DNA of 64,000 nt from Nitrosopumilaceae archaeon (GTDB lineage: Archaea; Thermoproteota; Nitrososphaeria; Nitrososphaerales; Nitrosopumilaceae): positions 32,001 to 96,000 of the forward strand of contig OZ242376.1 in the NCBI GenBank assembly GCA_965209085.1. Direction: 5' to 3'. Shown here one piece after another: positions 1 to 64,000 of this stretch. The translations under genes were made by a program, and so were the position numbers. The notes under the pieces were generated by a model, which was given only the letters and a program-made list of their open reading frames with translations, searched no databases and had not been told where the DNA came from. The first letter of the stretch is position 1. Each line of letters starts with the position of its first letter.

Positions 1-18
1 AAAGAGTACAGCTGTGTC

Positions 19-495
19 ATGTCCAGCGCCGTTATCGAGACCAACCATGGCAGTATAAAAATAAACTTGTTGCCCGAACTTGCCCCCGAGACTGTCCGTA
101 ATTTTACAAAACTGGCCCAGTCCGGTTTTTATGACGGCACACTCTTTCACAGAATCATACCCGGCTTTATGATACAGGGAGGGGATCCCAATACAAAAGG
201 CAAGGAAAAACATACGTGGGGCGCCGGAGGACCAGGATATGCGCTAAAGGCTGAATTTAGTTCCCGTGCGCACAAAAGGGGCATCGTATCCATGGCTAGA
301 TCGCAGGATCCTGACAGTGCCGGCTCACAATTTTTCATAGTAACAACAGACAGCGCATTTTTGGATCACCAGTACACGGTTTTTGGTGAAGTATCTGACG
401 GCATGGAAACTGCAGATACGATTGTGAAATTACAGAGGGATGGAAACGATTGTCCTTTACAGAACGTAAAAATGACCAAAATTACGGTAACATAG
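19..495 (+). CDS. ppiA: Cyclophilin-type peptidyl-prolyl cis-trans isomerase
   Basis: FHRIIPGFMIQGGDP and SMAR...SAGSQFFI cyclophilin motifs. Confidence 0.95.
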   Translation: MSSAVIETNHGSIKINLLPELAPETVRNFTKLAQSGFYDGTLFHRIIPGFMIQGGDPNTKGKEKHTWGAGGPGYALKAEFSSRAHKRGIVSMARSQDPDSAGSQFFIVTTDSAFLDHQYTVFGEVSDGMETADTIVKLQRDGNDCPLQNVKMTKITVT

Positions 496-497
496 TA

Positions 498-1391
498 ATG
501 TACGTCAGTATGTTATTGCTAGCCGCATGTGCTATTGTTTTAACAATGCATGCCGCATACGGACAGTTGTTGGCAGAACCTGCTGTAAATGAAAATATTA
601 ACGTGGCAATAAGTTTGAATGGAACAGTTTACGTAACGCATGAGGTATCCAATAAACGGCTGGATTCTCCAGTTGTGCTAGTTGATGGAACAGTTTCTGA
701 AATACATGTTACGGATGTTAATGGGGAGATGCTTGTATACACATTTTCTGATTCAGAGGGAACAATAACGGTTGCAGATGATGATTATGCTGTCATAAAA
801 TACAAGCTTGAAGATGCGCTATTCAAAAAAAATGGAGCGTGGGTCTGGAGTTTAAATCATCCTGGAAGTGTAAAATTTTCATATCCGGAGGGAGTGGATC
901 TTGTATTTATCAACGATACGCCAATAAATGTAAGCGGCAAATCAGAATACATCCAGTGCCACGGATGCTTTATGGACATGACGTATGTGATAGATGAACC
1001 CGAATACGTACTGACGGTAAAATGGGAGGATCGCATCTTTATGCCAAAGGTGCGGACGGTAGGAAATATTGATACAGTGGATTTCAAACAAAATGAAAAA
1101 AGCATCAGCTTTGATTATGAGGGAGAACACTTTGTCACAGTGGAAATGCCAAAGGAGCTTTTGTGGAATCCGTACCAGGTCTTTCTTGGGGATGCACAGA
1201 TTCTAAATCATCAGATTGAAAGGGGAGAGAATACAGTTTGGATTACATTCAAACCGGCAGAGTCTGGCACCGTCACAATAACAGGCGTCTCAGTGATTCC
1301 TGAAATTCCCGCAGGAGCGCTTGTTTTAGTAACAATTGTAGGTATGAGCTCGGCGGTAATAATTGGTAAAAGAATTTCTAATCTCCCGTAG
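498..1391 (+). CDS. Secreted/surface protein with PEF(G)-CTERM-like sorting signal
   Basis: N-terminal signal peptide from ATG 498; C-terminal VIPEIP + hydrophobic helix + basic residues (GKR). Confidence 0.7.
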   Translation: MYVSMLLLAACAIVLTMHAAYGQLLAEPAVNENINVAISLNGTVYVTHEVSNKRLDSPVVLVDGTVSEIHVTDVNGEMLVYTFSDSEGTITVADDDYAVIKYKLEDALFKKNGAWVWSLNHPGSVKFSYPEGVDLVFINDTPINVSGKSEYIQCHGCFMDMTYVIDEPEYVLTVKWEDRIFMPKVRTVGNIDTVDFKQNEKSISFDYEGEHFVTVEMPKELLWNPYQVFLGDAQILNHQIERGENTVWITFKPAESGTVTITGVSVIPEIPAGALVLVTIVGMSSAVIIGKRISNLP

Positions 1392-1530
1392 AGCCGCATC
1401 CGCACATGTCGTATTCGTCTATACGTACATTGCACAGTGGACATTTTTCGCCGTAATCAACTTCCCAAGACTCTTTGCCAAACAATCGGAGATGATCGTT
1501 AATTTCTTCTGGGATCTCTTTTTCTGGCAT
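1378..1530 (-). CDS. Small Cys-rich (zinc-binding) hypothetical protein
   Basis: 50 aa MPEKEIPEEINDHLRLFG...CPLC...CGC; start refined from ORF 1378..1704. Confidence 0.65.
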   Translation of the reverse strand: MPEKEIPEEINDHLRLFGKESWEVDYGEKCPLCNVRIDEYDMCGCGSTGD

Positions 1531-1648
1531 ACATTGTATGTAATGCTGCCATATATTACAGTTAGAGAGTTGTTTTATATGAAAAATCTGTAAACTGCAA
1601 CATATTGTCCTCACAGTGCTAAAATACGGGATAGCCAGATAAAATCTC

Positions 1649-1849
1649 ATGGAATGCGGTTGCCACTGCATAAAATGTAACAGTACAAAAATAAATTTTA
1701 ACAAAGTTGGCGAGACTGAAAAGGACGGATACTATGACATGCATCATACGTGTCTTGAATGCGGGATTCATTTTGATCACCTAGATGGAACCGTCTTTGA
1801 CTCGTGCAGTATATGCAGCTATGCGCAAGCACCAGATCAAGAAAAATAG
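1649..1849 (+). CDS. Small zinc-finger hypothetical protein
   Basis: Three CxxC pairs (CIKC, CLEC, CSIC) plus His residues. Confidence 0.65.
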   Translation: MECGCHCIKCNSTKINFNKVGETEKDGYYDMHHTCLECGIHFDHLDGTVFDSCSICSYAQAPDQEK

Positions 1850-1908
1850 ACATCATGTGCGGTATTTTCATACTTTGGGGTAAAAAAGACCTATTGTGAC
1901 ATACAAAT

Positions 1909-2382
1909 ATGCAGAAAGCGTGGCCAGTAAAAAAAAAGAGATCCGGTAAAAAGATCTCTCTTGCACTAGTTTTAATCCTAAGTTTGGCAGTTTTTGGATA
2001 TTCACAATATTCTGCGGTAACTGCCATATCCTCCACGATAATGGACAGCCAGGAATTGGGCGCTGTTCCGTTGGGTTACATGTATGAGTTACAGATTGGT
2101 TTTGAAAATCCATCCATACTTACACTGCCTGCAGGAGAGACAGAATTTACAATCTCAGCAGACGGAGAAAATATAGGGTATGGAAAACTTGATCCGTTTT
2201 ATCTTCCCGCCATGGGAGAGGGTACTGCATACGGAAAATATACCGTATACGATGGTTCAAGCGAGGTCAGCGGTACAGTAAAGATCAGCGGAGTGACCAG
2301 CTATGATCTGTACATTACCACTTTGGACATACCATTTGTCTATTATCCAACAGATGAGCAGCAAAGTAAATTTATGAGATAA
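1909..2382 (+). CDS. Membrane-anchored LEA/WHy-like beta-sandwich protein
   Basis: Basic N-terminus, TM helix, FENPS motif. Confidence 0.6.
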   Translation: MQKAWPVKKKRSGKKISLALVLILSLAVFGYSQYSAVTAISSTIMDSQELGAVPLGYMYELQIGFENPSILTLPAGETEFTISADGENIGYGKLDPFYLPAMGEGTAYGKYTVYDGSSEVSGTVKISGVTSYDLYITTLDIPFVYYPTDEQQSKFMR

Positions 2383-2396
2383 ACTGCAGTTTTATC

Positions 2397-3290
2397 ATGC
2401 TTACAGTATTTGGTTCGGTAGCCTTTGATACGATAAGAACTCCCACAAGGATGCTGCAATGCGAGATGGGCGGGGCGGCCACGTATGCGGGCATCTCTGC
2501 TAGCTTTTTCACAAAGATAGGACTGTTGGCGGTAATAGGTAGAGACTTTCCAAAAAAATATTCAAACGCTCTAGCAAAACGCATGAATTTGCGGGGTTTG
2601 AGCGTCAAAAAAGGCAAAACATTCCGATATGATGGCAAATACGACAAGACGCTACAAACTAGAACAACGCTAAAGACGGAACTGAACGTTCTGGGGGATT
2701 TTAAAGCGACCGTACCGGACGAATATAAAAAATCCAGATTTGTATATCTGGCAAACAACGATCCCGAACAGAACGTAAGAGTGCTTGGGGAATTTGACAG
2801 GATAAAATTTTCAATGTGCGATACGATTGATTTTTGGATTCATACAAAACGTGCGGCCGTAAAAAAAATGATTGCATCAGTTGATGCTGTAGTGATAAAC
2901 GACGAGGAGGCAAGACTGCTTACAAAAGAGTACAACCTTGTGCTGTGTGCAAAAAAAATCTCAAAGATGGGGGCAAAATACGTCATAATCAAAAAGGCAG
3001 AACATGGCTCGCTCTTTTTTTATGAGGATACAATCTTTGCAAGTCCGGGATTTCCCATTCCCGATCCGATAGATCCTACGGGTGCCGGAGACTCTTTTGC
3101 AGGGGCCATAATCGGACACATGGCAAATGCCGGTTCGTCAACTCCTGCTGCGATAAAAAAAGCCATCACGTATGGCAACGTAATGGGATCCATAACGGTT
3201 CAAGGATACGGCACTGCCCCCCTGTTACGCCTGAAAAAATCAGCGATTGAAAAACGGGCAAGAGAATACTGCAAAATTATCAGCGTCTAG
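2397..3290 (+). CDS. PfkB-family carbohydrate kinase
   Basis: GSVAFD, GGAATY, DPTGAGDSFAG signature. Confidence 0.92.
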   Translation: MLTVFGSVAFDTIRTPTRMLQCEMGGAATYAGISASFFTKIGLLAVIGRDFPKKYSNALAKRMNLRGLSVKKGKTFRYDGKYDKTLQTRTTLKTELNVLGDFKATVPDEYKKSRFVYLANNDPEQNVRVLGEFDRIKFSMCDTIDFWIHTKRAAVKKMIASVDAVVINDEEARLLTKEYNLVLCAKKISKMGAKYVIIKKAEHGSLFFYEDTIFASPGFPIPDPIDPTGAGDSFAGAIIGHMANAGSSTPAAIKKAITYGNVMGSITVQGYGTAPLLRLKKSAIEKRAREYCKIISV

Positions 3291-3326
3291 ATTAGCGTTT
3301 TAATATAGAGAAACGCACGATATGGT

Positions 3327-3662
3327 ATGAAAGGCGACATGTTAGATGAGATATTTTCAATGCAAAAAGGTCTGACAGATGCAATGGATCTCTCAAGTTA
3401 TCCGGATGATACGGAGGGTAGAATATCCAATTTGTGTACTGCCATAATGCATGAGGCAGTGGAGCTGCAAAGAACCACAAACTGGAAATGGTGGAAGACA
3501 CCCGTTGCATTTGATGCAGAGCATGCAAAAGAAGAGCTCATAGACATTTGGCATTTTGTGGTGCAGGCCTCACTAGAGCTTGGTTTAAAACCAAAAGACA
3601 TACTAGAAGAATACCGCAAAAAAAACGCCATAAACCACAAACGGCAGCGTGAAGGATACTAG
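3327..3662 (+). CDS. Dimeric all-alpha dUTPase/MazG-like nucleotide pyrophosphatase
   Basis: EAVEL...WKWWK...KEELIDIWHF...KNAINHKRQ..GY motifs. Confidence 0.85.
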   Translation: MKGDMLDEIFSMQKGLTDAMDLSSYPDDTEGRISNLCTAIMHEAVELQRTTNWKWWKTPVAFDAEHAKEELIDIWHFVVQASLELGLKPKDILEEYRKKNAINHKRQREGY

Positions 3663-4316
3663 CTATTTTATGTGAGAATCAATCTGTTTTTGCGTGGGTC
3701 TGTGCTTGCCTGTTACGATATAGTTTATCGCATCGCTCATGTATACTGCGTGATCTCCAATTCTCTCAAGGTACCGCAGCAACAGCGCCTCTGCTAGGGC
3801 ACATTTGGTATCCTTGGATTTGATAAGGGCGGGCAGGCGGTTTTTGTACAGGCGGTCTATGAATTCCTCATTTTCGTATATTCTCTCAGCCTTGCGTATG
3901 TCAAGTTCTGCAAAAGAGCGTACTGCATCCTGTATCATGTGTTTTACTTTTTTTGAAATTTCAAGCAGTGGGGCGTTTTTGCAGTCAGATACGTCGCCAA
4001 AAACCTCACGCAGCTGCGTAATGTCGTATGCATAACGGCCAAACCTGGAATATGCGTACGATATTTCCGTGCACGAACGGATCATTCTAAAATCGTCCGC
4101 TACAGGCTGGTATTTTAGCATCATGTCGAATGTGAGATCTTCTACCTGAAAATATTTTTGGCGTATCTGATCCGATATATCGTGCACTTTGTCGCTGTTA
4201 GATGATCCTAGCAGATACGAATCAGTCGCAAGCGAGATGCACTGTACGGCCATCTCCCCCATCTCGGACATTATTACGGAGAGTTTTTCAAGTGAAGAAT
4301 CTATCAGGCGCGTCAT
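3663..4316 (-). CDS. phoU: Phosphate uptake regulator PhoU
   Basis: QPVADDFR and RYLERIGDHA motifs; last gene of pst operon. Confidence 0.93.
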   Translation of the reverse strand: MTRLIDSSLEKLSVIMSEMGEMAVQCISLATDSYLLGSSNSDKVHDISDQIRQKYFQVEDLTFDMMLKYQPVADDFRMIRSCTEISYAYSRFGRYAYDITQLREVFGDVSDCKNAPLLEISKKVKHMIQDAVRSFAELDIRKAERIYENEEFIDRLYKNRLPALIKSKDTKCALAEALLLRYLERIGDHAVYMSDAINYIVTGKHRPTQKQIDSHIK

Positions 4317-5134
4317 TATCCAAACTGCCCCTGTACGTATTTTGCGGTAAGATCATCATGCGGATCGGTAAACAGTTTTTTTGTTTCGCGAAATTCTATT
4401 AGTTTTCCAAGATACATGAATCCTGTATAATCGGAGACGCGCACAGCCTGCTGCATGTTGTGCGTGACTATGATGATGGTAAATTCCTGTTTTAGCTCGT
4501 TTATCGTCTCTTCTATCTTTTGCGTCGCTATCGGGTCAAGCGCAGAAGCTGGCTCGTCCATGAGCAAAACTTCCGGCTGTATTGCAAGGGCCCGTGCGAT
4601 ACAGAGTCTCTGCTGCTGTCCGCCGGAGAGCTCTATGGCAGGTTTTTTTAGATCATTATACACCTCATCCCACAGATATGCCAGCTTTAGCGAATCTTCG
4701 GCAATCTCGAAGAGTATTTTTTTGTCGCGTATTCCGTTTAAGCGCAGACCTGCCACCACGTTGTCAAATATCGACATTGTGGGAAACGGATTTGGTTTTT
4801 GAAACACCATTCCAACCTTGCGCCGGTGGTAAATCGGATCCACGGATTTTGAGTACAAATCAGCACCGTCTATTGAAACGCTGCCAGTAACTTTGGCGTT
4901 TTTTGTCATATCGTGCATGCGGTTAAGACAGCGCAAAAACGTTGTCTTGCCGCAGCCGGAGGGTCCTATCAGGGCGGTGACTGATTTTTCCTTGAACTTC
5001 ATGGTGACATTTTCTACCGCAGGTACGCCACCGTACGTAACGGTCACGTTTTCTGCAATCATTTTGAAATTTGTCTCTGATTTTTTATCAGATGAGATAT
5101 GCTGGGGTTTTAAATCGCGTATTGTGGTGCTCAT
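4316..5134 (-). CDS. pstB: Phosphate ABC transporter ATP-binding protein
   Basis: GPSGCGKT Walker [26 protein letters not shown]. Confidence 0.97.
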
Positions 5135-6054
5135 GTCCGTCTCTGATCCCTTTGTCTAATGATGCTGCCGATCATACCGCCTTTTTGGCCCAGTACAAAA
5201 TAGCGCACCGCAATGTTTACTGCCAGTATGATTAGTATTAGGACTAGTGCTGCACCCCATCCCTGCATCTGCGCGCTATCATACGGCAAAAGTGAGAGGC
5301 GCCATATACGCAGCGGCAGGGCGTCCATTGGAACATCAAAACCTGCAAAGAACTGGCTGCTTCCAAGTATCGTCATTATCAGCGGAGCAGTCTCCCCTCC
5401 GATGCGCGCTACGGAAAGCAGTATGCCAGTAACCATGCCAGATTTTGCAGCAGTGAGCACTATTCTAATCGTAATTACCCACCGCTTCAGACCCAGTGCC
5501 ATGCCAGCTTCCCTGTACGTAATGGGGACAAGTTTTAGCGATTCTTCGGTGGTTCTTGCCACTATTGGAAACATTATCAGCGATAGTGCAAACGCGCCGG
5601 CCCATACGGAAAAATGCCCAAGCAAAAGCACTATAACCATGAATGCAAATATTCCAAGGACTATTGACGGAAATTCCATAAAGACGTCGTTGAAAAACCG
5701 CACCAATTTTGCAAGTCGGTTGTCCCCGAATTCTGCAAGAAAAATTCCGGACATGACTCCTATTGGAACGCCGATAATACTGGAGAGTCCAATTACAATC
5801 AGCGTTCCCTGTATTGCCGGACCGATTCCTCCATCTCCTGTACCTATGGCTCCTGGAGTCTGGGTCAGAAACTCTAGGGATATGGCAGCGGCTCCGTTTC
5901 GGAAAACCTCCACGAGTATGCTGCCCAGCGGAATTATGGCAGCTATTACGCAACATATTACTATTAACCGGACTATGCGGTCGACTATGAGGCGTTTTTC
6001 CACGTTTTGTTTAAAGAGTGTACGGTAAAACGCCCTCTTTTCCTGATAATTCAA
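5131..6054 (-). CDS. pstA: Phosphate ABC transporter permease PstA
   Basis: Multi-TM; [16 protein letters not shown] motifs. Confidence 0.95.
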
Positions 6055-7028
6055 TTGTTAATTGCACCCTCCCTTACGTGGAGCATACGGGTTACCAGCA
6101 CATGCGCCACTATGTTGATGCATATTGCCATTCCCAAAAGCACCAAGCCGACTCCTATTAGTGCCGGCAGATGCAGTGAAGCTGGAGACGCTTCGACAAA
6201 TTCATTGGCAATTATGCTGGACATTGTCTGTCCGGGTCCAAAGAGCGATTCGGGTATGGCGTTTATTCCGGTTGCATTCCCAATCAGCATTGTAACTGCT
6301 ATCGTCTCGCCAACAGCCCTTCCCAGTCCGAGAATAGAGGCTCCAATCAGACCGGTTTTTGCATACGGAAACATTGCAAGCCTGAACATCTCCCATCTGG
6401 TGGCTCCGAGCATGTATGCTGCCTCCCGCTGCTGCTGCGGAACGGCCATCAAAACTTCACGCGATACAGCAGAGACGGTGGGAATTATCATTATGGCAAG
6501 CACCACGCTGGCCGTTAGTATGTCAAGACCCAGCGGCGTACCAGAAAAAAGCCAGATGCTATCTCCAAACATGTCGTTTAGCGGTTTTTCAATAAATCCT
6601 CGAAAATGAACCCGAAATACGTACAGGCCCCACAGTCCGTATATGACGCTGGGAACTGCCGCAAGCAGCTCTACAATGAATCCCAGGGGATTTCCAATTT
6701 TTGGCGGTGCATCAGAGACAAACATTGCTATTCCTATGCTAAGCGGAACACCGATTGCCATTGCAAGTGCGGATGTAATCAGCGTGCCAATTATGTACGG
6801 CATAACGCCAAATGATTCGCGCCCTTCGACCGGATTCCAGTCCGTTCCGGTTACAAATCCAAATCCCTCCTCAACCCATATGGGGTATGATGCAAAGGAG
6901 AGCTGGAATACTATCAGTACTATAACGACAAGAACGTAAACTCCTGCCACAGTGGCGCCTATCTTGAAGAGTTTGTCTGAATCAAACCTGCGAATTCCTT
7001 TATGTTTTATCGGTATGTTTTTTTTCAT
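6051..7028 (-). CDS. pstC: Phosphate ABC transporter permease PstC
   Basis: ELLAAVPSVIYGLWG, LGLGRAVGETIAV motifs. Confidence 0.95.
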   Translation of the reverse strand: MKKNIPIKHKGIRRFDSDKLFKIGATVAGVYVLVVIVLIVFQLSFASYPIWVEEGFGFVTGTDWNPVEGRESFGVMPYIIGTLITSALAMAIGVPLSIGIAMFVSDAPPKIGNPLGFIVELLAAVPSVIYGLWGLYVFRVHFRGFIEKPLNDMFGDSIWLFSGTPLGLDILTASVVLAIMIIPTVSAVSREVLMAVPQQQREAAYMLGATRWEMFRLAMFPYAKTGLIGASILGLGRAVGETIAVTMLIGNATGINAIPESLFGPGQTMSSIIANEFVEASPASLHLPALIGVGLVLLGMAICINIVAHVLVTRMLHVREGAINN

Positions 7029-8263
7029 TATTCCACCCGCAGTATTCCGTTGGAGATCAGATACTGGAGGTTGTTAATGTATTCAGAATCAGTAATTTCT
7101 CCATTAATCCAAAACTGGGCGACTGTACGGAACCAATCAGGCAGTATTACCTTTGGTGTCGCATCATAATTCCATAAAGTTTCGCCCTCGTATGTTATCT
7201 GCGAGAGCGCATCCATGCCAATCTTTACTACAGTATCAGAGATTGGAACGTAAAGCAGATCCGGAGAGAATGACTGGCCGGTAGTCAGCATCCAATGTAT
7301 CATGTATACAAGTGCCTGCGCCTGCTCTTTGGACTTTGTTGTTTGTGATATCTCAGCATACACCAAAAGATACGTAAAGCTGGAAATAGGATACGAGTTA
7401 TCACCTGGGGCATTTACCAGGGAGACTTTGCTCCAGTCACTGCCAGGTTCTGGCAGCGTATGTGCTACAGCCTGCGAGGCTGCGAATATTGAATCCAAAC
7501 TTGGTTCTATGAATGCTGTACCATCGCCGTTTTGAACGTACGCAAAGGACATGCCTGTTTGGAATGCGTATGCAAGTTCTACGTATCCTATGGTATATTC
7601 TGTGCTTCGTATTATTCCTGCAACGCCTTCATTACCTGCCGCACCGTGCGTGCGGGCAGGCCACTGTACGCTTTTGCCTTTTCCTACGGCGAGATCAAAG
7701 TCCGGATTTACTGTTGTAAGATAGTCGGTAAATACAAACGTGGTTCCTGAGCCGTCCGAACGCCTCACAGGAACAATCTTTTCATCCGGCAAATTTATTC
7801 CAGGATTATTTTTGGCTATATTCTCGTCGTTCCATTTTGTAATTTCTCCAAGATATATTTTTGCCAAAATTTCCCCGTCAAATTTCAGACCGCTGTTTGG
7901 AATTTCCGGTATGTTGTATGCCACGACAACTCCGCCGATAGTTTCCGGTATGTGCAATGTGCCCGGAGTCAGTTTGGCTTCTGATGTTTTTAGAGGAGCG
8001 TCAGTAGCTGCAAAATTTACCGTCTTTGCAATATGCTGCTGTACACCGCCGCCGCTGCCGATGGACTGGTAATTTAGATGCAGATCATCAAAAGTTGCTT
8101 TGGCAATTTCCACGCGCCACAAGTCTATGAGCGGGTACGGAAACGTGGCTCCTGCGGCGTTGATCGTGTACGAGCCAGATACAAGTTCCGGACTGTCGGC
8201 AAAAGCCAAAAGCGGCATGGAAAATACCAGTGTTGCAAGAATACCCAAAAGTGTTATCTTCAC
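7028..8263 (-). CDS. pstS: Phosphate-binding protein PstS with extra C-terminal thaumarchaeal surface motif
   Basis: GATFPYP, YQSIGSGGG, RSDGSGTT, YPISSFTY; C-terminus LPDWFRTVAQFWINGEITDSEY. Confidence 0.95.
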   Translation of the reverse strand: MKITLLGILATLVFSMPLLAFADSPELVSGSYTINAAGATFPYPLIDLWRVEIAKATFDDLHLNYQSIGSGGGVQQHIAKTVNFAATDAPLKTSEAKLTPGTLHIPETIGGVVVAYNIPEIPNSGLKFDGEILAKIYLGEITKWNDENIAKNNPGINLPDEKIVPVRRSDGSGTTFVFTDYLTTVNPDFDLAVGKGKSVQWPARTHGAAGNEGVAGIIRSTEYTIGYVELAYAFQTGMSFAYVQNGDGTAFIEPSLDSIFAASQAVAHTLPEPGSDWSKVSLVNAPGDNSYPISSFTYLLVYAEISQTTKSKEQAQALVYMIHWMLTTGQSFSPDLLYVPISDTVVKIGMDALSQITYEGETLWNYDATPKVILPDWFRTVAQFWINGEITDSEYINNLQYLISNGILRVE

Positions 8264-8383
8264 ATTATACGTATATTTTGAAATTTATTTATGGTTAACA
8301 GATATAGAATAACAGAACACCATATACTATATAGCCGGAACCGTCTGCGTCGAGTTTATAACCATTTTATGCGTTAATCACAC

Positions 8384-9430
8384 ATGGATACTGCCGAAAA
8401 GATAAAGCTCGTAACCCGGCCACCCACTATGGAGGTTGTAACTGCCGAAGAGCTAAATGCCCTGTTTGCCTCAAATCAGAGGCCAAAACACTATATCGGA
8501 TTGGAGATATCGGGATTTTTGCATCTTGGAAGTCTGATTAGCACCGGCTATAAGATTAATGATTTTGCCGACTCGGGTATGGACTGTACCGTTTTTCTAG
8601 CCGACTGGCATACCATGATAAACGACAAGATTGGAGGGGACATGGAAAAAATTTCCCTGATTTCAAAATATTACGAAGATGCATTCAAAGCTGTCTGTCC
8701 GCGCGCATCCATCGTGCGCGGCTCAGAGCTGTATGAGAAAACACCCGAATACTGGACAGAGCTTGTAAAATTAGCGCGCCATATGCCTCTGGCAAGAACA
8801 ATGCGCGCACTTACCATAATGGGCAGATCCGAGACGGTTAATACTGACCTTGCAAAGCTTCTCTATCCGGCCATGCAGGCAATGGACATACGGTTTTTGG
8901 ACGTGGATGTTGCACATTCGGGTATGGATCAGAGGAAGATACACATGCTTGTACGGGACATATTTCCAAAGATGGGTTGGAAAGTTCCAATTGCCGTACA
9001 CCACTCGCTACTTCCCGGACTCTCAAAACCCGTAGAACAGGATGCGGCAAAATCTGGTAAAATGAGCAAATCCAATCCGGATTCGGGAATATTCATGCAT
9101 GATGATGCACAGGTGATACGCTCAAAGATCAAAAAAGCATGGTGTGAATCCGGAATTGCCGAAGCAAATCCGCTGCTGGAGATTGTGCGGCAGGTGATAT
9201 TTCATGAAAACAAAGAGATTACCGTGGAAAGACCTGAAAAATTTGGCGGCAACGTCACGTATACGGAATTTGAACAGATACATACAGACTTTGCCAGCTC
9301 AAAGCTTCATCCCGGAGATCTAAAGGAAACGGTGTCAAAATACCTTATTCCCATCGTTACGGGTCTGGCACAAAAGTTCAGTATGGGTGATGATGTAAGA
9401 GATACAATTTTGGGTTATAGCTCATCCTAG
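8384..9430 (+). CDS. tyrS: Tyrosine--tRNA ligase (archaeal type)
   Basis: YIGLEISGFLHLG (HIGH-like), GMDQRKIH, KMSKS. Confidence 0.95.
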   Translation: MDTAEKIKLVTRPPTMEVVTAEELNALFASNQRPKHYIGLEISGFLHLGSLISTGYKINDFADSGMDCTVFLADWHTMINDKIGGDMEKISLISKYYEDAFKAVCPRASIVRGSELYEKTPEYWTELVKLARHMPLARTMRALTIMGRSETVNTDLAKLLYPAMQAMDIRFLDVDVAHSGMDQRKIHMLVRDIFPKMGWKVPIAVHHSLLPGLSKPVEQDAAKSGKMSKSNPDSGIFMHDDAQVIRSKIKKAWCESGIAEANPLLEIVRQVIFHENKEITVERPEKFGGNVTYTEFEQIHTDFASSKLHPGDLKETVSKYLIPIVTGLAQKFSMGDDVRDTILGYSSS

Positions 9431-10189
9431 ATTGTATTTTGACTTGTAACCGCGCGGATTTATCATGAGATCTTTGTAATTGTACGTGGATGAATTTCCC
9501 ACAATGACCGTGCTTATCATTCCAAGCTTGTCAGAATGATCCCCAAGATGTTCCAAATCCGTTACTACGACTGTCTGACTCTCGCGGAATGCCCCCTTTA
9601 TGATGGCTACGGGCGTCTGCGGTTTGCGATGTTTTAAAAGTATTTTTTGCGTATCTAGCAGCTGGTGTATCCGTTTTTTGCTGGACGGATTGTAAATCAC
9701 TATGACAAAGTCGCCTAATGCTGCCGCCTCTACGCGTTTTATAATAATTTCCCACGGTACGAGCAGATCGCTCATGCTGACTACTGCAAAATCCGTCATC
9801 AACGGAGAACCCACTATTGAAGCGCACGAGTTTAACGCTGAGACTCCGGGGATTACCTCTACAGGCATGCCCGATTTTGGATCCCAGTCTTGACCTGCAA
9901 GCACTTCGTATATGAGACCTGCCATGCCGTATATTCCCGGATCGCCGCTGGATACAAGTGAGACGGTTTTTCCAGAAAGTGCCAAGTCTATGCACTGATG
10001 GGCGCGTTCAACTTCCTGCGTCATGGCATAACGGTAGATGTCTTTTCCGGATATGAGATCCTTTACCAAATTTACATACGTCTCATAGCCGATGATGGTA
10101 TCGCTTTGAGCTATTGCCCACTTTGCACGTTCGGTCATATGATCATGGTGTCCAGGTCCCACTCCCACTATGAACAATTTGCCGGTCAT
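9422..10189 (-). CDS. cobJ: Precorrin-3B C17-methyltransferase
   Basis: VGVGPG, SSGDPGIYGMAG, DFAVVSMSDLLVPW, INPRGY. Confidence 0.93.
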   Translation of the reverse strand: MTGKLFIVGVGPGHHDHMTERAKWAIAQSDTIIGYETYVNLVKDLISGKDIYRYAMTQEVERAHQCIDLALSGKTVSLVSSGDPGIYGMAGLIYEVLAGQDWDPKSGMPVEVIPGVSALNSCASIVGSPLMTDFAVVSMSDLLVPWEIIIKRVEAAALGDFVIVIYNPSSKKRIHQLLDTQKILLKHRKPQTPVAIIKGAFRESQTVVVTDLEHLGDHSDKLGMISTVIVGNSSTYNYKDLMINPRGYKSKYNLG

Positions 10190-11706
10190 GAATTATCATC
10201 CTCTGCCGTTTTGTTCTCGGCGGTTGCGATAGAATATTCTGCCATAGGGTATACTGCAGGACAGTTTATCACGTGATCGGAGTTTAGCGGACGGGCCTGA
10301 ATAATTATAACGGATTCTGCCGCATGTGCTGCCTTTAGGTCATCGCTAGTTGCCAGGATCTGCGCTTCTCCCGGATTTGCCCATTCCACTATGTTTATTT
10401 TTTGTATTGGGGAATAGTTTTCACTGCCCGGAATTCCGTATCTTAATGAGGGCTGAAATCCAAGCGGTCCTGAGCCGTTTATTCCGTTTTTAAACTCGTA
10501 ATAGTCTGCTGCTGCATCAGAATTTGCCAGTATTGACGAGGCCGGAGCGTTTACCAGTCCCATGACCATCGCCGGCTTTTGTGGTGTTGCTGCAACGGGT
10601 ATACAGTAGAGTGTTCTTCCGTCTTCTGCCCACTCCCTGTGGGATACAAGCGTGACAGTCATGTTCTCCTCATCAAGGGAGAGAATCTGCGAGCCTGATC
10701 CATAAGGTGATCTCTCATAGTCTGCCATACTCAAATTTTCAATTTGCGGCATTTGACCTCCAGGCCATTTTATTTGCGGTATGTTTAGAATTGATCCGGA
10801 CTCGTCCAGTACGATACGGCCCTTGCCCACTTCCTCCAGCAGATCCTTTTCGGATTCAATTATGGATTCTTTTTGACCCCGATTCCATTCGGCCGCAACT
10901 GCCAGACGCAATGAACCGTACAGTGGTTGCTCCGGAGTTCCCGAAAATATCTCCCGTTGGTATCCATAAAATCCTTCGCCGCTTTTGCCGTTTTTAAACA
11001 GATACACTTTACCCAGAGCTGATTCTGGAGTTTCTTCAAGTAATGGTGCAGCTGTTACGTTATAATTCTGCCACTGCGATATCTCTTTGGCATCTTTTTG
11101 GGTGCTGGAATCGGTTATGATATAATACACGTCTTCGCCATTGTAAAATCCTGTATGCATCGGCAGGGTTACCGGCAGGATGGTTCTGGCAAGTTTTAAT
11201 TCAGGATGCCGGTCTGCTGCAGATACCAATTTTGTCTGCACTACAACATCTATTGGATCCCCTCGGATCCATCCGTCTACGCTTGCCGTTGCTTTGAAAG
11301 AATTCTTGTCCGAGTGCAATGCGAGTGCAGCTCCGGCAAAGTTTGCCGTACCAGAGATGCCCGGCTCCAAAAGTGTAACTGCATATTTTGTATCACCGTC
11401 CACGGTCCATATGGGCTGGTTTCCATCATCCCCGTCATCAAGCTCGTGCAGAATCATTATCTCTACTGGAGTGCTGGCCGTATATGTGATAGTTCCCACA
11501 TATATCGTGCCCGGATTCGGCGAGAGCAATATTGCCATTTGTTGGCCTTTGTTTCCTTTTCCCGGATCGGTGCCGGACTGGACGGTTTCAGTAAAGTGGA
11601 CTTTTCTTATGGATTTTGCCTCTGCTGTCTGATCAGACGTGCTAGAGACCATAACGGCGGCTGTAATGATCAAAGCTGCCATGACAAGTGCAATAATCAG
11701 TTTCAT
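10186..11706 (-). CDS. Secreted hypothetical protein with two internal repeat domains
   Basis: Signal/TM N-terminus; two copies of Y.FKNG..G.G..G.Q......P....Y.....EW. Confidence 0.75.
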   Translation of the reverse strand: MKLIIALVMAALIITAAVMVSSTSDQTAEAKSIRKVHFTETVQSGTDPGKGNKGQQMAILLSPNPGTIYVGTITYTASTPVEIMILHELDDGDDGNQPIWTVDGDTKYAVTLLEPGISGTANFAGAALALHSDKNSFKATASVDGWIRGDPIDVVVQTKLVSAADRHPELKLARTILPVTLPMHTGFYNGEDVYYIITDSSTQKDAKEISQWQNYNVTAAPLLEETPESALGKVYLFKNGKSGEGFYGYQREIFSGTPEQPLYGSLRLAVAAEWNRGQKESIIESEKDLLEEVGKGRIVLDESGSILNIPQIKWPGGQMPQIENLSMADYERSPYGSGSQILSLDEENMTVTLVSHREWAEDGRTLYCIPVAATPQKPAMVMGLVNAPASSILANSDAAADYYEFKNGINGSGPLGFQPSLRYGIPGSENYSPIQKINIVEWANPGEAQILATSDDLKAAHAAESVIIIQARPLNSDHVINCPAVYPMAEYSIATAENKTAEDDNS

Positions 11707-11881
11707 ACCAAATGGTGGTTACAAGGTGGTTAAATTTTTTGTCATTATGGATTTTATAACATATTTGGAGGGTATCAGTAGGCAATATCCCAGTCAGAAT
11801 TTGGTTAAAATGCACTAGTGGGCATATTCAATCATCTGATTCATCATTATTCCATCCGTTTATGATATTCGTATATTTTGA

Positions 11882-12040
11882 CTAGATCCATTTTCCAACA
11901 AACACCCATAACCAGTGGTTGATGCCATCAATCCGCCAGCTGGTCTCATCTCCGTGTATGTTTAATTCTTGTTTTAATTCCTTTATCATCTGCTCGTACA
12001 GCGAACCAAATGCAGTGGTCATTTTGGTTGTTCTGACAAC
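11882..12040 (-). pseudogene. IS66-family (DDE) transposase remnant
   Basis: Manual minus-strand translation: ...LYEQMIKELKQELNIHGDETSWRIDGINHWLWVFVGKWI*, matching the IS66 H.DET.W.......WLW motif; stops on both sides. Confidence 0.75.
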
Positions 12041-12168
12041 AATTCATCATGTTTGTGCCCGATCCATAAAGATCACGGCAGAAAATACTCGATCATATGA
12101 TCAGATCGCTTCAAAACTCTAGACAGTTACCTCAAAAGTTATTTCTTCTTGGTAATATTTTGGCAGGA

Positions 12169-13566
12169 CTAACGATCGAGTTTAAACTCATCATGCACGG
12201 CATTTACCGCTTTACGTGCATCTGAATCACGCACGACAAATGCCAAGTTGAGCTCAGAGGAGCCCTGTGTTATCATTACCACGTTTACGGATTTTTTTGC
12301 CACAGCTCCAAACACCCTAGAGGCCGCTCCGATGGTTCCGCGCATTCCTGCTCCGATCAGCGCAACTATGGTAACGTTGGAGGTTACGTCTATTTTTTTT
12401 ATTATTTTTCCAAGAAGTGATTTTTCTATGGCCTGAACCGTCTTGTCCGCATCGGTTTTTCTTACGGTTATGGTTATGCTCGACTCTGAAGGGTTTTGTG
12501 TGATCATCATGACGTTGACGTTGGCAGCTGCAAGCGTATCGAATATTTTAGCGGCCGTCCCCGGAGCTCCGGCCATATTTGTACCGCTAATGTCTACAAT
12601 GGCGTTATTTTTGAACGCGCTCACACATTTTATCGATTTTCTATGTGTTGTGCTAGGGGAGGAGATTACGAGTGTTCCGGGATTTTTTGGAGAGTTTACG
12701 TTGCGCACTCTCATTGGTATTTTTTTTGCAAGCAGAGGTTCGAACGTTTTTGGATGAATTTGTTGCGCTCCAAACATGGACATTTCCATAGCCTCAGAAT
12801 ACGAAACTTCGTGTATTGTTTTTGCACCCCCAACCATGGAAGGATCAGCAGTCATCATGCCGTCTACGTCCCCCATCAGCCAAACCTCATCAGCCTTTAC
12901 GCAGGAAGCTATTATTGATGCAGTATAATCAGAGCCGCCGCGTCCCAAAGTCGTAATATGCCCGTGTTGATCTTCTCCGGAGAATCCCCCTATTACCGGA
13001 ATAATTTTTTTTGAGACAAGTGACTCGATGTTCTTGGAAACCTTTAGGCGCGTTGTATTCATCAACGGCTGGCAGTTGCCATAGTTTGAGTCAGTTATTA
13101 TTCCCGCTTCCTTGCCGGTCATGGACTGTGTTTTTCTTCCAAGATCCGCCATTGCCTGTGAAAAAATTTTGGATGAGAATCTCTCCCCAAAGGATATCAA
13201 ATAATCAAGTGAACGCGTGGTGATCTCGTGTAGCAGCGTTATTCCGTCCACTAGCGCTAGAAATTCTGCAAAATCTTCGGCAAGCGAATCAAGCAGTTTT
13301 TTTCTTCCAGCAGTTTTTGAGATTGTCTGTTGCGCTATTTTTTTATGCGAATTTATTATGCGTGCGGCTAAAGTTTTGGCTCCATTGACGTCATTTTTGC
13401 GCACGTATTGTGATATTTTCAGCAAAAGATCGGTTGTATCGCCTATTGCAGAACATACTATAATCATCTGGTTGTTTTTGACTTCGTCTGATGCTTGTTT
13501 AGCAGCAATTTTGATTTTTTTTGGAGTTTGAATTGTCGAGCCGCCGTATTTTACAACTAGCCTCAA
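12169..13566 (-). CDS. lysC: Aspartate kinase
   Basis: VVKYGGS, TTLGRGGSDYTA, two C-terminal ACT domains. Confidence 0.95.
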   Translation of the reverse strand: MRLVVKYGGSTIQTPKKIKIAAKQASDEVKNNQMIIVCSAIGDTTDLLLKISQYVRKNDVNGAKTLAARIINSHKKIAQQTISKTAGRKKLLDSLAEDFAEFLALVDGITLLHEITTRSLDYLISFGERFSSKIFSQAMADLGRKTQSMTGKEAGIITDSNYGNCQPLMNTTRLKVSKNIESLVSKKIIPVIGGFSGEDQHGHITTLGRGGSDYTASIIASCVKADEVWLMGDVDGMMTADPSMVGGAKTIHEVSYSEAMEMSMFGAQQIHPKTFEPLLAKKIPMRVRNVNSPKNPGTLVISSPSTTHRKSIKCVSAFKNNAIVDISGTNMAGAPGTAAKIFDTLAAANVNVMMITQNPSESSITITVRKTDADKTVQAIEKSLLGKIIKKIDVTSNVTIVALIGAGMRGTIGAASRVFGAVAKKSVNVVMITQGSSELNLAFVVRDSDARKAVNAVHDEFKLDR

Positions 13567-14309
13567 GTTTCCACCCTTGGGGCAAGATAAAAGTGAATTC
13601 GTGCTATTCCCGCTATTTTGAATTCGATTCTCAGGGGTTTTTCATTTGAAAATTCACACGATACGCTGCCAGCTGTGGTTCCTACCGCCTTTACCACCGG
13701 TGAGAGATATTCCAAACTATAGGTTGCCTTGCTGTCGGATTTTGCCTCTATGGATTTTATTATTTCACCATCTTTTTCCATCTCGATTAGGGCCTCTCCA
13801 GAGTCGCCTTTGCCTGAAAAAACGGCGGATGTTTTTGATGCCTTTATCGTCATATATTCAGAAATTACCTGTATGTCCCCGAGTATTTTGTCAAGAGCGC
13901 CTGGAACGAGATCAATTTTTGCATCATATGGAATTTTTGGCAGGGGTGTTTCAGCCGCTGTGCCTTCCACAAGCCTGATCTTGTATTTTTTGTTTTTTCC
14001 AATCGTAACAAGCAGCATATTGTCTTCGGATATGCTTATCAGGATTGTGTCTTTTTTTTCTGCCCTTTTAATGATCTTTGATATCTCATCAATGCGCACG
14101 CCGAATTTCAAGTCGCTGTCGCACTCGTATTTTTCAAACGCCGAATTTGGCCACGATATGTCAATTAATGCCACATGGGACGGATCCATTCCACGGAATG
14201 TAATGCCCTCTGAATTTGCCACAAACGTAGCTTCCTCCACCACCGTGGAAATTGCAGAAATTATTGCCTTAAGATCATCAGAACCGCTGATTTTGGCGGA
14301 CAGTACCAT
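13563..14309 (-). CDS. pcn: Proliferating cell nuclear antigen (sliding clamp)
   Basis: MDPSHVALI and C-terminal FYLAPRVE. Confidence 0.96.
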   Translation of the reverse strand: MVLSAKISGSDDLKAIISAISTVVEEATFVANSEGITFRGMDPSHVALIDISWPNSAFEKYECDSDLKFGVRIDEISKIIKRAEKKDTILISISEDNMLLVTIGKNKKYKIRLVEGTAAETPLPKIPYDAKIDLVPGALDKILGDIQVISEYMTIKASKTSAVFSGKGDSGEALIEMEKDGEIIKSIEAKSDSKATYSLEYLSPVVKAVGTTAGSVSCEFSNEKPLRIEFKIAGIARIHFYLAPRVET

Positions 14310-14355
14310 ACAAACGTGAAATTATTGCACTCTAAATAATGTATTGGATATTCGT

Positions 14356-14664
14356 TTAGGAATAATTACGCCATGTGTGGGTACATTTTATACATCTGTA
14401 AAACTGAGTGCTTGGTTCATCAGCGCTGCGTGTCTGCAACATCCACCATACTGCCTGGTCATGACCGCATTTTCCACATTCTATTTTTATCGTTGGCAGG
14501 GCTTCTTTTCCTTCATCCTGTTCCAAAACGGTAAAGTCAGAAACTGTTGATTTTTCTTCTTGTTTTATAGTATTGGAGGAATTTTCCGCATGACCGCAGG
14601 ACGTACATGTGTAACCAGAGATGCTTTTTTTGAGACGAATGTCACATTTGGGGCAAAATTTCAT
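14356..14664 (-). CDS. tfs: Transcription elongation factor TFS / RpoM family
   Basis: MKFCPKC; C-terminal zinc ribbon QTRSADEP..FYRC..C. Confidence 0.93.
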   Translation of the reverse strand: MKFCPKCDIRLKKSISGYTCTSCGHAENSSNTIKQEEKSTVSDFTVLEQDEGKEALPTIKIECGKCGHDQAVWWMLQTRSADEPSTQFYRCIKCTHTWRNYS

Positions 14665-14943
14665 CTATTTTGCCTTGATCTTGTCATTAAATAATTTTTT
14701 TAAATCTTCGGCAATGCCAATTGCAGTGTCTGTAGCCGAAATTATTTCGTTTACGGGTGCCTGTTTTGCGTTTACGCGCATCCAGCACTCACCTGTAAGC
14801 GGATGTTTCATAATTACGCCAGAGAAATCCACCGCTGAACGCTTTAACATCTCATGTTGTACGATATACAATATTCCAATGTCCGATTCTTTTAACGAAT
14901 AGTTGATCTCTTTTTTAGACTTTGACATTATCTGCGCTAGCAT
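14665..14943 (-). CDS. rpoL: DNA-directed RNA polymerase subunit L (Rpo11)
   Basis: ~90 aa, V.F....KHPL motif, directly upstream of tfs. Confidence 0.85.
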   Translation of the reverse strand: MLAQIMSKSKKEINYSLKESDIGILYIVQHEMLKRSAVDFSGVIMKHPLTGECWMRVNAKQAPVNEIISATDTAIGIAEDLKKLFNDKIKAK

Positions 14944-14987
14944 GTAAGCTAAAAAAGCACATATAGATATAAATCAATACAGGCATT

Positions 14988-15521
14988 ATGGGTAAAAATA
15001 GCATTCTAGAGATAATGCTTTCATGCGGAGCAAAGAGATTTTCCGCAAATAATACGATACCCGTGGTGGTAAGTTTTTCCATCACAGGAAACATCAGAGA
15101 CGCCTTTAATGAAGAAAACTGGACCAAAGCCTACAACAAAAATGATAATGTGTTCAAAATGAAATACGGCATAAAGGTGCGATCCGGGGGAATTAAAAAA
15201 CGTGTCATAGGCGAAGTAGATACATACAGAAAAGCATCAATATTTTGGACTAGAAACCCAAAGCTTACAAATCCTATGAAAGCGAAAAGAGTGTGGGTGC
15301 AGGTGGCCAAAAATTTTACACCCCATATAAAACTCAGCCAGGAAGAAGTACAACAGGAATTATTTGATTTTGAGGAGACAATTCATGTAAAAGCTTCCGA
15401 GCTTGGAGCTGGCGATCATCAGATAAGTGCAGAAGTGTACGCATCGTGGAACAAACACGACTATACGGACACGGGCAAGGTCGATAACAGCTCGAAAAAC
15501 TACAAAATTACGGTCGAATAA
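14988..15521 (+). CDS. Hypothetical protein
   Basis: 177-aa ORF with typical composition; no motif recognised. Confidence 0.7.
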   Translation: MGKNSILEIMLSCGAKRFSANNTIPVVVSFSITGNIRDAFNEENWTKAYNKNDNVFKMKYGIKVRSGGIKKRVIGEVDTYRKASIFWTRNPKLTNPMKAKRVWVQVAKNFTPHIKLSQEEVQQELFDFEETIHVKASELGAGDHQISAEVYASWNKHDYTDTGKVDNSSKNYKITVE

Positions 15522-15560
15522 ATCAATTAGGATATAAACGGGTTTGTTTCATGTACGGTA

Positions 15561-15713
15561 ATGGCAAAATATGACGGATTGTTGGGTCAACCGGTTTTGG
15601 AAGTGGAAGAGCCTGACAAAGAGGGCGGCATAACCGTTATCTTCAAGGACAACAGATTTCTTTTCATAAAAGTGACTGATGGAAAAATAGATACAGTCTC
15701 AATACCGGAGTAG
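15561..15713 (+). CDS. Small hypothetical protein (paralog 1)
   Basis: Manual translation MAKYDGLLGQPVLEVEEPDKEGGITVIFKDNRFLFIKVTDGKIDTVSIPE; AT-rich TATA-like sequence ~30 bp upstream. Confidence 0.7.
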   Translation: MAKYDGLLGQPVLEVEEPDKEGGITVIFKDNRFLFIKVTDGKIDTVSIPE

Positions 15714-15719
15714 ACTTGG

Positions 15720-15866
15720 ATGGAAAAATATAACAGTATAAAGATGCAGGATTTGGTAAAAGTCGAGGATACTGGGTCAGAGCTGAACATGGCTTTTAAA
15801 AACGGATCAAGAATTAAAATTACCATCAAAGACGGCAAACTGGAAGCAGTTGTGCTGGAAACCTAG
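15720..15866 (+). CDS. Small hypothetical protein (paralog 2)
   Basis: Manual translation MEKYNSIKMQDLVKVEDTGSELNMAFKNGSRIKITIKDGKLEAVVLET; resembles the preceding ORF. Confidence 0.6.
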   Translation: MEKYNSIKMQDLVKVEDTGSELNMAFKNGSRIKITIKDGKLEAVVLET

Positions 15867-16366
15867 CCGGCACGTACACGTTTTTCATACATATAGAGAG
15901 CATTTTCCTGTGATTCAGACTGGATGGAACCTGGTCTCTCTTTCCTGATACGTTTTATGGCGTGTTCTGCCGTATGATCCATGTGGCATATCATATAACA
16001 TGCAAGTATGCTTCCTGCCCTACCAAGACCTGCCTGACAGTGTACTGCCACGGAATTTCCAGGTGCATCCAAAATGCGTTTGTGAATAAAATCCACCGCT
16101 TTATCCATCGACTCAAACGAAGGAGGTTCCAGATCCGGTGTTGGAAGATGCAAACAGTCAATTCCTTCAATCCACGATTTTTCAAGTGGTTCTTCGGTCA
16201 TGGTTATTACAGAACCGATTCCCTGTTCTATGAGCCAATCAAACTCATCTCTTGTCATCGGTCTTCCGGTACCAGCAAGTTTACCGTCTATAATCCAGGA
16301 AAAATTAGTGGGTCTTTTTGTAATCCTTCCATGTATTTTACGGTAAATATCTCCTGCTTTGCTCAC
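15863..16366 (-). CDS. Dual-specificity protein phosphatase
   Basis: NFSWI and VHCQAGLGR (HCX5R); start refined to GTG 16366. Confidence 0.9.
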   Translation of the reverse strand: MSKAGDIYRKIHGRITKRPTNFSWIIDGKLAGTGRPMTRDEFDWLIEQGIGSVITMTEEPLEKSWIEGIDCLHLPTPDLEPPSFESMDKAVDFIHKRILDAPGNSVAVHCQAGLGRAGSILACYMICHMDHTAEHAIKRIRKERPGSIQSESQENALYMYEKRVRAG

Positions 16367-16394
16367 AATATGTTTTACATGCACTGGGGTATTT

Positions 16395-17099
16395 TTAGGA
16401 TTTGTGCAGAGCATCAGGGCCCCACAATGCCATTGCCCGTACGGGTGAACCGGTTGCACCACGCAGTTTTATCGGCATGACAACAAGGACAAATTTTGCA
16501 TCCATTATGCTATCAAGATTTACAAGATTTTCCACTATTGGAATTGCTGCCCCGCAGAGTAGACGGTGTGCAGGATACGAGTGCGCATTTCCAACATCAA
16601 TGCTTGGAGAATCTATGCCCACAATGGAGACTTTACGTAGAATCAGATGGGCGGCAGCATCCTTGGAGATGCCAGGATTACGTTCAAAATATCCCTGCCT
16701 GTGTCCTATTTTCGTTGACCAATCGGTTGCAAATATCACAGCTTGTTCCGATGCAAGTGTGCCGTATTTTGATTCAAAGGTTACAATATCGCGTTTTTTA
16801 ATTACGCTGTTTGCCTTTGATTTTACCCGTATCACCGAGGCGTCACAAATTAGTCTGGATGGCGATATTGCATCAATGGACGCACCGTTTTTGCTGAAAT
16901 GAAGTGGAGCATCCATGTGTGTGCCCGTATGTGAGCTCATAAAGACAAGTTCCATATTGTATCCATCTTTTTTCATGTCTGCCCATCGAATAAACTGTGG
17001 GGACGGCGATCCTGGAAATGCATCCATGTTGGATGAAACAGTCATTGTAAGATCCGCAATTCCCACGTATTTACCAAACCGCACGGTAATTTCAACCAT
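16395..17099 (-). CDS. Cyclase / kynurenine formamidase-like metal hydrolase
   Basis: HTGTHMDAPLHF, GIDSPSID, ENLVNL, GSPVRA; start uncertain. Confidence 0.9.
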   Translation of the reverse strand: MVEITVRFGKYVGIADLTMTVSSNMDAFPGSPSPQFIRWADMKKDGYNMELVFMSSHTGTHMDAPLHFSKNGASIDAISPSRLICDASVIRVKSKANSVIKKRDIVTFESKYGTLASEQAVIFATDWSTKIGHRQGYFERNPGISKDAAAHLILRKVSIVGIDSPSIDVGNAHSYPAHRLLCGAAIPIVENLVNLDSIMDAKFVLVVMPIKLRGATGSPVRAMALWGPDALHKS

Positions 17100-17172
17100 T
17101 ACAGAAAAACTTAATTTTACAAATTAGGCCAACTAGCCAATAGTTAAATAATATGCTATACATACACTATAC

Positions 17173-17436
17173 GTGGTAACAGCATTCGTTTTGATCAATT
17201 CTGAGCTTGGATCTGATACGTCAATCATAAATGAAGCAAAACAAATACTCGATCCAGAAAGCACAATAAAATATGAAATACAGGGAGTATACGGAATATA
17301 CGATATTGTCATAAAAATAACCGCTGATGATGGCCAAACGGTACGGAATATAATTACAAATCATATCAGAAAAATTAGCATGGTCCAATCAACCCTGACC
17401 ATGATGGTCATAGAAGAACAAGACGATCTACAGTAA
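17173..17436 (+). CDS. Lrp/AsnC ligand-binding (RAM) domain protein
   Basis: AFVLIN...VYGIYDIVIK...IRKI..V.ST.T. Confidence 0.88.
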   Translation: MVTAFVLINSELGSDTSIINEAKQILDPESTIKYEIQGVYGIYDIVIKITADDGQTVRNIITNHIRKISMVQSTLTMMVIEEQDDLQ

Positions 17437-18570
17437 TTTTATAGCCTGCAATACATCTTCCATTTGCGATTCCGTGTTAAAAATGTGCGGCGATGCCCGG
17501 ATAATTTTTTTCTCTCCAATTTCCCGTACGGCCAATACCAGTCCTTGTTTGGCAAGTTTCTTAACAGCATCCTCGGGAGCTGTTTTTGTGGTAAATGGCA
17601 CAATGCCGGTTCTCAGATTATCATCTTTAGGTCCGTAGAGCGTGACGCCAGGTACTGGAGATAATCCCTCACGCAACAAATTTGCCAAATGCAATGTTCT
17701 TTTTCTGATATTTCCAAAACCATAATCGGATAAAATTTGGGCAGAGCAGTTAAAACCTGCCGCTCCTGCATAATTACGAAATCCTGCCTGAAATTTTTCA
17801 GGCATTTCTTTGAATGCAATCTTTGTGACGCCTTTTTCATTGTAGAGAGTAGCTGATTCCCCTCCTATTTCCAAAGGTTCAAGTGTTTCAGATGCCCTGC
17901 GGCTGCAATAAAATATTCCAATTCCCATCGGACCGCAAAGCCACTTTGATCCGGTAAAGGACATAAAACTGCAACCAATCTTTTTGACGTCTACGTTCTC
18001 TAGGCATCCGACGCTTTGTGCAGCATCCACAAAGAACGGTATGTTTTCGGCGTTTAGGATCTCACCTACTTCTTCAACTGCAAGTATTGCCCCCGTATTG
18101 TACAGTGCATGGCTAAACGATACTAGTTCGATCTTTTTTGTTCGGATAATCTCCAATAGATCACCGATATCAAAGAATCCATTCTCGTCAATCTTTAGAC
18201 TCTGCTGTGTGCCGTTTGCACGGTGCAGCCACGGATAAAAATTGGAGTGGTGTTCGTGTTCCATTCCCCGTATCAATACATGGGCACCGTCTCTGTGCGG
18301 CAAGCCTCCGGCCACGGCATTTATTCCATCCGTGGTACTTTGAGTTATTACTATCTCGTCTGGCTGGCATCCGATTATGCCGGAAATTATCTTTCGGGTT
18401 TCTTGCAATGTTTCAGTTACAAACGGTTCGGATTCTGCAGAATCAGGTCCCATTTGGCTATATTTGGTTAAAAATTCACCCACCGCTTTTATGCTTTCAG
18501 TGGGCATGGGTGCAACAGAAGCGTTGTTCAGATATGTGTTGGTGCCGCATGCAAATTCAGGTGTTTTCAT
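17428..18570 (-). CDS. Class V aminotransferase / cysteine desulfurase-like PLP enzyme
   Basis: YLNNAS, EHHSN, DAAQSVG, KWLCGP.G.G, RASPH.FN. Confidence 0.9.
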   Translation of the reverse strand: MKTPEFACGTNTYLNNASVAPMPTESIKAVGEFLTKYSQMGPDSAESEPFVTETLQETRKIISGIIGCQPDEIVITQSTTDGINAVAGGLPHRDGAHVLIRGMEHEHHSNFYPWLHRANGTQQSLKIDENGFFDIGDLLEIIRTKKIELVSFSHALYNTGAILAVEEVGEILNAENIPFFVDAAQSVGCLENVDVKKIGCSFMSFTGSKWLCGPMGIGIFYCSRRASETLEPLEIGGESATLYNEKGVTKIAFKEMPEKFQAGFRNYAGAAGFNCSAQILSDYGFGNIRKRTLHLANLLREGLSPVPGVTLYGPKDDNLRTGIVPFTTKTAPEDAVKKLAKQGLVLAVREIGEKKIIRASPHIFNTESQMEDVLQAIKLL

Positions 18571-18571
18571 A

Positions 18572-19123
18572 TCACTGCTTCCAGCTGTCTATAACATTAT
18601 GCGCGGTTTTTACAAGTTCATCTATGGTAAGGTTGTTGTTAGAGATGGATTCATCAGCTAGTGCTATTGAACGGCTTATTCCTATGTTGATTTCTTTTGC
18701 ATCACGTTCGGTAAACTTTGACTTGTCCTGAGGATCGTCGGATCTGCCCCTGTTTGTTATGTAACCAAAACGTATATCTTTTGATGCGTGTACTGAAAGA
18801 ATTTTTGTGGTACAGATTGTCTCAAAGAATGTAATTTCATCATCAGAGCGTACTCCATCCACTATGACCGTATTTGATGCGGCGTTTCTAATTTTTGATT
18901 CCACAAGATGAGCAACTGCGGCAGGACCATCATCAGCCCGCAGTGTGGCCATCAAAGATGCAAGATTTTCCCTGTTGTGTTCAAGATTTCTTTTGTCAGC
19001 CTCGTTTCTTACTGCATTCCCCATGACTACCACGTCAAAACCCTGGAATTTGAGTCCGTTGGCAATGGTTGATTTTCCAGCACCTGGCATTCCAGTCAGA
19101 CATACTATTAGATTAGGAGTCAT
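18572..19123 (-). CDS. UPF0200 / dephospho-CoA-kinase-like P-loop kinase
   Basis: LTGMPGAGKS, VDGVRS..E, RGRSDD; start refined to 19123. Confidence 0.85.
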   Translation of the reverse strand: MTPNLIVCLTGMPGAGKSTIANGLKFQGFDVVVMGNAVRNEADKRNLEHNRENLASLMATLRADDGPAAVAHLVESKIRNAASNTVIVDGVRSDDEITFFETICTTKILSVHASKDIRFGYITNRGRSDDPQDKSKFTERDAKEINIGISRSIALADESISNNNLTIDELVKTAHNVIDSWKQ

Positions 19124-19207
19124 CACAAGTCTTGTAATTACGCAATCTATGAAGCTACCGATATGCTTTGGCAACCCGTTATATTGCAGACACGAGTGTG
19201 CACTGCA

Positions 19208-19744
19208 ATGCGTATCTTTGTTTCCGTGGATATAACCGACGGTGCGGTAAGTGGCACCATAGCAAATATGCAAAAAGATTCCGGTCTAGCAGGTGCCGTA
19301 CGAGTGGAAAATATGCATTATACGCTGATGTTTTTGGGTCAGCTGGACGAGTCAAAGGTGAACGATGTTGCAGAGGCTCTTGGGAACGTGAAATTTAATG
19401 CATTTGACATACAATGCAGGGGATTGGGGATGTTTGCCTCAAAGAATGGCATGGTAATTTGGGTAGGTGCTGACAGACACGGAGGACTAATGCTTGAAGA
19501 GCTTGCCGCAAAGGTAACTAGTGCTCTAGTTCCTTTGGGTTTTATAAAAAAAGGGAAATTTCAGCCGCATTTGACGGTTTTTAGGGTTAAAAACAAAGCC
19601 GGTGATACTGCGAGCGTATTGAAACGGTTTGAAGATACCGAATTTGGAATACAAAAGGTGGATGCGATAAAGCTGAAGAGCAGTGTGCTTTCCAGTTCAG
19701 GTCCCACATACGGAGATTTGGCAGTGGTGGATGCAAAAAAATGA
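19208..19744 (+). CDS. thpR: RNA 2',3'-cyclic phosphodiesterase (2H family)
   Basis: MRIFVSVD, two HxT motifs (HYTL, HLTV), upstream of cca. Confidence 0.9.
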   Translation: MRIFVSVDITDGAVSGTIANMQKDSGLAGAVRVENMHYTLMFLGQLDESKVNDVAEALGNVKFNAFDIQCRGLGMFASKNGMVIWVGADRHGGLMLEELAAKVTSALVPLGFIKKGKFQPHLTVFRVKNKAGDTASVLKRFEDTEFGIQKVDAIKLKSSVLSSSGPTYGDLAVVDAKK

Positions 19745-21081
19745 AACATGTACTCTTAGAAATCCGCAAGCTTGTCACGCCCTCAAAATCTGCAGAAAAA
19801 CACAAAACCGACATTGCCAATAAAATTCTAAAACGCGTTTTAGAAGAGATTGACGGGTATGTGGAGATCAAGGATGTGGAGTTTGGCGGTTCGTATCCCA
19901 AAGGCACATGGTTACCTCAAAGCGCAGACATTGACATATTTGTAAAATTTGATCCAAAAGTTTCCGAGAAAAAATTTTCCAATATCACAATAGATGTCGG
20001 TAAAAAAGCACTTGCCGGATACAAACCATATCTGCGTTATTCGGATCATCCGTACGTGGAAGCGGTGGTCAAAGACACCAAAGTCAACGTGGTTCCATGT
20101 TATGCAGTCAAGCTAGGAGCATGGCAGAGCGCAGCCGACAGATCGCCGTTTCATACGGAATTTATGAAAAAAAATCTTACCGCATCTATGAAGTCGGATG
20201 TTAGAATTTTAAAACAGTTTTTGAGCTGTGCTAGAATATACGGTGCTGAGATATCCACACAGGGATTGAGCGGGTATGTGGCAGAGGTGCTAGTATACAA
20301 TTATAGAAATTTTGAAAAAGTGATCAGGGAAATGACGTGCGTTAAACGCGGTCATACAGTTGGCAACGCCACTAAAAAATTTGATACTCCAATAATTATC
20401 ATGGATCCGGTCGACTCAAAACGGAATTTAGCAGCTGCCGTTTCAGTTGAAAATATGGGCAAATTTGTTCTTCTTTGCAGGACGTTTTTGGAAAAACCGT
20501 CCACGTCGTTCTTTAAGCTAAGAAATACTCCAGTAAAAGCAGAAGGGCTGAAAAACTGCATAATGATAAAATTCAGATGCGGAGATAGGCCATCAGATAC
20601 CGTATGGGGTCAGCTAAAACGGGCGGCATCGGCTTTGGCATTACAGATGGAGGGAAACGGATTTGTGGTTGTACGATGCGGTGCATCCTCAGATTATGAT
20701 AAAAAACACGGGGCACTGCTGTATTTTATTTTAGAATCCACATCCATATCAGAAATGCGTACAAGAAAGGGACCAACATTTTTCAGCAAAAATGATGTTG
20801 CCGCATTTGTCGCAAAAAATATGAAAAAGTCACTTTCAATGTGGGTTGATTTGGAGGGAGATGTACGTATTTTGGAGAAAAGGGATACTAGTAACGCTGT
20901 GGAATTTCTAAGAAAGATTTTAAAATCAGATCTTGTAAAATCCGGCGTGCCAAAAGGTTTGCATAATGAGATAAGAGACGGATTTACTATTGCCGCAGGT
21001 TCAAAGTTGTTCAATGGTTTGGCAGGAAATGCGTTACGGGAGATTGTATCTGTAGATGAGAAGATATTTTCTGCCGATTAA
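19741..21081 (+). CDS. cca: Archaeal CCA-adding enzyme (class I)
   Basis: GSYPKGTWL..ADIDIF, YSDHPY, SAADRSPFHT, DPVD..RNLAAA. Confidence 0.95.
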   Translation: MKHVLLEIRKLVTPSKSAEKHKTDIANKILKRVLEEIDGYVEIKDVEFGGSYPKGTWLPQSADIDIFVKFDPKVSEKKFSNITIDVGKKALAGYKPYLRYSDHPYVEAVVKDTKVNVVPCYAVKLGAWQSAADRSPFHTEFMKKNLTASMKSDVRILKQFLSCARIYGAEISTQGLSGYVAEVLVYNYRNFEKVIREMTCVKRGHTVGNATKKFDTPIIIMDPVDSKRNLAAAVSVENMGKFVLLCRTFLEKPSTSFFKLRNTPVKAEGLKNCIMIKFRCGDRPSDTVWGQLKRAASALALQMEGNGFVVVRCGASSDYDKKHGALLYFILESTSISEMRTRKGPTFFSKNDVAAFVAKNMKKSLSMWVDLEGDVRILEKRDTSNAVEFLRKILKSDLVKSGVPKGLHNEIRDGFTIAAGSKLFNGLAGNALREIVSVDEKIFSAD

Positions 21082-21802
21082 CAGTCTCTCATCCAATCCG
21101 TATAATGCGGTGTTGGCATATCCACGTCCTACGGCGCGCCGTATCAAATCAAGAATAACCGAATTGGAAAAGATTGGGGTTGTTTCGGTGGCGTTTTGGG
21201 GGCCTGTACGTCTTGGCATGTTGGATGTTTTAGGTAAAGGGTATTCTGGAGTGGCCGTTCTTGCAAGATATGAGAAAAAAACCGCGGTTCTCAAGATTAG
21301 ACGTACCGACTCTAAGCGATCCACCCTGATTTCTGAGGCAAAAATGCTGAATGCGGCAAACGCTCTAGGTGTGGGTCCAAAGATTATGGTATACAGCAGA
21401 AATTTTGTCGTGATGGAGTATTTGCAGGGGCAGACCATAGGGAAATGGGCCAAGGACGGTGCGCTAGATAAAAGAAATGAGACACTTTGCACGGTACTAG
21501 AGGACTGTTACAAATTGGATGCCGGAGGGTTGGATCACGGCGAGCTGAGCAGAATCTCAAAGCATGCAATAATAGGAAAACATACGACACTGATAGATTT
21601 TGAGGGAGCTAGTAAAAAAAGAAGGGTTTCAAACGTGACTTCTGCCTCGCAAAGTCTATTCATTGGATCTTATACTGCAAAAATGCTTGGCAAAGTACGC
21701 AAAGTGCCAAGAAAATCAGCGCTTATTTCAGCTTTAAGATGCTACAAAGAAAACCCCGGAAGAGACACTTTTGAAGAACTACTTTGCGTGATGAGACTGT
21801 AA
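21056..21802 (+). CDS. Atypical Ser/Thr protein kinase (RIO/Bud32-like)
   Basis: LGKGYSG, LKIRR, GVGPK, HGEL, IDF. Confidence 0.85.
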   Translation: MRRYFLPINSLSSNPYNAVLAYPRPTARRIKSRITELEKIGVVSVAFWGPVRLGMLDVLGKGYSGVAVLARYEKKTAVLKIRRTDSKRSTLISEAKMLNAANALGVGPKIMVYSRNFVVMEYLQGQTIGKWAKDGALDKRNETLCTVLEDCYKLDAGGLDHGELSRISKHAIIGKHTTLIDFEGASKKRRVSNVTSASQSLFIGSYTAKMLGKVRKVPRKSALISALRCYKENPGRDTFEELLCVMRL

Positions 21803-21803
21803 T

Positions 21804-22393
21804 ATGGCAAAAGCGGAAGCGCATCTGCGTAAAGATAAAAAAATGACCAAAATTGTAAATTCTCTAGGACCGCACGCGATAAAAACAAGACGTGGAAAGT
21901 TTGAATCTTTGGTAAAGGCCATTATCACGCAGCAAATATCCGGCAGTGCTGCAAGATCAATAACGCGTCGGTTTTGTGAAGCGTACCGTCCTGCCAGATT
22001 CCAAAACCGGCAAATGTTGCAGCATCCTCTTACAAAAAATTAAAAACCTGCGGTCTCTCCGACATGAAGATACGGTACATCAAAAATCTTTCAAAAAACA
22101 TAGCCTCCAACCAGCTTCGTCTTGCCAGTCTCTCAAAGCTGCCGGATGAAAAAGTCATAGAAGTGCTCTGCGCACAGGATGGCATAGGACGGTGGACTGC
22201 TGAGATGTTTCTCATGTTTACGCTTGGAAGAGAAGATATTATGCCGGCAGGTGACCTTGGAGTCAGAAAAGGGGTAAAAATTCTGTATTCGCTCTCCGAG
22301 ATGCCCAGTGAAAAACGCGTACTAGAGATTGCCGAAAAATGGAGGCCGTATCGTACCGCCGCCACGTGGTATCTTTGGGAATGCCAGAGATAA
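21804..22393 (+). pseudogene. alkA: AlkA-type DNA-3-methyladenine glycosylase, frameshifted
   Basis: 5' ORF has FESLVKAIITQQIS; 3' ORF has HhH GIGRWTAEMFL..GDLGVR..WRPYRT; one base missing near 21998-22001. Confidence 0.8.
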
Positions 22394-22397
22394 AAGA

Positions 22398-22475
22398 TGG
22401 TGGGACCGGCAGGATTTGAACCTGCGACCTCTAGCACCCCAGGCTAGCATCATAGCCAATCTAGACGACGGCCCC
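22398..22475 (-). tRNA. tRNA-Pro(GGG), 3' CCA encoded
   Basis: GGGGCCG/CGGTCCC acceptor stem, CTAGC-CTGGGGT-GCTAG anticodon arm, GGTTCAAATCC T-arm, ACCA end. Confidence 0.96.
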
Positions 22476-22508
22476 TTGCATAAACGCCCATAATGAAATT
22501 ATTAAATT

Positions 22509-22730
22509 GTGGTATTAACATCAGAATGCATGAACTGTTCTCTATGTGGTAAAATATCAGGAACAGGCAAAGATCATGTGGACTGTGTTGAAAAGAGGAG
22601 GATAGAGATGGAGGATCAAAATTTTAAACTTGGCATTCCTGAAAGATTGGATCTTGCAAAAAATTCCGATGATATGGCAACAGAAATTAAAGCCATTTTG
22701 CACCATATGAAAAAAGATGACGCCTCTTAG
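22509..22730 (+). CDS. Small hypothetical protein (CxxC...H..C)
   Basis: 73-aa ORF with CSLC and HVDC; start may be ATG ~22530. Confidence 0.6.
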   Translation: MVLTSECMNCSLCGKISGTGKDHVDCVEKRRIEMEDQNFKLGIPERLDLAKNSDDMATEIKAILHHMKKDDAS

Positions 22731-23269
22731 ATTTCTTTAATTATGTCGTATTCGATGTGTCCGGCAATATACAGGATTGCGATCATTATGCAGATTTCAA
22801 CGGCAGTATACAGTGCATCTTTTTTTAAATTGGATTTTTTAACTAGTGTTTTTACCAACAGGGCGCTGCGTGAAATTGCAATAGAATATGCGACCAGCTC
22901 CAAAATACCAAACGAGGTGAAAAATATTTCAAACGATGTAAATGGAAGATCAGGATTCAGCTGCAAAATTGATGCAAAGGCATAACCGGTGGCGGATGCA
23001 GATATCATTCCCCAAACGGCGCCAAAGCCTGGTATGAACATCAATAATGCCAAAAATACATTGTGTGCAAATATTCCGTCCCCGTCTAGTCCGTCCACCA
23101 TCTGACCAAACTCTTTGACTAGTTTGTTGGCATTTTCAGTATCCACTTGAAATTCGGATATGATAATAAACAAGCCCAAAAAAGCTGCCATTGCGGAAAA
23201 AAAGAATACTGTACGTATCAGCAATGCAGTACAGTTTACAGATCTATTGCACAAGTCCAAGTAGATCAC
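22727..23269 (-). CDS. SpoIIM-like membrane protein
   Basis: IFAHN, FIPGFG, GILEL.AY, AGHIE motifs; start uncertain. Confidence 0.8.
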   Translation of the reverse strand: MIYLDLCNRSVNCTALLIRTVFFFSAMAAFLGLFIIISEFQVDTENANKLVKEFGQMVDGLDGDGIFAHNVFLALLMFIPGFGAVWGMISASATGYAFASILQLNPDLPFTSFEIFFTSFGILELVAYSIAISRSALLVKTLVKKSNLKKDALYTAVEICIMIAILYIAGHIEYDIIKEI

Positions 23270-24566
23270 GGTACAGTTTGACGGCTCCGTCTTTGTCCTT
23301 TGCGCCCACTATTACGGCCGAACCGCGGTTCATAAAGCTGACAGATACCTCATCGGTACGCAATGAGAGTCCCATGTTTCCCTGATTTTCCACCTGAAAT
23401 CCTTTCGAAACCGCAGTCTGGCTTACTTTTGAAACATCAAGTGCAAACATCTCTGGAGGCGTAAGTGAAAACGTGCGTTTTCCGCGGTTGCGTCCGCACA
23501 TCTCCTCTATCATCATCTCTGTTGTTGGCGATACGTTCTCTTTGCCGCTGCCGCATACGGGACATTCTTCCTGACAGAACGTACGTGTAAATGAAAAATC
23601 TAGATTTTCCAAATCCACGTGCAATATGCGATTAGAGAGGCTAGGTTTTTGGCCCAAAATAATTTTGACCGCTTCAGTTACCTGGATTGCTCCGATGATG
23701 GAGAGTATCGGCGGGTGCACACCCTCTATTGAGCATGTGGGCATTGAATCCTCATCTAGTGCCGGAAACATGCAATGATAACATGCTGATTCATCGGGCA
23801 TTACGGTAAATACCTGTCCGGATATTCCAACAGCTGCGCCTGTAACAAACGGTATCTTTTGTTTGGAACATGCCCTATTCAGCGAATATCTGGCGTTGAC
23901 GCTGTCTAGTGCGTCAATTACCACGTCGCAGTCCTTGATTACTTCAAGCGCGGTATGATCATTTATCGATATCGGGAAAGCTTCAATGTTGCACTCAGAA
24001 TTCATTTTTTTCAGTTTGTTGGCCACAGCTTCAACTTTTACCTTGCCCACATCTGATTCTTCAAAGAGTGTCTGTCTGTGCAGGTTGGAGAGCTCGATTA
24101 CATCGCGGTCGATTATGCGTAACGTTCCAATGCCCATTGCGGTAAGACGCGAGATTATCGGATGTCCAAGACCTCCGGTTCCTATGACGCACACACGGGC
24201 ATTGCGCAGTTTTATCTGACCATTGTATCCTATCTCTTCTAGCATTATCTGCCTTGAATATCTGTCCATTTCTTTTGCCGACATTCCCTCGCCTCCCGCT
24301 ACTGCGGGAAGTACGTATACGTCATCGCCGTCGGTCAGTATGGATTTTAATCCGTCTCCAAACTTTGAATTTTTTCCATTTATGTACACGTTGATCAGAG
24401 AGCGAGGAGTTTTCGGAGATTCCATAACCCGGCGTTCAAAGTCCTCTCCCATGATTTTGCAGATTTGGGCGAACGCGTCAGTTAAATCCAATACTTCCAA
24501 TTCGAGTTTTTTTTCACCCCCTCCGGAATTTAGCACGGACGGAATTGTAAATGTGATCTTTGTCAT
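23244..24566 (-). CDS. MoaD/ThiS (SAMP-like) domain fused to MoeB/ThiF E1-like adenylyltransferase
   Basis: N-terminal beta-grasp ending LPAVAGG; RYSRQ, GTGGLG, DRDVIELSNLHRQ, CYHC...CPVC. Confidence 0.92.
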   Translation of the reverse strand: MTKITFTIPSVLNSGGGEKKLELEVLDLTDAFAQICKIMGEDFERRVMESPKTPRSLINVYINGKNSKFGDGLKSILTDGDDVYVLPAVAGGEGMSAKEMDRYSRQIMLEEIGYNGQIKLRNARVCVIGTGGLGHPIISRLTAMGIGTLRIIDRDVIELSNLHRQTLFEESDVGKVKVEAVANKLKKMNSECNIEAFPISINDHTALEVIKDCDVVIDALDSVNARYSLNRACSKQKIPFVTGAAVGISGQVFTVMPDESACYHCMFPALDEDSMPTCSIEGVHPPILSIIGAIQVTEAVKIILGQKPSLSNRILHVDLENLDFSFTRTFCQEECPVCGSGKENVSPTTEMMIEEMCGRNRGKRTFSLTPPEMFALDVSKVSQTAVSKGFQVENQGNMGLSLRTDEVSVSFMNRGSAVIVGAKDKDGAVKLYRDLLGLVQ

Positions 24567-25781
24567 TTATTTTATCACTGCCAGTATTTTTTCATCGTCT
24601 GCGTTTATAGTCTGTGGTACGGGTAAAATATCCATTAGCGGTTCTGTAGATTTAAGACCATTGCCTGTAACATAGCATACTACAGTTTCCGTGCGGTCTA
24701 TGAGGTTTTCTTCGGCCATTTTTTGAAGTACTGAAACGGAAACGCCTCCTGCAGGTTCTGTAAATATTCCTTCGGTTTTTGCAAGAGTCAGTATGGCATC
24801 TAGGATCTCAGTGTCGGTGGTTTCAGCTGCATGGCCGTTGTACTGTTGAATTCGCTGCAGGACGTACTTGCCGTCGCCCGGATCTCCTATGGCCAGACTT
24901 TTTGCAACAGTATTTGGTTTTTCAACAGGCTTTACCTCGGTCTTGTTTTTGTATGCGTCAACTATGGGCGCGCATCCGTGCGGCTGTGCTGCAGTAACGT
25001 GCATATTTTCAACCTTTTTCAAAAGAGAGGCAGATTCCAGCTCTTCAAATCCTTTGCATATGGCGTTAAGCATTGCGCCGCTGCCTACCGGCACTATCAG
25101 ATGATCCGGAACTTTCCATCCAAGCTGTTCAGCTGCCTCATATGCAAGTGTCTTTGATCCTTCCACATAGTAGGATCGCATGTTGATGTTTACTATGCCG
25201 ATTCCGTGGCGGTCTCCGGCTGTTGCCGCCATGCGGTTTGCATCATCATATGTGCCGTTTATCGCATGATATTCTGCGCCATACGAGAGAGCCTGTGTAA
25301 TCTTTACGCGCTCAATGTCTGCTGGTGCAAATATGTGACATGGCAATCCGGCTTTGGCTGCGTGTGCGGCAGTAGCAGATGCCAAGTTACCAGTTGATGC
25401 GCATCCCACCGATGAGAGTCCAAACTCCACTGCTTTGGAGACTGCCACCCCGGCAGGCCGGTCTTTGAATGAAAATGTGGGATTTACCGAATCATTTTTG
25501 ATGTACAGATTATCAAGTCCCAGTTTGGCTCCAAGTTTTTTGGCGTGTACAAGAGGAGTCATACCCGCACTAATACTTACAATGTTTGATTTCTCAAGTA
25601 TGGGTAAAAGTTCGTGGTATCTCCAGTAAGTCTGTTCCCTGCCGGCAAAATGATCCCGATCTATACGGATTTGCGAATACTTTACGTCAAGTGGACCAAA
25701 GCATTCATCGCATACGTAACGAAATTCCGGCTTATACTCTTTTTTACATTCCCTGCATTGCAATGTTATACTCTTTGCCAA
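24567..25781 (-). CDS. thrC: Threonine synthase (fold-type II PLP)
   Basis: N-terminal CxxC pairs, NPTFSFKDR, ASTGN, EGSKTLAYE, TGNGLK. Confidence 0.88.
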   Translation of the reverse strand: MAKSITLQCRECKKEYKPEFRYVCDECFGPLDVKYSQIRIDRDHFAGREQTYWRYHELLPILEKSNIVSISAGMTPLVHAKKLGAKLGLDNLYIKNDSVNPTFSFKDRPAGVAVSKAVEFGLSSVGCASTGNLASATAAHAAKAGLPCHIFAPADIERVKITQALSYGAEYHAINGTYDDANRMAATAGDRHGIGIVNINMRSYYVEGSKTLAYEAAEQLGWKVPDHLIVPVGSGAMLNAICKGFEELESASLLKKVENMHVTAAQPHGCAPIVDAYKNKTEVKPVEKPNTVAKSLAIGDPGDGKYVLQRIQQYNGHAAETTDTEILDAILTLAKTEGIFTEPAGGVSVSVLQKMAEENLIDRTETVVCYVTGNGLKSTEPLMDILPVPQTINADDEKILAVIK

Positions 25782-25827
25782 CTGTTCAAATCTCTAAAAT
25801 CCACATATCAAAGATCCTAATATCAAG

Positions 25828-25878
25828 TTAAGTAATACTTAATTTATTCATGTATGATATTTAGTGTTATATTATAAC
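25828..25878. promoter_or_regulatory. Palindromic operator-like sites in divergent promoter region upstream of thrC
   Basis: TTAAGTA-A-TACTTAA (25828-25842) and GTTATA-T-TATAAC (25866-25878). Confidence 0.4.
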
Positions 25879-25919
25879 GATATGGATATAACCAAAATAT
25901 GCGTAAAATCGCTATACGC

Positions 25920-26342
25920 ATGAATGGAAAAATTGTGGCACTAGTGGTGATAGGGACTGTTGTGGCACTAGGCATAGCAGCAGCAGCTGTACTCTCGATA
26001 CCTCAGGGACCAGTTACGTTTGATAGTGACAAATATCTTCTAGGCGAGAATATTTTCATCAAAGTACGCGGTATACAGGCAAATGAAAAAGGGAATATTA
26101 TGATTTTCACCCCCATGGATGTGGTATACATGACAAAACAGTACGACGGATCCTTGGTATCGGATTTCAACTTTTACTTTACACCTGATACTGTCAAACA
26201 CAGAAAAATCTGCACTCCTGAAGAGCTTGTGGGAAAATGGAAGGTGGTAATAGGGGATAGCAAAACGTATCCACCGGCGTATTTTGAGGTAACAGATAAA
26301 ATCCTAAAAGGGTTTGAAAAACATCTAAATGTTGTCTGTTAG
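25920..26342 (+). CDS. Membrane-anchored hypothetical protein
   Basis: N-terminal TM helix followed by beta-rich domain. Confidence 0.7.
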   Translation: MNGKIVALVVIGTVVALGIAAAAVLSIPQGPVTFDSDKYLLGENIFIKVRGIQANEKGNIMIFTPMDVVYMTKQYDGSLVSDFNFYFTPDTVKHRKICTPEELVGKWKVVIGDSKTYPPAYFEVTDKILKGFEKHLNVVC

Positions 26343-26347
26343 TAAAA

Positions 26348-26923
26348 TCATTGGTGTTTCTTGACATATCTGTCCACAAAATATTTCTCCTCAAATATGT
26401 ACAAAAATTTTCCATGCTCGGAGATCTTTGTTTTTTGATCCTCTCCGCCCCTGTATACTATTGATAGGAGACATTTTGAATCATATCCTTCGGATTTTAC
26501 CGCATTCAAAGCTTCCACTGCAGAACCGCCGCTGGTTATTACATCATCCACAATGGCAACAGGACTCTGCGGTCTGCCCTCTATGCGTTTTTTTGCGCCG
26601 TGTGATTTTGCCTGTTTGCGCACGTAAAATGACGTCAGAGGTAAGGAGGGATTTTCCGCATAGCTGTACTGTGAAATTGCCGCGGCAAGTGATATTGAGC
26701 CGGATTCAAGACCGCCGACTGATTTTATTCCGCCGATCTTGGAGATCATTTTGTACATAAGATGTGCTATTGCAGTTATGCCTTCTGCATCTCCGCTTAC
26801 CTGGCGCAGATCAAAGTAAAAATTTGATTTGGCCCCAGAAGCAAGCGTAAAAGGCTCGTTTGAATACGAGATTGCGTGCTTTTCAATTAGGTTTGCAAGT
26901 CTGGATCGTTCCCCTTCCATCAA
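26348..26923 (-). CDS. pyrE: Orotate phosphoribosyltransferase
   Basis: FTLASGAKSNFYFD, RKQAKSHG, IVDDVITSGGS PRPP loop. Confidence 0.92.
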   Translation of the reverse strand: MMEGERSRLANLIEKHAISYSNEPFTLASGAKSNFYFDLRQVSGDAEGITAIAHLMYKMISKIGGIKSVGGLESGSISLAAAISQYSYAENPSLPLTSFYVRKQAKSHGAKKRIEGRPQSPVAIVDDVITSGGSAVEALNAVKSEGYDSKCLLSIVYRGGEDQKTKISEHGKFLYIFEEKYFVDRYVKKHQ

Positions 26924-26954
26924 GGAATTTACAGTCGAGGTCTTGTATTATCCT

Positions 26955-27296
26955 TTATCGGAGCGTATTGTGAAAACACGTACCCTGACCCGTATGACAG
27001 GCAGGACCGGACGGTTTTACCAGATATACTAGGGCATCAAAATCACAGTCCACGAGTATCTCTTTTATTTTCTGAGTGTTGCCGGATTCCTCACCCTTCA
27101 TCCACAGTTTGTTTCTAGATCTGCTCCAAAACCAGGAATTGCCGGTTTTTTTGGCAAGATCCAATGCCTCCTTGTTGGCATATGCTAGAGTGAGAACTTT
27201 GAGTGTGTCAGCATCCTGCACTATTACCGGTACAATGCCGCCGCTTTTTTTAAAATCAATCTCTCCGACTTTTTTTTCCATACAAAAAACAGACAA
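26955..27296 (-). CDS. hisI: Phosphoribosyl-AMP cyclohydrolase
   Basis: WSRSR.KLW.KGEESGN, DCDFD, ACHTG..TCF. Confidence 0.95.
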   Translation of the reverse strand: MSVFCMEKKVGEIDFKKSGGIVPVIVQDADTLKVLTLAYANKEALDLAKKTGNSWFWSRSRNKLWMKGEESGNTQKIKEILVDCDFDALVYLVKPSGPACHTGQGTCFHNTLR

Positions 27297-27303
27297 TTAT
27301 CCG

Positions 27304-28122
27304 TTATAACATTTTATCGTATACGGGTCTTATGGATATGCCCTGATCTTTTAGAAACTGTTTTGCCGCACGCAGACCGTATGAATCATAATGAAAGATT
27401 GACGCTGCCAAGGCCGCATCCGCGCCAGAATTTTGCAGTACGTCTGCCATATGCTGCAAAGTGCCGCAGCCTCCTGAAGCGATGACGGGGATGGAAACTG
27501 ATTCAGAAACGGCTTTTGTCAGGGTGATTTCATATCCGTTTTTTGTTCCGTCAGCATCAATGCTTGTTAACAGTATCTCCCCTGCACCCATCATGGCGGC
27601 TTTTTTTGCCCAGGTTATGGCATCGATGCCGGTAGATTTTTTGCCGCCATACATAAAAACTTCGTACCAAAAAGTTTTCCCGTCTTGCTCAAAAGTTGCA
27701 GCACTTTTGGAATCTGTATAGTTGCGTTTTGCATCGATTGCGACAACTATGCACTGTCTGCCAAATATCTCCATTAATTCCGTAAGCAGGTGGGGGTTTT
27801 TCACAGCTCCTGTATTAACTCCCACTTTGTCAGCTCCTGAGAAAAGTATGTCGCGCGCATGCCGGACTTGGCTGACTCCGCCGCCCACGGTAAACGGTAT
27901 GTCTATTACTTTTGCAATATTCTGTACAAGACTCTTTAGCGTTTCTCTGCCCTGCTCTGAGGCAGTTATGTCCAAAAAGACAAGCTCATCTGCCCCATCG
28001 TCGCTGTATTTTTTTGCAAGCTCGACCGGATCGCCTGCATCGCGCAATGATTCAAAGTTTAATCCCTTTACGACGCGTCCATTAGATACGTCCAGACACG
28101 GTATGATCCTCTTTGTCAGCAT
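27304..28122 (-). CDS. hisF: Imidazole glycerol phosphate synthase subunit HisF
   Basis: MLTKRIIPCLDV, GADELVFLDITAS, ASGGCG, LAASIFH. Confidence 0.96.
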   Translation of the reverse strand: MLTKRIIPCLDVSNGRVVKGLNFESLRDAGDPVELAKKYSDDGADELVFLDITASEQGRETLKSLVQNIAKVIDIPFTVGGGVSQVRHARDILFSGADKVGVNTGAVKNPHLLTELMEIFGRQCIVVAIDAKRNYTDSKSAATFEQDGKTFWYEVFMYGGKKSTGIDAITWAKKAAMMGAGEILLTSIDADGTKNGYEITLTKAVSESVSIPVIASGGCGTLQHMADVLQNSGADAALAASIFHYDSYGLRAAKQFLKDQGISIRPVYDKML

Positions 28123-28829
28123 TCTGCCAGGGCCTCTCTCACGGTAATCCTGTTTTCGTATAGTGCTTTGCCCAGCATTACAGCAGAGGCTCCGCATTCT
28201 TTTACAAGCCGTACATCTTCTATTCCGGATATTCCACCGCTTGCTATGGTTTTAGCGCCTGTAGCAACCACATCGCGCAAACCTTTGATGTCAGGACCTT
28301 CCAAAGTACCGTCACAGGAGACATTTGTTAAGAGAAAATTGGTAAATCCCATTTGCATAAATTCTTTCACACCGTTTAGCAGCCTTATTCCGGTGCTAGA
28401 CTGCCAGCCGTTTATCATGATGATTCCATCACGGTGATCTACGGATATTGTCAGACGATTTGATCCATATTTGGCGTATGCCTCGCGCAGAGCGGGTTTG
28501 TCCTTGAATGCAAGTGTACCAAGTACGAGTGAATCGGCACACGATGCAACGTTGTTGATAATTTCGGTGTTACGCAAACCTCCTGCAATCTGCACCGGCA
28601 CGTCCACTGCTAGTGCAATCTCCCGGATTATATTCAGATTTGAGCCGCGTGCAAGCGTTGCATCCAAATCCACTATGTGCAACATGTGCGCCCCTTCTTT
28701 GGCCCACCGTTTTGCCATTGCTACAGGGTCATCCCCATATATGGTGGATTCGTTTGGATTGCCTCGCAGCAGTCGCACAACTTTGCCGTCCATTATGTCA
28801 ACTGCGGCTATCGCTTTCATTTTTGACAC
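28116..28829 (-). CDS. hisA: ProFAR isomerase
   Basis: AVDIMDGKVVRL, HIVDLD, GGLR, DGTLEGPD, ASGGI. Confidence 0.95.
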   Translation of the reverse strand: MSKMKAIAAVDIMDGKVVRLLRGNPNESTIYGDDPVAMAKRWAKEGAHMLHIVDLDATLARGSNLNIIREIALAVDVPVQIAGGLRNTEIINNVASCADSLVLGTLAFKDKPALREAYAKYGSNRLTISVDHRDGIIMINGWQSSTGIRLLNGVKEFMQMGFTNFLLTNVSCDGTLEGPDIKGLRDVVATGAKTIASGGISGIEDVRLVKECGASAVMLGKALYENRITVREALAEC

Positions 28830-29428
28830 TCCTGCAGAAAATTTTCAAGCATATGTTTTCCCGTTTTACCTGATTTTTCCGGATGAAACTGGGTTCCATA
28901 CAGCGAGCCTGATTCCACGATTGCCGGCACCTGTGTTCCGTAATCCGCCGTTGCCTTTATGATTTTAGGATCTTTAGGATTTACCCTATACGAGTGCACA
29001 AAATACGCCCAAATTTTTTCATCCTTTATTCCCGCCAAAAGTTTTGAATCTCCCTGTATCTCCAGATTGTTCCATCCCATGTGCGGCACTTTTATTGTAT
29101 CCGGCAGCAAAACCACGTCACCTTTGATTGCGGCGAATCCGGGCTCTTTTCCTTCCTGACTCTGCTCAAAATACATCTCCATACCAAGACAAATTCCCAG
29201 CACCGGGACGGATTCTCCGATACTCTCCTGAAATGGAACATTCGAATCTCCGCGTATGTTTTTCATCGCAGGATCAAAATTTCCCACTCCCGGAAGTAAA
29301 AGACCGGACGATTTTTTTGCATCATTTAGATCATGTATTATTTTTACTTCCGCGCCGCTCCTCTCTAGGGCGTTTTTTAAACTGAATATGTTACCTGCGC
29401 CATAATCAAATATCGCCACACGTGGCAA
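28817..29428 (-). CDS. hisH: IGP synthase glutaminase subunit
   Basis: DYGAGN, PGVG, GICLG, PHMGWN, QFHPEKS. Confidence 0.96.
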   Translation of the reverse strand: MPRVAIFDYGAGNIFSLKNALERSGAEVKIIHDLNDAKKSSGLLLPGVGNFDPAMKNIRGDSNVPFQESIGESVPVLGICLGMEMYFEQSQEGKEPGFAAIKGDVVLLPDTIKVPHMGWNNLEIQGDSKLLAGIKDEKIWAYFVHSYRVNPKDPKIIKATADYGTQVPAIVESGSLYGTQFHPEKSGKTGKHMLENFLQECQK

Positions 29429-30025
29429 TTAATCCACCATCTTGCCTTTTGTACTTGGAATTCCTTTTTGTTTTGGATCCGCGGACATGGCCTGACGTAG
29501 TGCTACTGCAAGGGATTTTATGGCAGCTTCTACTTTGTGGTGATCGTTCTGACCGTTCTTTACGATCACGTGTATGCAGCTGTTCATGTTTGTCAAAAGC
29601 GATTGGAAAAAATGTTCGAGATCTTCTTTTGAAACTTTTTCAATGCTGGATCGTTTTAATGACAATGAAAGAACAGAATACTGCCGGCGAACCAGATCTA
29701 CGGAAGCTTCTGCCAGTGCCTCATCCATTGGTACTGAAGCGTGTCCAAACCGTGTAATGCCGGATCTGTTGCCAAGTGCCTTGTCGATTGAAGATCCTAT
29801 TGTAATTGCCGCATCTTCGACCAAATGGTGCTCTATGCCGTCTTTTGAGACCGCTTTTATCTTTAGATCCATTAGAGAGTGTTTTGCAAATGAAACTATC
29901 ATGTGATCGACAAAACTGATTCCAGTTGACGCTGAAACCTTGCCTGAACCGTCAAGATTTACGGATACTTCTACGGTTGTTTCGCCGGTTTTACGTTTTA
30001 CTGTTACCTTTCTTGCAGCCATCAT
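29429..30025 (-). CDS. hisB: Imidazoleglycerol-phosphate dehydratase
   Basis: [25 protein letters not shown]. Confidence 0.96.
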
Positions 30026-30082
30026 GCACCATAAAATTCTACTCGTGGTAGATTTTATGTATTCGCATTACATGTACGGCTA

Positions 30083-30346
30083 TTACGTAAGTGGATAGTT
30101 TTGTATACGCAAAACGGCGTCAAGATTACTGGCTGATTTTGGGTCAGAATTAGGCAATGGAGCCAAGTACAGTATGCGGTTGTTTGTATGGGTTGCTATG
30201 ACAGTACAGTATTCTGTAGGGCACACTAGTATATCTTTCTGCATCCACCATAGTTTATGGTTAATCATCATTTTATAGTACATTGGTTTTAATGACACAG
30301 TTTTGCAGACTGGACACATTTCGTGCTTTTTTACTACTTTTTTCAT
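30083..30346 (-). CDS. AT-rich small hypothetical protein with CxxC...Cx4C
   Basis: ORF with CPVC and CPTEYC in AT-rich context; no family recognised. Confidence 0.45.
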   Translation of the reverse strand: MKKVVKKHEMCPVCKTVSLKPMYYKMMINHKLWWMQKDILVCPTEYCTVIATHTNNRILYLAPLPNSDPKSASNLDAVLRIQNYPLT

Positions 30347-30406
30347 ATAATATATGTAATTTAACATATAATTAAATGGATTTGTTACATAAAATTCGGA
30401 AAATAG

Positions 30407-31465
30407 TTAATATTTTGGCATTTTATTTTCAGATAAATCCGATGTGGCTCCGTTTGTCTTATCTTTGTACTTTGAAAGTGCCAGTTTTACAAGCAAAAAC
30501 CATGTTATGGCTATGGGGATATAGTATGTGGCAACACGCCAGCCGATTACCGACTTCCAAATATCCGAATGTCCAGTGACTTCCAAATTGAATATGTCCG
30601 CGTTTGTAAGATATGCTACAATTCCAAATTCTGCAAGACCTGAGCCTCCCACCGTAATTGGCAGATTTCCTATTGCATTTGCACCCATTACTGCCATTAT
30701 TGAATCAAATGTGCCAACCACATATCCGGTTCCAAGCGTAATTATCAGAAATGAAATGCCGTACAAGATCCATGCAACAATTGATGCAGCAAGCGATACT
30801 AGAAATGTTTTTTTTGCCTTTGCCGTATGCATGTTATTCCGGCTCATTACACATATCTCGCTCATCCAGTTATTTGCCATTTTTACCGTGCTTGTTCCCT
30901 GCTTTTTGGAGATTTTAACCAAAAGATGTTCAACAACTTTGGGAGTTTGGAACGTGCGTTTTGATGATAAAAAGAAGAGTACCACCCACAGTACAGTTAT
31001 TGGTATGCTAGTTCCAAGCACTAAGGCAGATATCACATATGCGCCATTTACCAGTGCAATAATTCCTGCAAGAACTGACAATATTCCAGCTGCAAATACT
31101 TCAGTTACAATATCCAAAATTGCAACCCACATGGCCTGTGATGTTTTTACTTTTTTCTTGTGCAGATAATAAATTACCACAAGTTCTGCTCCTACGAACA
31201 TGGGGGTTGTAAATTTTATAAATTCGCTACCCATACGCACCCCCGTCAGCATTTTGATGCTGTCAAATGATTTTCCGATATAAGTGCGGGCAATGTAGGC
31301 AAATTTTATTCCCTGCAGGGCAAGCTTTGCCACTAGGAGACCCACTGCCCCAATGAACGGCCAAAGACCCACTGCAAGAATATCATCAATGCCTATGTCA
31401 AATTGTATGGCTATTGCCAGTATGGGCACGAGTGTGACAGGTATTACCACTAGTCTCCAGTTCAT
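30407..31465 (-). CDS. UPF0104 / LPG-synthase-TM flippase-like membrane protein
   Basis: TP..VG.E, LP.T.GG.G.AE, WR..TYY motifs; multi-TM. Confidence 0.85.
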   Translation of the reverse strand: MNWRLVVIPVTLVPILAIAIQFDIGIDDILAVGLWPFIGAVGLLVAKLALQGIKFAYIARTYIGKSFDSIKMLTGVRMGSEFIKFTTPMFVGAELVVIYYLHKKKVKTSQAMWVAILDIVTEVFAAGILSVLAGIIALVNGAYVISALVLGTSIPITVLWVVLFFLSSKRTFQTPKVVEHLLVKISKKQGTSTVKMANNWMSEICVMSRNNMHTAKAKKTFLVSLAASIVAWILYGISFLIITLGTGYVVGTFDSIMAVMGANAIGNLPITVGGSGLAEFGIVAYLTNADIFNLEVTGHSDIWKSVIGWRVATYYIPIAITWFLLVKLALSKYKDKTNGATSDLSENKMPKY

Positions 31466-31566
31466 GATCTCATGTCCCCCTTTACAAATAAAAGCTAAAG
31501 CCTAGAATACAGATCCCCTCGTACGAGCCGCCCTGTTAAAATACAAGCAATGGGCGTTTAGGAGGG

Positions 31567-32325
31567 TTGAAGGCTATTTTTATCGCTGGCACGGCAGGAT
31601 CTGGCAAGTCAACATTGGTCACAAGGATCAAAGAGCATTATACAAAAAGCGGATCTTTTGCAGCGGCTCTAAATTTGGATCCTGGAATCGAAGATACGCC
31701 GTATGATCCTGATGTGGACATTCGTGATTACATAGACGTGGTTGCCCTGATGAGAAGACACAAGCTTGGTCCAAACGGCGCTCTAATAATGGCAAGTGAT
31801 ATTATGGCATCAAAGCTGGATCTCATACAAAACGAGGTGGACACAATTAATCCTGATTATCTCATAGTAGATACGCCAGGTCAGATAGAGCTTTTTGCAT
31901 ACAGGGACAGCGGACCTTACATTACGGAAAATCTTATTGCCGAAGAAAAAGTTGGAATTTTTATGTATGATGGTAAATTGATTACCAATCCGTCAAATTT
32001 TGTTTCCATATCAATGCTGGCAACTTCAATTCGGCTGCGACTTGGACTGCCAATGATAAACTTGCTTAGCAAACAGGATTTGATTGTGGACATGGTTGGT
32101 GAAATTATAAAATGGTCTTCAAATTTACCGGCACTGGAGAATGCAATAGCTTCTAGCACCGACGGAGAATCATATTCGCTCATAACAAACATACTTCGGG
32201 GACTCAATCAGGGGGGATTCTCACAGGGACTCATTCCCATATCTAGTGTCACAGGAGAGGGAATGGTAAATCTAGAGATGGCTTTGGGCAGAATCATCAG
32301 TTTAGGTGAGGAGATTGAGAGCTGA
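31567..32325 (+). CDS. GPN-loop GTPase
   Basis: GTAGSGKST, NLDPG, LGPNGAL, DTPGQIELF. Confidence 0.93.
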   Translation: MKAIFIAGTAGSGKSTLVTRIKEHYTKSGSFAAALNLDPGIEDTPYDPDVDIRDYIDVVALMRRHKLGPNGALIMASDIMASKLDLIQNEVDTINPDYLIVDTPGQIELFAYRDSGPYITENLIAEEKVGIFMYDGKLITNPSNFVSISMLATSIRLRLGLPMINLLSKQDLIVDMVGEIIKWSSNLPALENAIASSTDGESYSLITNILRGLNQGGFSQGLIPISSVTGEGMVNLEMALGRIISLGEEIES

Positions 32326-33260
32326 TGGCACTCTCATCTACTGCAAAGGCGCCCTCATCTACTGCCAATTTGGGTTCTGGATTTGATGTTTTTGGACTTG
32401 GTTTGGATGCCTTTTACGACAGCGTGACTATGACAAAAAAAGGCAAGGGTATACGGATAACCAATTCGGATGGAACACCATCAAATGTTCTGCAAAATAC
32501 GGCCGGAATTGTGGCAAAGAAAATGGCAACAGAATACGGTATAAAGCAGGGAATCGAGATAATCATCAAAAAAGGAGTGCCTGCCGGATTCGGTATGGGA
32601 AGCAGTGCAGCCTCAGCTGCAGCTGCTGCAGTTGCATTTGACAGGCTTTTCAAGCTAAACCTGAGTTCTGATACGCTGGTCAGACATGCAGGCCAAGGGG
32701 AGATCGCAAGTGCCGGTACAATACATTATGACAACGTGGCAGCATCTGTACTGGGCGGATTTGTAATCATTCGGGACAAACCGCTTCGAATAATGAGGAT
32801 AGAGCCGCCCAAGGATCTTGTCCTGTGCGTAGCAATTCCCCATATTGACGTGCCAAAGAAAAAAACCAAAGTTTTGCGCAGCGTGCTGCCAAAAAAAGTC
32901 CCATTTGCCGACTGTATAGAAAACATTTCAAGTGCAGCATCCATGGCCGCCGCTTTTGCCGTAAAAGATTCACAGGTGGTAGGTGAGTCAGTAAACGACG
33001 TAATTGTAGAACCGGCAAGAAAATTTGCAATTCCCGGTTTTGATCGGATTAAAAAAAATGCCATGGCAGCTGGTGCAAACGGATTTACCATAAGCGGTGC
33101 CGGTCCGTCAGTCATTGCATTCTCATCATCAGATGCCAATCTGGAAGAAATTTGCAGTGCCATGGAAAAAGGATTCCATTCGGCTAAAACCAAATGTACC
33201 GCCCTTATATGCAGACCTAGCGCCGGCGCCATACGTAAAAGGGGCTCACAAAAACGTTGA
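32325..33260 (+). CDS. thrB: Homoserine kinase
   Basis: PSSTANLGSGFD, G.GMGSSAAS, HYDNVA, ISGAGPS. Confidence 0.95.
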   Translation: MALSSTAKAPSSTANLGSGFDVFGLGLDAFYDSVTMTKKGKGIRITNSDGTPSNVLQNTAGIVAKKMATEYGIKQGIEIIIKKGVPAGFGMGSSAASAAAAAVAFDRLFKLNLSSDTLVRHAGQGEIASAGTIHYDNVAASVLGGFVIIRDKPLRIMRIEPPKDLVLCVAIPHIDVPKKKTKVLRSVLPKKVPFADCIENISSAASMAAAFAVKDSQVVGESVNDVIVEPARKFAIPGFDRIKKNAMAAGANGFTISGAGPSVIAFSSSDANLEEICSAMEKGFHSAKTKCTALICRPSAGAIRKRGSQKR

Positions 33261-33931
33261 AGAAAAAGGCAGTACTCGTGTACAGTGGCGGTGCAGATTC
33301 AGTCTGTGCTGCAATCATGCTTGCAGACAAATACGATGTATATGGAATAACATTCTCCTATGGCCAGCGTGCAAAACGTGAGGTGGTTGTTGCAAAAAAA
33401 CTTGCACGGCATCTGGGAATGAAAAAACACAAAATTGTAGACATTGGTTTTATGAAAGATCTCTACGGGGATGATGTCCTAACCGATCCCAAACGGGATG
33501 TTCCAGATAAATTCGATTATTCCATAGTGGTGCCCATACGTAATGCTGTCTTTTTATCGATTGCCACCGCATGGGCATATACGCTGGGAGCGCAGCTGGT
33601 AGGATACGGCGCGCATACAGGCGACATTGATTATCCGGACTGCAGACCAGCATTTGCCAAAAAACTTGCAGATACGTTCAACGTGGGTGAAAAAGACGGC
33701 ATAGAGTCAGGCTTGCGTAAAAAAATCAAAATCTGGAGTCCGTATGCAGATTCACTCTCAAAGAGTGATTTGTTAAAAGTGGGGTACAAGAAACTTGGAG
33801 GTACGCTCTTTGAGACATGGAGCTGTTATGTGAATAAAAAACTCCACTGTGGAAAATGTGAATCCTGCAACAACCGCAAAAAAGCGTTCATGCGCGCTCA
33901 CATACCGGACAAAACATCATATCTTCTCTAA
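33257..33931 (+). CDS. queC: 7-cyano-7-deazaguanine synthase
   Basis: SGGADS, YGQR, VPIRN, YPDCRP, TWSCY..HCGKCESC. Confidence 0.95.
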   Translation: MKKKAVLVYSGGADSVCAAIMLADKYDVYGITFSYGQRAKREVVVAKKLARHLGMKKHKIVDIGFMKDLYGDDVLTDPKRDVPDKFDYSIVVPIRNAVFLSIATAWAYTLGAQLVGYGAHTGDIDYPDCRPAFAKKLADTFNVGEKDGIESGLRKKIKIWSPYADSLSKSDLLKVGYKKLGGTLFETWSCYVNKKLHCGKCESCNNRKKAFMRAHIPDKTSYLL

Positions 33932-34272
33932 GCAAGGGTTTTCTTTTTTAGAACAATTCTGCGCAGACCCATATACCAAATGCCAAAAAAACCGGCAAAT
34001 ATAATGTAAAAGATCCAGTTGGAGGTTGCCGCAATTTTACCCTGTACGTCCATCGGTATGTCCTGAAAAGCGCTTGTCATTACAGTGACGCCCTGCCAGG
34101 ATTCTAGCGCATCTCCGTAGCCCAATGCGGCCGCCACGTTATACAAGATGGCATCAGATATCTGCTGGGCAATTACCATTGAAGCTATAAAGACTAGGGC
34201 AAATTCTATGGCATACCAAATCCAGTTTGGCCAGGATTCGCTTGGTACACTAATGTTATCATGGGCGGTCAT
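33928..34272 (-). CDS. Small two-TM membrane protein
   Basis: Two hydrophobic helices, basic C-terminus. Confidence 0.65.
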   Translation of the reverse strand: MTAHDNISVPSESWPNWIWYAIEFALVFIASMVIAQQISDAILYNVAAALGYGDALESWQGVTVMTSAFQDIPMDVQGKIAATSNWIFYIIFAGFFGIWYMGLRRIVLKKKTLA

Positions 34273-34312
34273 GCGACAACACCTCTAGTACACATAATTA
34301 ACATTTGGTAAA

Positions 34313-34873
34313 TCACTTCAGATTAACCCCCTTTACGGTATTGTGAATCATTGTGATAATGCTGTCTTTTTCCACCTGTTTTGCAAATATGCCACGAAAT
34401 GCGCTAGATGTCATCTCCGCACTGCTGCGAACTCCCCGCATCTTCATGCACAAATGTTCAGCCTGTGCTATAACTGCCACGCCTTTTACTTCTTGTGAAT
34501 ACAAGTCGTCTGCAATGTTTTTTGTAAGACGTTCCTGAATCTGCAGCCTTTTAGAGTATTTTTCCACTAGACGGATTAATTTTGAGACACCAAATACGCG
34601 CCCATTTGGCGAATATGCTATGTGTATTTTGCCAAAAAACGGAAGCATGTGGTGTTCACACATTGAGTAAAATTCAATATTTTGGACTATTACCGTATCT
34701 GAATCCTCTGAAAACTGTACTGCAAGCTGCGATTCACTCTCGTATCCGCCGAATATTTCCCTGTACATTTTGGCTATGCGCTGTGGCGTGTCCCGTAGGC
34801 CTTCGCGTGTGGGATCTTCGCCTATCTCTATTATCAGATTTTTTATAAGATTCTTTACCCGTTCTTCATCCAT
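34313..34873 (-). CDS. folE: GTP cyclohydrolase I (type IA)
   Basis: REGL.DTP.R, CEHHMLPF, RLQIQERLT, HLCM.MRG. Confidence 0.95.
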   Translation of the reverse strand: MDEERVKNLIKNLIIEIGEDPTREGLRDTPQRIAKMYREIFGGYESESQLAVQFSEDSDTVIVQNIEFYSMCEHHMLPFFGKIHIAYSPNGRVFGVSKLIRLVEKYSKRLQIQERLTKNIADDLYSQEVKGVAVIAQAEHLCMKMRGVRSSAEMTSSAFRGIFAKQVEKDSIITMIHNTVKGVNLK

Positions 34874-34916
34874 TAATGCACGCTAAATTTGGTCACATAT
34901 TTGAGTTATGCGGAGA

Positions 34917-35630
34917 TTAGGGAGCTCCCAGGACTTTGTGCATTTGCGGTATTACCCTGACGATTGTGTGATATTTGGCTGCCGCATCATACATCCGCAT
35001 TAAGAGGGAGAGTTTTGGTTCCGCTATGCCGTGCGTGGGTTGGATAATCAAGCCCAGTATTTTCAAAGCTCTCTTATCGGCAAATATGTCAGCAAGCATA
35101 CGCTCAAAATCGGCAAAATTTGTTTTCGAGCTTACAACAATCTTTACGTACGTCTTTTTGCCGGCCATGACGGATTGTACAAGACATTCCAAAGCTTGCG
35201 CAAATAATTTCGGATGTTGTTCGGGCGGCACAAATCCGGATTCGATGGTTTTGAATTCAACCTTTGCCATGTCTATAAACGGTAGCACGTGTGAAAATCT
35301 TTTTGCATCAAAACATGAGGATTCCAGATAGGTTGGCATGTTTTTGGACTGGGCAAATTTTGCCATTTTAGCTACTGCCTCGTGTTGTATGAGTGGGTCT
35401 CCTCCGGTAAAATTGATTTTATAGGTGCCCGGCTGCAGTTCTTTTTCCATCATATCACATGCTTTATCCATATCAAATTCAGTTCCAGAATCCAGCGGAA
35501 GTGAATCCAGAGTGTCGCAGTAAAAACATCCGTAAGGGCATCCGGCAAGGCGTACAAAAAGAGTTTTTGTCCCGCAGAAAATTCCTTCGCCCTCTATAGA
35601 GGTAAATATCTCAGTTATTCTTACTTTCAC
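34917..35630 (-). CDS. queE: 7-carboxy-7-deazaguanine synthase (radical SAM)
   Basis: EIF.SIEGEG, CxxxCxxC (CPYGCFYC), TGGDP, PQMHK. Confidence 0.92.
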   Translation of the reverse strand: MKVRITEIFTSIEGEGIFCGTKTLFVRLAGCPYGCFYCDTLDSLPLDSGTEFDMDKACDMMEKELQPGTYKINFTGGDPLIQHEAVAKMAKFAQSKNMPTYLESSCFDAKRFSHVLPFIDMAKVEFKTIESGFVPPEQHPKLFAQALECLVQSVMAGKKTYVKIVVSSKTNFADFERMLADIFADKRALKILGLIIQPTHGIAEPKLSLLMRMYDAAAKYHTIVRVIPQMHKVLGAP

Positions 35631-35678
35631 AGCACTGATGGATTTGTCTGATTATTTATTCACTGATGTGATCCAAGT

Positions 35679-35873
35679 CTAATGCATTACCGGATGTTTT
35701 GTATAAAAAAGACCAGATATGAAAAAAACCACTCCAAGCATGCCGATAAGACTGCCGACAAATTCAATGGTAGAGGCAATTTCTGCATCATATTGAGGCA
35801 TAAACAGGGCAATTAACGCGCCGACCACTATCATTGGAATTCCAATACCAATTGATAATGTCTTTGATGCCAT
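35679..35873 (-). CDS. Small two-TM membrane protein
   Basis: MASKTLSIGIGIPMIVVG...; start refined to 35873. Confidence 0.65.
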   Translation of the reverse strand: MASKTLSIGIGIPMIVVGALIALFMPQYDAEIASTIEFVGSLIGMLGVVFFISGLFYTKHPVMH

Positions 35874-35981
35874 ATGCTGCCCTTGAATGAAAATTATATG
35901 AAGTTTGGCTTTGATGTAATTTTGCAACAGATACGGTCTTTTCAAAAAGATCGGCAACGACTTTAATAATAACGGAGGAGT

Positions 35982-36503
35982 ATGGCGCATATGGTCGGAT
36001 TTTTTAACAAAGACAATGACGGGGGCAATTATGGAACCGCAGAGGCGGATGGCAATCCAAACTCAGAACGTGTCAAGGCGGATGAACAGACACAAAAGTT
36101 TGAGCAATCGCAGGATGGACAGACTACAGGTTCCGTAGTTGGAATAGACGGCTTGATGGACAAGCGGGTAAAACTTGAAGAATCAATAAACTATGTAGGC
36201 CACATGATAAAGACCCTAAAGGACAAAAGGGCACGGCTGGAAAAAGACGTTGAAGAAGAAGCCGTAGACATCAAAAATCTCAGGGAGCAGTTGATTAAGA
36301 TCAGGGAATATATTGACGAGGAAAACAAGGGGATTGAAAATCTCACTAAAAAACGCTCCCAGATAGAATCCGAAGCCGACGAGGTACGCGGTATAATCGG
36401 CAATTTTACAGAGATGATCTCCGGAATAGATGGCATGGTAAACAAGGAAAAAGAGAAAATTGCACAGTTTAAGAAATCAATTGAAGATCAAAATTCTACA
36501 TAA
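35982..36503 (+). CDS. Coiled-coil hypothetical protein
   Basis: Long heptad-rich E/K helix; convergent with cdvB paralog. Confidence 0.75.
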   Translation: MAHMVGFFNKDNDGGNYGTAEADGNPNSERVKADEQTQKFEQSQDGQTTGSVVGIDGLMDKRVKLEESINYVGHMIKTLKDKRARLEKDVEEEAVDIKNLREQLIKIREYIDEENKGIENLTKKRSQIESEADEVRGIIGNFTEMISGIDGMVNKEKEKIAQFKKSIEDQNST

Positions 36504-37140
36504 ATTTGTTCGGGGTCTCTACAGACTGATCCAAATCTGAGGGCATGGTCGGAAATTTTGAATCCGCTGTATTTTCTGCCACAGCAGCTGCTTCCTGGAG
36601 TATCTTTTCTGATTCTTCCGTAGTTGTCGCATCTGTTCCAAAACTTGAATCACTGGTAAAGGTGTCAGTCATCATGCCTCCGAGCATTTCAGCCATCTTG
36701 CCAATCTCCTGATCTGCTCCTGGCATGAATTTTGTCAGAGAGGATTTCATTCCGTGCATTAGGCCTATTGTGGGCATTATTGCCACGATTGTGTCTCCAA
36801 GATCGTGCGTTGTCGAGAGACGTAATTCTATTTGTTCCAATGCAATGCGCGCGTTACCCAAAACTTTTGAAACTTTACGCACTTCGACAAGCTCGCTTGA
36901 GAGTACTTTGCTTGTATGAGCATCGTGTTGCTGCGTTGCTTCAACTATTTTTTTAAAAATTTTAGCGTCACGGTCTGCCAGTTTTACAAGCATGCCATCC
37001 AATTTTGTTACCTGTTTTTGCAGACGCACTATTGCAGCCTGTACCCTTGGTTTTAAGGGACCTTTGGGTTTTAGTGCATCGGAGAATCTCTCCGTCATTC
37101 CCGGTGTTGCCGGCTTTGCCCACTTGTTCTGAAACGTCAC
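36496..37140 (-). CDS. ESCRT-III / Snf7 (CdvB paralog)
   Basis: PLKPR..A...L..Q..KL, EL.E.RK, ALEQI.LRL.T..DLGD, E.EKILQEA. Confidence 0.88.
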   Translation of the reverse strand: MTFQNKWAKPATPGMTERFSDALKPKGPLKPRVQAAIVRLQKQVTKLDGMLVKLADRDAKIFKKIVEATQQHDAHTSKVLSSELVEVRKVSKVLGNARIALEQIELRLSTTHDLGDTIVAIMPTIGLMHGMKSSLTKFMPGADQEIGKMAEMLGGMMTDTFTSDSSFGTDATTTEESEKILQEAAAVAENTADSKFPTMPSDLDQSVETPNKFM

Positions 37141-37229
37141 AATGGAAACTTGACAAATCAGTTCTTAACTGGAATTGTGAATTTTGATCGACAAAGCATT
37201 AAAAATATTCAACCAAGGGCGTATTGTGC

Positions 37230-37388
37230 CTATGTGATTGTTGCTTTTTTGATCACAAGTGAATCGCTTTTAAGAAATATCCTAACGTAGTCGCCCTTTT
37301 GCATGTCCATGTGTTTGCGAAATTGTTTTGGAACCGTAACTGTGCCTGCAGAAGTAATTTTTACCATCACATATTCATCATCGGACAT
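37230..37388 (-). CDS. AbrB/MazE/SpoVT-family DNA-binding protein
   Basis: Manual translation MSDDEYVMVKITSAGTVTVPKQFRKHMDMQKGDYVRIFLKSDSLVIKKATIT (below ORF-track cutoff). Confidence 0.85.
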   Translation of the reverse strand: MSDDEYVMVKITSAGTVTVPKQFRKHMDMQKGDYVRIFLKSDSLVIKKATIT

Positions 37389-37433
37389 TAATAATTATAA
37401 ATATAATAATATAATATAATGTTTTATAATTAA

Positions 37434-38951
37434 CTAGAGTGGCTCTATTGTAGCAGGCGGTTTGCTTGATACAGCATATGTAACCCATGTAACTTCTTCA
37501 ATTTCGTTTGTTATACGTCTGGACATTTTGTCCAGTATCTCATGCGGTATGCGCGCCCAGTCCGCAGTCATCGCATCCACAGAGCTGACTATGCGGATTG
37601 TAACAATTCGTCCATACCTTCGTTCATCACCGACTACTCCAACGGCCCGGTCATCCCCCACCAACGCATACGCCTGCCATACGTCATCGTACATACAGGC
37701 AGAACGCATCTCATCTTCCACTATTGCACTTGCGGTTCTGCATATGGCAAGTTTTTCCTCCGTCACTTCCCCGATTATTCTCACTGCAAGGCCAGGACCT
37801 GGAAACGGATGGCGTTTGCATATGTGTTCGGGAATGTCAAGCACTTTTGCTATTTTTCTAACCTCGTCTTTGTACAGATCCCGCAACGGTTCAAGCAGTT
37901 TTAGGTTCAGCCAGTCCGGCAGCCCTCCCACGTTGTGGTGTGATTTTATAACCGCAGCGGGTCCTTTTGAGACTCCGCTTTCTATAATGTCCGGATACAG
38001 CGTTCCCTGTGCAAGCCATTCAAAATTCCCGTTTTTGGCATAATTGGAAAATTCTTCAACAAATGCCTCCCCTATTATTTTTCTTTTCTCTTCTGGATCG
38101 GTTTTCCCGCAAAGTTTTTGCAGAAATTTTTCTGCTGCGTCAATAAAAGTGAAATTAACACCAAAATTTTCCACAAACATTTTTTGTACCTGTTCTGCTT
38201 CCCCACGACGCAGCAGGCCGTTGTCTATAAAGACGCATTTTAGTCTCTCACCCACTGCCTTGTGCATCAGCAGGGCAGCCACGGTCGAATCAATACCGCC
38301 GCTGACGCCACATAAAATGTCCCCTTTTATCGATGAGATTTGCTCGATGGATGTTTTTACAAACGAATCCATGGTCCATTCTTTTTTTGCTCCGCATATG
38401 TTTACTACAAAATTTTCCAATATTTTCGAGCCCTGTTCTGTATGGGCAACTTCCGGGTGAAACTGCAGGCCAAATACGGGTTTTGATTCTGAAACTATGG
38501 CAGCTGCTGCGGAATTTTCTGTGCTGCCTATGACCTTGAATCCGGATGGAATTTTTTCTGCCTCATCGCCGTGGCTCATCCACGCAGTTATTTGCCCTCC
38601 AAGACCGTCAAATATGGAGTTTCTCTGCATGTTCAACGTTGATGCACCGTATTCCTTGTTTGCCCGCTTTATGCTGCCGCCGTGTTTTTCCACCACAAGC
38701 TGATGGCCATAACATATGCCTAAAATTGGAATACCCATGTCAAATACGTCAAAATCAGGTTTGGGCGCATTCTGTTCATATACGCTGGCAGGACCGCCTG
38801 AGAATATCAGACCCTTGGGGGAGAGATCCTTGATTTTATCAATGGGCGTGCCGTACGGTAAAAGCTCTGCATATACTGCAAAATCACGTATTCTTCTGCA
38901 TATGAGATGACTGTACTGGGAGCCAAAATCCAACACTGCTATTTTGTCCAT
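37434..38951 (-). CDS. guaA: GMP synthase (glutamine-hydrolysing), fused form
   Basis: LDFGSQY, GICYG, QFHPEV, SGGIDS, IKSHHNVGG, HPFPGPGLAVR, KPPATIE. Confidence 0.97.
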   Translation of the reverse strand: MDKIAVLDFGSQYSHLICRRIRDFAVYAELLPYGTPIDKIKDLSPKGLIFSGGPASVYEQNAPKPDFDVFDMGIPILGICYGHQLVVEKHGGSIKRANKEYGASTLNMQRNSIFDGLGGQITAWMSHGDEAEKIPSGFKVIGSTENSAAAAIVSESKPVFGLQFHPEVAHTEQGSKILENFVVNICGAKKEWTMDSFVKTSIEQISSIKGDILCGVSGGIDSTVAALLMHKAVGERLKCVFIDNGLLRRGEAEQVQKMFVENFGVNFTFIDAAEKFLQKLCGKTDPEEKRKIIGEAFVEEFSNYAKNGNFEWLAQGTLYPDIIESGVSKGPAAVIKSHHNVGGLPDWLNLKLLEPLRDLYKDEVRKIAKVLDIPEHICKRHPFPGPGLAVRIIGEVTEEKLAICRTASAIVEDEMRSACMYDDVWQAYALVGDDRAVGVVGDERRYGRIVTIRIVSSVDAMTADWARIPHEILDKMSRRITNEIEEVTWVTYAVSSKPPATIEPL

Positions 38952-38955
38952 GCAA

Positions 38956-39537
38956 TCATCTGCTCGTGTTTTCTAGCATTTTATTAAGAGACCAGGTGGC
39001 AGTGTTGATTATCTCCATGGCTCTTTGATGGCTATGATAGTTTTCAATTATAATTTCGCGCATTGTAGAACCGGTCTTGTTTATCGTATAATCGATGGTT
39101 TTTTGATCCGCGTCCTGAACTGTAGCATCTTTTTTCTTCATATCGGCCATAACCCTGTCAAGAAAATACGACTGGAACGGCGGAATTGTCTGTTCCAAAT
39201 CCAAATCTTCGTCCAGTATTATGGCCAACTTGTCCGGCGTCAGATATGCGTTTGCGATGACGCGTCCGCTGGAGGGATTTTTCATTGGAATACTCTCAGA
39301 ATCATCAGTTTTAGTTTTAATTTCAGTTTCTTTGGCTTTGGGTTTTTCAGGTTCAATCTGTATTGAGGATGCTTTTGTGAAACTGGACTGTTTTAAGAGC
39401 AGGTCTACGGTCTGGAGATTTTCTTCTAAAAACACCAGTTCTTCTTTTGTGGCGTCCATTTTTTGTTCTATTTTGTCCCGCAGCTGGGTCAGCTCGCGTA
39501 TTTTTTCTGGCGACTGCATACTGTAAAATAATCGCAT
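38956..39537 (-). CDS. Hypothetical protein
   Basis: N-terminal coiled coil, TPP/PPF..F motif; no function recognised. Confidence 0.7.
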   Translation of the reverse strand: MRLFYSMQSPEKIRELTQLRDKIEQKMDATKEELVFLEENLQTVDLLLKQSSFTKASSIQIEPEKPKAKETEIKTKTDDSESIPMKNPSSGRVIANAYLTPDKLAIILDEDLDLEQTIPPFQSYFLDRVMADMKKKDATVQDADQKTIDYTINKTGSTMREIIIENYHSHQRAMEIINTATWSLNKMLENTSR

Positions 39538-39599
39538 GGGTATTAAAAACGCACGGTGGAGATACAGCTGATGCTAGGTTGTGATCTGGTGATGATATT

Positions 39600-40331
39600 T
39601 TATCCAAGCAGGTTCAGGCAATCGTGTCTGACGTTCTCAAATCCCTCGATTTTACCCGATGTCGTATACAGACGGCTTTTGGATCTTTTGGCAAGCCATT
39701 CCAAAAGTATTTTGGCATGTCGCAGTTTTGCCGCCTTTGTATGCATGTCCTTACGAGCCGTGGACGAATGCGAGCCTATACGGTCTCCAAGATCCATTCC
39801 AAACAGTATGATTTTTTCAGCTCCGAGGGATTCTGCTAAAAATACGCACCTGTCACCGTCGGTAAATCCGCCATAATTACGAACGTGTCCCACGGGTTTG
39901 CCCTGTGTGCTGGCAGCAGCTTTTGCAAATTTTTTTGCCGCAGGCAGCGCATCCATGTTGTCCCCGTGTGCATGCACTAACATCAACGAGCCTGAATCTG
40001 CCGCCTTTTGCAGTGCATCTGCATTGCCGTCAAGGTCGGTCAGTACGATATCAGGTATGATGCCAGCTTTTAATGCGGCTTTTACTGCGCTGTCTGCCAC
40101 GATCTTTGTTGCACGCATTTTACACGCGGTTTGTATTGTCCTGTTCAAAGACGGACCCGCTCCTATGACAAATACGGTTTTGTCCATGATCAAACGGCGG
40201 AATTTGTTCTCTGGAACGGGTTTTTTGATTATTTCGTTTAGGATTTTTGCAGCTTTTGTATCGGCTGATTTCAAATATCCAAACTCCTTTAGCAGTTCTG
40301 AATATCGCGCATACCATCCCCTTATTGGCAT
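39600..40331 (-). CDS. mptE: 6-hydroxymethyl-7,8-dihydropterin pyrophosphokinase (archaeal)
   Basis: GAGPSL, TDLDG, HAHGDN, GGFTDGDR; divergent from folP. Confidence 0.9.
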   Translation of the reverse strand: MPIRGWYARYSELLKEFGYLKSADTKAAKILNEIIKKPVPENKFRRLIMDKTVFVIGAGPSLNRTIQTACKMRATKIVADSAVKAALKAGIIPDIVLTDLDGNADALQKAADSGSLMLVHAHGDNMDALPAAKKFAKAAASTQGKPVGHVRNYGGFTDGDRCVFLAESLGAEKIILFGMDLGDRIGSHSSTARKDMHTKAAKLRHAKILLEWLAKRSKSRLYTTSGKIEGFENVRHDCLNLLG

Positions 40332-40364
40332 AACCTAATTTGTAGGGAGATTGTCTTAAACCCT

Positions 40365-41204
40365 GTGAACAGACTAGGTTCAGCTGCAATCAAAAAAGGA
40401 CACACACTCATCATGGGAATAATCAATGCCTCACCGGAGTCATTTTATTCGGACTCGGTACGCACTAGCGGCGCTAGCATATCTGCCCTGGCCCGCAAAA
40501 TGCAAAACGACGGGGCAGACATTATAGATATCGGCGGCATGTCCACTGCGCCATATCTGAAGACGATGGTAAAACCTCAATTGGAATTACGCAGAATGAT
40601 CAAAGCGGTAAAAGCCGTACGTGCCGCATGCTCACTTCCTGTCTCCGCGGATACGTGCAGAGCCGACGTTGCCGAAGCTGCGTTGGATGCTGGTGCTAGC
40701 ATCATAAACGACGTAACCGGGCTGCGGTATGATTCGCATATGAGCGCACTCATAGGCAGGTACAGACCCTCACTGGTGCTGTGCGCATATGGCGGTTCTA
40801 CGCACAGGGGAAACGGTCTTGGAACGGATGTCTCCTCACTGCTCAAATACAGTGTAAAGATGGCACTCAAAGCCGGATCGCGTAGCAACCAAATTACGAT
40901 AGATCCTGCCATTGGTTTCTTTCGACGCTCCTCAAAATCGCCATTTTTTACAAAAACAAGCTCCGAGCAGATCAAGAGGGATATTTTGGTGCTTAAAGAA
41001 TTAAAAAATATAGGAAGTATGCCGGTATTGGTTTCAGTTTCGCGCAAATCATTTCTTGGCAGCTTTCTTGGATCCTCAAATCCAAAAAGCCGGCTTCCAA
41101 GTTCGCTTGCGTGTGAAATGTTTGCAATACGTTGCGGTGCTAGCATAATACGCACACACAATGTACGTGAGAGCCGCATTGTAGCTGACATGTCACACGG
41201 GTAA
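40365..41204 (+). CDS. folP: Dihydropteroate synthase
   Basis: MGIINASPESF, IDIGG.ST.P, INDVTG, SRKSF, RTHNV. Confidence 0.93.
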   Translation: MNRLGSAAIKKGHTLIMGIINASPESFYSDSVRTSGASISALARKMQNDGADIIDIGGMSTAPYLKTMVKPQLELRRMIKAVKAVRAACSLPVSADTCRADVAEAALDAGASIINDVTGLRYDSHMSALIGRYRPSLVLCAYGGSTHRGNGLGTDVSSLLKYSVKMALKAGSRSNQITIDPAIGFFRRSSKSPFFTKTSSEQIKRDILVLKELKNIGSMPVLVSVSRKSFLGSFLGSSNPKSRLPSSLACEMFAIRCGASIIRTHNVRESRIVADMSHG

Positions 41205-41276
41205 TTGCGTTCAAAACCATTGATTATAATCCAAATTTCTGACAATCTTTTTATCACATATGATCCGCAGGAGAAT

Positions 41277-41714
41277 ATGAAAAAAGTAGTTTACGGCGGA
41301 ATAGGAGTGGCAATTGCCCTGGTTATCATACTGATGTTAAGATCGGCGGCATTTGATGCCACGCCCGGTACGAATTTTGCATACCATACGCTCCTGTCAG
41401 GAGATGAGGATTATAAATCCGGAGTGTACACTGAAAATTTTGATTTATCCGCAGGAAAATATACGGTCAGGTTCATAGCAAGCGGAAGCAGTCCGGAACA
41501 GATCACGATAAATCTTGATGGCAAAACGCTTTTGTTTTCAGAAAATTACAAACTGCAAAGCATTTCTCATAAATCACCAATATCCGAGTATTATACATGG
41601 AATTATGACGGTGTTGAAATGTTTCACAATCCAGAGGGGCAGGCAGTAGAGATTACCATAAACCCGCACGGAAGCACGGATGGTACCGTATCTGTCATGC
41701 TTGAAAAAAGATAA
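41277..41714 (+). CDS. Membrane-anchored hypothetical protein
   Basis: MKK + TM helix + beta-rich domain; start refined to 41277. Confidence 0.7.
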   Translation: MKKVVYGGIGVAIALVIILMLRSAAFDATPGTNFAYHTLLSGDEDYKSGVYTENFDLSAGKYTVRFIASGSSPEQITINLDGKTLLFSENYKLQSISHKSPISEYYTWNYDGVEMFHNPEGQAVEITINPHGSTDGTVSVMLEKR

Positions 41715-41838
41715 TGTCGGCGTGATCCCTCTATTGTAGAACCTTTGGAGATTTCCTCCTCTGTCGGATTAATCCAACACGATTATTGTTCTACGGGATC
41801 ACGCTGGTCTAAGCAATGAGAATTATTACTTTTGACAT
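41703..41838 (-). ncRNA. Candidate structured small RNA with 9-codon 5' ORF (MSKVIILIA)
   Basis: TATA-like TTAAATA ~25-30 nt upstream of ATG 41838; nested stems GCGTGATCCC/GGGATCACGC, GTAGAAC/GTTCTAC and two hairpins; T6 tract at 3' end. Confidence 0.55.
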
Positions 41839-41967
41839 GTTATAGTATACGTTGAAGTTATATTTAAGATTTATCATGATATATTACATAAAAATACTGT
41901 TTTTTATGAAAATATTACATATCTGCTCTATGTGTAACAAGTCAAATAGGATCAGTATCAAATTCGT

Positions 41968-42171
41968 ATGATGGCAAAACTCAATGTAAGAACGATAATC
42001 CTCTTGGCGGTAATCTGGTTTGTGATAACGCTGCCTCTGCCCTGGCTCATAAACAATCCAGACGTGCAAGCGCAGCAACTCTATACAATACTTGGCATAG
42101 TCGGAATCATGTCCATACCGTTTGTCGCACTTGGAATAGCATGGACGTTAAAGCCAGAGCTGACCACATAA
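41968..42171 (+). CDS. Small two-TM membrane protein
   Basis: 67 aa, two hydrophobic helices. Confidence 0.75.
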   Translation: MMAKLNVRTIILLAVIWFVITLPLPWLINNPDVQAQQLYTILGIVGIMSIPFVALGIAWTLKPELTT

Positions 42172-42203
42172 GAAATTAAAGCATGTACGGTGCGGTTGTA
42201 ATT

Positions 42204-42752
42204 ATGAAAGCTACAGATACGTTGCGCGAGGATCACCGTCACATTATGCGGCTTGATGCCGTGATTCAAGATTGTTACAAGGCACTATATTCTGGCATAC
42301 ACATACCTGTTTTGGATATCAGGGAAATTACCGTTATCATATCTGAATTTTTTGACGCCATACACTATGCAAGAGAAGAGGATTCATACTTTGCATGCGT
42401 CGCCGGATACGGTGAATTAAAAGAAGAAATTCGTAAATTTATGATCGAGCACGAATTTGGGCGCAGAATAGCATCCAAAATTTCCAAACATTTGAACGAT
42501 TATGAAAAAGATTGGCAAAGTGCAAGCGAACCTGTGGCCAGATTTTTACGGACATATTCCATATATCTAAACGATCACATCTCAAAGGAAGAGAAATTTT
42601 TTGATCAGGCAGAATCGGACATACTATCCGCAGAAGAGGAACATGAAATGTATCAACAGTTCAACTCTTCGATGGCCACTGCAAAGAAAATCTCAAAGAT
42701 AATTAAACAGATAGAAACTCTTGAAAACATGCCGTGGGCGCATATATCGTAA
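42204..42752 (+). CDS. Hemerythrin-like (HHE) domain protein
   Basis: L..DH..I, H..REE...F, EH..GR, HI.KEE motifs. Confidence 0.88.
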   Translation: MKATDTLREDHRHIMRLDAVIQDCYKALYSGIHIPVLDIREITVIISEFFDAIHYAREEDSYFACVAGYGELKEEIRKFMIEHEFGRRIASKISKHLNDYEKDWQSASEPVARFLRTYSIYLNDHISKEEKFFDQAESDILSAEEEHEMYQQFNSSMATAKKISKIIKQIETLENMPWAHIS

Positions 42753-42784
42753 GGTCTTTATGACCATTTTTTGGGATTGGAATA

Positions 42785-43294
42785 ATGGCATTTGTTCTTT
42801 GGATGACCGGTCTGCCGTGTTCCGGAAAGACCACTCTGGTAAAAAGACTGCAAAAAGACATTCCAAATCTTGCGATGCTTGATGGCGATCAGCTCCGTGA
42901 ATGGCTCTCGCCAAAAGATTTCTCAAAAGAGGCGCGCAACGAACACAACAAAAAAGTGGCACATTTGGCAAAACTCTTGCAAAATCACGGGGTCTCATCT
43001 GCAGTTTCACTGATTAGCCCGTACGCTGAAAATAGAAAAAATGCAAGAGAGATCATAGGCGGCGATACGTTCTCAGAAGTGTACGTAAACTGCTCCCTTG
43101 AGCAGTGTGAAAAACGTGATGTAAAAGGCATGTATGCAAAAGCTAGGGCAGGAGTGATCAAGGGTTTTACGGGCATTGATGATCCCTATGAGGCTCCTGA
43201 AAACCCGGATCTAAAGGTAAATACCGAAAGTGACGGATTGGACGAATCAGCTGCTGTAATATTGGATTATTTAAAATCAAAAAATCAGATCTAA
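42785..43294 (+). CDS. cysC: Adenylyl-sulfate kinase
   Basis: GLPCSGKTT, LDGD, RDVKGMY.KAR.G.I.GFTGIDDPYE.P. Confidence 0.95.
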   Translation: MAFVLWMTGLPCSGKTTLVKRLQKDIPNLAMLDGDQLREWLSPKDFSKEARNEHNKKVAHLAKLLQNHGVSSAVSLISPYAENRKNAREIIGGDTFSEVYVNCSLEQCEKRDVKGMYAKARAGVIKGFTGIDDPYEAPENPDLKVNTESDGLDESAAVILDYLKSKNQI

Positions 43295-43355
43295 ATATAA
43301 AATTTCCATCCTGATCAAGTTCACTTTAAATCAAAGCGTGCAAAATATTCCCTAA

Positions 43356-44750
43356 TTGATAGAAATTTCACTCTTTAATCTGCTGGATCTCATAGGCGAA
43401 CGCCTTGGGCATGTGGAGGGATTTACACAGATTGAATATTTACACAAACTACTTGATGCCATATCCATAACGGAAGGATCCATTGCATCAGCGCCCGTAA
43501 TCCTACTTGCAGCCGGTATTGTGATCTTTATGGGAGTTATTGGCGAATCATTCTTTAAGAAAACTGGAATTCCGGATGTGGCATTTTTAATGATACTTGG
43601 CGTAATACTCGGACCTCTGCTTGGGATAATCAGGCCGGATGCTGTTACGCTTGTCGTTCCGTATTTTGCCGGCGTGGCACTCATTATAATCATGTTTGAT
43701 GGAGGATTAAATCTTGATCTAAAAAGCATGGTAAAGACTGCCCATTTTGCAATTATTCTAGCTGTGGTGGGGTTTATCGTTTCAATTGCAGCTGTAGCTA
43801 TTTTTGCCCACTTTTTGTTGGAATGGGAATGGCTCGACAGCATTCTGCTTGGAAGCATAGTAGGAGGCAGCAGTTCGATAATTGTTTTTGGACTGGTAAA
43901 AAATATAGGAATTACAGCTGATGGCCGCTCGATGCTCAGTTTTGAATCTGCCATTACGGACATACTTGCAACGATAATTGCTTTCATACTGTTTGAAGCA
44001 ATACTGACAGGCCAGTTCAACATAACTTCTCTAAGTCAAACCGTCGGCAGAGCCATGGCAGTAGGGCTGATTTTGGGACTGGGGTTTGGGATTCCATGGA
44101 TGTACATTAGCACAAAGCTTGGAAAAGCAAAACACAGCTATATGCTTACGCTTGGCGTACTGTTCGTACTGTTTTTTATGGCAAACACGTTTGGCGAATC
44201 AGGAGCCCTTACCGCCCTCGTGTTCGGCCTTATGCTGGGAAATAGAAACAGGGTTTCAAAGATGCTCAGATTCAAGATAAGGACGATTGAATTGGACGAT
44301 TCAATGCACAACCAGCTTACGTTTTTGGTCAGATCGTTCTTTTTCGTCTTTGTGGGGCTGTTGGCCAGCTTTGGCCGCATAGAATACGCAATATTTGGCA
44401 TTTTAGCCACGGTTGCCATATACTTACTGAGAATTGCCACTGTGCGAGGCGTGCTCAACAACAGGGTATTGCGCGATAAATTCTCGCTGTTGGATCGAAA
44501 TGTAACCTCTTCTATGATACCGCGCGGTTTGGCAGCTGCTGTTCTAGCCACCATACCCCTGACCATCGGGATTCCAAATGCGCAAGCTTATCCACAGATT
44601 ATATTTTTCATAATAATGACCTCAGTTATCATAACCACTGTCGGTCTTAGCTCTGCAAAAAAGACGCCCCAGCCGGAAAATATGGAAGGAGGGTTTGTAA
44701 AAAAAGAAGATATCGAATCCGAATTATCTAAAGATTCAAAGACTCTTTGA
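43356..44750 (+). CDS. Cation:proton antiporter (NhaP/CPA1)
   Basis: ~12 TM, FDGGL, FESAITD, PRGLAAAVLA. Confidence 0.9.
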   Translation: MIEISLFNLLDLIGERLGHVEGFTQIEYLHKLLDAISITEGSIASAPVILLAAGIVIFMGVIGESFFKKTGIPDVAFLMILGVILGPLLGIIRPDAVTLVVPYFAGVALIIIMFDGGLNLDLKSMVKTAHFAIILAVVGFIVSIAAVAIFAHFLLEWEWLDSILLGSIVGGSSSIIVFGLVKNIGITADGRSMLSFESAITDILATIIAFILFEAILTGQFNITSLSQTVGRAMAVGLILGLGFGIPWMYISTKLGKAKHSYMLTLGVLFVLFFMANTFGESGALTALVFGLMLGNRNRVSKMLRFKIRTIELDDSMHNQLTFLVRSFFFVFVGLLASFGRIEYAIFGILATVAIYLLRIATVRGVLNNRVLRDKFSLLDRNVTSSMIPRGLAAAVLATIPLTIGIPNAQAYPQIIFFIIMTSVIITTVGLSSAKKTPQPENMEGGFVKKEDIESELSKDSKTL

Positions 44751-45636
44751 GTCCTTTGTAGCGGTTGCGTATTGTAACTTCTGTAACGTTTGCAGCTTCG
44801 GCAATGTCTCTTTGTGTTTTATCCTCATTGTGGCTAACGCATGCCAGATAAAGAGCCGCTGCGGCAAGACCCATGGGATCTTTTCCTGCAGAGACTTCGC
44901 ATTCCTGTGCCATTCTAAGCACCTTTATTGCATAACGTTTTGTTTTTTCGGCAATTCCAATTCTGCTTGCTATTCTTGCCACACACTGTACAGAATCCGT
45001 TACCGGCATTCTAAGATCCAGTTCTTTTACCAGCAAACGGTAGCATCTTGCAATGTCCTTGCGTTTTATGTTTGCCACCTGTTCAACATCTTTAAGATTG
45101 CGCGGTGTTGCCGTGTCACGGCATGCCGCATACAGTGCCGATGCCATCAGGGCCGAGATTGATCTTCCGCGCACCAAACCTTTTTCAAGTGCTTTACGGT
45201 AAATGTACGCCGCTTTTTCTATGACGGCATCAGATATTGCAAGTTTGTCTTTTAATCTGTTTAATTCGCTAAAAGCCTGACGGAAATTTCTGTCCACCGG
45301 TTCATGTACCTGGCTTCTGCTGTCCCATGTTCTGAGTCTTTCAATGGTACTTTTCATGGATGAGGTGAGTGGTCTGCCTGATGCATCTTTGTTTTGTGGA
45401 TTGATTATTGTTGCAAGACCCATGTCATGCATTGTAAGTGACGTTGGAGCTCCGGCTCGCGCACGATCTCCATGTTCATCTTGTGTAAATGATCTCCATT
45501 CTGGTCCGGATTCCTGAATTTTTTCATTCAGAACAAAACCGCATTTGGAGCAAAACATCTCGCCGGATTCATTATCTGTTACAAGTTTGCCTTTTACACA
45601 TCTAGGGCAAGTTCCTTTTGCATTTTTTTGGCTCAT
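44728..45636 (-). CDS. tfb: Transcription initiation factor IIB
   Basis: Zn ribbon CPRC...CSKC, GPEWRSF, two cyclin repeats, TEVTIRNRY. Confidence 0.97.
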   Translation of the reverse strand: MSQKNAKGTCPRCVKGKLVTDNESGEMFCSKCGFVLNEKIQESGPEWRSFTQDEHGDRARAGAPTSLTMHDMGLATIINPQNKDASGRPLTSSMKSTIERLRTWDSRSQVHEPVDRNFRQAFSELNRLKDKLAISDAVIEKAAYIYRKALEKGLVRGRSISALMASALYAACRDTATPRNLKDVEQVANIKRKDIARCYRLLVKELDLRMPVTDSVQCVARIASRIGIAEKTKRYAIKVLRMAQECEVSAGKDPMGLAAAALYLACVSHNEDKTQRDIAEAANVTEVTIRNRYKGLKESLNL

Positions 45637-45725
45637 TATGAGATAACCTTGTATATGATCTATATAAAGTAGATTGTATAATTGGATTTAGTGGTAAATA
45701 TACAGATCAGTCCCTAATACTCAAT

Positions 45726-47255
45726 ATGCGGTTTGGAATTGCCATTGCAGCTGCTCTAGTATTATCTTTGGCTGCAGTACAAGAGGCAGACGGTCATGGT
45801 GTAGGATATGAGCTACTGCCGGTATTGTTTGAAGGCAAACAAGTTTCCCTCGAGGTATCCTCATCAGGGTATGAGGATGTGGACAATCCTAGCAGACAGA
45901 TACGATTTGCCCTGATGGATTCGGAGAGTTTCATAACCGTACGTGATGTAACATACGGAGTCTCAGCATACAAGGGAGATTTGCATCTTTTTGACGGTAA
46001 ATTTATGACCGAGGATGGAATACTTGTATTTTCATTTGAATATGAAGATACAGACATTGTTGTAAAAACCAAAGAAACTGGCGGTTTTTTCTCGGCGATT
46101 TTGGGAACTGGTGAAAAAACAACAAGTGTTCTAGGCAGACATTTTGAATCCGGCGGCCTATACAGGTTTGATGTAAAATTGCTTTCAGCAGATGCGTTAT
46201 CCGGCGGGTCTGAGCAGACCATAAAATACAATATTGAAATATCCATACCAGAAAGAACCGAATGGTACGCAGATGATCCCAATTTTGGAAAAAAACGCAT
46301 AGATGTGATTACATATTATGACGTAATTTCCGATTTTATATACAAGCCTGAATCCAAAACCATTTTGTTTTCAATGCCGTTTGATTGGAATGTAGATACA
46401 ATAAACGAAATTTCTGCAGTACATGAGGAATTTTCTTTTGACAAATCATTCGGGGATCTGCTGGTTGCCAGCTATACAGTAAGGATAAACGGCAAAATCA
46501 TGCCAGAAATGACCGCCACTATAGACAATTTTGCAGGAAAAGATAGAATTGTACACGTAATAATAAATCAAAACATGCTGTTGGAACTTGAAGAGTCTTT
46601 GCGAGGTCAGAATATAATGAATTTTGAAATCAGTCCAACAGATGAAACCGTTTTGAGCACGGTTACAAAGAACGGTCAGTTTAGAGCCGACTTGTGGTGG
46701 GAGCCGGAAAATCTTGAAACCAAAGAGGCCGTATTTTATTTCCAATTAAAGGACGTTTTTCTAAAGAACAAACCCGTAGCCATAGAATACAGGTTTTCTC
46801 TTGTACACGAAGACAGAGAAATCATTGTGCAGGAAGGAACAAGTTTGGATCAGGATGAGCCAGATTACGTGCGTGTAGAGATTTCAAATGAAATAACAGG
46901 TCCGGCTCTTGTACGGTTTGAAAATCTTGACGGCAGCTCACTAGCATATGCAGAATTTCCCATAATCATAAACAGAATGGAATCAGTGTCCGTTCCACAG
47001 TGGGTAAAACAAACGTCAGGCTGGTGGTCAGAGGGAACAATTAGTGATGAGGAATTTGTGGCAAGTATCGGATATCTTGTAAAAAATGGGATCATATCAG
47101 TTTCCGCCGACAAATCTGAAACCAAGAGCTCGTCTGTTCCAGGATGGGTAAAACAAACGTCAGGCTGGTGGTCAGAGGGAACAATTAGTGATGAGGAATT
47201 TGTGGCAAGTATCGGATATTTGATTTCTGTTGGAATAATAATCGTAGAGTACTGA
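45726..47255 (+). CDS. Secreted surface protein with two C-terminal thaumarchaeal P.W...GWW repeats
   Basis: Signal peptide, HGVG.E N-terminus; WVKQTSGWWSEGTISDEEFVASIGYL twice. Confidence 0.85.
   Translation: MRFGIAIAAALVLSLAAVQEADGHGVGYELLPVLFEGKQVSLEVSSSGYEDVDNPSRQIRFALMDSESFITVRDVTYGVSAYKGDLHLFDGKFMTEDGILVFSFEYEDTDIVVKTKETGGFFSAILGTGEKTTSVLGRHFESGGLYRFDVKLLSADALSGGSEQTIKYNIEISIPERTEWYADDPNFGKKRIDVITYYDVISDFIYKPESKTILFSMPFDWNVDTINEISAVHEEFSFDKSFGDLLVASYTVRINGKIMPEMTATIDNFAGKDRIVHVIINQNMLLELEESLRGQNIMNFEISPTDETVLSTVTKNGQFRADLWWEPENLETKEAVFYFQLKDVFLKNKPVAIEYRFSLVHEDREIIVQEGTSLDQDEPDYVRVEISNEITGPALVRFENLDGSSLAYAEFPIIINRMESVSVPQWVKQTSGWWSEGTISDEEFVASIGYLVKNGIISVSADKSETKSSSVPGWVKQTSGWWSEGTISDEEFVASIGYLISVGIIIVEY
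47001..47219 (+). repeat. Perfect 75-bp direct repeat (47001-47075, 47145-47219)
   Basis: tgggtaaaacaaacgtcaggctggtggtcagagggaacaattagtgatgaggaatttgtggcaagtatcggatat identical in both copies. Confidence 0.95.
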
Positions 47256-47287
47256 CAACAGTTATAATTTAAGATTGCAAACGTACA

Positions 47288-47848
47288 ATGATGGCAGAAA
47301 ACGTTGTATTTCCCGGAGATAGAATATCATCTGCGGAAGAATACGAGGCCGGTTCCAACACGTTTGATGATATGGGCATAATCAGGGCGGATACGATAGG
47401 AACCACAAATATGGATTTAACAACCCACATGGTCAGCATAAAATGTGCCAAAACCCATCAGGTCGCACAACCTGATGATATAGTGGTGGGGACAGTAGCT
47501 GCCGTACTCTCTTCAATAATTCCAGTTTCCATAGAATATATCAACGGTAAAAAAGTTACAAACAGTGTTGAATGCGTGTGTTCCACACGCAACCGCAGAG
47601 AAAGGATAATTGCATTAACGGGAGACTTGGTTAAATTAAAAATTATCAGCCATATCAACGGCACCATACATGCATCCATATCGGATCCCGAACTGGGGGT
47701 TTTGCATACAAAATGCAGAGCATGCGGCAACAGAGTTGTAACAATAAGCAACGGCGTAAAATGTGTAGAATGTGGATGGAAAGATGACCGCAAGTTATCT
47801 TCAGATTATGGCAACATGGACGCATTTACCACTTGTAACAAGGTATGA
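47288..47848 (+). CDS. csl4: Exosome complex RNA-binding protein Csl4
   Basis: VFPGD....EEY..G, S1 domain, LGV...C..C...C..CG...RKLS..YG. Confidence 0.9.
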   Translation: MMAENVVFPGDRISSAEEYEAGSNTFDDMGIIRADTIGTTNMDLTTHMVSIKCAKTHQVAQPDDIVVGTVAAVLSSIIPVSIEYINGKKVTNSVECVCSTRNRRERIIALTGDLVKLKIISHINGTIHASISDPELGVLHTKCRACGNRVVTISNGVKCVECGWKDDRKLSSDYGNMDAFTTCNKV

Positions 47849-48663
47849 CCTTACGAGTAGCATTTCAGGGAGAATGCGGAGCATACAGCGAATCAGCGGC
47901 AATTAATTTTTTTGGTAAAAATATACAGACCGTATCTTGCCCTACATTTTCAACCGCCCTAGATTTAATTGGAAAAGGAGAATGTGAATATGCCGTACTG
48001 CCGATTGAAAATTCCATAGAAGGCAGCGTAGGTGAGAGCTATGACCTGCTGTATAAGACGGATCTAAAAGTTGCAGGTGAAACGTATCAAAAGATAGAAC
48101 ATTGTCTGATAGGAGCCGCATCTGATGTGAACAAAGTACGGAACGTGTATTCACATCCACAGGCATTGGGACAATGCAGGAATTTTACCCAGTCGCACGG
48201 CATGAAGATCGTGCCCACATATGATACGGCAGGCAGCGTGGATATTGTAAAAAAACTAGACGATTCAAACGCCTGCATAGCAAGCAAGGATGCAGCACGC
48301 ATACACGGTCTTCCTGTTATCGCACGCAATATAACAGATAGCCCGGTCAACTATACGAGATTTTTAATCATGGGTAAAAACGAGGCAGAACGCGCGGATA
48401 TCTCCAAGACATCCATAATGTTTGCCATAAAACACGAGCCTGGCGCACTTTATGGCATAATCGGTATTTTGAGCAAAGCTGGAATAAATCTCACAAAGAT
48501 AGCGTCCCGGCCGCAAAAAGACAAGGTTTGGGAGTATAATTTTTATTTGGATTTTGAAGGCAATTTGCACAAAGAGGAAAATGCCGCAGCCTTGGAGGAA
48601 ATACGCACAATGTGTTCGTTTCTAAAAGTGTTGGGAACTTATCCCATGGAAAAATTTAATTAA
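47845..48663 (+). CDS. pheA: Prephenate dehydratase
   Basis: FQGE.GAYSE, PIENSIEGSV, SHPQALGQC, NYTRF, ACT domain. Confidence 0.95.
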   Translation: MTLRVAFQGECGAYSESAAINFFGKNIQTVSCPTFSTALDLIGKGECEYAVLPIENSIEGSVGESYDLLYKTDLKVAGETYQKIEHCLIGAASDVNKVRNVYSHPQALGQCRNFTQSHGMKIVPTYDTAGSVDIVKKLDDSNACIASKDAARIHGLPVIARNITDSPVNYTRFLIMGKNEAERADISKTSIMFAIKHEPGALYGIIGILSKAGINLTKIASRPQKDKVWEYNFYLDFEGNLHKEENAAALEEIRTMCSFLKVLGTYPMEKFN

Positions 48664-49115
48664 AACCCGCGCGGTTTACGCTTGCCAAAACCGGCACTAA
48701 ATCCAAGTATGACTATGCCTGTAATTATTACCATTGTATGGTATGCGGTGTGTATGAGATCCGATGATATTGAAGCGGTTCCTTGTACAGTCACATCTGA
48801 GGAACCGGTATTTAATATGAACAGCAGGCTTCGGCCTTCGGTAGAATGCGACCAGGTAAGAGCCGCTTCGTCCGTATATGATTCATTTCTAGAGATGCCA
48901 GGACCCTCGATTTGGACCGTAAAGGAATCTCCGGATACGTGTAGGTTTTGTACCGCATCAGGGGGGGCGTTAAATGAATATTGTATGCGATCGCCTATAG
49001 GATATGTGTCATCAACGGTAACTTGTTGCAGTCCAAATGATGTCGCCAATGAATATGCCCCTATTACAATAATTATCACTCCCACGATGGTTCCAATTAT
49101 TGGTATCTTTGCCAT
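48660..49115 (-). CDS. Membrane protein (N- and C-terminal TM)
   Basis: Two TM helices flanking beta domain, basic tail RKPRGF. Confidence 0.7.
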   Translation of the reverse strand: MAKIPIIGTIVGVIIIVIGAYSLATSFGLQQVTVDDTYPIGDRIQYSFNAPPDAVQNLHVSGDSFTVQIEGPGISRNESYTDEAALTWSHSTEGRSLLFILNTGSSDVTVQGTASISSDLIHTAYHTMVIITGIVILGFSAGFGKRKPRGF

Positions 49116-49158
49116 ACATAAAACACCAATATGATAAATAAAAGAATATCTGTACGGG

Positions 49159-50598
49159 TTACATTAGGATAACATCGTGAGGCTGACTTTCTGCAAATCC
49201 AGCCCGTGACATTTTGATAAATTCGGCGTTTTCCTGCATCTGCGGTATGGTGTGCGCGCCACAATAGCTCAAACCGGAGCGTATACCGCCGGTAAGTTGC
49301 TTTAGTATGTCATTGACGCTCCCTTTGTATGGAACCATTGCTTCAACACCTTCTGCGACATAATCGTTAAGATCGTCCTCATTTTGTGCCTGCGCAGACT
49401 GTTCTTTGGATTTACGGCCAAGCGAAGCTGCAAGTGAGGCCATTCCACGATAAACTTTGAACCTTTTGCCATTTTTGGTAAGAACCGAACCGGGGGATTC
49501 ATCAGTGCCTCCAAGCATGCTTCCTACCATTATGGATGAGGCGCCTGCAGCGAGTGCCTTTGTGACATCGCCGGAGGTACGCGTTCCACCATCAGATATT
49601 ATTGGGACTCCGTTATCGTGTCCTACCTTGGCGCATTCAATAACTGCCGTAAGTTGCGGTACCCCGGAACCGGTAATCACACGTGTTATGCATATGGAAC
49701 CGGACCCCACTCCTACTTTAACGGCGTCAACTCCAGCGTTAATTAAATCGGTAGTTCCCTGCGCCGTGGCAACATTACCTGCTACAAGCTCGCAGTCTGG
49801 AAATGCTTTTTTGATGTTGCGTATTGCATTAATGGCGTTTTCACTGTGACCGTGAGCGATATCAACTACCAGTACGTCCGCTCCCGCATCTAACAGGGCT
49901 TCAGTACGATCCATAAAATCGCCTTTTACTCCTACGGCAGCTCCTACCAGTGGTCTGCCTTTGGAATCTTTGGAAGCGTACGGATGTGCTTGGGCATTTG
50001 TAATGTCCTTTGTGGTAATTATGCCCTGCACTCTGCCTTTCTCGTCCACCAATGGAAGCTTTTCTTTACGGTGTTTGTGCAAAATTTCTTTGGCTTCCTC
50101 TATGGAAGTGCCGTATGGTGCGGTAATCACATCCTTTGTCATAAAGTCGCTTATCTTACGATCTAGCTCGGTCTGAAACACCAAATCACGTTCTGTTAAG
50201 ATTCCAACAAGTTTTTGCGTTTCTGGATCAACCACCAAGAGTCCGGAAACGTCCTTGTCCGCCGTATAGTTGAGTGCATCTGTTAGTGTTTCATTTGGAC
50301 TTATTGTGTATGGGTTTTCAATCATAATACTGCCGGATCGCTTGGTTTTTAGAATCTCATTGGCTTGTTCTTTAACGGTTAAAAATCGGTGTATAATTCC
50401 CACACCGCCAAGTCTGGCCAGAATTACGGCCATTGAGGACTCTGTTACCGTATCCATATTTGCGCTGATTATGGGTATGTTAAGCGGGATATTACGCGTG
50501 AGTTTGGTGGAAAGATCGATCTGTGAACGGCTTGTAATATCTGAATATTTGGGTACAAGAAGAACGTCATCAAACGTGAGTCCTTCTCTAAATTCCAA
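49159..50598 (-). CDS. guaB: IMP dehydrogenase with CBS domains
   Basis: GLTFDDVLLVP, MDTVTE, GSGSICITR, YRGM, EGVE. Confidence 0.97.
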   Translation of the reverse strand: MEFREGLTFDDVLLVPKYSDITSRSQIDLSTKLTRNIPLNIPIISANMDTVTESSMAVILARLGGVGIIHRFLTVKEQANEILKTKRSGSIMIENPYTISPNETLTDALNYTADKDVSGLLVVDPETQKLVGILTERDLVFQTELDRKISDFMTKDVITAPYGTSIEEAKEILHKHRKEKLPLVDEKGRVQGIITTKDITNAQAHPYASKDSKGRPLVGAAVGVKGDFMDRTEALLDAGADVLVVDIAHGHSENAINAIRNIKKAFPDCELVAGNVATAQGTTDLINAGVDAVKVGVGSGSICITRVITGSGVPQLTAVIECAKVGHDNGVPIISDGGTRTSGDVTKALAAGASSIMVGSMLGGTDESPGSVLTKNGKRFKVYRGMASLAASLGRKSKEQSAQAQNEDDLNDYVAEGVEAMVPYKGSVNDILKQLTGGIRSGLSYCGAHTIPQMQENAEFIKMSRAGFAESQPHDVILM

Positions 50599-50653
50599 AG
50601 ATACCTTGTATAATGTACATTGGCTATGTTATAAGTTTTTAGAAATTAAAGAC

Positions 50654-50734
50654 GTATGAGGTCACGTCATGCCTAGAATTTATGCAATAAATGACGATGT
50701 AGGCACAAAATAGCACGAGGTATTGACTTCATAC
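50654..50734. mobile_element. 81-bp MITE-like element with 11-bp TIRs and 8-bp target-site duplication
   Basis: TIRs GTATGAGGTCA / TGACTTCATAC (1 mismatch), flanked on both sides by TTAAAGAC (50646-50653, 50735-50742). Confidence 0.7.
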
Positions 50735-50835
50735 TTAAAGACGTAATATATGCAAATTTGTGGCTAAAATTCAGATTCTGTTCGCTATGGCTAGATACTA
50801 TATATGATTAATTAGAACCTCCGTTTTAGTTATCC

Positions 50836-52260
50836 ATGAGGCAAGAAATCACAGAAGCGTTATCGTATGCTCTCAACAAGGGTATTCAGGTACATCCTAA
50901 CGTGATGGATGTGTTGGAGAATGCCGATGCGACAAAGCTGATGCACATTATGCGTGAGATAATTGTAGAAAAAACCCGCCAACGTAATTTTTTCATAACC
51001 AAGGATGATATCGAAGCCGCACTTGGTATAAAAGAATCTGTGGATGTAACTGCCACATTTGACGTGTTATTTGATCCTAGTCCAAATGTGGCATCTGCTG
51101 AAGGCATAGAAGGATATGGGGATTTGTTTAGGAGTAGATATGAAAAGTTGCACAAGATAATATCTCAAAGACCGAAAGCAAAAAAACTAAGATCTGTTAC
51201 AAATTTGAAGGGAATTAAAAAACCAAATACGGAGATGTATGTCTGTGGTCTTGTCATAGAGAAAAATATAGGAAAAGATCGTGCGACATTCAAACTTGAT
51301 GATCTTACGGGGATTAGTGCCGACATATCCGCATATGATGAGAAAATAATAGAAAAAGTATCGTTGTTGCTTGACGATCAAATGATCATGGTTGAAGTTA
51401 TTGAATCAAAAAAAGGCAGTTTGGTGGCAAAAGATGTAATAGTGCCGGGAGTAATTGCATCGCCAGAAAACAGATCTAAAACTGACACATATGCAGCTTT
51501 TGTATCTGATCTGCATATCGGCAGTAAATTTTTCATGGAAAATGAGTTTATTGAATTTGTAGATTGGCTTTCAAGTCCAGACCCAAAGGCAAGAAAAGTG
51601 CGCTTTTTAATCATAGGGGGGGATCTTTTAGATGGTGTGGGCATATACAAAGATCAAAATAAAGAGCTTGTATTTCAAACCGTGGAAGAACAGCTTGTAA
51701 AGGCATATGAAATACTGTGCCGTGTTCCAAAACATATTCAAATTTTTATTTCTCCTGGAAACCATGATCCAGGCAGAAGAGCCTTGCCGCAACCGGCCAT
51801 ACCAAAAAAATATCATGCCAAATTTTGGGAGCGTTCAAACATTACCATGGTGGGTAATCCGGCCATGGTAGCACTTAATGATGTTAAAGTTTTGATTTAC
51901 CATGGTCAGTCTATAGATGATTTGGTTAGAACCACGCCAGGTATGAAATATGAAAACCCAACTAGAGCCATGAAGCATCTTTTGAAAGCCCGACATCTTG
52001 GACCGATTTACGGTGGCAGTACGCCAATAGCACCTGAAAGTGAGGATATGTTGGTTATTGATGATGTCCCAGATATTTTTCAAACAGGCCATGTGCACAT
52101 ATCAGAAATTGAAACGTACAAGGGAATTCTTTTGTTGAATTCTGGCACATGGCAAAAACAAACTGGTTTTCAGGCAAGTGTTGGAATAACGCCCACGCCA
52201 GGTATAGCCATACTTGTTAATCTTAAAACGTTAAAATCCGATTATTATATGCAAAATTAG
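50836..52260 (+). CDS. polD1: DNA polymerase D small (proofreading) subunit DP1
   Basis: SDLHIGS, GDLLDGVGIY..Q, PGNHD, YHG.S.DD, RHL.P.YG, GHVH, NSGTWQ.QT. Confidence 0.95.
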   Translation: MRQEITEALSYALNKGIQVHPNVMDVLENADATKLMHIMREIIVEKTRQRNFFITKDDIEAALGIKESVDVTATFDVLFDPSPNVASAEGIEGYGDLFRSRYEKLHKIISQRPKAKKLRSVTNLKGIKKPNTEMYVCGLVIEKNIGKDRATFKLDDLTGISADISAYDEKIIEKVSLLLDDQMIMVEVIESKKGSLVAKDVIVPGVIASPENRSKTDTYAAFVSDLHIGSKFFMENEFIEFVDWLSSPDPKARKVRFLIIGGDLLDGVGIYKDQNKELVFQTVEEQLVKAYEILCRVPKHIQIFISPGNHDPGRRALPQPAIPKKYHAKFWERSNITMVGNPAMVALNDVKVLIYHGQSIDDLVRTTPGMKYENPTRAMKHLLKARHLGPIYGGSTPIAPESEDMLVIDDVPDIFQTGHVHISEIETYKGILLLNSGTWQKQTGFQASVGITPTPGIAILVNLKTLKSDYYMQN

Positions 52261-53474
52261 AGGATGTCCTCTAATACCGAATCGCCTTCAAATGCTTCTT
52301 TTATCGTCTCCAAAGTAACGTTAATTTTGTATTTTTTTGTCCTACCATGTATGCCTTGATGGGATATACGCCCAGATATTATGCCAGATAGTTCAATGTC
52401 TCCCAATATTTGGGTAGTTCTTCTAGTAGTAAGGGCGTTTTGCCGAACGGTTCTTGCAAGATCCTTGTAAGCGGCATATATTTCTCCGGTAGAGTTTCCT
52501 TTTGAACGTATTACAGCCAATAAAACGAGTTTTTCGTGCAGTGGATAAGCACTAAGAGCTGACACTTCTTTGTTTTCCTCTATTTTTCTAGATGCAGTTC
52601 TAATGTGTTTTTCAGTAACTAGTTTCTTGTGTTCTCTTTCAGCTATTTCACCAGCTACTCTAAGTAAATCTATGGCTCTGCGTGCATCACCGTGTTCGCT
52701 GCCGGCCATGGCTGCGCATAAATTAAGTGCCGCATCATCAACACATCCGTTGCAAAACGCTGTTTCAACGCGATCCGCAAGTATTTTACGTATTTGATCT
52801 ACTGTATAATTTTTGAAAACAACTTCTTCCTCACTAAGAGTGCTTAATGCCCTAGGATCTAGTCTCTCTTTAAATGTTAAATCGTTGGATATGCCCACTA
52901 GGGTCAAACTACCGCTGGTTAACCGTTCGTTGGCACGTGTTAATTGATATAAAATATCTTTGCCAGTTTTTTGGACAAGGTGCGCAAGATAGTCAATTTC
53001 GTCTATAACAAAAATTGCATTTATCCCATTTTTAGAAATCACATTTAGTATTCGTTTGAATACTTCTGATGTAGACAAGCCTGCTGCAGGTAATTTCTTT
53101 TCATCTAAATCAAGTTGACGGCCCAAACTTACCAGCATGCCATAAAGTGTTGTTTCTTCTTTAGAGTTAACATAAAGTAATTTTATTGGAAAATTTGTTT
53201 TTACAGCCCGTTCCTGAATTTTAGATAAAACTTTTTTAACCACAAGGGTTTTGCCAGTTCCTGGTTTACCGTATACAAGAAGGTTTGATGGTCTGGATTG
53301 TTTAAGGATGGGAAGAAGTGATTGGGCAACAGATTTTTGTTCTATATCACGATGATGAATTATTGTGGGAATATGTGTAAAATGAAGTGTATTTCTGTTT
53401 TTTAAAAGAGATGTTCCATTGGTCGCTTCTGTTAAGAGGGCGTCAAGTGGGTCCTGTATGGTAATTGTGCTCAT
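52257..53474 (-). CDS. cdc6: Orc1/Cdc6 replication initiator
   Basis: YGKPGTGKT, IDEID, GISND, GDARRAIDLLR, C-terminal wHTH ...G.HGRT. Confidence 0.96.
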   Translation of the reverse strand: MSTITIQDPLDALLTEATNGTSLLKNRNTLHFTHIPTIIHHRDIEQKSVAQSLLPILKQSRPSNLLVYGKPGTGKTLVVKKVLSKIQERAVKTNFPIKLLYVNSKEETTLYGMLVSLGRQLDLDEKKLPAAGLSTSEVFKRILNVISKNGINAIFVIDEIDYLAHLVQKTGKDILYQLTRANERLTSGSLTLVGISNDLTFKERLDPRALSTLSEEEVVFKNYTVDQIRKILADRVETAFCNGCVDDAALNLCAAMAGSEHGDARRAIDLLRVAGEIAEREHKKLVTEKHIRTASRKIEENKEVSALSAYPLHEKLVLLAVIRSKGNSTGEIYAAYKDLARTVRQNALTTRRTTQILGDIELSGIISGRISHQGIHGRTKKYKINVTLETIKEAFEGDSVLEDIL

Positions 53475-53979
53475 TCTAGATCAAGTCATAATCTTTAATC
53501 TATAATTGAACTGATCAAATTATGTTTTTTAACACTACTGATCAAGTTTATTGACTGACACACCCACACCATAATTTCGTCTCTACTCCAAATATTTACG
53601 AATACTTTCAATTATGTATATAATAATAATAATGTATTTTTAAAAAAATTATTAATAAAAGAAAGAGTGGAAAGATAGGTGTGTGGGTAGTTAACAAAAT
53701 GTTATTAATTTTTAACAACGAACCAAAATACCCACTTTTTGACCCTTTCATTTCCACTCTAGGCGTAATCATATCCTTAACAATGTTAATACCCACTTTT
53801 TGACCCTTTCATTTCCACTCTAGGCGTCAATTAACAGCATATTACTCATAAATTAATGATGTTTTGTTAATATAAAGCGCATATTTGATGGTTTTAGGCA
53901 GTCAATATTAACAACTAATGATATTAACAAATTTGAGCGGATCAGTTCAATTGTCAAGATTAATCGACATCTGATCTGA
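53475..53979. other. Candidate replication origin oriC (ORB-like repeats + AT-rich DUE)
   Basis: Intergenic region beside cdc6; AGAGTGGAAA...GG.T...GTGGG ORB-like motifs at ~53560-53586 (-, degenerate), 53664-53689 (+), 53727-53766 (-), 53788-53827 (-); AT-rich ~53590-53663. Confidence 0.8.
53727..53827. repeat. Perfect 40-bp direct repeat containing ORB-like motif (period 61 bp)
   Basis: aatacccactttttgaccctttcatttccactctaggcgt at 53727-53766 and 53788-53827. Confidence 0.92.
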
Positions 53980-54369
53980 ATGGTAAAAAAACGTATTCGA
54001 ATAGATGTTGAAGATTCTGATGGGGCTACATATGATATTAAAGTTGAGGGTAATGTAACCAGAGAAAAAGTACTCAAAATTTTTGACATGTTAGAATTAA
54101 TGAATATTGAATCAGAGCCAGAAAATGTTACATTAAATACAGTTGGCTCAAAAATTTGGTATATAGTTGAAAAACATTATCCTGTTGGGGATTTTACTTC
54201 TACTGGTATTAGGGAAAAATATGAAGATGAATATAACGAACCAATTAAACTGAGTATTATATCGACATACCTTTCACGATTTACGGTTAAGGGTAAAACA
54301 AACCGTATAAAATCTGGTAGAGAATGGACGTATCAAATTTTAAGGGCAGTAATAAACAAACAACAATAA
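53980..54369 (+). CDS. oriC-adjacent hypothetical protein, probable C-terminal winged-helix
   Basis: FTS..I.E.YED....PIKLS.ISTYLSR....G...R.K.G..W.Y pattern resembles wHTH. Confidence 0.75.
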   Translation: MVKKRIRIDVEDSDGATYDIKVEGNVTREKVLKIFDMLELMNIESEPENVTLNTVGSKIWYIVEKHYPVGDFTSTGIREKYEDEYNEPIKLSIISTYLSRFTVKGKTNRIKSGREWTYQILRAVINKQQ

Positions 54370-54379
54370 ATTATAAAGA

Positions 54380-57199
54380 CTACCACTCATTTTCTTTATT
54401 TGTTGATTTTTTATTATCATGTATTCTAGTTTGTAATTTGTTTAATAAATAATATGTTTTAATACGTAGTAACAAAATAACAATAACAGTAATAATAATT
54501 CCTAATACGATCATTAAACCACCGTAATCAGTTTTATAAGATATTGTACCTGTTATATCTGAATTTGCTATAAATGAAATTTGGGGCGTATTATTAGCAT
54601 TAAAACCCACCCAACCATCAAAAACCTGTCTTACTAAAAATAAATATGTATTATGAGTAGGTGCAGATAAAACAACTTCACTACCATATAGATAAATGCC
54701 AGAACCTGTAGCACCAGAGACATTTACATGTATTATTCTTTTATATTGTACAATAAGATTACTATCCATATTTACAACAACATTTACAGAACCATTTACA
54801 TGATTTATGGATTGACCGTTAACAATTATATCCGCAAGAACATAATTATGACCGTTAAAAACACGCTCCAACGGAAAAAACAGATCAATTTTACCTAATT
54901 TGACCTCTAAAATTTGAGGTGTTTGAAGCCCCTGATGCAAATTATTGTTTAATGATCTGATATTGACATTTAATTCCATTCCATCACTGGCTATTGCTTG
55001 TATATTCAACTCGACCATTTTTCTTGCCGTAATAGCAAATTCGGCTTTAGCCGGAGAATATCCAGGCTTTTCTGCAATGAAACTAACAGTATGAATTCCT
55101 TCTTTATTTGGCGTGAATACAAAACTATTGTCCGTTAATTCTCTTACAGGCACCGGCGAATCTACATGAACACTAATGTCTTCCACATCCGATCTGATAA
55201 CCACAGATACATTCTGGCCAACTCTTACGGATGCTGATGAAGGCAAGACTTCAAAATACATTTGATTTGCAAATACTTCTGTGCCAAATTTTATCGCATT
55301 AGATTCAGTAAAAGCGATCATGTCTACAAAACCCAAATCATGTGTAAACAATCTTTGATTGTCTAATTGTATGCCCCCGGTTATAGAATTTGGGTTTATA
55401 CGCATAAACGGAATTCCAAATGAATCTATCTTGTGCATAACATATGGAAATTCTTCTGCCCCATGAACTCGTTCCGGAACATCAAATTTCATTGATACTG
55501 CAGTTTGTGCCGGATGTATATCAGCATATACGGGCTCCGTATTTTGCATTGAAGCTAAAATACGTGTTGATTTATTCATTTTGCCATAAAATACCGCACA
55601 ACCTCCCGTGTCGAAAAATAATTTTTCTGATACATTTTCAAAAGATATGTTGACAGAAACGCTAGCACCTAACATCTTATTTACATCCAACATTATTCCA
55701 TCTGAATCATAAACACAAATCATTGCTAAAGGCTGCCTTATCCCAATAAATGTTGGAATGGACGTTATCATGATCTTATACGTTTCTTCATAAGGCGTGG
55801 TGGATATTATATCAGCATATGTCCGTTCAAAATCTGAACCGGACGCAAATATTTTATATGTTCCAGAATTTTCCACGGTAATGTTAAATTTTACCGCATG
55901 TAACATACGATTGTTTCCTATACCGCCCTCTAAAAATATTGAGTTAGGGTGAATCAAACCTGCAGAAGAAAGTAAAACTGTTTGCCCTTTTAATTTTGCC
56001 GGAATAATTTTTTCTATAGTGGGACTGATCATTGAAGTTAAATCCGTAAAATTTTCCAATGTGTCATCATTACTTGAATATTCAATTGTATATGGTGAAA
56101 CAACCCCCATAAATTTATCCGTACCTACACTAGGATACGCCCAAATCATGGCCATATTTGAAGACGAACCGCTGATTGAGTTAGCTAGTAATTCTGTTAT
56201 CATGTCCATTTTGGTAGGGCCGACCACAAAGGAAGTTTGAGCTGAACCAAATCCTTGCACACTAGCTGTTATTACAACCAACCCCGCCTTGTACGTGGTT
56301 ATTTGTTTGAAACCCACACCGTCAATTATTGAAACCATTTTAGCATCTTTATGAGCTAACCCAGAAAATTTCTCAATGCGTGCTATATCGGTATTACTAG
56401 AAGAAATTTGTGCATCTATTACGCGTGGCGGTTTAAATGGCTTGCCATTTTTTTCAAACCAGATTATTACCATTGTTTGAGAATTTTCAGCTGCTATTGC
56501 AGGAGCTACTGCTATTTTGACTTCTATTTGATTTTGTTCTTTTTTGATTTTATGTTCTGTATGTTCAAAAGATGGGGCACTTGCAAATATTGTGCCAGTT
56601 CCTCGGACATCAACTTTGAATTTAATATAATGCGAATCTGCAGGAATGATTATTGAATTTGGAACAAATACGGACCCTGAAGAATCTAAATGAATTTTTG
56701 TGTCGGACTTAACTACTGCTGGAGCACCATTGTTGTCTATTGCTATAACAAATCCTGTCATGGTTTCAGTTCTAGTCATATTAGACGGTAAAATTATTTT
56801 TAATTTATGTGGTTTTCCTCCAGCTGAATATACATAAGAAGATGTTTCAATTAACTCTCCATTAATATCCGCATATAGTGATACATTTCCATTTTGTTGA
56901 GGCATAATTTTGAATATTCCGTGATTTGATCCAGGAAGTACCGTTACAGAATAATCAGTAATTACTTTAGATGAATCTTCCATAATAAGAAAAAACGTTC
57001 CACCGGATGAAGTTTCCAGTGCCAGTAAGCCCTCATACTCAATTTCCTGTATCATTTCAGGCGGCATCCAAAGATACGCTTCATCTGCCAGCACATACTG
57101 GCAGGTAATATTGAATCCAAATACCATGAATGCGGCACACAGTATAAAATATCTCCAATATTGTATAATTAATACAATATGCATTTTATGACATTCCAA
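54380..57199 (-). CDS. Large cell-surface protein (Ig-like beta domains, C-terminal TM anchor)
   Basis: N-terminal hydrophobic signal, beta-rich body, GSG.Y..G..V.LSA...F.GW.G repeat-like module, TM + basic tail; start uncertain. Confidence 0.7.
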   Translation of the reverse strand: MECHKMHIVLIIQYWRYFILCAAFMVFGFNITCQYVLADEAYLWMPPEMIQEIEYEGLLALETSSGGTFFLIMEDSSKVITDYSVTVLPGSNHGIFKIMPQQNGNVSLYADINGELIETSSYVYSAGGKPHKLKIILPSNMTRTETMTGFVIAIDNNGAPAVVKSDTKIHLDSSGSVFVPNSIIIPADSHYIKFKVDVRGTGTIFASAPSFEHTEHKIKKEQNQIEVKIAVAPAIAAENSQTMVIIWFEKNGKPFKPPRVIDAQISSSNTDIARIEKFSGLAHKDAKMVSIIDGVGFKQITTYKAGLVVITASVQGFGSAQTSFVVGPTKMDMITELLANSISGSSSNMAMIWAYPSVGTDKFMGVVSPYTIEYSSNDDTLENFTDLTSMISPTIEKIIPAKLKGQTVLLSSAGLIHPNSIFLEGGIGNNRMLHAVKFNITVENSGTYKIFASGSDFERTYADIISTTPYEETYKIMITSIPTFIGIRQPLAMICVYDSDGIMLDVNKMLGASVSVNISFENVSEKLFFDTGGCAVFYGKMNKSTRILASMQNTEPVYADIHPAQTAVSMKFDVPERVHGAEEFPYVMHKIDSFGIPFMRINPNSITGGIQLDNQRLFTHDLGFVDMIAFTESNAIKFGTEVFANQMYFEVLPSSASVRVGQNVSVVIRSDVEDISVHVDSPVPVRELTDNSFVFTPNKEGIHTVSFIAEKPGYSPAKAEFAITARKMVELNIQAIASDGMELNVNIRSLNNNLHQGLQTPQILEVKLGKIDLFFPLERVFNGHNYVLADIIVNGQSINHVNGSVNVVVNMDSNLIVQYKRIIHVNVSGATGSGIYLYGSEVVLSAPTHNTYLFLVRQVFDGWVGFNANNTPQISFIANSDITGTISYKTDYGGLMIVLGIIITVIVILLLRIKTYYLLNKLQTRIHDNKKSTNKENEW

Positions 57200-59846
57200 C
57201 TATAATAGATCCGCCGTCAAATCTTGTTGTTGCATGTACATATGCTGACGTGGAACTAGTTGCATGCACTCCCGAATTATATTGGTTGATCTCTGGCGCA
57301 GGAGTCCCATGTGCATCAATACCAACACGTACTACAAATTCAACCATATCTCCAGCATTAACATCAACTTCCGTTATGAATCCTGCAGAGGCGGGCTGAT
57401 ATTCCAGACGTACTTGATGAATTGTATTAAATTTGGAAAATCCACCATTATCATAATACAGAGAAGGACTAAAAGATATTGTATCATATGTGGCATTTGA
57501 CATATCTGATACTATGCTTGCTATCCCCGCATTAGCCTTGTAAACCCGTTCAGTTTTTTCATGTTTGAAATTTTTATAGACATCAACTTCTGTTACCAAA
57601 GTGGAAATTTGTCCACGATTAAGCGCAGTTATTAGCTGGTCAGTATGTTCTGCAGCTAAATTGTTTATGTTACTAATTGATTCAGGCGGTGGGAAATAAT
57701 AGTTGTATCCAACTGATATAATTGATCTTACCGGAAAAATTCTCGTATAACTTCCATGCGCCTTTTCTAAATCTCCCGTATAGTTGGAATTCATTGTAAA
57801 AACTGCGCCTCCAGCTATGCCGTTTATGTTCGTTATTGCATACATTTTACCAGCATAAGGGGCTGTCACAAATACCGACGTACTAGCTTCAGCTATGACG
57901 GAAACTGCTGAATTATTTGCCCCATACTGTGAAATTGATGCCGTATTTTCATCTATGGGCACAATCTGAGTTGCTGTTGCAATGTGTGCCAGCTGGATAG
58001 TTACGTTTACCCCATCCATGGTTGCACGAATTTCTTTAGCGCCTGGTATTATAGGGATCATGACAGCTGAACCTGCTTCATAATTGGCATCAAGATAAGG
58101 AATAACCAACTGGTTTACCACTACATTTTCAATTGTAGTTGTAACAGGTAATGTCCACCGTACATATGCATGCGGCACATAGATCAATTTTCCATCTCTA
58201 GAAGGTGGAATATGTATTGCTTTTCCATTAATCGCATCTATCATCAGCGCATCAAATTCCCCAACATATCCTGCAGAATATGGATACATTCTGAGTATTC
58301 CTCCCGTAACATCATCTGTACCAAAGTCAACATCTACAACAGGCTGTAAAATGGATCCTACAGAATCCGTTATTGAAACAGCCGAAGTAAACCCATTTCT
58401 TTCTATACGATATGGCATATTTGGTGCAAGACCAGTTATTTTAAAATACGGTGACTTGGGAGTTGGCGTTTCTCCTTTGATCCGCACGCCTGCGAATGCG
58501 TCGTTGTTTATAACCGCAATGTTGGCAGAATATGGAATTGTGATCGTTGTTTCATAATATGTTTTATCCCCAAATGCACCCATACTGACATCTGGTTTAT
58601 TGGGTCCGAACGCCGTAGTTATTTCCCGTATGTATAACTGTGGTATGTAACTAGAACCATAACAATTTTTTATTTTTAGATGCCGAAATATTCCCTCATA
58701 ACCTATGTTGATCAACTCATCCCTGTTATGATATATTCTGTATCTGCCCAGCTCTTCGAATGTTTCACCGTCTGTATCTACATATACACACAGATACGCA
58801 GAATAACCATTGGCACGTGTTAGATCGATATTTATGGATTCAAGTATGCGATATGACAGAGTTTTAAAATCAAAATTTATTTCATCTTGATCAGATTTTA
58901 CGGTAGCATATGTTATTACATTTTCATCAAAAGCTGCGCTTAAATCCACTACATTATTTGACCGTACAGCGATATTTTCAGGGACACCAGAAACGCGTAA
59001 AACAGTTTGTACGGGAGCGGATAAACTGTTTGGACTCCCAGATATTTCTATAATCGAACCTTCTTGTATCGTGCCGCTTATCCGCACGGTTTTGTTGGCC
59101 AGATGCGGATCTAACTTTATTAGAAATTTACCGCCTCCATAAATCACCAAATGCTGATTATTATAACCTACATGATTACTGTCCGTATAACTTACACTGA
59201 CATATCTCAAAATATTTGGTGATAAATTATTTTTTCCAAGCTGTCCATTATAATAATACCATCCATCAAAAGTGGGAATGTCTATTACCCTGGTAGAATC
59301 TAATTTATCTAACACAAACGCATAATCGTCAGTTTGATAGGATGCAGAATACGGCCGTACGGTTCTTTCTACCCCGATTTGATTCCCATTGCCTGTTATG
59401 ATGCTACCCTTGGTGGCCATCTGTATTATACTCATATGTGTGCCCACGGATCCTGTTGGAACCGTATAATGAATTGAATTTTCTTCAGCTGTGAACACAT
59501 TACCTAGACTGGTAACAGCATAGACATTTTTTCCAGAATAATTCCCTGATATGATCACACTGTCAGCCGGATCCAATATTGTTTTGTATGCTTGTACCTG
59601 TTCTCCGCCGACACTATCAGTAGTTTTTATTGCTATGATATGGGAGGAAATTCCCCCATTGTTATGAATTATAATGCCACTGTCATTGATTAACATATTG
59701 AGATTTTCAGCTCCTTTTAGATTCTGAATTTCTGTGATCTCTTTTGAAGTCATAGCCAACTCCGTTCCCTCCATCATAAAACCTAGTATGGCCCCCACGG
59801 TAATCGTAGATATGACGGCTATACTGGTAACCACCAGTGGTATCAT
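57186..59846 (-). CDS. Giant pilin/FlaF-like surface protein with possible discoidin (F5/8C)-like domain
   Basis: N-terminal TM then E.L...I.NNGG...I......VYAVTSLGNVF pilin/FlaF-like domain; internal VYVDTDGETFEELG...RHLKI segment. Confidence 0.6.
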   Translation of the reverse strand: MIPLVVTSIAVISTITVGAILGFMMEGTELAMTSKEITEIQNLKGAENLNMLINDSGIIIHNNGGISSHIIAIKTTDSVGGEQVQAYKTILDPADSVIISGNYSGKNVYAVTSLGNVFTAEENSIHYTVPTGSVGTHMSIIQMATKGSIITGNGNQIGVERTVRPYSASYQTDDYAFVLDKLDSTRVIDIPTFDGWYYYNGQLGKNNLSPNILRYVSVSYTDSNHVGYNNQHLVIYGGGKFLIKLDPHLANKTVRISGTIQEGSIIEISGSPNSLSAPVQTVLRVSGVPENIAVRSNNVVDLSAAFDENVITYATVKSDQDEINFDFKTLSYRILESINIDLTRANGYSAYLCVYVDTDGETFEELGRYRIYHNRDELINIGYEGIFRHLKIKNCYGSSYIPQLYIREITTAFGPNKPDVSMGAFGDKTYYETTITIPYSANIAVINNDAFAGVRIKGETPTPKSPYFKITGLAPNMPYRIERNGFTSAVSITDSVGSILQPVVDVDFGTDDVTGGILRMYPYSAGYVGEFDALMIDAINGKAIHIPPSRDGKLIYVPHAYVRWTLPVTTTIENVVVNQLVIPYLDANYEAGSAVMIPIIPGAKEIRATMDGVNVTIQLAHIATATQIVPIDENTASISQYGANNSAVSVIAEASTSVFVTAPYAGKMYAITNINGIAGGAVFTMNSNYTGDLEKAHGSYTRIFPVRSIISVGYNYYFPPPESISNINNLAAEHTDQLITALNRGQISTLVTEVDVYKNFKHEKTERVYKANAGIASIVSDMSNATYDTISFSPSLYYDNGGFSKFNTIHQVRLEYQPASAGFITEVDVNAGDMVEFVVRVGIDAHGTPAPEINQYNSGVHATSSTSAYVHATTRFDGGSIIVGMS

Positions 59847-59868
59847 ATTATATAAAATAATATTGAAT

Positions 59869-60774
59869 TTAAGGAATTAATTCTGGTACATTGGAAACAT
59901 TCTTGACCATCTTTATGATGGCATCATATACAAGCGAAAACATACGCAATGTATCTGGATCAAATTCTATGTTCTCATTTAACGATGATTGTGAAGCATT
60001 TGTTGTAACAACGGAAGAATTGAAAATCAATTCATCTATATGTAAAAATTTATTGGATATATTATCTTGATTCTTTAATGCATCAAACGATGATTTCTCT
60101 GATATTCGTACAGTAAATCGATCACCAGAAGCAGGAGGATGACTTTTTGCATCAATCTGTATAGGAAATGGATATTTTTCTTGCACAACCATCTTTAATT
60201 CTGGATAACCTATCTCATATGTTGGCAAATCTGAACTTAGACGTTCTCTGACAAGCATTTCGGATCCAAATCCATAACGCAGAGGAGCACTACCCCAAGA
60301 TTTTCCAATCGAGAATGTCTTTGGATCGTATTCAGGAGCTAAAGAATATGGCCAAAAAAGCGTCCGTTCTAATGATTCGGCATATTTTCTGTTTATCGAA
60401 TAGGAGGATTTTGTCTCAAATGTGAGCGGATCAATATGTAATATGGCATTGTATATCTTTCCATCATGTTCTATCTTGGCTTGAACCATCCACATATTCC
60501 CATATGGTCCCTGTAACATCTCCTCAAAAGAAAACATAATGTCATAACAGGGATCATAGGATGCGTCAAAACGATATTCATAATCACATATGGTGTAGTA
60601 ATAGCCCGTGCGAGGTTCTAGACCAGATCCCAAAAACCATGGAGCAGAAGAATTCTGAGCCCAACTGTCATGTATAAAAATTGTAAAAATTAACATACTA
60701 AACATCACCGTTATCGGCATTAACATACCATACAAAATATTGTTTAATTTAAAGCCAAAAAACAAAAAAATCAT
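59869..60774 (-). CDS. Secreted hypothetical protein
   Basis: Hydrophobic N-terminus; W..G..L..G...YY.IC motif; start uncertain. Confidence 0.6.
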   Translation of the reverse strand: MIFLFFGFKLNNILYGMLMPITVMFSMLIFTIFIHDSWAQNSSAPWFLGSGLEPRTGYYYTICDYEYRFDASYDPCYDIMFSFEEMLQGPYGNMWMVQAKIEHDGKIYNAILHIDPLTFETKSSYSINRKYAESLERTLFWPYSLAPEYDPKTFSIGKSWGSAPLRYGFGSEMLVRERLSSDLPTYEIGYPELKMVVQEKYPFPIQIDAKSHPPASGDRFTVRISEKSSFDALKNQDNISNKFLHIDELIFNSSVVTTNASQSSLNENIEFDPDTLRMFSLVYDAIIKMVKNVSNVPELIP

Positions 60775-61104
60775 TCAAATTTCATCATTATGATTCATCT
60801 CTTTTGACCAATCCAAATTTGCTTTTGTTATTCTATCCATGGCGGATCTAGCGTTTTTTGCAATGGTAATTTGATATTTCCATCTTGAACCATCATGACT
60901 GTCCCAAACCACCATTATGTGATTTGAATTTACATACGTAATACTTTTAATATCTGACCAACGTGGCGAGAGAATCATTCCCTCTAATTTTGTTTTATAT
61001 ACGAGTCCAAAATTTGTTACGTGAAATACTGCATCAATCTTTGATTTGTCATAAAACGTCCATAACACTTTTTGACATTTTTTAATTTCTTTGGATCCGC
61101 ACAA
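60775..61104 (-). CDS. Small hypothetical protein, PH-like fold possible
   Basis: F.VTN.GL.Y......W.DI.SI pattern. Confidence 0.5.
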   Translation of the reverse strand: MCGSKEIKKCQKVLWTFYDKSKIDAVFHVTNFGLVYKTKLEGMILSPRWSDIKSITYVNSNHIMVVWDSHDGSRWKYQITIAKNARSAMDRITKANLDWSKEMNHNDEI

Positions 61105-61179
61105 TTTATCGCCACTATCATACAGTATTTTTAATATTCTTAAAGCCCAAGAATATAGAAATTAATTATCATTAGCCTT

Positions 61180-62478
61180 TTACCCAAACCTAGCTGATCC
61201 CCTTGATCTTTCACGTGTAGTATAATCACCACCTCTCTTACCCATATTTTTGTAGGCCATCATTCCTCTTTGTACGGCAAAACCACCAATATTCACCATG
61301 GCACTTGTGCCGGTTTGTACGGCAAAACCGCCCATATTCGTTAACGATCGGGAAAATGTATTCAATTGTGGAACTATGATCGTTGGCATGAATGCAACAA
61401 GCGCTAAAACCGTAATTGATACAAACCATGAATGTAAGGCACTAGGAGGTTTGCAATCTGGAGATGAATAAGGGCTCTCGCACGTAAAATCTGCTAGATA
61501 CGTAGAACCACCTGCAATTGCAAGGGCGGTAAACATGGGCAATAATAAAAGCGCCACGAGCATATCGCGTATTTTATCGGAAAGTTTTGTAAAAAACGGT
61601 ACGAGTCCAAGCATTTCAGTTATTGGAATTATAATCATAAAGACTCCGGTAAGAACAATTCTTCCGGTTCCTATCATAATCATTGAAACTATGATCATTA
61701 AAACAAACGCTCCACGAAAAAAGCTCAAGAAAACGTCTGTAAGTGTGTCAGATATGGATTGATTGTCAGGATGATGTGATGATTCTACAGGACATTTGTC
61801 TTCCCATGATAAATCGTTTGAAAATTCTAGATCTGCTTGTGTATCATCAGATAGAGTGTTTATAATCGTGTCCCATGGACTGTTTAAACCTGCAAAATGA
61901 TCTGGTTTTACACTGTCTATACATTCATAGCTAATACCAGAAACTTTGGAGAGTATGTATTCTGTATGTTCATACAAATATTCTGGACCACCAGGAGAAA
62001 TAATCCAATGAGATACACCTTCTACACTTGTAGCAGCTATATCCCATACATACGGAAAAAATGTAAAAAAGAATAACATAATCAAAGTTTTTGTAAATAT
62101 TCTATACCCTGTGCCGGAATTTAGAAAACTTGCCTTTTCAAAAACCAAAGATATGGCAGCCATGCCAATTCCCAATCCCATCAATCCGCCCCATACATTT
62201 CTAAGCTGTGAATATTTGGCAAATGCTGCATTACCTGTTTCCTGACCGTCCACCACTCTATAATCAAATCTTGGAATCTCAGTAGTCAGATAAATTATAG
62301 AATCACTAAGAAGATCGCTAAACTGTACCACCAATGATACCATTGCTCCGATGGCAACTACTGCGCCAATCATTATGAGTCCAATTGCAAACCCTCTACT
62401 TCTTTTTCGTACGGATTCAAATCCGTCAAATGTTCTTACGTTCAATATTACAAACAATTGTATATCTTTTAAAATCAT
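61180..62478 (-). CDS. VirB6/TrbL-like polytopic membrane protein
   Basis: 6-7 TM, large extracellular Cys-containing loop, R..L..V..I..P.......P segment, Gly/Ala-rich C-terminal tail. Confidence 0.6.
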   Translation of the reverse strand: MILKDIQLFVILNVRTFDGFESVRKRSRGFAIGLIMIGAVVAIGAMVSLVVQFSDLLSDSIIYLTTEIPRFDYRVVDGQETGNAAFAKYSQLRNVWGGLMGLGIGMAAISLVFEKASFLNSGTGYRIFTKTLIMLFFFTFFPYVWDIAATSVEGVSHWIISPGGPEYLYEHTEYILSKVSGISYECIDSVKPDHFAGLNSPWDTIINTLSDDTQADLEFSNDLSWEDKCPVESSHHPDNQSISDTLTDVFLSFFRGAFVLMIIVSMIMIGTGRIVLTGVFMIIIPITEMLGLVPFFTKLSDKIRDMLVALLLLPMFTALAIAGGSTYLADFTCESPYSSPDCKPPSALHSWFVSITVLALVAFMPTIIVPQLNTFSRSLTNMGGFAVQTGTSAMVNIGGFAVQRGMMAYKNMGKRGGDYTTRERSRGSARFG

Positions 62479-63992
62479 AAATTAACGGGGTAATATGGCT
62501 CTGCCCAGATTGCTATGAATGTAATTATGGATATGATCGCTAGATTTGATGTATGTGCCATACCAAAATTTACAATCTTGTTCATAAGTAATCCTAGTCC
62601 TAACGAACTTAGGGCTATAGTGGTGTTAATCAAACCTAGAAATTCTGGGGATGCTGAAAGTACATCAAATGGCAGATAATTTGTCCCTATACCATTTGAC
62701 ATAGTATTAGTCTCAAACCATCCCTTTAACATCTTGGATATGTATACCATAATGAACGGATTTACATACGCTAATATCCAAAATGTTTGCAAAGCTGTAG
62801 ATAATTCTTGTCGGGCATTCCTCATCTTGATCATATATCCTGTAAGTATCTCAAGAGATTGTGCATTTACATTGCCTGCCGTTTCCATTTTCCCTAACAT
62901 AAAAAATGTCATACGGCCAAGCCACGATCGCATTTTAATCGTTTTTACCGATTTATCATTATAATGATGCAAACAATTGGAAAGTGGAACTCCAAAATGT
63001 AACTGCGAAGCAATGTGTGCAATTTTTTGATCAAATATACGATTGTATTTACGGTTCTTGGCAAGTCTGTGTATTGATACACTGATGGGATTTCCAACCT
63101 TTCTTGACTCTGTAATATCCCGTAAAAAATCTCCCAATACCATATTGGTATTTTTTACATCCGAAGATGCCTTAAAAGTCAATACCGTATTTGTAATTGC
63201 AAGAAATGACATACCAAGTGTCATTGCAGCCCATGATTGTTCCAAAACAAAATATCCAAATACAACTCCAATTATTCCTGCGGGCAATGAAAATAAATTA
63301 AATTTCACATCATCTGCAAATTTGGGCTGCGCTGTATCAATCATGACGTATATCATAACACCTACAACTGGCAGCATGATGAACATTAATGTAGTAAGTG
63401 TTGAAAGTGTATCTGCGGTCATAATGAACATACCTGCTACAAGGAATATGGGGAGCATGGAAAATATAGCATTTGCTAGCATGGCCAAATTTTTTGCACG
63501 TTCTTCATACCCACTAAATCTGAATTTTAACTGGGAGAACAAATCCTCGGTCATTTTTTCTAGATAATTTACAAGATCCCCTCCATCTTTGTATATTGAT
63601 ACATAGCCTACGAACAGATTGCGCAACATTTGATTTGGGTGTTCAAGTGCTCTTTTATTGACTACATCTAGGGGATTTTCTGGAAAAAATTCTACATCCC
63701 GAGATATCAGGTCTGCTTCTTTTTCCATGTATGGCAGAAGATTTAATCCACGTATTCCTGATATTATATCCACCAACGATCCTCCGATTGTTTGTAATAT
63801 CCATGCGTATATGGCAAAAAATGCCACCTCGTCACCGATCTTTGCCTTACGTTCGGAAATTAACACCATTAATCTGATCTTTGGCCATATCAAAATAACA
63901 GGAATTATGGCAATTATCAGTAGTAATATCGGCTGTTCAAAATAAATCCATAACAGAATTACTATAGGCACACCTAGTGCAAAAAACAACAT
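62475..63992 (-). CDS. Type II secretion F / TadC-FlaJ pilus platform protein (frame open to window edge)
   Basis: Two T2SSF-like repeats: HP...LR.L..GY......GGDL..YL and DFLRD..E....G..I...I, each followed by TMs. Confidence 0.85.
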   Translation of the reverse strand: MLFFALGVPIVILLWIYFEQPILLLIIAIIPVILIWPKIRLMVLISERKAKIGDEVAFFAIYAWILQTIGGSLVDIISGIRGLNLLPYMEKEADLISRDVEFFPENPLDVVNKRALEHPNQMLRNLFVGYVSIYKDGGDLVNYLEKMTEDLFSQLKFRFSGYEERAKNLAMLANAIFSMLPIFLVAGMFIMTADTLSTLTTLMFIMLPVVGVMIYVMIDTAQPKFADDVKFNLFSLPAGIIGVVFGYFVLEQSWAAMTLGMSFLAITNTVLTFKASSDVKNTNMVLGDFLRDITESRKVGNPISVSIHRLAKNRKYNRIFDQKIAHIASQLHFGVPLSNCLHHYNDKSVKTIKMRSWLGRMTFFMLGKMETAGNVNAQSLEILTGYMIKMRNARQELSTALQTFWILAYVNPFIMVYISKMLKGWFETNTMSNGIGTNYLPFDVLSASPEFLGLINTTIALSSLGLGLLMNKIVNFGMAHTSNLAIISIITFIAIWAEPYYPVNL

Positions 63993-64000
63993 GGTTCTTC

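Follow-up and report, generated by a model that had tools for sequence, protein, structure and literature searches.

An element on the minus strand of a Nitrosopumilaceae archaeon genome is almost certainly a genuine, conserved RNA gene, present throughout the family Nitrosopumilaceae, that matches no Rfam 15 family and of which no description was found in print by full-text search. The element lies within a stretch of 64,000 nucleotides (hereafter the window, whose first letter is position 1) from a genome that we designate G000. It combines a promoter-proximal open reading frame (ORF) of nine codons with a nested domain of four helices, P1 to P4, and a terminal U tract (Table 1), and its helices, start codon, reading frame, stop codon and stop-to-helix spacing are conserved. 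We give about an even chance to the interpretation that the gene specifies a family-specific structured small RNA of Nitrosopumilaceae, equipped with a ribosome-engaging leaderless mini-ORF and acting in trans. That the element amounts to more than a chance arrangement follows mainly from its full-length homologues across the family and from the compensatory base changes that they carry.

Table 1. Predicted layout of the RNA gene (window coordinates; P0 to P4 denote helices)
Feature	Position	Strand	Details
Whole predicted RNA, about 135 nt	41704..41838	minus	runs from the ATG, placed at the predicted start, through the U6 tract
TATA box	41859..41868	minus	CTTAAATATA, core TTAAATA; conserved in the 6-genome alignment
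Leaderless 9-codon mini-ORF	41809..41838	minus	ATG...TAG, MSKVIILIA; ATG at 41838, TAG at 41811-41809
P0 hairpin within the ORF	41811..41831	minus	41825-31/41811-17 pairing, predicted in the minus-strand fold
P1 closing helix, 10 bp	41720..41804	minus	41795-804/41720-29; encloses the P2-P4 domain
P2 helix, 7 bp	41736..41794	minus	41788-94/41736-42
One-sided 6-nt bulge between P1 and P2	41730-35	minus	
P3 hairpin	41762..41779	minus	length and sequence variable
P4 hairpin	41747..41759	minus	GGAGGAAAUCUCC in the G000 copy
U6 tract, likely archaeal terminator	41704..41709	minus	A6 on the plus strand

A sequence-only reading of the locus had described a TATA-like box, an ATG, the frame MSKVIILIA-TAG, nested stems and hairpins and a run of six T, and every one of these features is present at the positions given there. 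The covariance-model match at the locus covers 41706-41838 (G000:C1:73706-73838), and the element occurs once in the 1.69-Mb genome. Four nucleotides separate the TAG from P1 in this copy. The minus strand folds at -44.5 kcal/mol (z = -4.79), a stability equalled by 0 of 200 shuffled sequences, and the fold of the plus strand has a z-score of -2.86, with 3 of 200 shuffles equally good.

Comparison of homologues supports the proposed helices. In an alignment of 46 copies, which was fitted to the covariance model and in this respect favours structure, 92.9% of the cells hold standard pairs, versus 80.7% in column shuffles, and 23 of the 32 pairs have changed on both sides; not one of 500 shuffles attains any of the observed pairing measures, and sliding the partners by 1-3 columns as a control lowers pairing to 36-49%. 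P1 is paired in 99.1% of cells, with both-sided changes in 7 of its 10 pairs, and P2 in 95.3%, with such changes in 4 of 7. All five pairs of P3 change on both sides and give the highest mutual-information scores. P4 shows both-sided changes in 3 of 5 pairs; its sequence is near-invariant, reading GAGAGG(A/U)AAUCUCUC in most copies, and three of its pairs are GC in 45/46, AU in 43/46 and GC in 45/46 sequences. P0, whose register differs among paralogues, is paired in 84.9% of cells and changes on both sides in 4 of 5 pairs. RNAalifold predicted the same helices from an independent MAFFT alignment, and a mutual-information scan placed almost all of its top pairs in P0-P4, with no second helix outside them that would indicate a pseudoknot. 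The covariation thus describes a single nested set of helices, and no alternatives occur among the top mutual-information pairs. The compensatory changes expected of a true structure are therefore found. The alignment also settles the strand, which the sequence-only reading had left open: G-U pairs are abundant in it (for example, 15 at one P1 pair), and as each of them would turn into an A-C mismatch if the plus strand were read, the RNA belongs to the minus strand.

Several further motifs were considered and set aside. A K-turn at the P1/P2 junction and a C/D-like motif in P0 were rejected on inspection by eye, the required GA motifs not being conserved. Pairing of a 5′ AUGUC with a GACAU located after P1 appears in the fold of the G000 copy, and its bases also occur in one relative (G001); it is absent in the other genomes. 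The 3′ strand of P1 (GGGAUCACGCC) resembles the 3′ end of 16S rRNA (GGAUCACCUCC), which we regard as a coincidence because P1 covaries freely in other genera. As a separate and speculative observation, the 5′ arm of P4 is Shine-Dalgarno-like (GGAGG or GAGAGG), with no start codon after it.

The searches for known RNAs agree with the view that the family is new to Rfam. An Rfam 15 scan of positions 41000-42600 at E<=10 returned only 4 weak matches, none of them relevant, the sole one inside the element being CRISPR-DR41, whose 17.6 bits fall short of its cutoff of 36 (E = 3.5). For six diverse members, a scan at E<=1 yielded a single tRNA, situated elsewhere in one of the loci, and nothing else. 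The sequence-only reading had named a match to a known Rfam family as an outcome that would count against a new RNA, and no Rfam 15 family matches either the G000 copy or the six diverse members. ARAGORN detected no tRNA or tmRNA at the locus. Identity with 5S, RNase P or SRP RNA was rejected, as G000 has matches for all three above cutoffs at other places. H/ACA guide RNAs are recognised by an ACA box 3′ of the lower stem and a two-sided pseudouridylation pocket, and C/D guide RNAs by conserved C and D boxes. In our element, the ACA after P1 is confined to G000 and G001 and not conserved in the other four genomes of the alignment, the bulge is one-sided, and no snoRNA model matched inside the element in the Rfam scans; both guide classes were accordingly discarded. 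No published description of the RNA was found in the main text of openly accessible papers, and a transcriptome table elsewhere may list the locus. The available portion of one report (PMC5069720) names the euryarchaeal RNA Tan1 and no thaumarchaeal RNA, and that of another (PMC13475601), on a soil ammonia oxidiser, gives SRP and RNase P RNAs only.

To chart the distribution of the RNA, we used two covariance models, R1 from an alignment of 6 genomes representing six genera, and R2 from 46 diverse copies. R1 matched 136 of 151 Nitrosopumilaceae genomes, among them 108 of 115 of high quality, in 25 of 27 genera; its matches number about 220, and all of those listed are full length. In a sample covering the whole class, R2 matched 80 of 80 Nitrosopumilaceae genomes. 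Eleven other families, represented by 70 genomes, gave no match; two of these families belong to the same order and contributed 6 of the 70. The unpublished genomes G092, G107 and G108 are counted in both tallies, and no sequence from them was used. Genus g13, which R1 had missed, is matched weakly by R2 in 2 of 2 genomes (E = 3.5e-5 and 1.6e-4); R2 gave no match in two genomes of genus g5 (0.8-0.9 Mb) or in G078. The homologues that the sequence-only reading had called for thus exist at full length throughout the family. A plain DNA similarity search recovered only 7 of 41 related genomes, G000 included, with the likeness centred on the structured part; the covariance models were needed to reveal the true distribution.

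An exact-pattern scan of a species-representative genome collection, built on P2 and P4 with the P4 motif as anchor, matched at least 120 stretches. Among the 80 matches listed, nearly all titles name Nitrosopumilus, Nitrosarchaeum, Nitrosopumilaceae, Nitrosopumilales or Thaumarchaeota; the odd titles among these matches, two reading ‘Nitrososphaeraceae archaeon’, one Bathyarchaeota and one Nitrosomonas (a 2.8-kb contig), are tentatively taken as labelling or binning noise. The same pattern gave 0 matches in viral contigs. Carrying genomes hold 1-4 copies, and one contig has two of them about 175 nt apart (L104). Far from being near-identical, the paralogues are old and have diverged.

In the alignment of six genera, conservation extends jointly to the TATA box, the ATG and the helices. 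The end of the TATA-like motif lies 21-23 nt from the first base of the RNA in 59 of the 69 copies having such a motif, and among the long ORFs of G000 the spacing from TATA to the in-frame ATG also peaks at 21-23 nt (33 of 86 motif hits). Such a peak is what leaderless genes should produce, and as the two spacings are equal, the ATG of the RNA occupies the start-codon position of leaderless mRNAs in G000, a compact genome that appears to be rich in leaderless genes. The Rfam matches to 5S, RNase P and SRP RNAs in the same genome do not start with ATG. At the opposite end, a run of at least four T follows P1 in 133 of 155 copies, and the predicted length has a median of 135 nt over these 133. 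Promoter geometry and the T run would place the ends of the RNA at 41838 and 41704, and the sequence suggests that it has its own promoter and terminator, separate from those of the neighbouring genes.

We analysed the mini-ORF in two sets of copies. The first comprises 75 copies from the genome searches with 71 distinct 5′ regions, in which the first triplet is ATG in 65, GTG in 4 and another triplet in 2, and the triplet at nt 28-30 is a stop codon in 64 (TAA in 42, TGA in 14, TAG in 8). Stops within nt 4-27 are found in frame 0 in 4 of the 71, compared with 52 of 71 for frame 1 and 17 of 71 for frame 2, and the four frame-0 cases are eight-codon versions of the ORF. One copy has ten codons, the stop is lost in L113 and the ATG is lost in L114. 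The second, independent set stems from the pattern scan and consists of copies with an intact 5′ end (n = 79): all 79 contain the ORF, with nine codons in 72 and eight in 7, and seven of the 72 nine-codon copies also have an in-frame ATG or GTG at -3. Taken together, about 150 of 154 copies retain the start and the frame along with a stop placed 3-5 nt ahead of P1, a count that overstates the number of independent events because many copies come from close kin. The spacer between stop and P1 measures 3, 4 or 5 nt in nearly all copies, and it varies by single bases, whereas the ORF length variants (8 or 10 codons) differ by whole codons.

The encoded peptide is not conserved. Copies specify MPKDIIPID, MPMDIISID, MSKVIILIA, MQKDAKSTA, MRKDVNPNK or MSLVTKSNE, and further examples include MAEKSRQMT, VIVESLQMA, MFVKPLRMA, MSLGIIDFK and MSISVSTE; richness in Ile, Leu and Val is confined to the G000 copy and its close kin. 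Given this lack of conservation, nothing points to a function of the peptide itself. Retention of start, frame and stop, together with a depletion of stops that is limited to frame 0, suggests that the small ORF is maintained by selection. TGG was seen 0 times at the stop position versus about 3 expected, in an estimate that treats the purines at positions 2 and 3 as independent and provides marginal evidence. The earlier suggestion of an undescribed dual-function small RNA/micropeptide stays viable and gains from the conserved frame.

Genus g13, which is GC-rich, departs from this pattern. In the 2 genomes examined, the copies (62-63% G+C) retain P0-P4, with CAG...UGC replacing AUG...UAA, and the substituted bases pair (GCAGUUG/CGACUGC), lengthening P0. 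Because g13 keeps P0-P4 without the ORF, the structured RNA can exist on its own and is the older or more essential part of the element, and because a paired extension replaces start and stop, the 5′ region is also under RNA-level constraint. Moreover, as P0 lies within the ORF and covaries, some of what looks like coding constraint could reflect structure.

The commonest gene order around the RNA is a divergent short-chain dehydrogenase (SDR), the RNA, a convergent ORF of about 145 aa and a TFIIB-type factor (TFB). The ~145-aa protein is membrane-anchored and has no Pfam match, and its stop codon overlaps the last bases of the RNA. In the window, the convergent plus-strand ORF occupies 41205-41714, its true start being probably further in, and the last 11 nt of the RNA (41704-41714) overlap its end; the divergent side holds a 67-aa membrane ORF, a gene with a hemerythrin domain and a 169-aa ORF for a putative adenylylsulfate kinase. 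Other copies adjoin a PurP-like gene (DUF1297/DUF1246) or TFB directly, or follow MsrA, and some precede SOD or CorA in the same orientation. In 44 of the 48 loci examined the nearest downstream ORF is convergent, and there is consequently usually nothing for the RNA to control in cis. The convergent neighbour and the sequence features of the locus support the earlier description of a stand-alone minus-strand unit with nothing downstream in cis.

These data can be set against other explanations of the element. A plain non-coding structured RNA is a possible, if doubtful, account, in which the AUG, the fixed 27-nt distance and the URR triplet before P1 are explained at the level of the RNA or the promoter and involve no ribosome. 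Its main argument is that g13 swaps start and stop for a paired P0 extension and retains P1-P4; the covarying P0 that occupies the ORF, the unconserved peptide and an absence of TGG at the stop position that is, by our estimate, only marginally unexpected also fit it. It does not readily explain, however, why frame 0 is nearly free of stops (4/71) when frames 1 and 2 are not (52/71 and 17/71), why 69 of 71 copies begin with ATG or GTG and a single position accommodates all three stop codons, or why ORF length varies by whole codons although the adjoining spacer varies by single bases. Nor does it account for an AUG at the position of leaderless genes in G000, a genome in which the Rfam matches of three other RNAs lack an ATG start. 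The opposite extreme, a true micropeptide gene whose product is the 9-residue peptide and in which P1-P4 serves as a stabilising or terminating 3′ UTR, would agree with the conserved start, length and stop of the ORF and with the leaderless promoter geometry. We consider it most unlikely, given that the peptides diverge almost fully between paralogues, that P1, P2 and P4 are far better conserved, and that g13 copies have the RNA without the ORF.

The element could be the plus-strand 3′ UTR of the convergent ~145-aa gene, or a cis-antisense RNA or terminator acting on that neighbour only, by way of overlap and read-through, and in most loci the 3′ end of the RNA does overlap the stop codon of that ORF; the downstream ORF is convergent in 44/48 loci, and a plus-strand transcript continuing beyond that stop codon would be complementary to the entire RNA. 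This is nevertheless very unlikely, since the G-U pairs would turn into A-C mismatches if read on the plus strand, conservation extends to the minus-strand promoter and ORF, and secondary copies adjoin unrelated genes (PurP-like, TFB, SOD, CorA). The sequence-only reading had also offered an orphaned branched-chain amino acid leader-peptide attenuator, prompted by the MSKVIILIA frame of the G000 copy with its following stems and U-tract. That proposal is not supported and has negligible probability: the peptides vary from copy to copy, in their Ile/Leu/Val content too, a co-directional gene downstream is usually missing (the next ORF being convergent in 44/48 loci), and the helices covary as one nested domain, the covariation analysis having shown no terminator and antiterminator pairs in competition. 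A mobile repeat (MITE) or virus-derived element, to which the long inverted repeats, the 2-4 copies of some genomes and the L104 pair about 175 nt apart might point, is extremely improbable as well. G000 has one copy, the neighbourhood of the main copy is conserved (SDR, RNA, ~145-aa ORF, TFB), viral contigs gave 0 pattern matches and the paralogues are old and diverged; the MITE that the earlier reading had listed as a possible refutation is dismissed by the single G000 copy and the conserved gene neighbourhood.

We return to the reading of a structured small RNA with a ribosome-engaging mini-ORF. The probability that the mini-ORF is engaged by ribosomes and relevant to function seems to us evenly balanced, and the following sequence of events is proposed on comparative grounds. 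The strong TATA promoter would set the transcription start on the A of the ATG or right beside it, giving the transcript the form of a leaderless mRNA. A ribosome could then load on the 5′ AUG, translate the nine codons, passing through P0, and come to its stop 3-5 nt short of P1. Given the dimensions of the ribosome, a stop codon at this distance would place the start of P1 in the mRNA channel. The terminating ribosome would thereby hold the first bases of P1 and open the base of the P1-P4 domain. The mini-ORF would in this case be a device for engaging ribosomes rather than a peptide gene, coupling translation to the folding, availability or stability of the P1-P4 domain. The peptide varies and the start, length, stop and spacing do not, and selection thus appears to keep the act of translation, not its product. 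The P1-P4 domain, for its part, may be a trans-acting regulator that works by protein binding or base pairing through the near-invariant P4 and the U-rich 3′ tail, a combination that suggests a protein partner. A bolder form of this proposal holds that the mini-ORF exists only to load a ribosome and halt it 3-5 nt before P1, and that P1-P4 is opened by it or presented to it, making the RNA a translation-status sensor or a ribosome-directed regulator; we put it forward as an unlikely, though not far-fetched, possibility. If true, the sensor or regulator would be specific to Nitrosopumilaceae and without a described archaeal counterpart.

Comparison with known systems places these proposals in context. 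tmRNA is a bacterial RNA with a tRNA-like domain and an internal frame that lacks a start codon. Our RNA would resemble it in concept only, as a structured, stable RNA with a frame of about ten codons that ribosomes use for something other than a useful protein; it differs in having a start codon, in giving no tRNA or tmRNA match with ARAGORN and in being archaeal. Leader-peptide attenuators of bacteria include the ilv, trp and his leaders. The available portion of a preprint describes leaderless short-ORF attenuators in mycobacteria (bioRxiv 10.1101/834739). The likeness to attenuators lies in a very short ORF placed just before helices and a U-tract, such that the position of a ribosome could affect folding, whereas the RNA reported here has no conserved regulatory codons, usually no gene downstream in cis and one nested domain in place of alternative hairpins. 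Dual-function small RNAs with a small ORF include, in the available text of two reports, the spRNAs of Methanosarcina mazei (PMC11456600; bioRxiv 10.1101/2025.10.28.685009). Like those RNAs as portrayed in that text, ours would be a short, independently transcribed RNA that joins a structured or regulatory part to a small ORF. In contrast to them, its ORF has only 8-10 codons and an unconserved peptide, with start, length, stop and distance to the helix conserved, and it is a core RNA of a whole family (80/80 genomes), known here from sequence alone. Ribosome-associated small RNAs of Haloferax volcanii are, in the part of the report available, occupied by ribosomes, most of them without evidence of a protein product, and non-coding roles at the ribosome have been proposed for them (PMC12482152). 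If ribosomes engage our RNA as proposed, it would share with them the character of an archaeal small RNA tied to ribosomes; on the same portion of that report, they are defined by Ribo-seq, as opposed to the comparative analysis used here, and we claim no relation in sequence or structure. In its proposed working, the RNA would be most like dual-function or ribosome-associated small RNAs. What is unusual is the extreme shortness of the ORF, its free sequence, its fixed geometry relative to the helix and its conservation across the family together with old paralogues.

Ammonia oxidisers of the Nitrosopumilus and Nitrosarchaeum type play a central part in nitrification and rank with the most abundant archaea of oceans and fresh waters. 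The RNA is near-universal in Nitrosopumilaceae, is often represented by several old paralogues and has a strongly conserved promoter, which makes it likely that it matters for the physiology of these organisms. An ultra-short leaderless ORF with a free peptide would also provide a clean natural case in which to ask whether translation itself can be the selected function. R1, R2 and the alignments of about 150 copies make it possible to look directly for the RNA in existing transcriptomes of cultured strains and in marine metatranscriptomes.

In genus g13, the structured RNA occurs in a form from which the mini-ORF is missing. The two g13 copies, which are GC-rich (62-63%; genomes G013 and G053), retain the hairpin that otherwise lies within the mini-ORF (P0) together with the nested helices P1-P4, and both the ATG and the stop codon are absent. 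The bases that stand in their place pair with each other, resulting in a longer P0. This naturally occurring ORF-less form could serve as an experimental control.

One contig (C67 of genome G059) carries two tandem copies of the RNA on the same strand, which are spaced by ~175 nt and have diverged from each other, one comprising an 8-codon and the other a 9-codon ORF. No copy was detected in any of the four g5 genomes searched (G005, G047, G070 and G089; 0.8-0.9 Mb, 79-95% complete), using the six-genus covariance model R1 on all four and R2, built from 46 diverse copies, on two of them.

Features of the RNA and its surroundings (window coordinates unless a locus, L, is named)
Feature	Position	Strand	Remarks
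Convergent ORF	41205-41714	+	169 aa as listed; ~145 aa in other genomes
Box C/D snoRNA-like match	41349-41445	+	
Box C/D snoRNA-like match	41270-41336	+	
P4 hairpin, with Shine-Dalgarno-like 5' arm	41747-41759	-	
67-aa two-helix membrane ORF	41968-42171	+	divergent from RNA promoter; no Pfam match
Hemerythrin-domain protein	42183-42752	+	divergent from RNA promoter; PF01814, E = 1.1e-11
169-aa ORF	42785-43294	+	divergent from RNA promoter
ORF-less RNA, g13	L115:1501-1631		
ORF-less RNA, g13	L116:1501-1631		
Tandem RNA copies	L104:301-429 and L104:604-724		same strand

The product of the convergent ORF harbors a hydrophobic N-terminal anchor and has no Pfam match. In most genomes its stop codon overlaps the 3' end of the RNA, so that a transcript running past this stop would be antisense to the entire RNA. 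The ORF also contains two weak box C/D snoRNA-like Rfam matches (E ~1-2), to snR67 (17.6 bits versus a cutoff of 55) and sR52 (16.5 bits versus 50), which most likely arose by chance.

In its 5' arm, P4 carries a Shine-Dalgarno-like sequence (GGAGG in this copy, GAGAGG in most copies), which could pair with the 3' end of the 16S rRNA of the same genome, GGAUCACCUCCU. The P1 3' strand of the window copy resembles the same tail, but P1 covaries in other genera. We interpret both likenesses as a probable coincidence.

Among the divergent neighbors, the 169-aa ORF may encode an adenylylsulfate kinase. SOD and MsrA genes adjoin other copies of the RNA, and this redox-related company may be meaningful.
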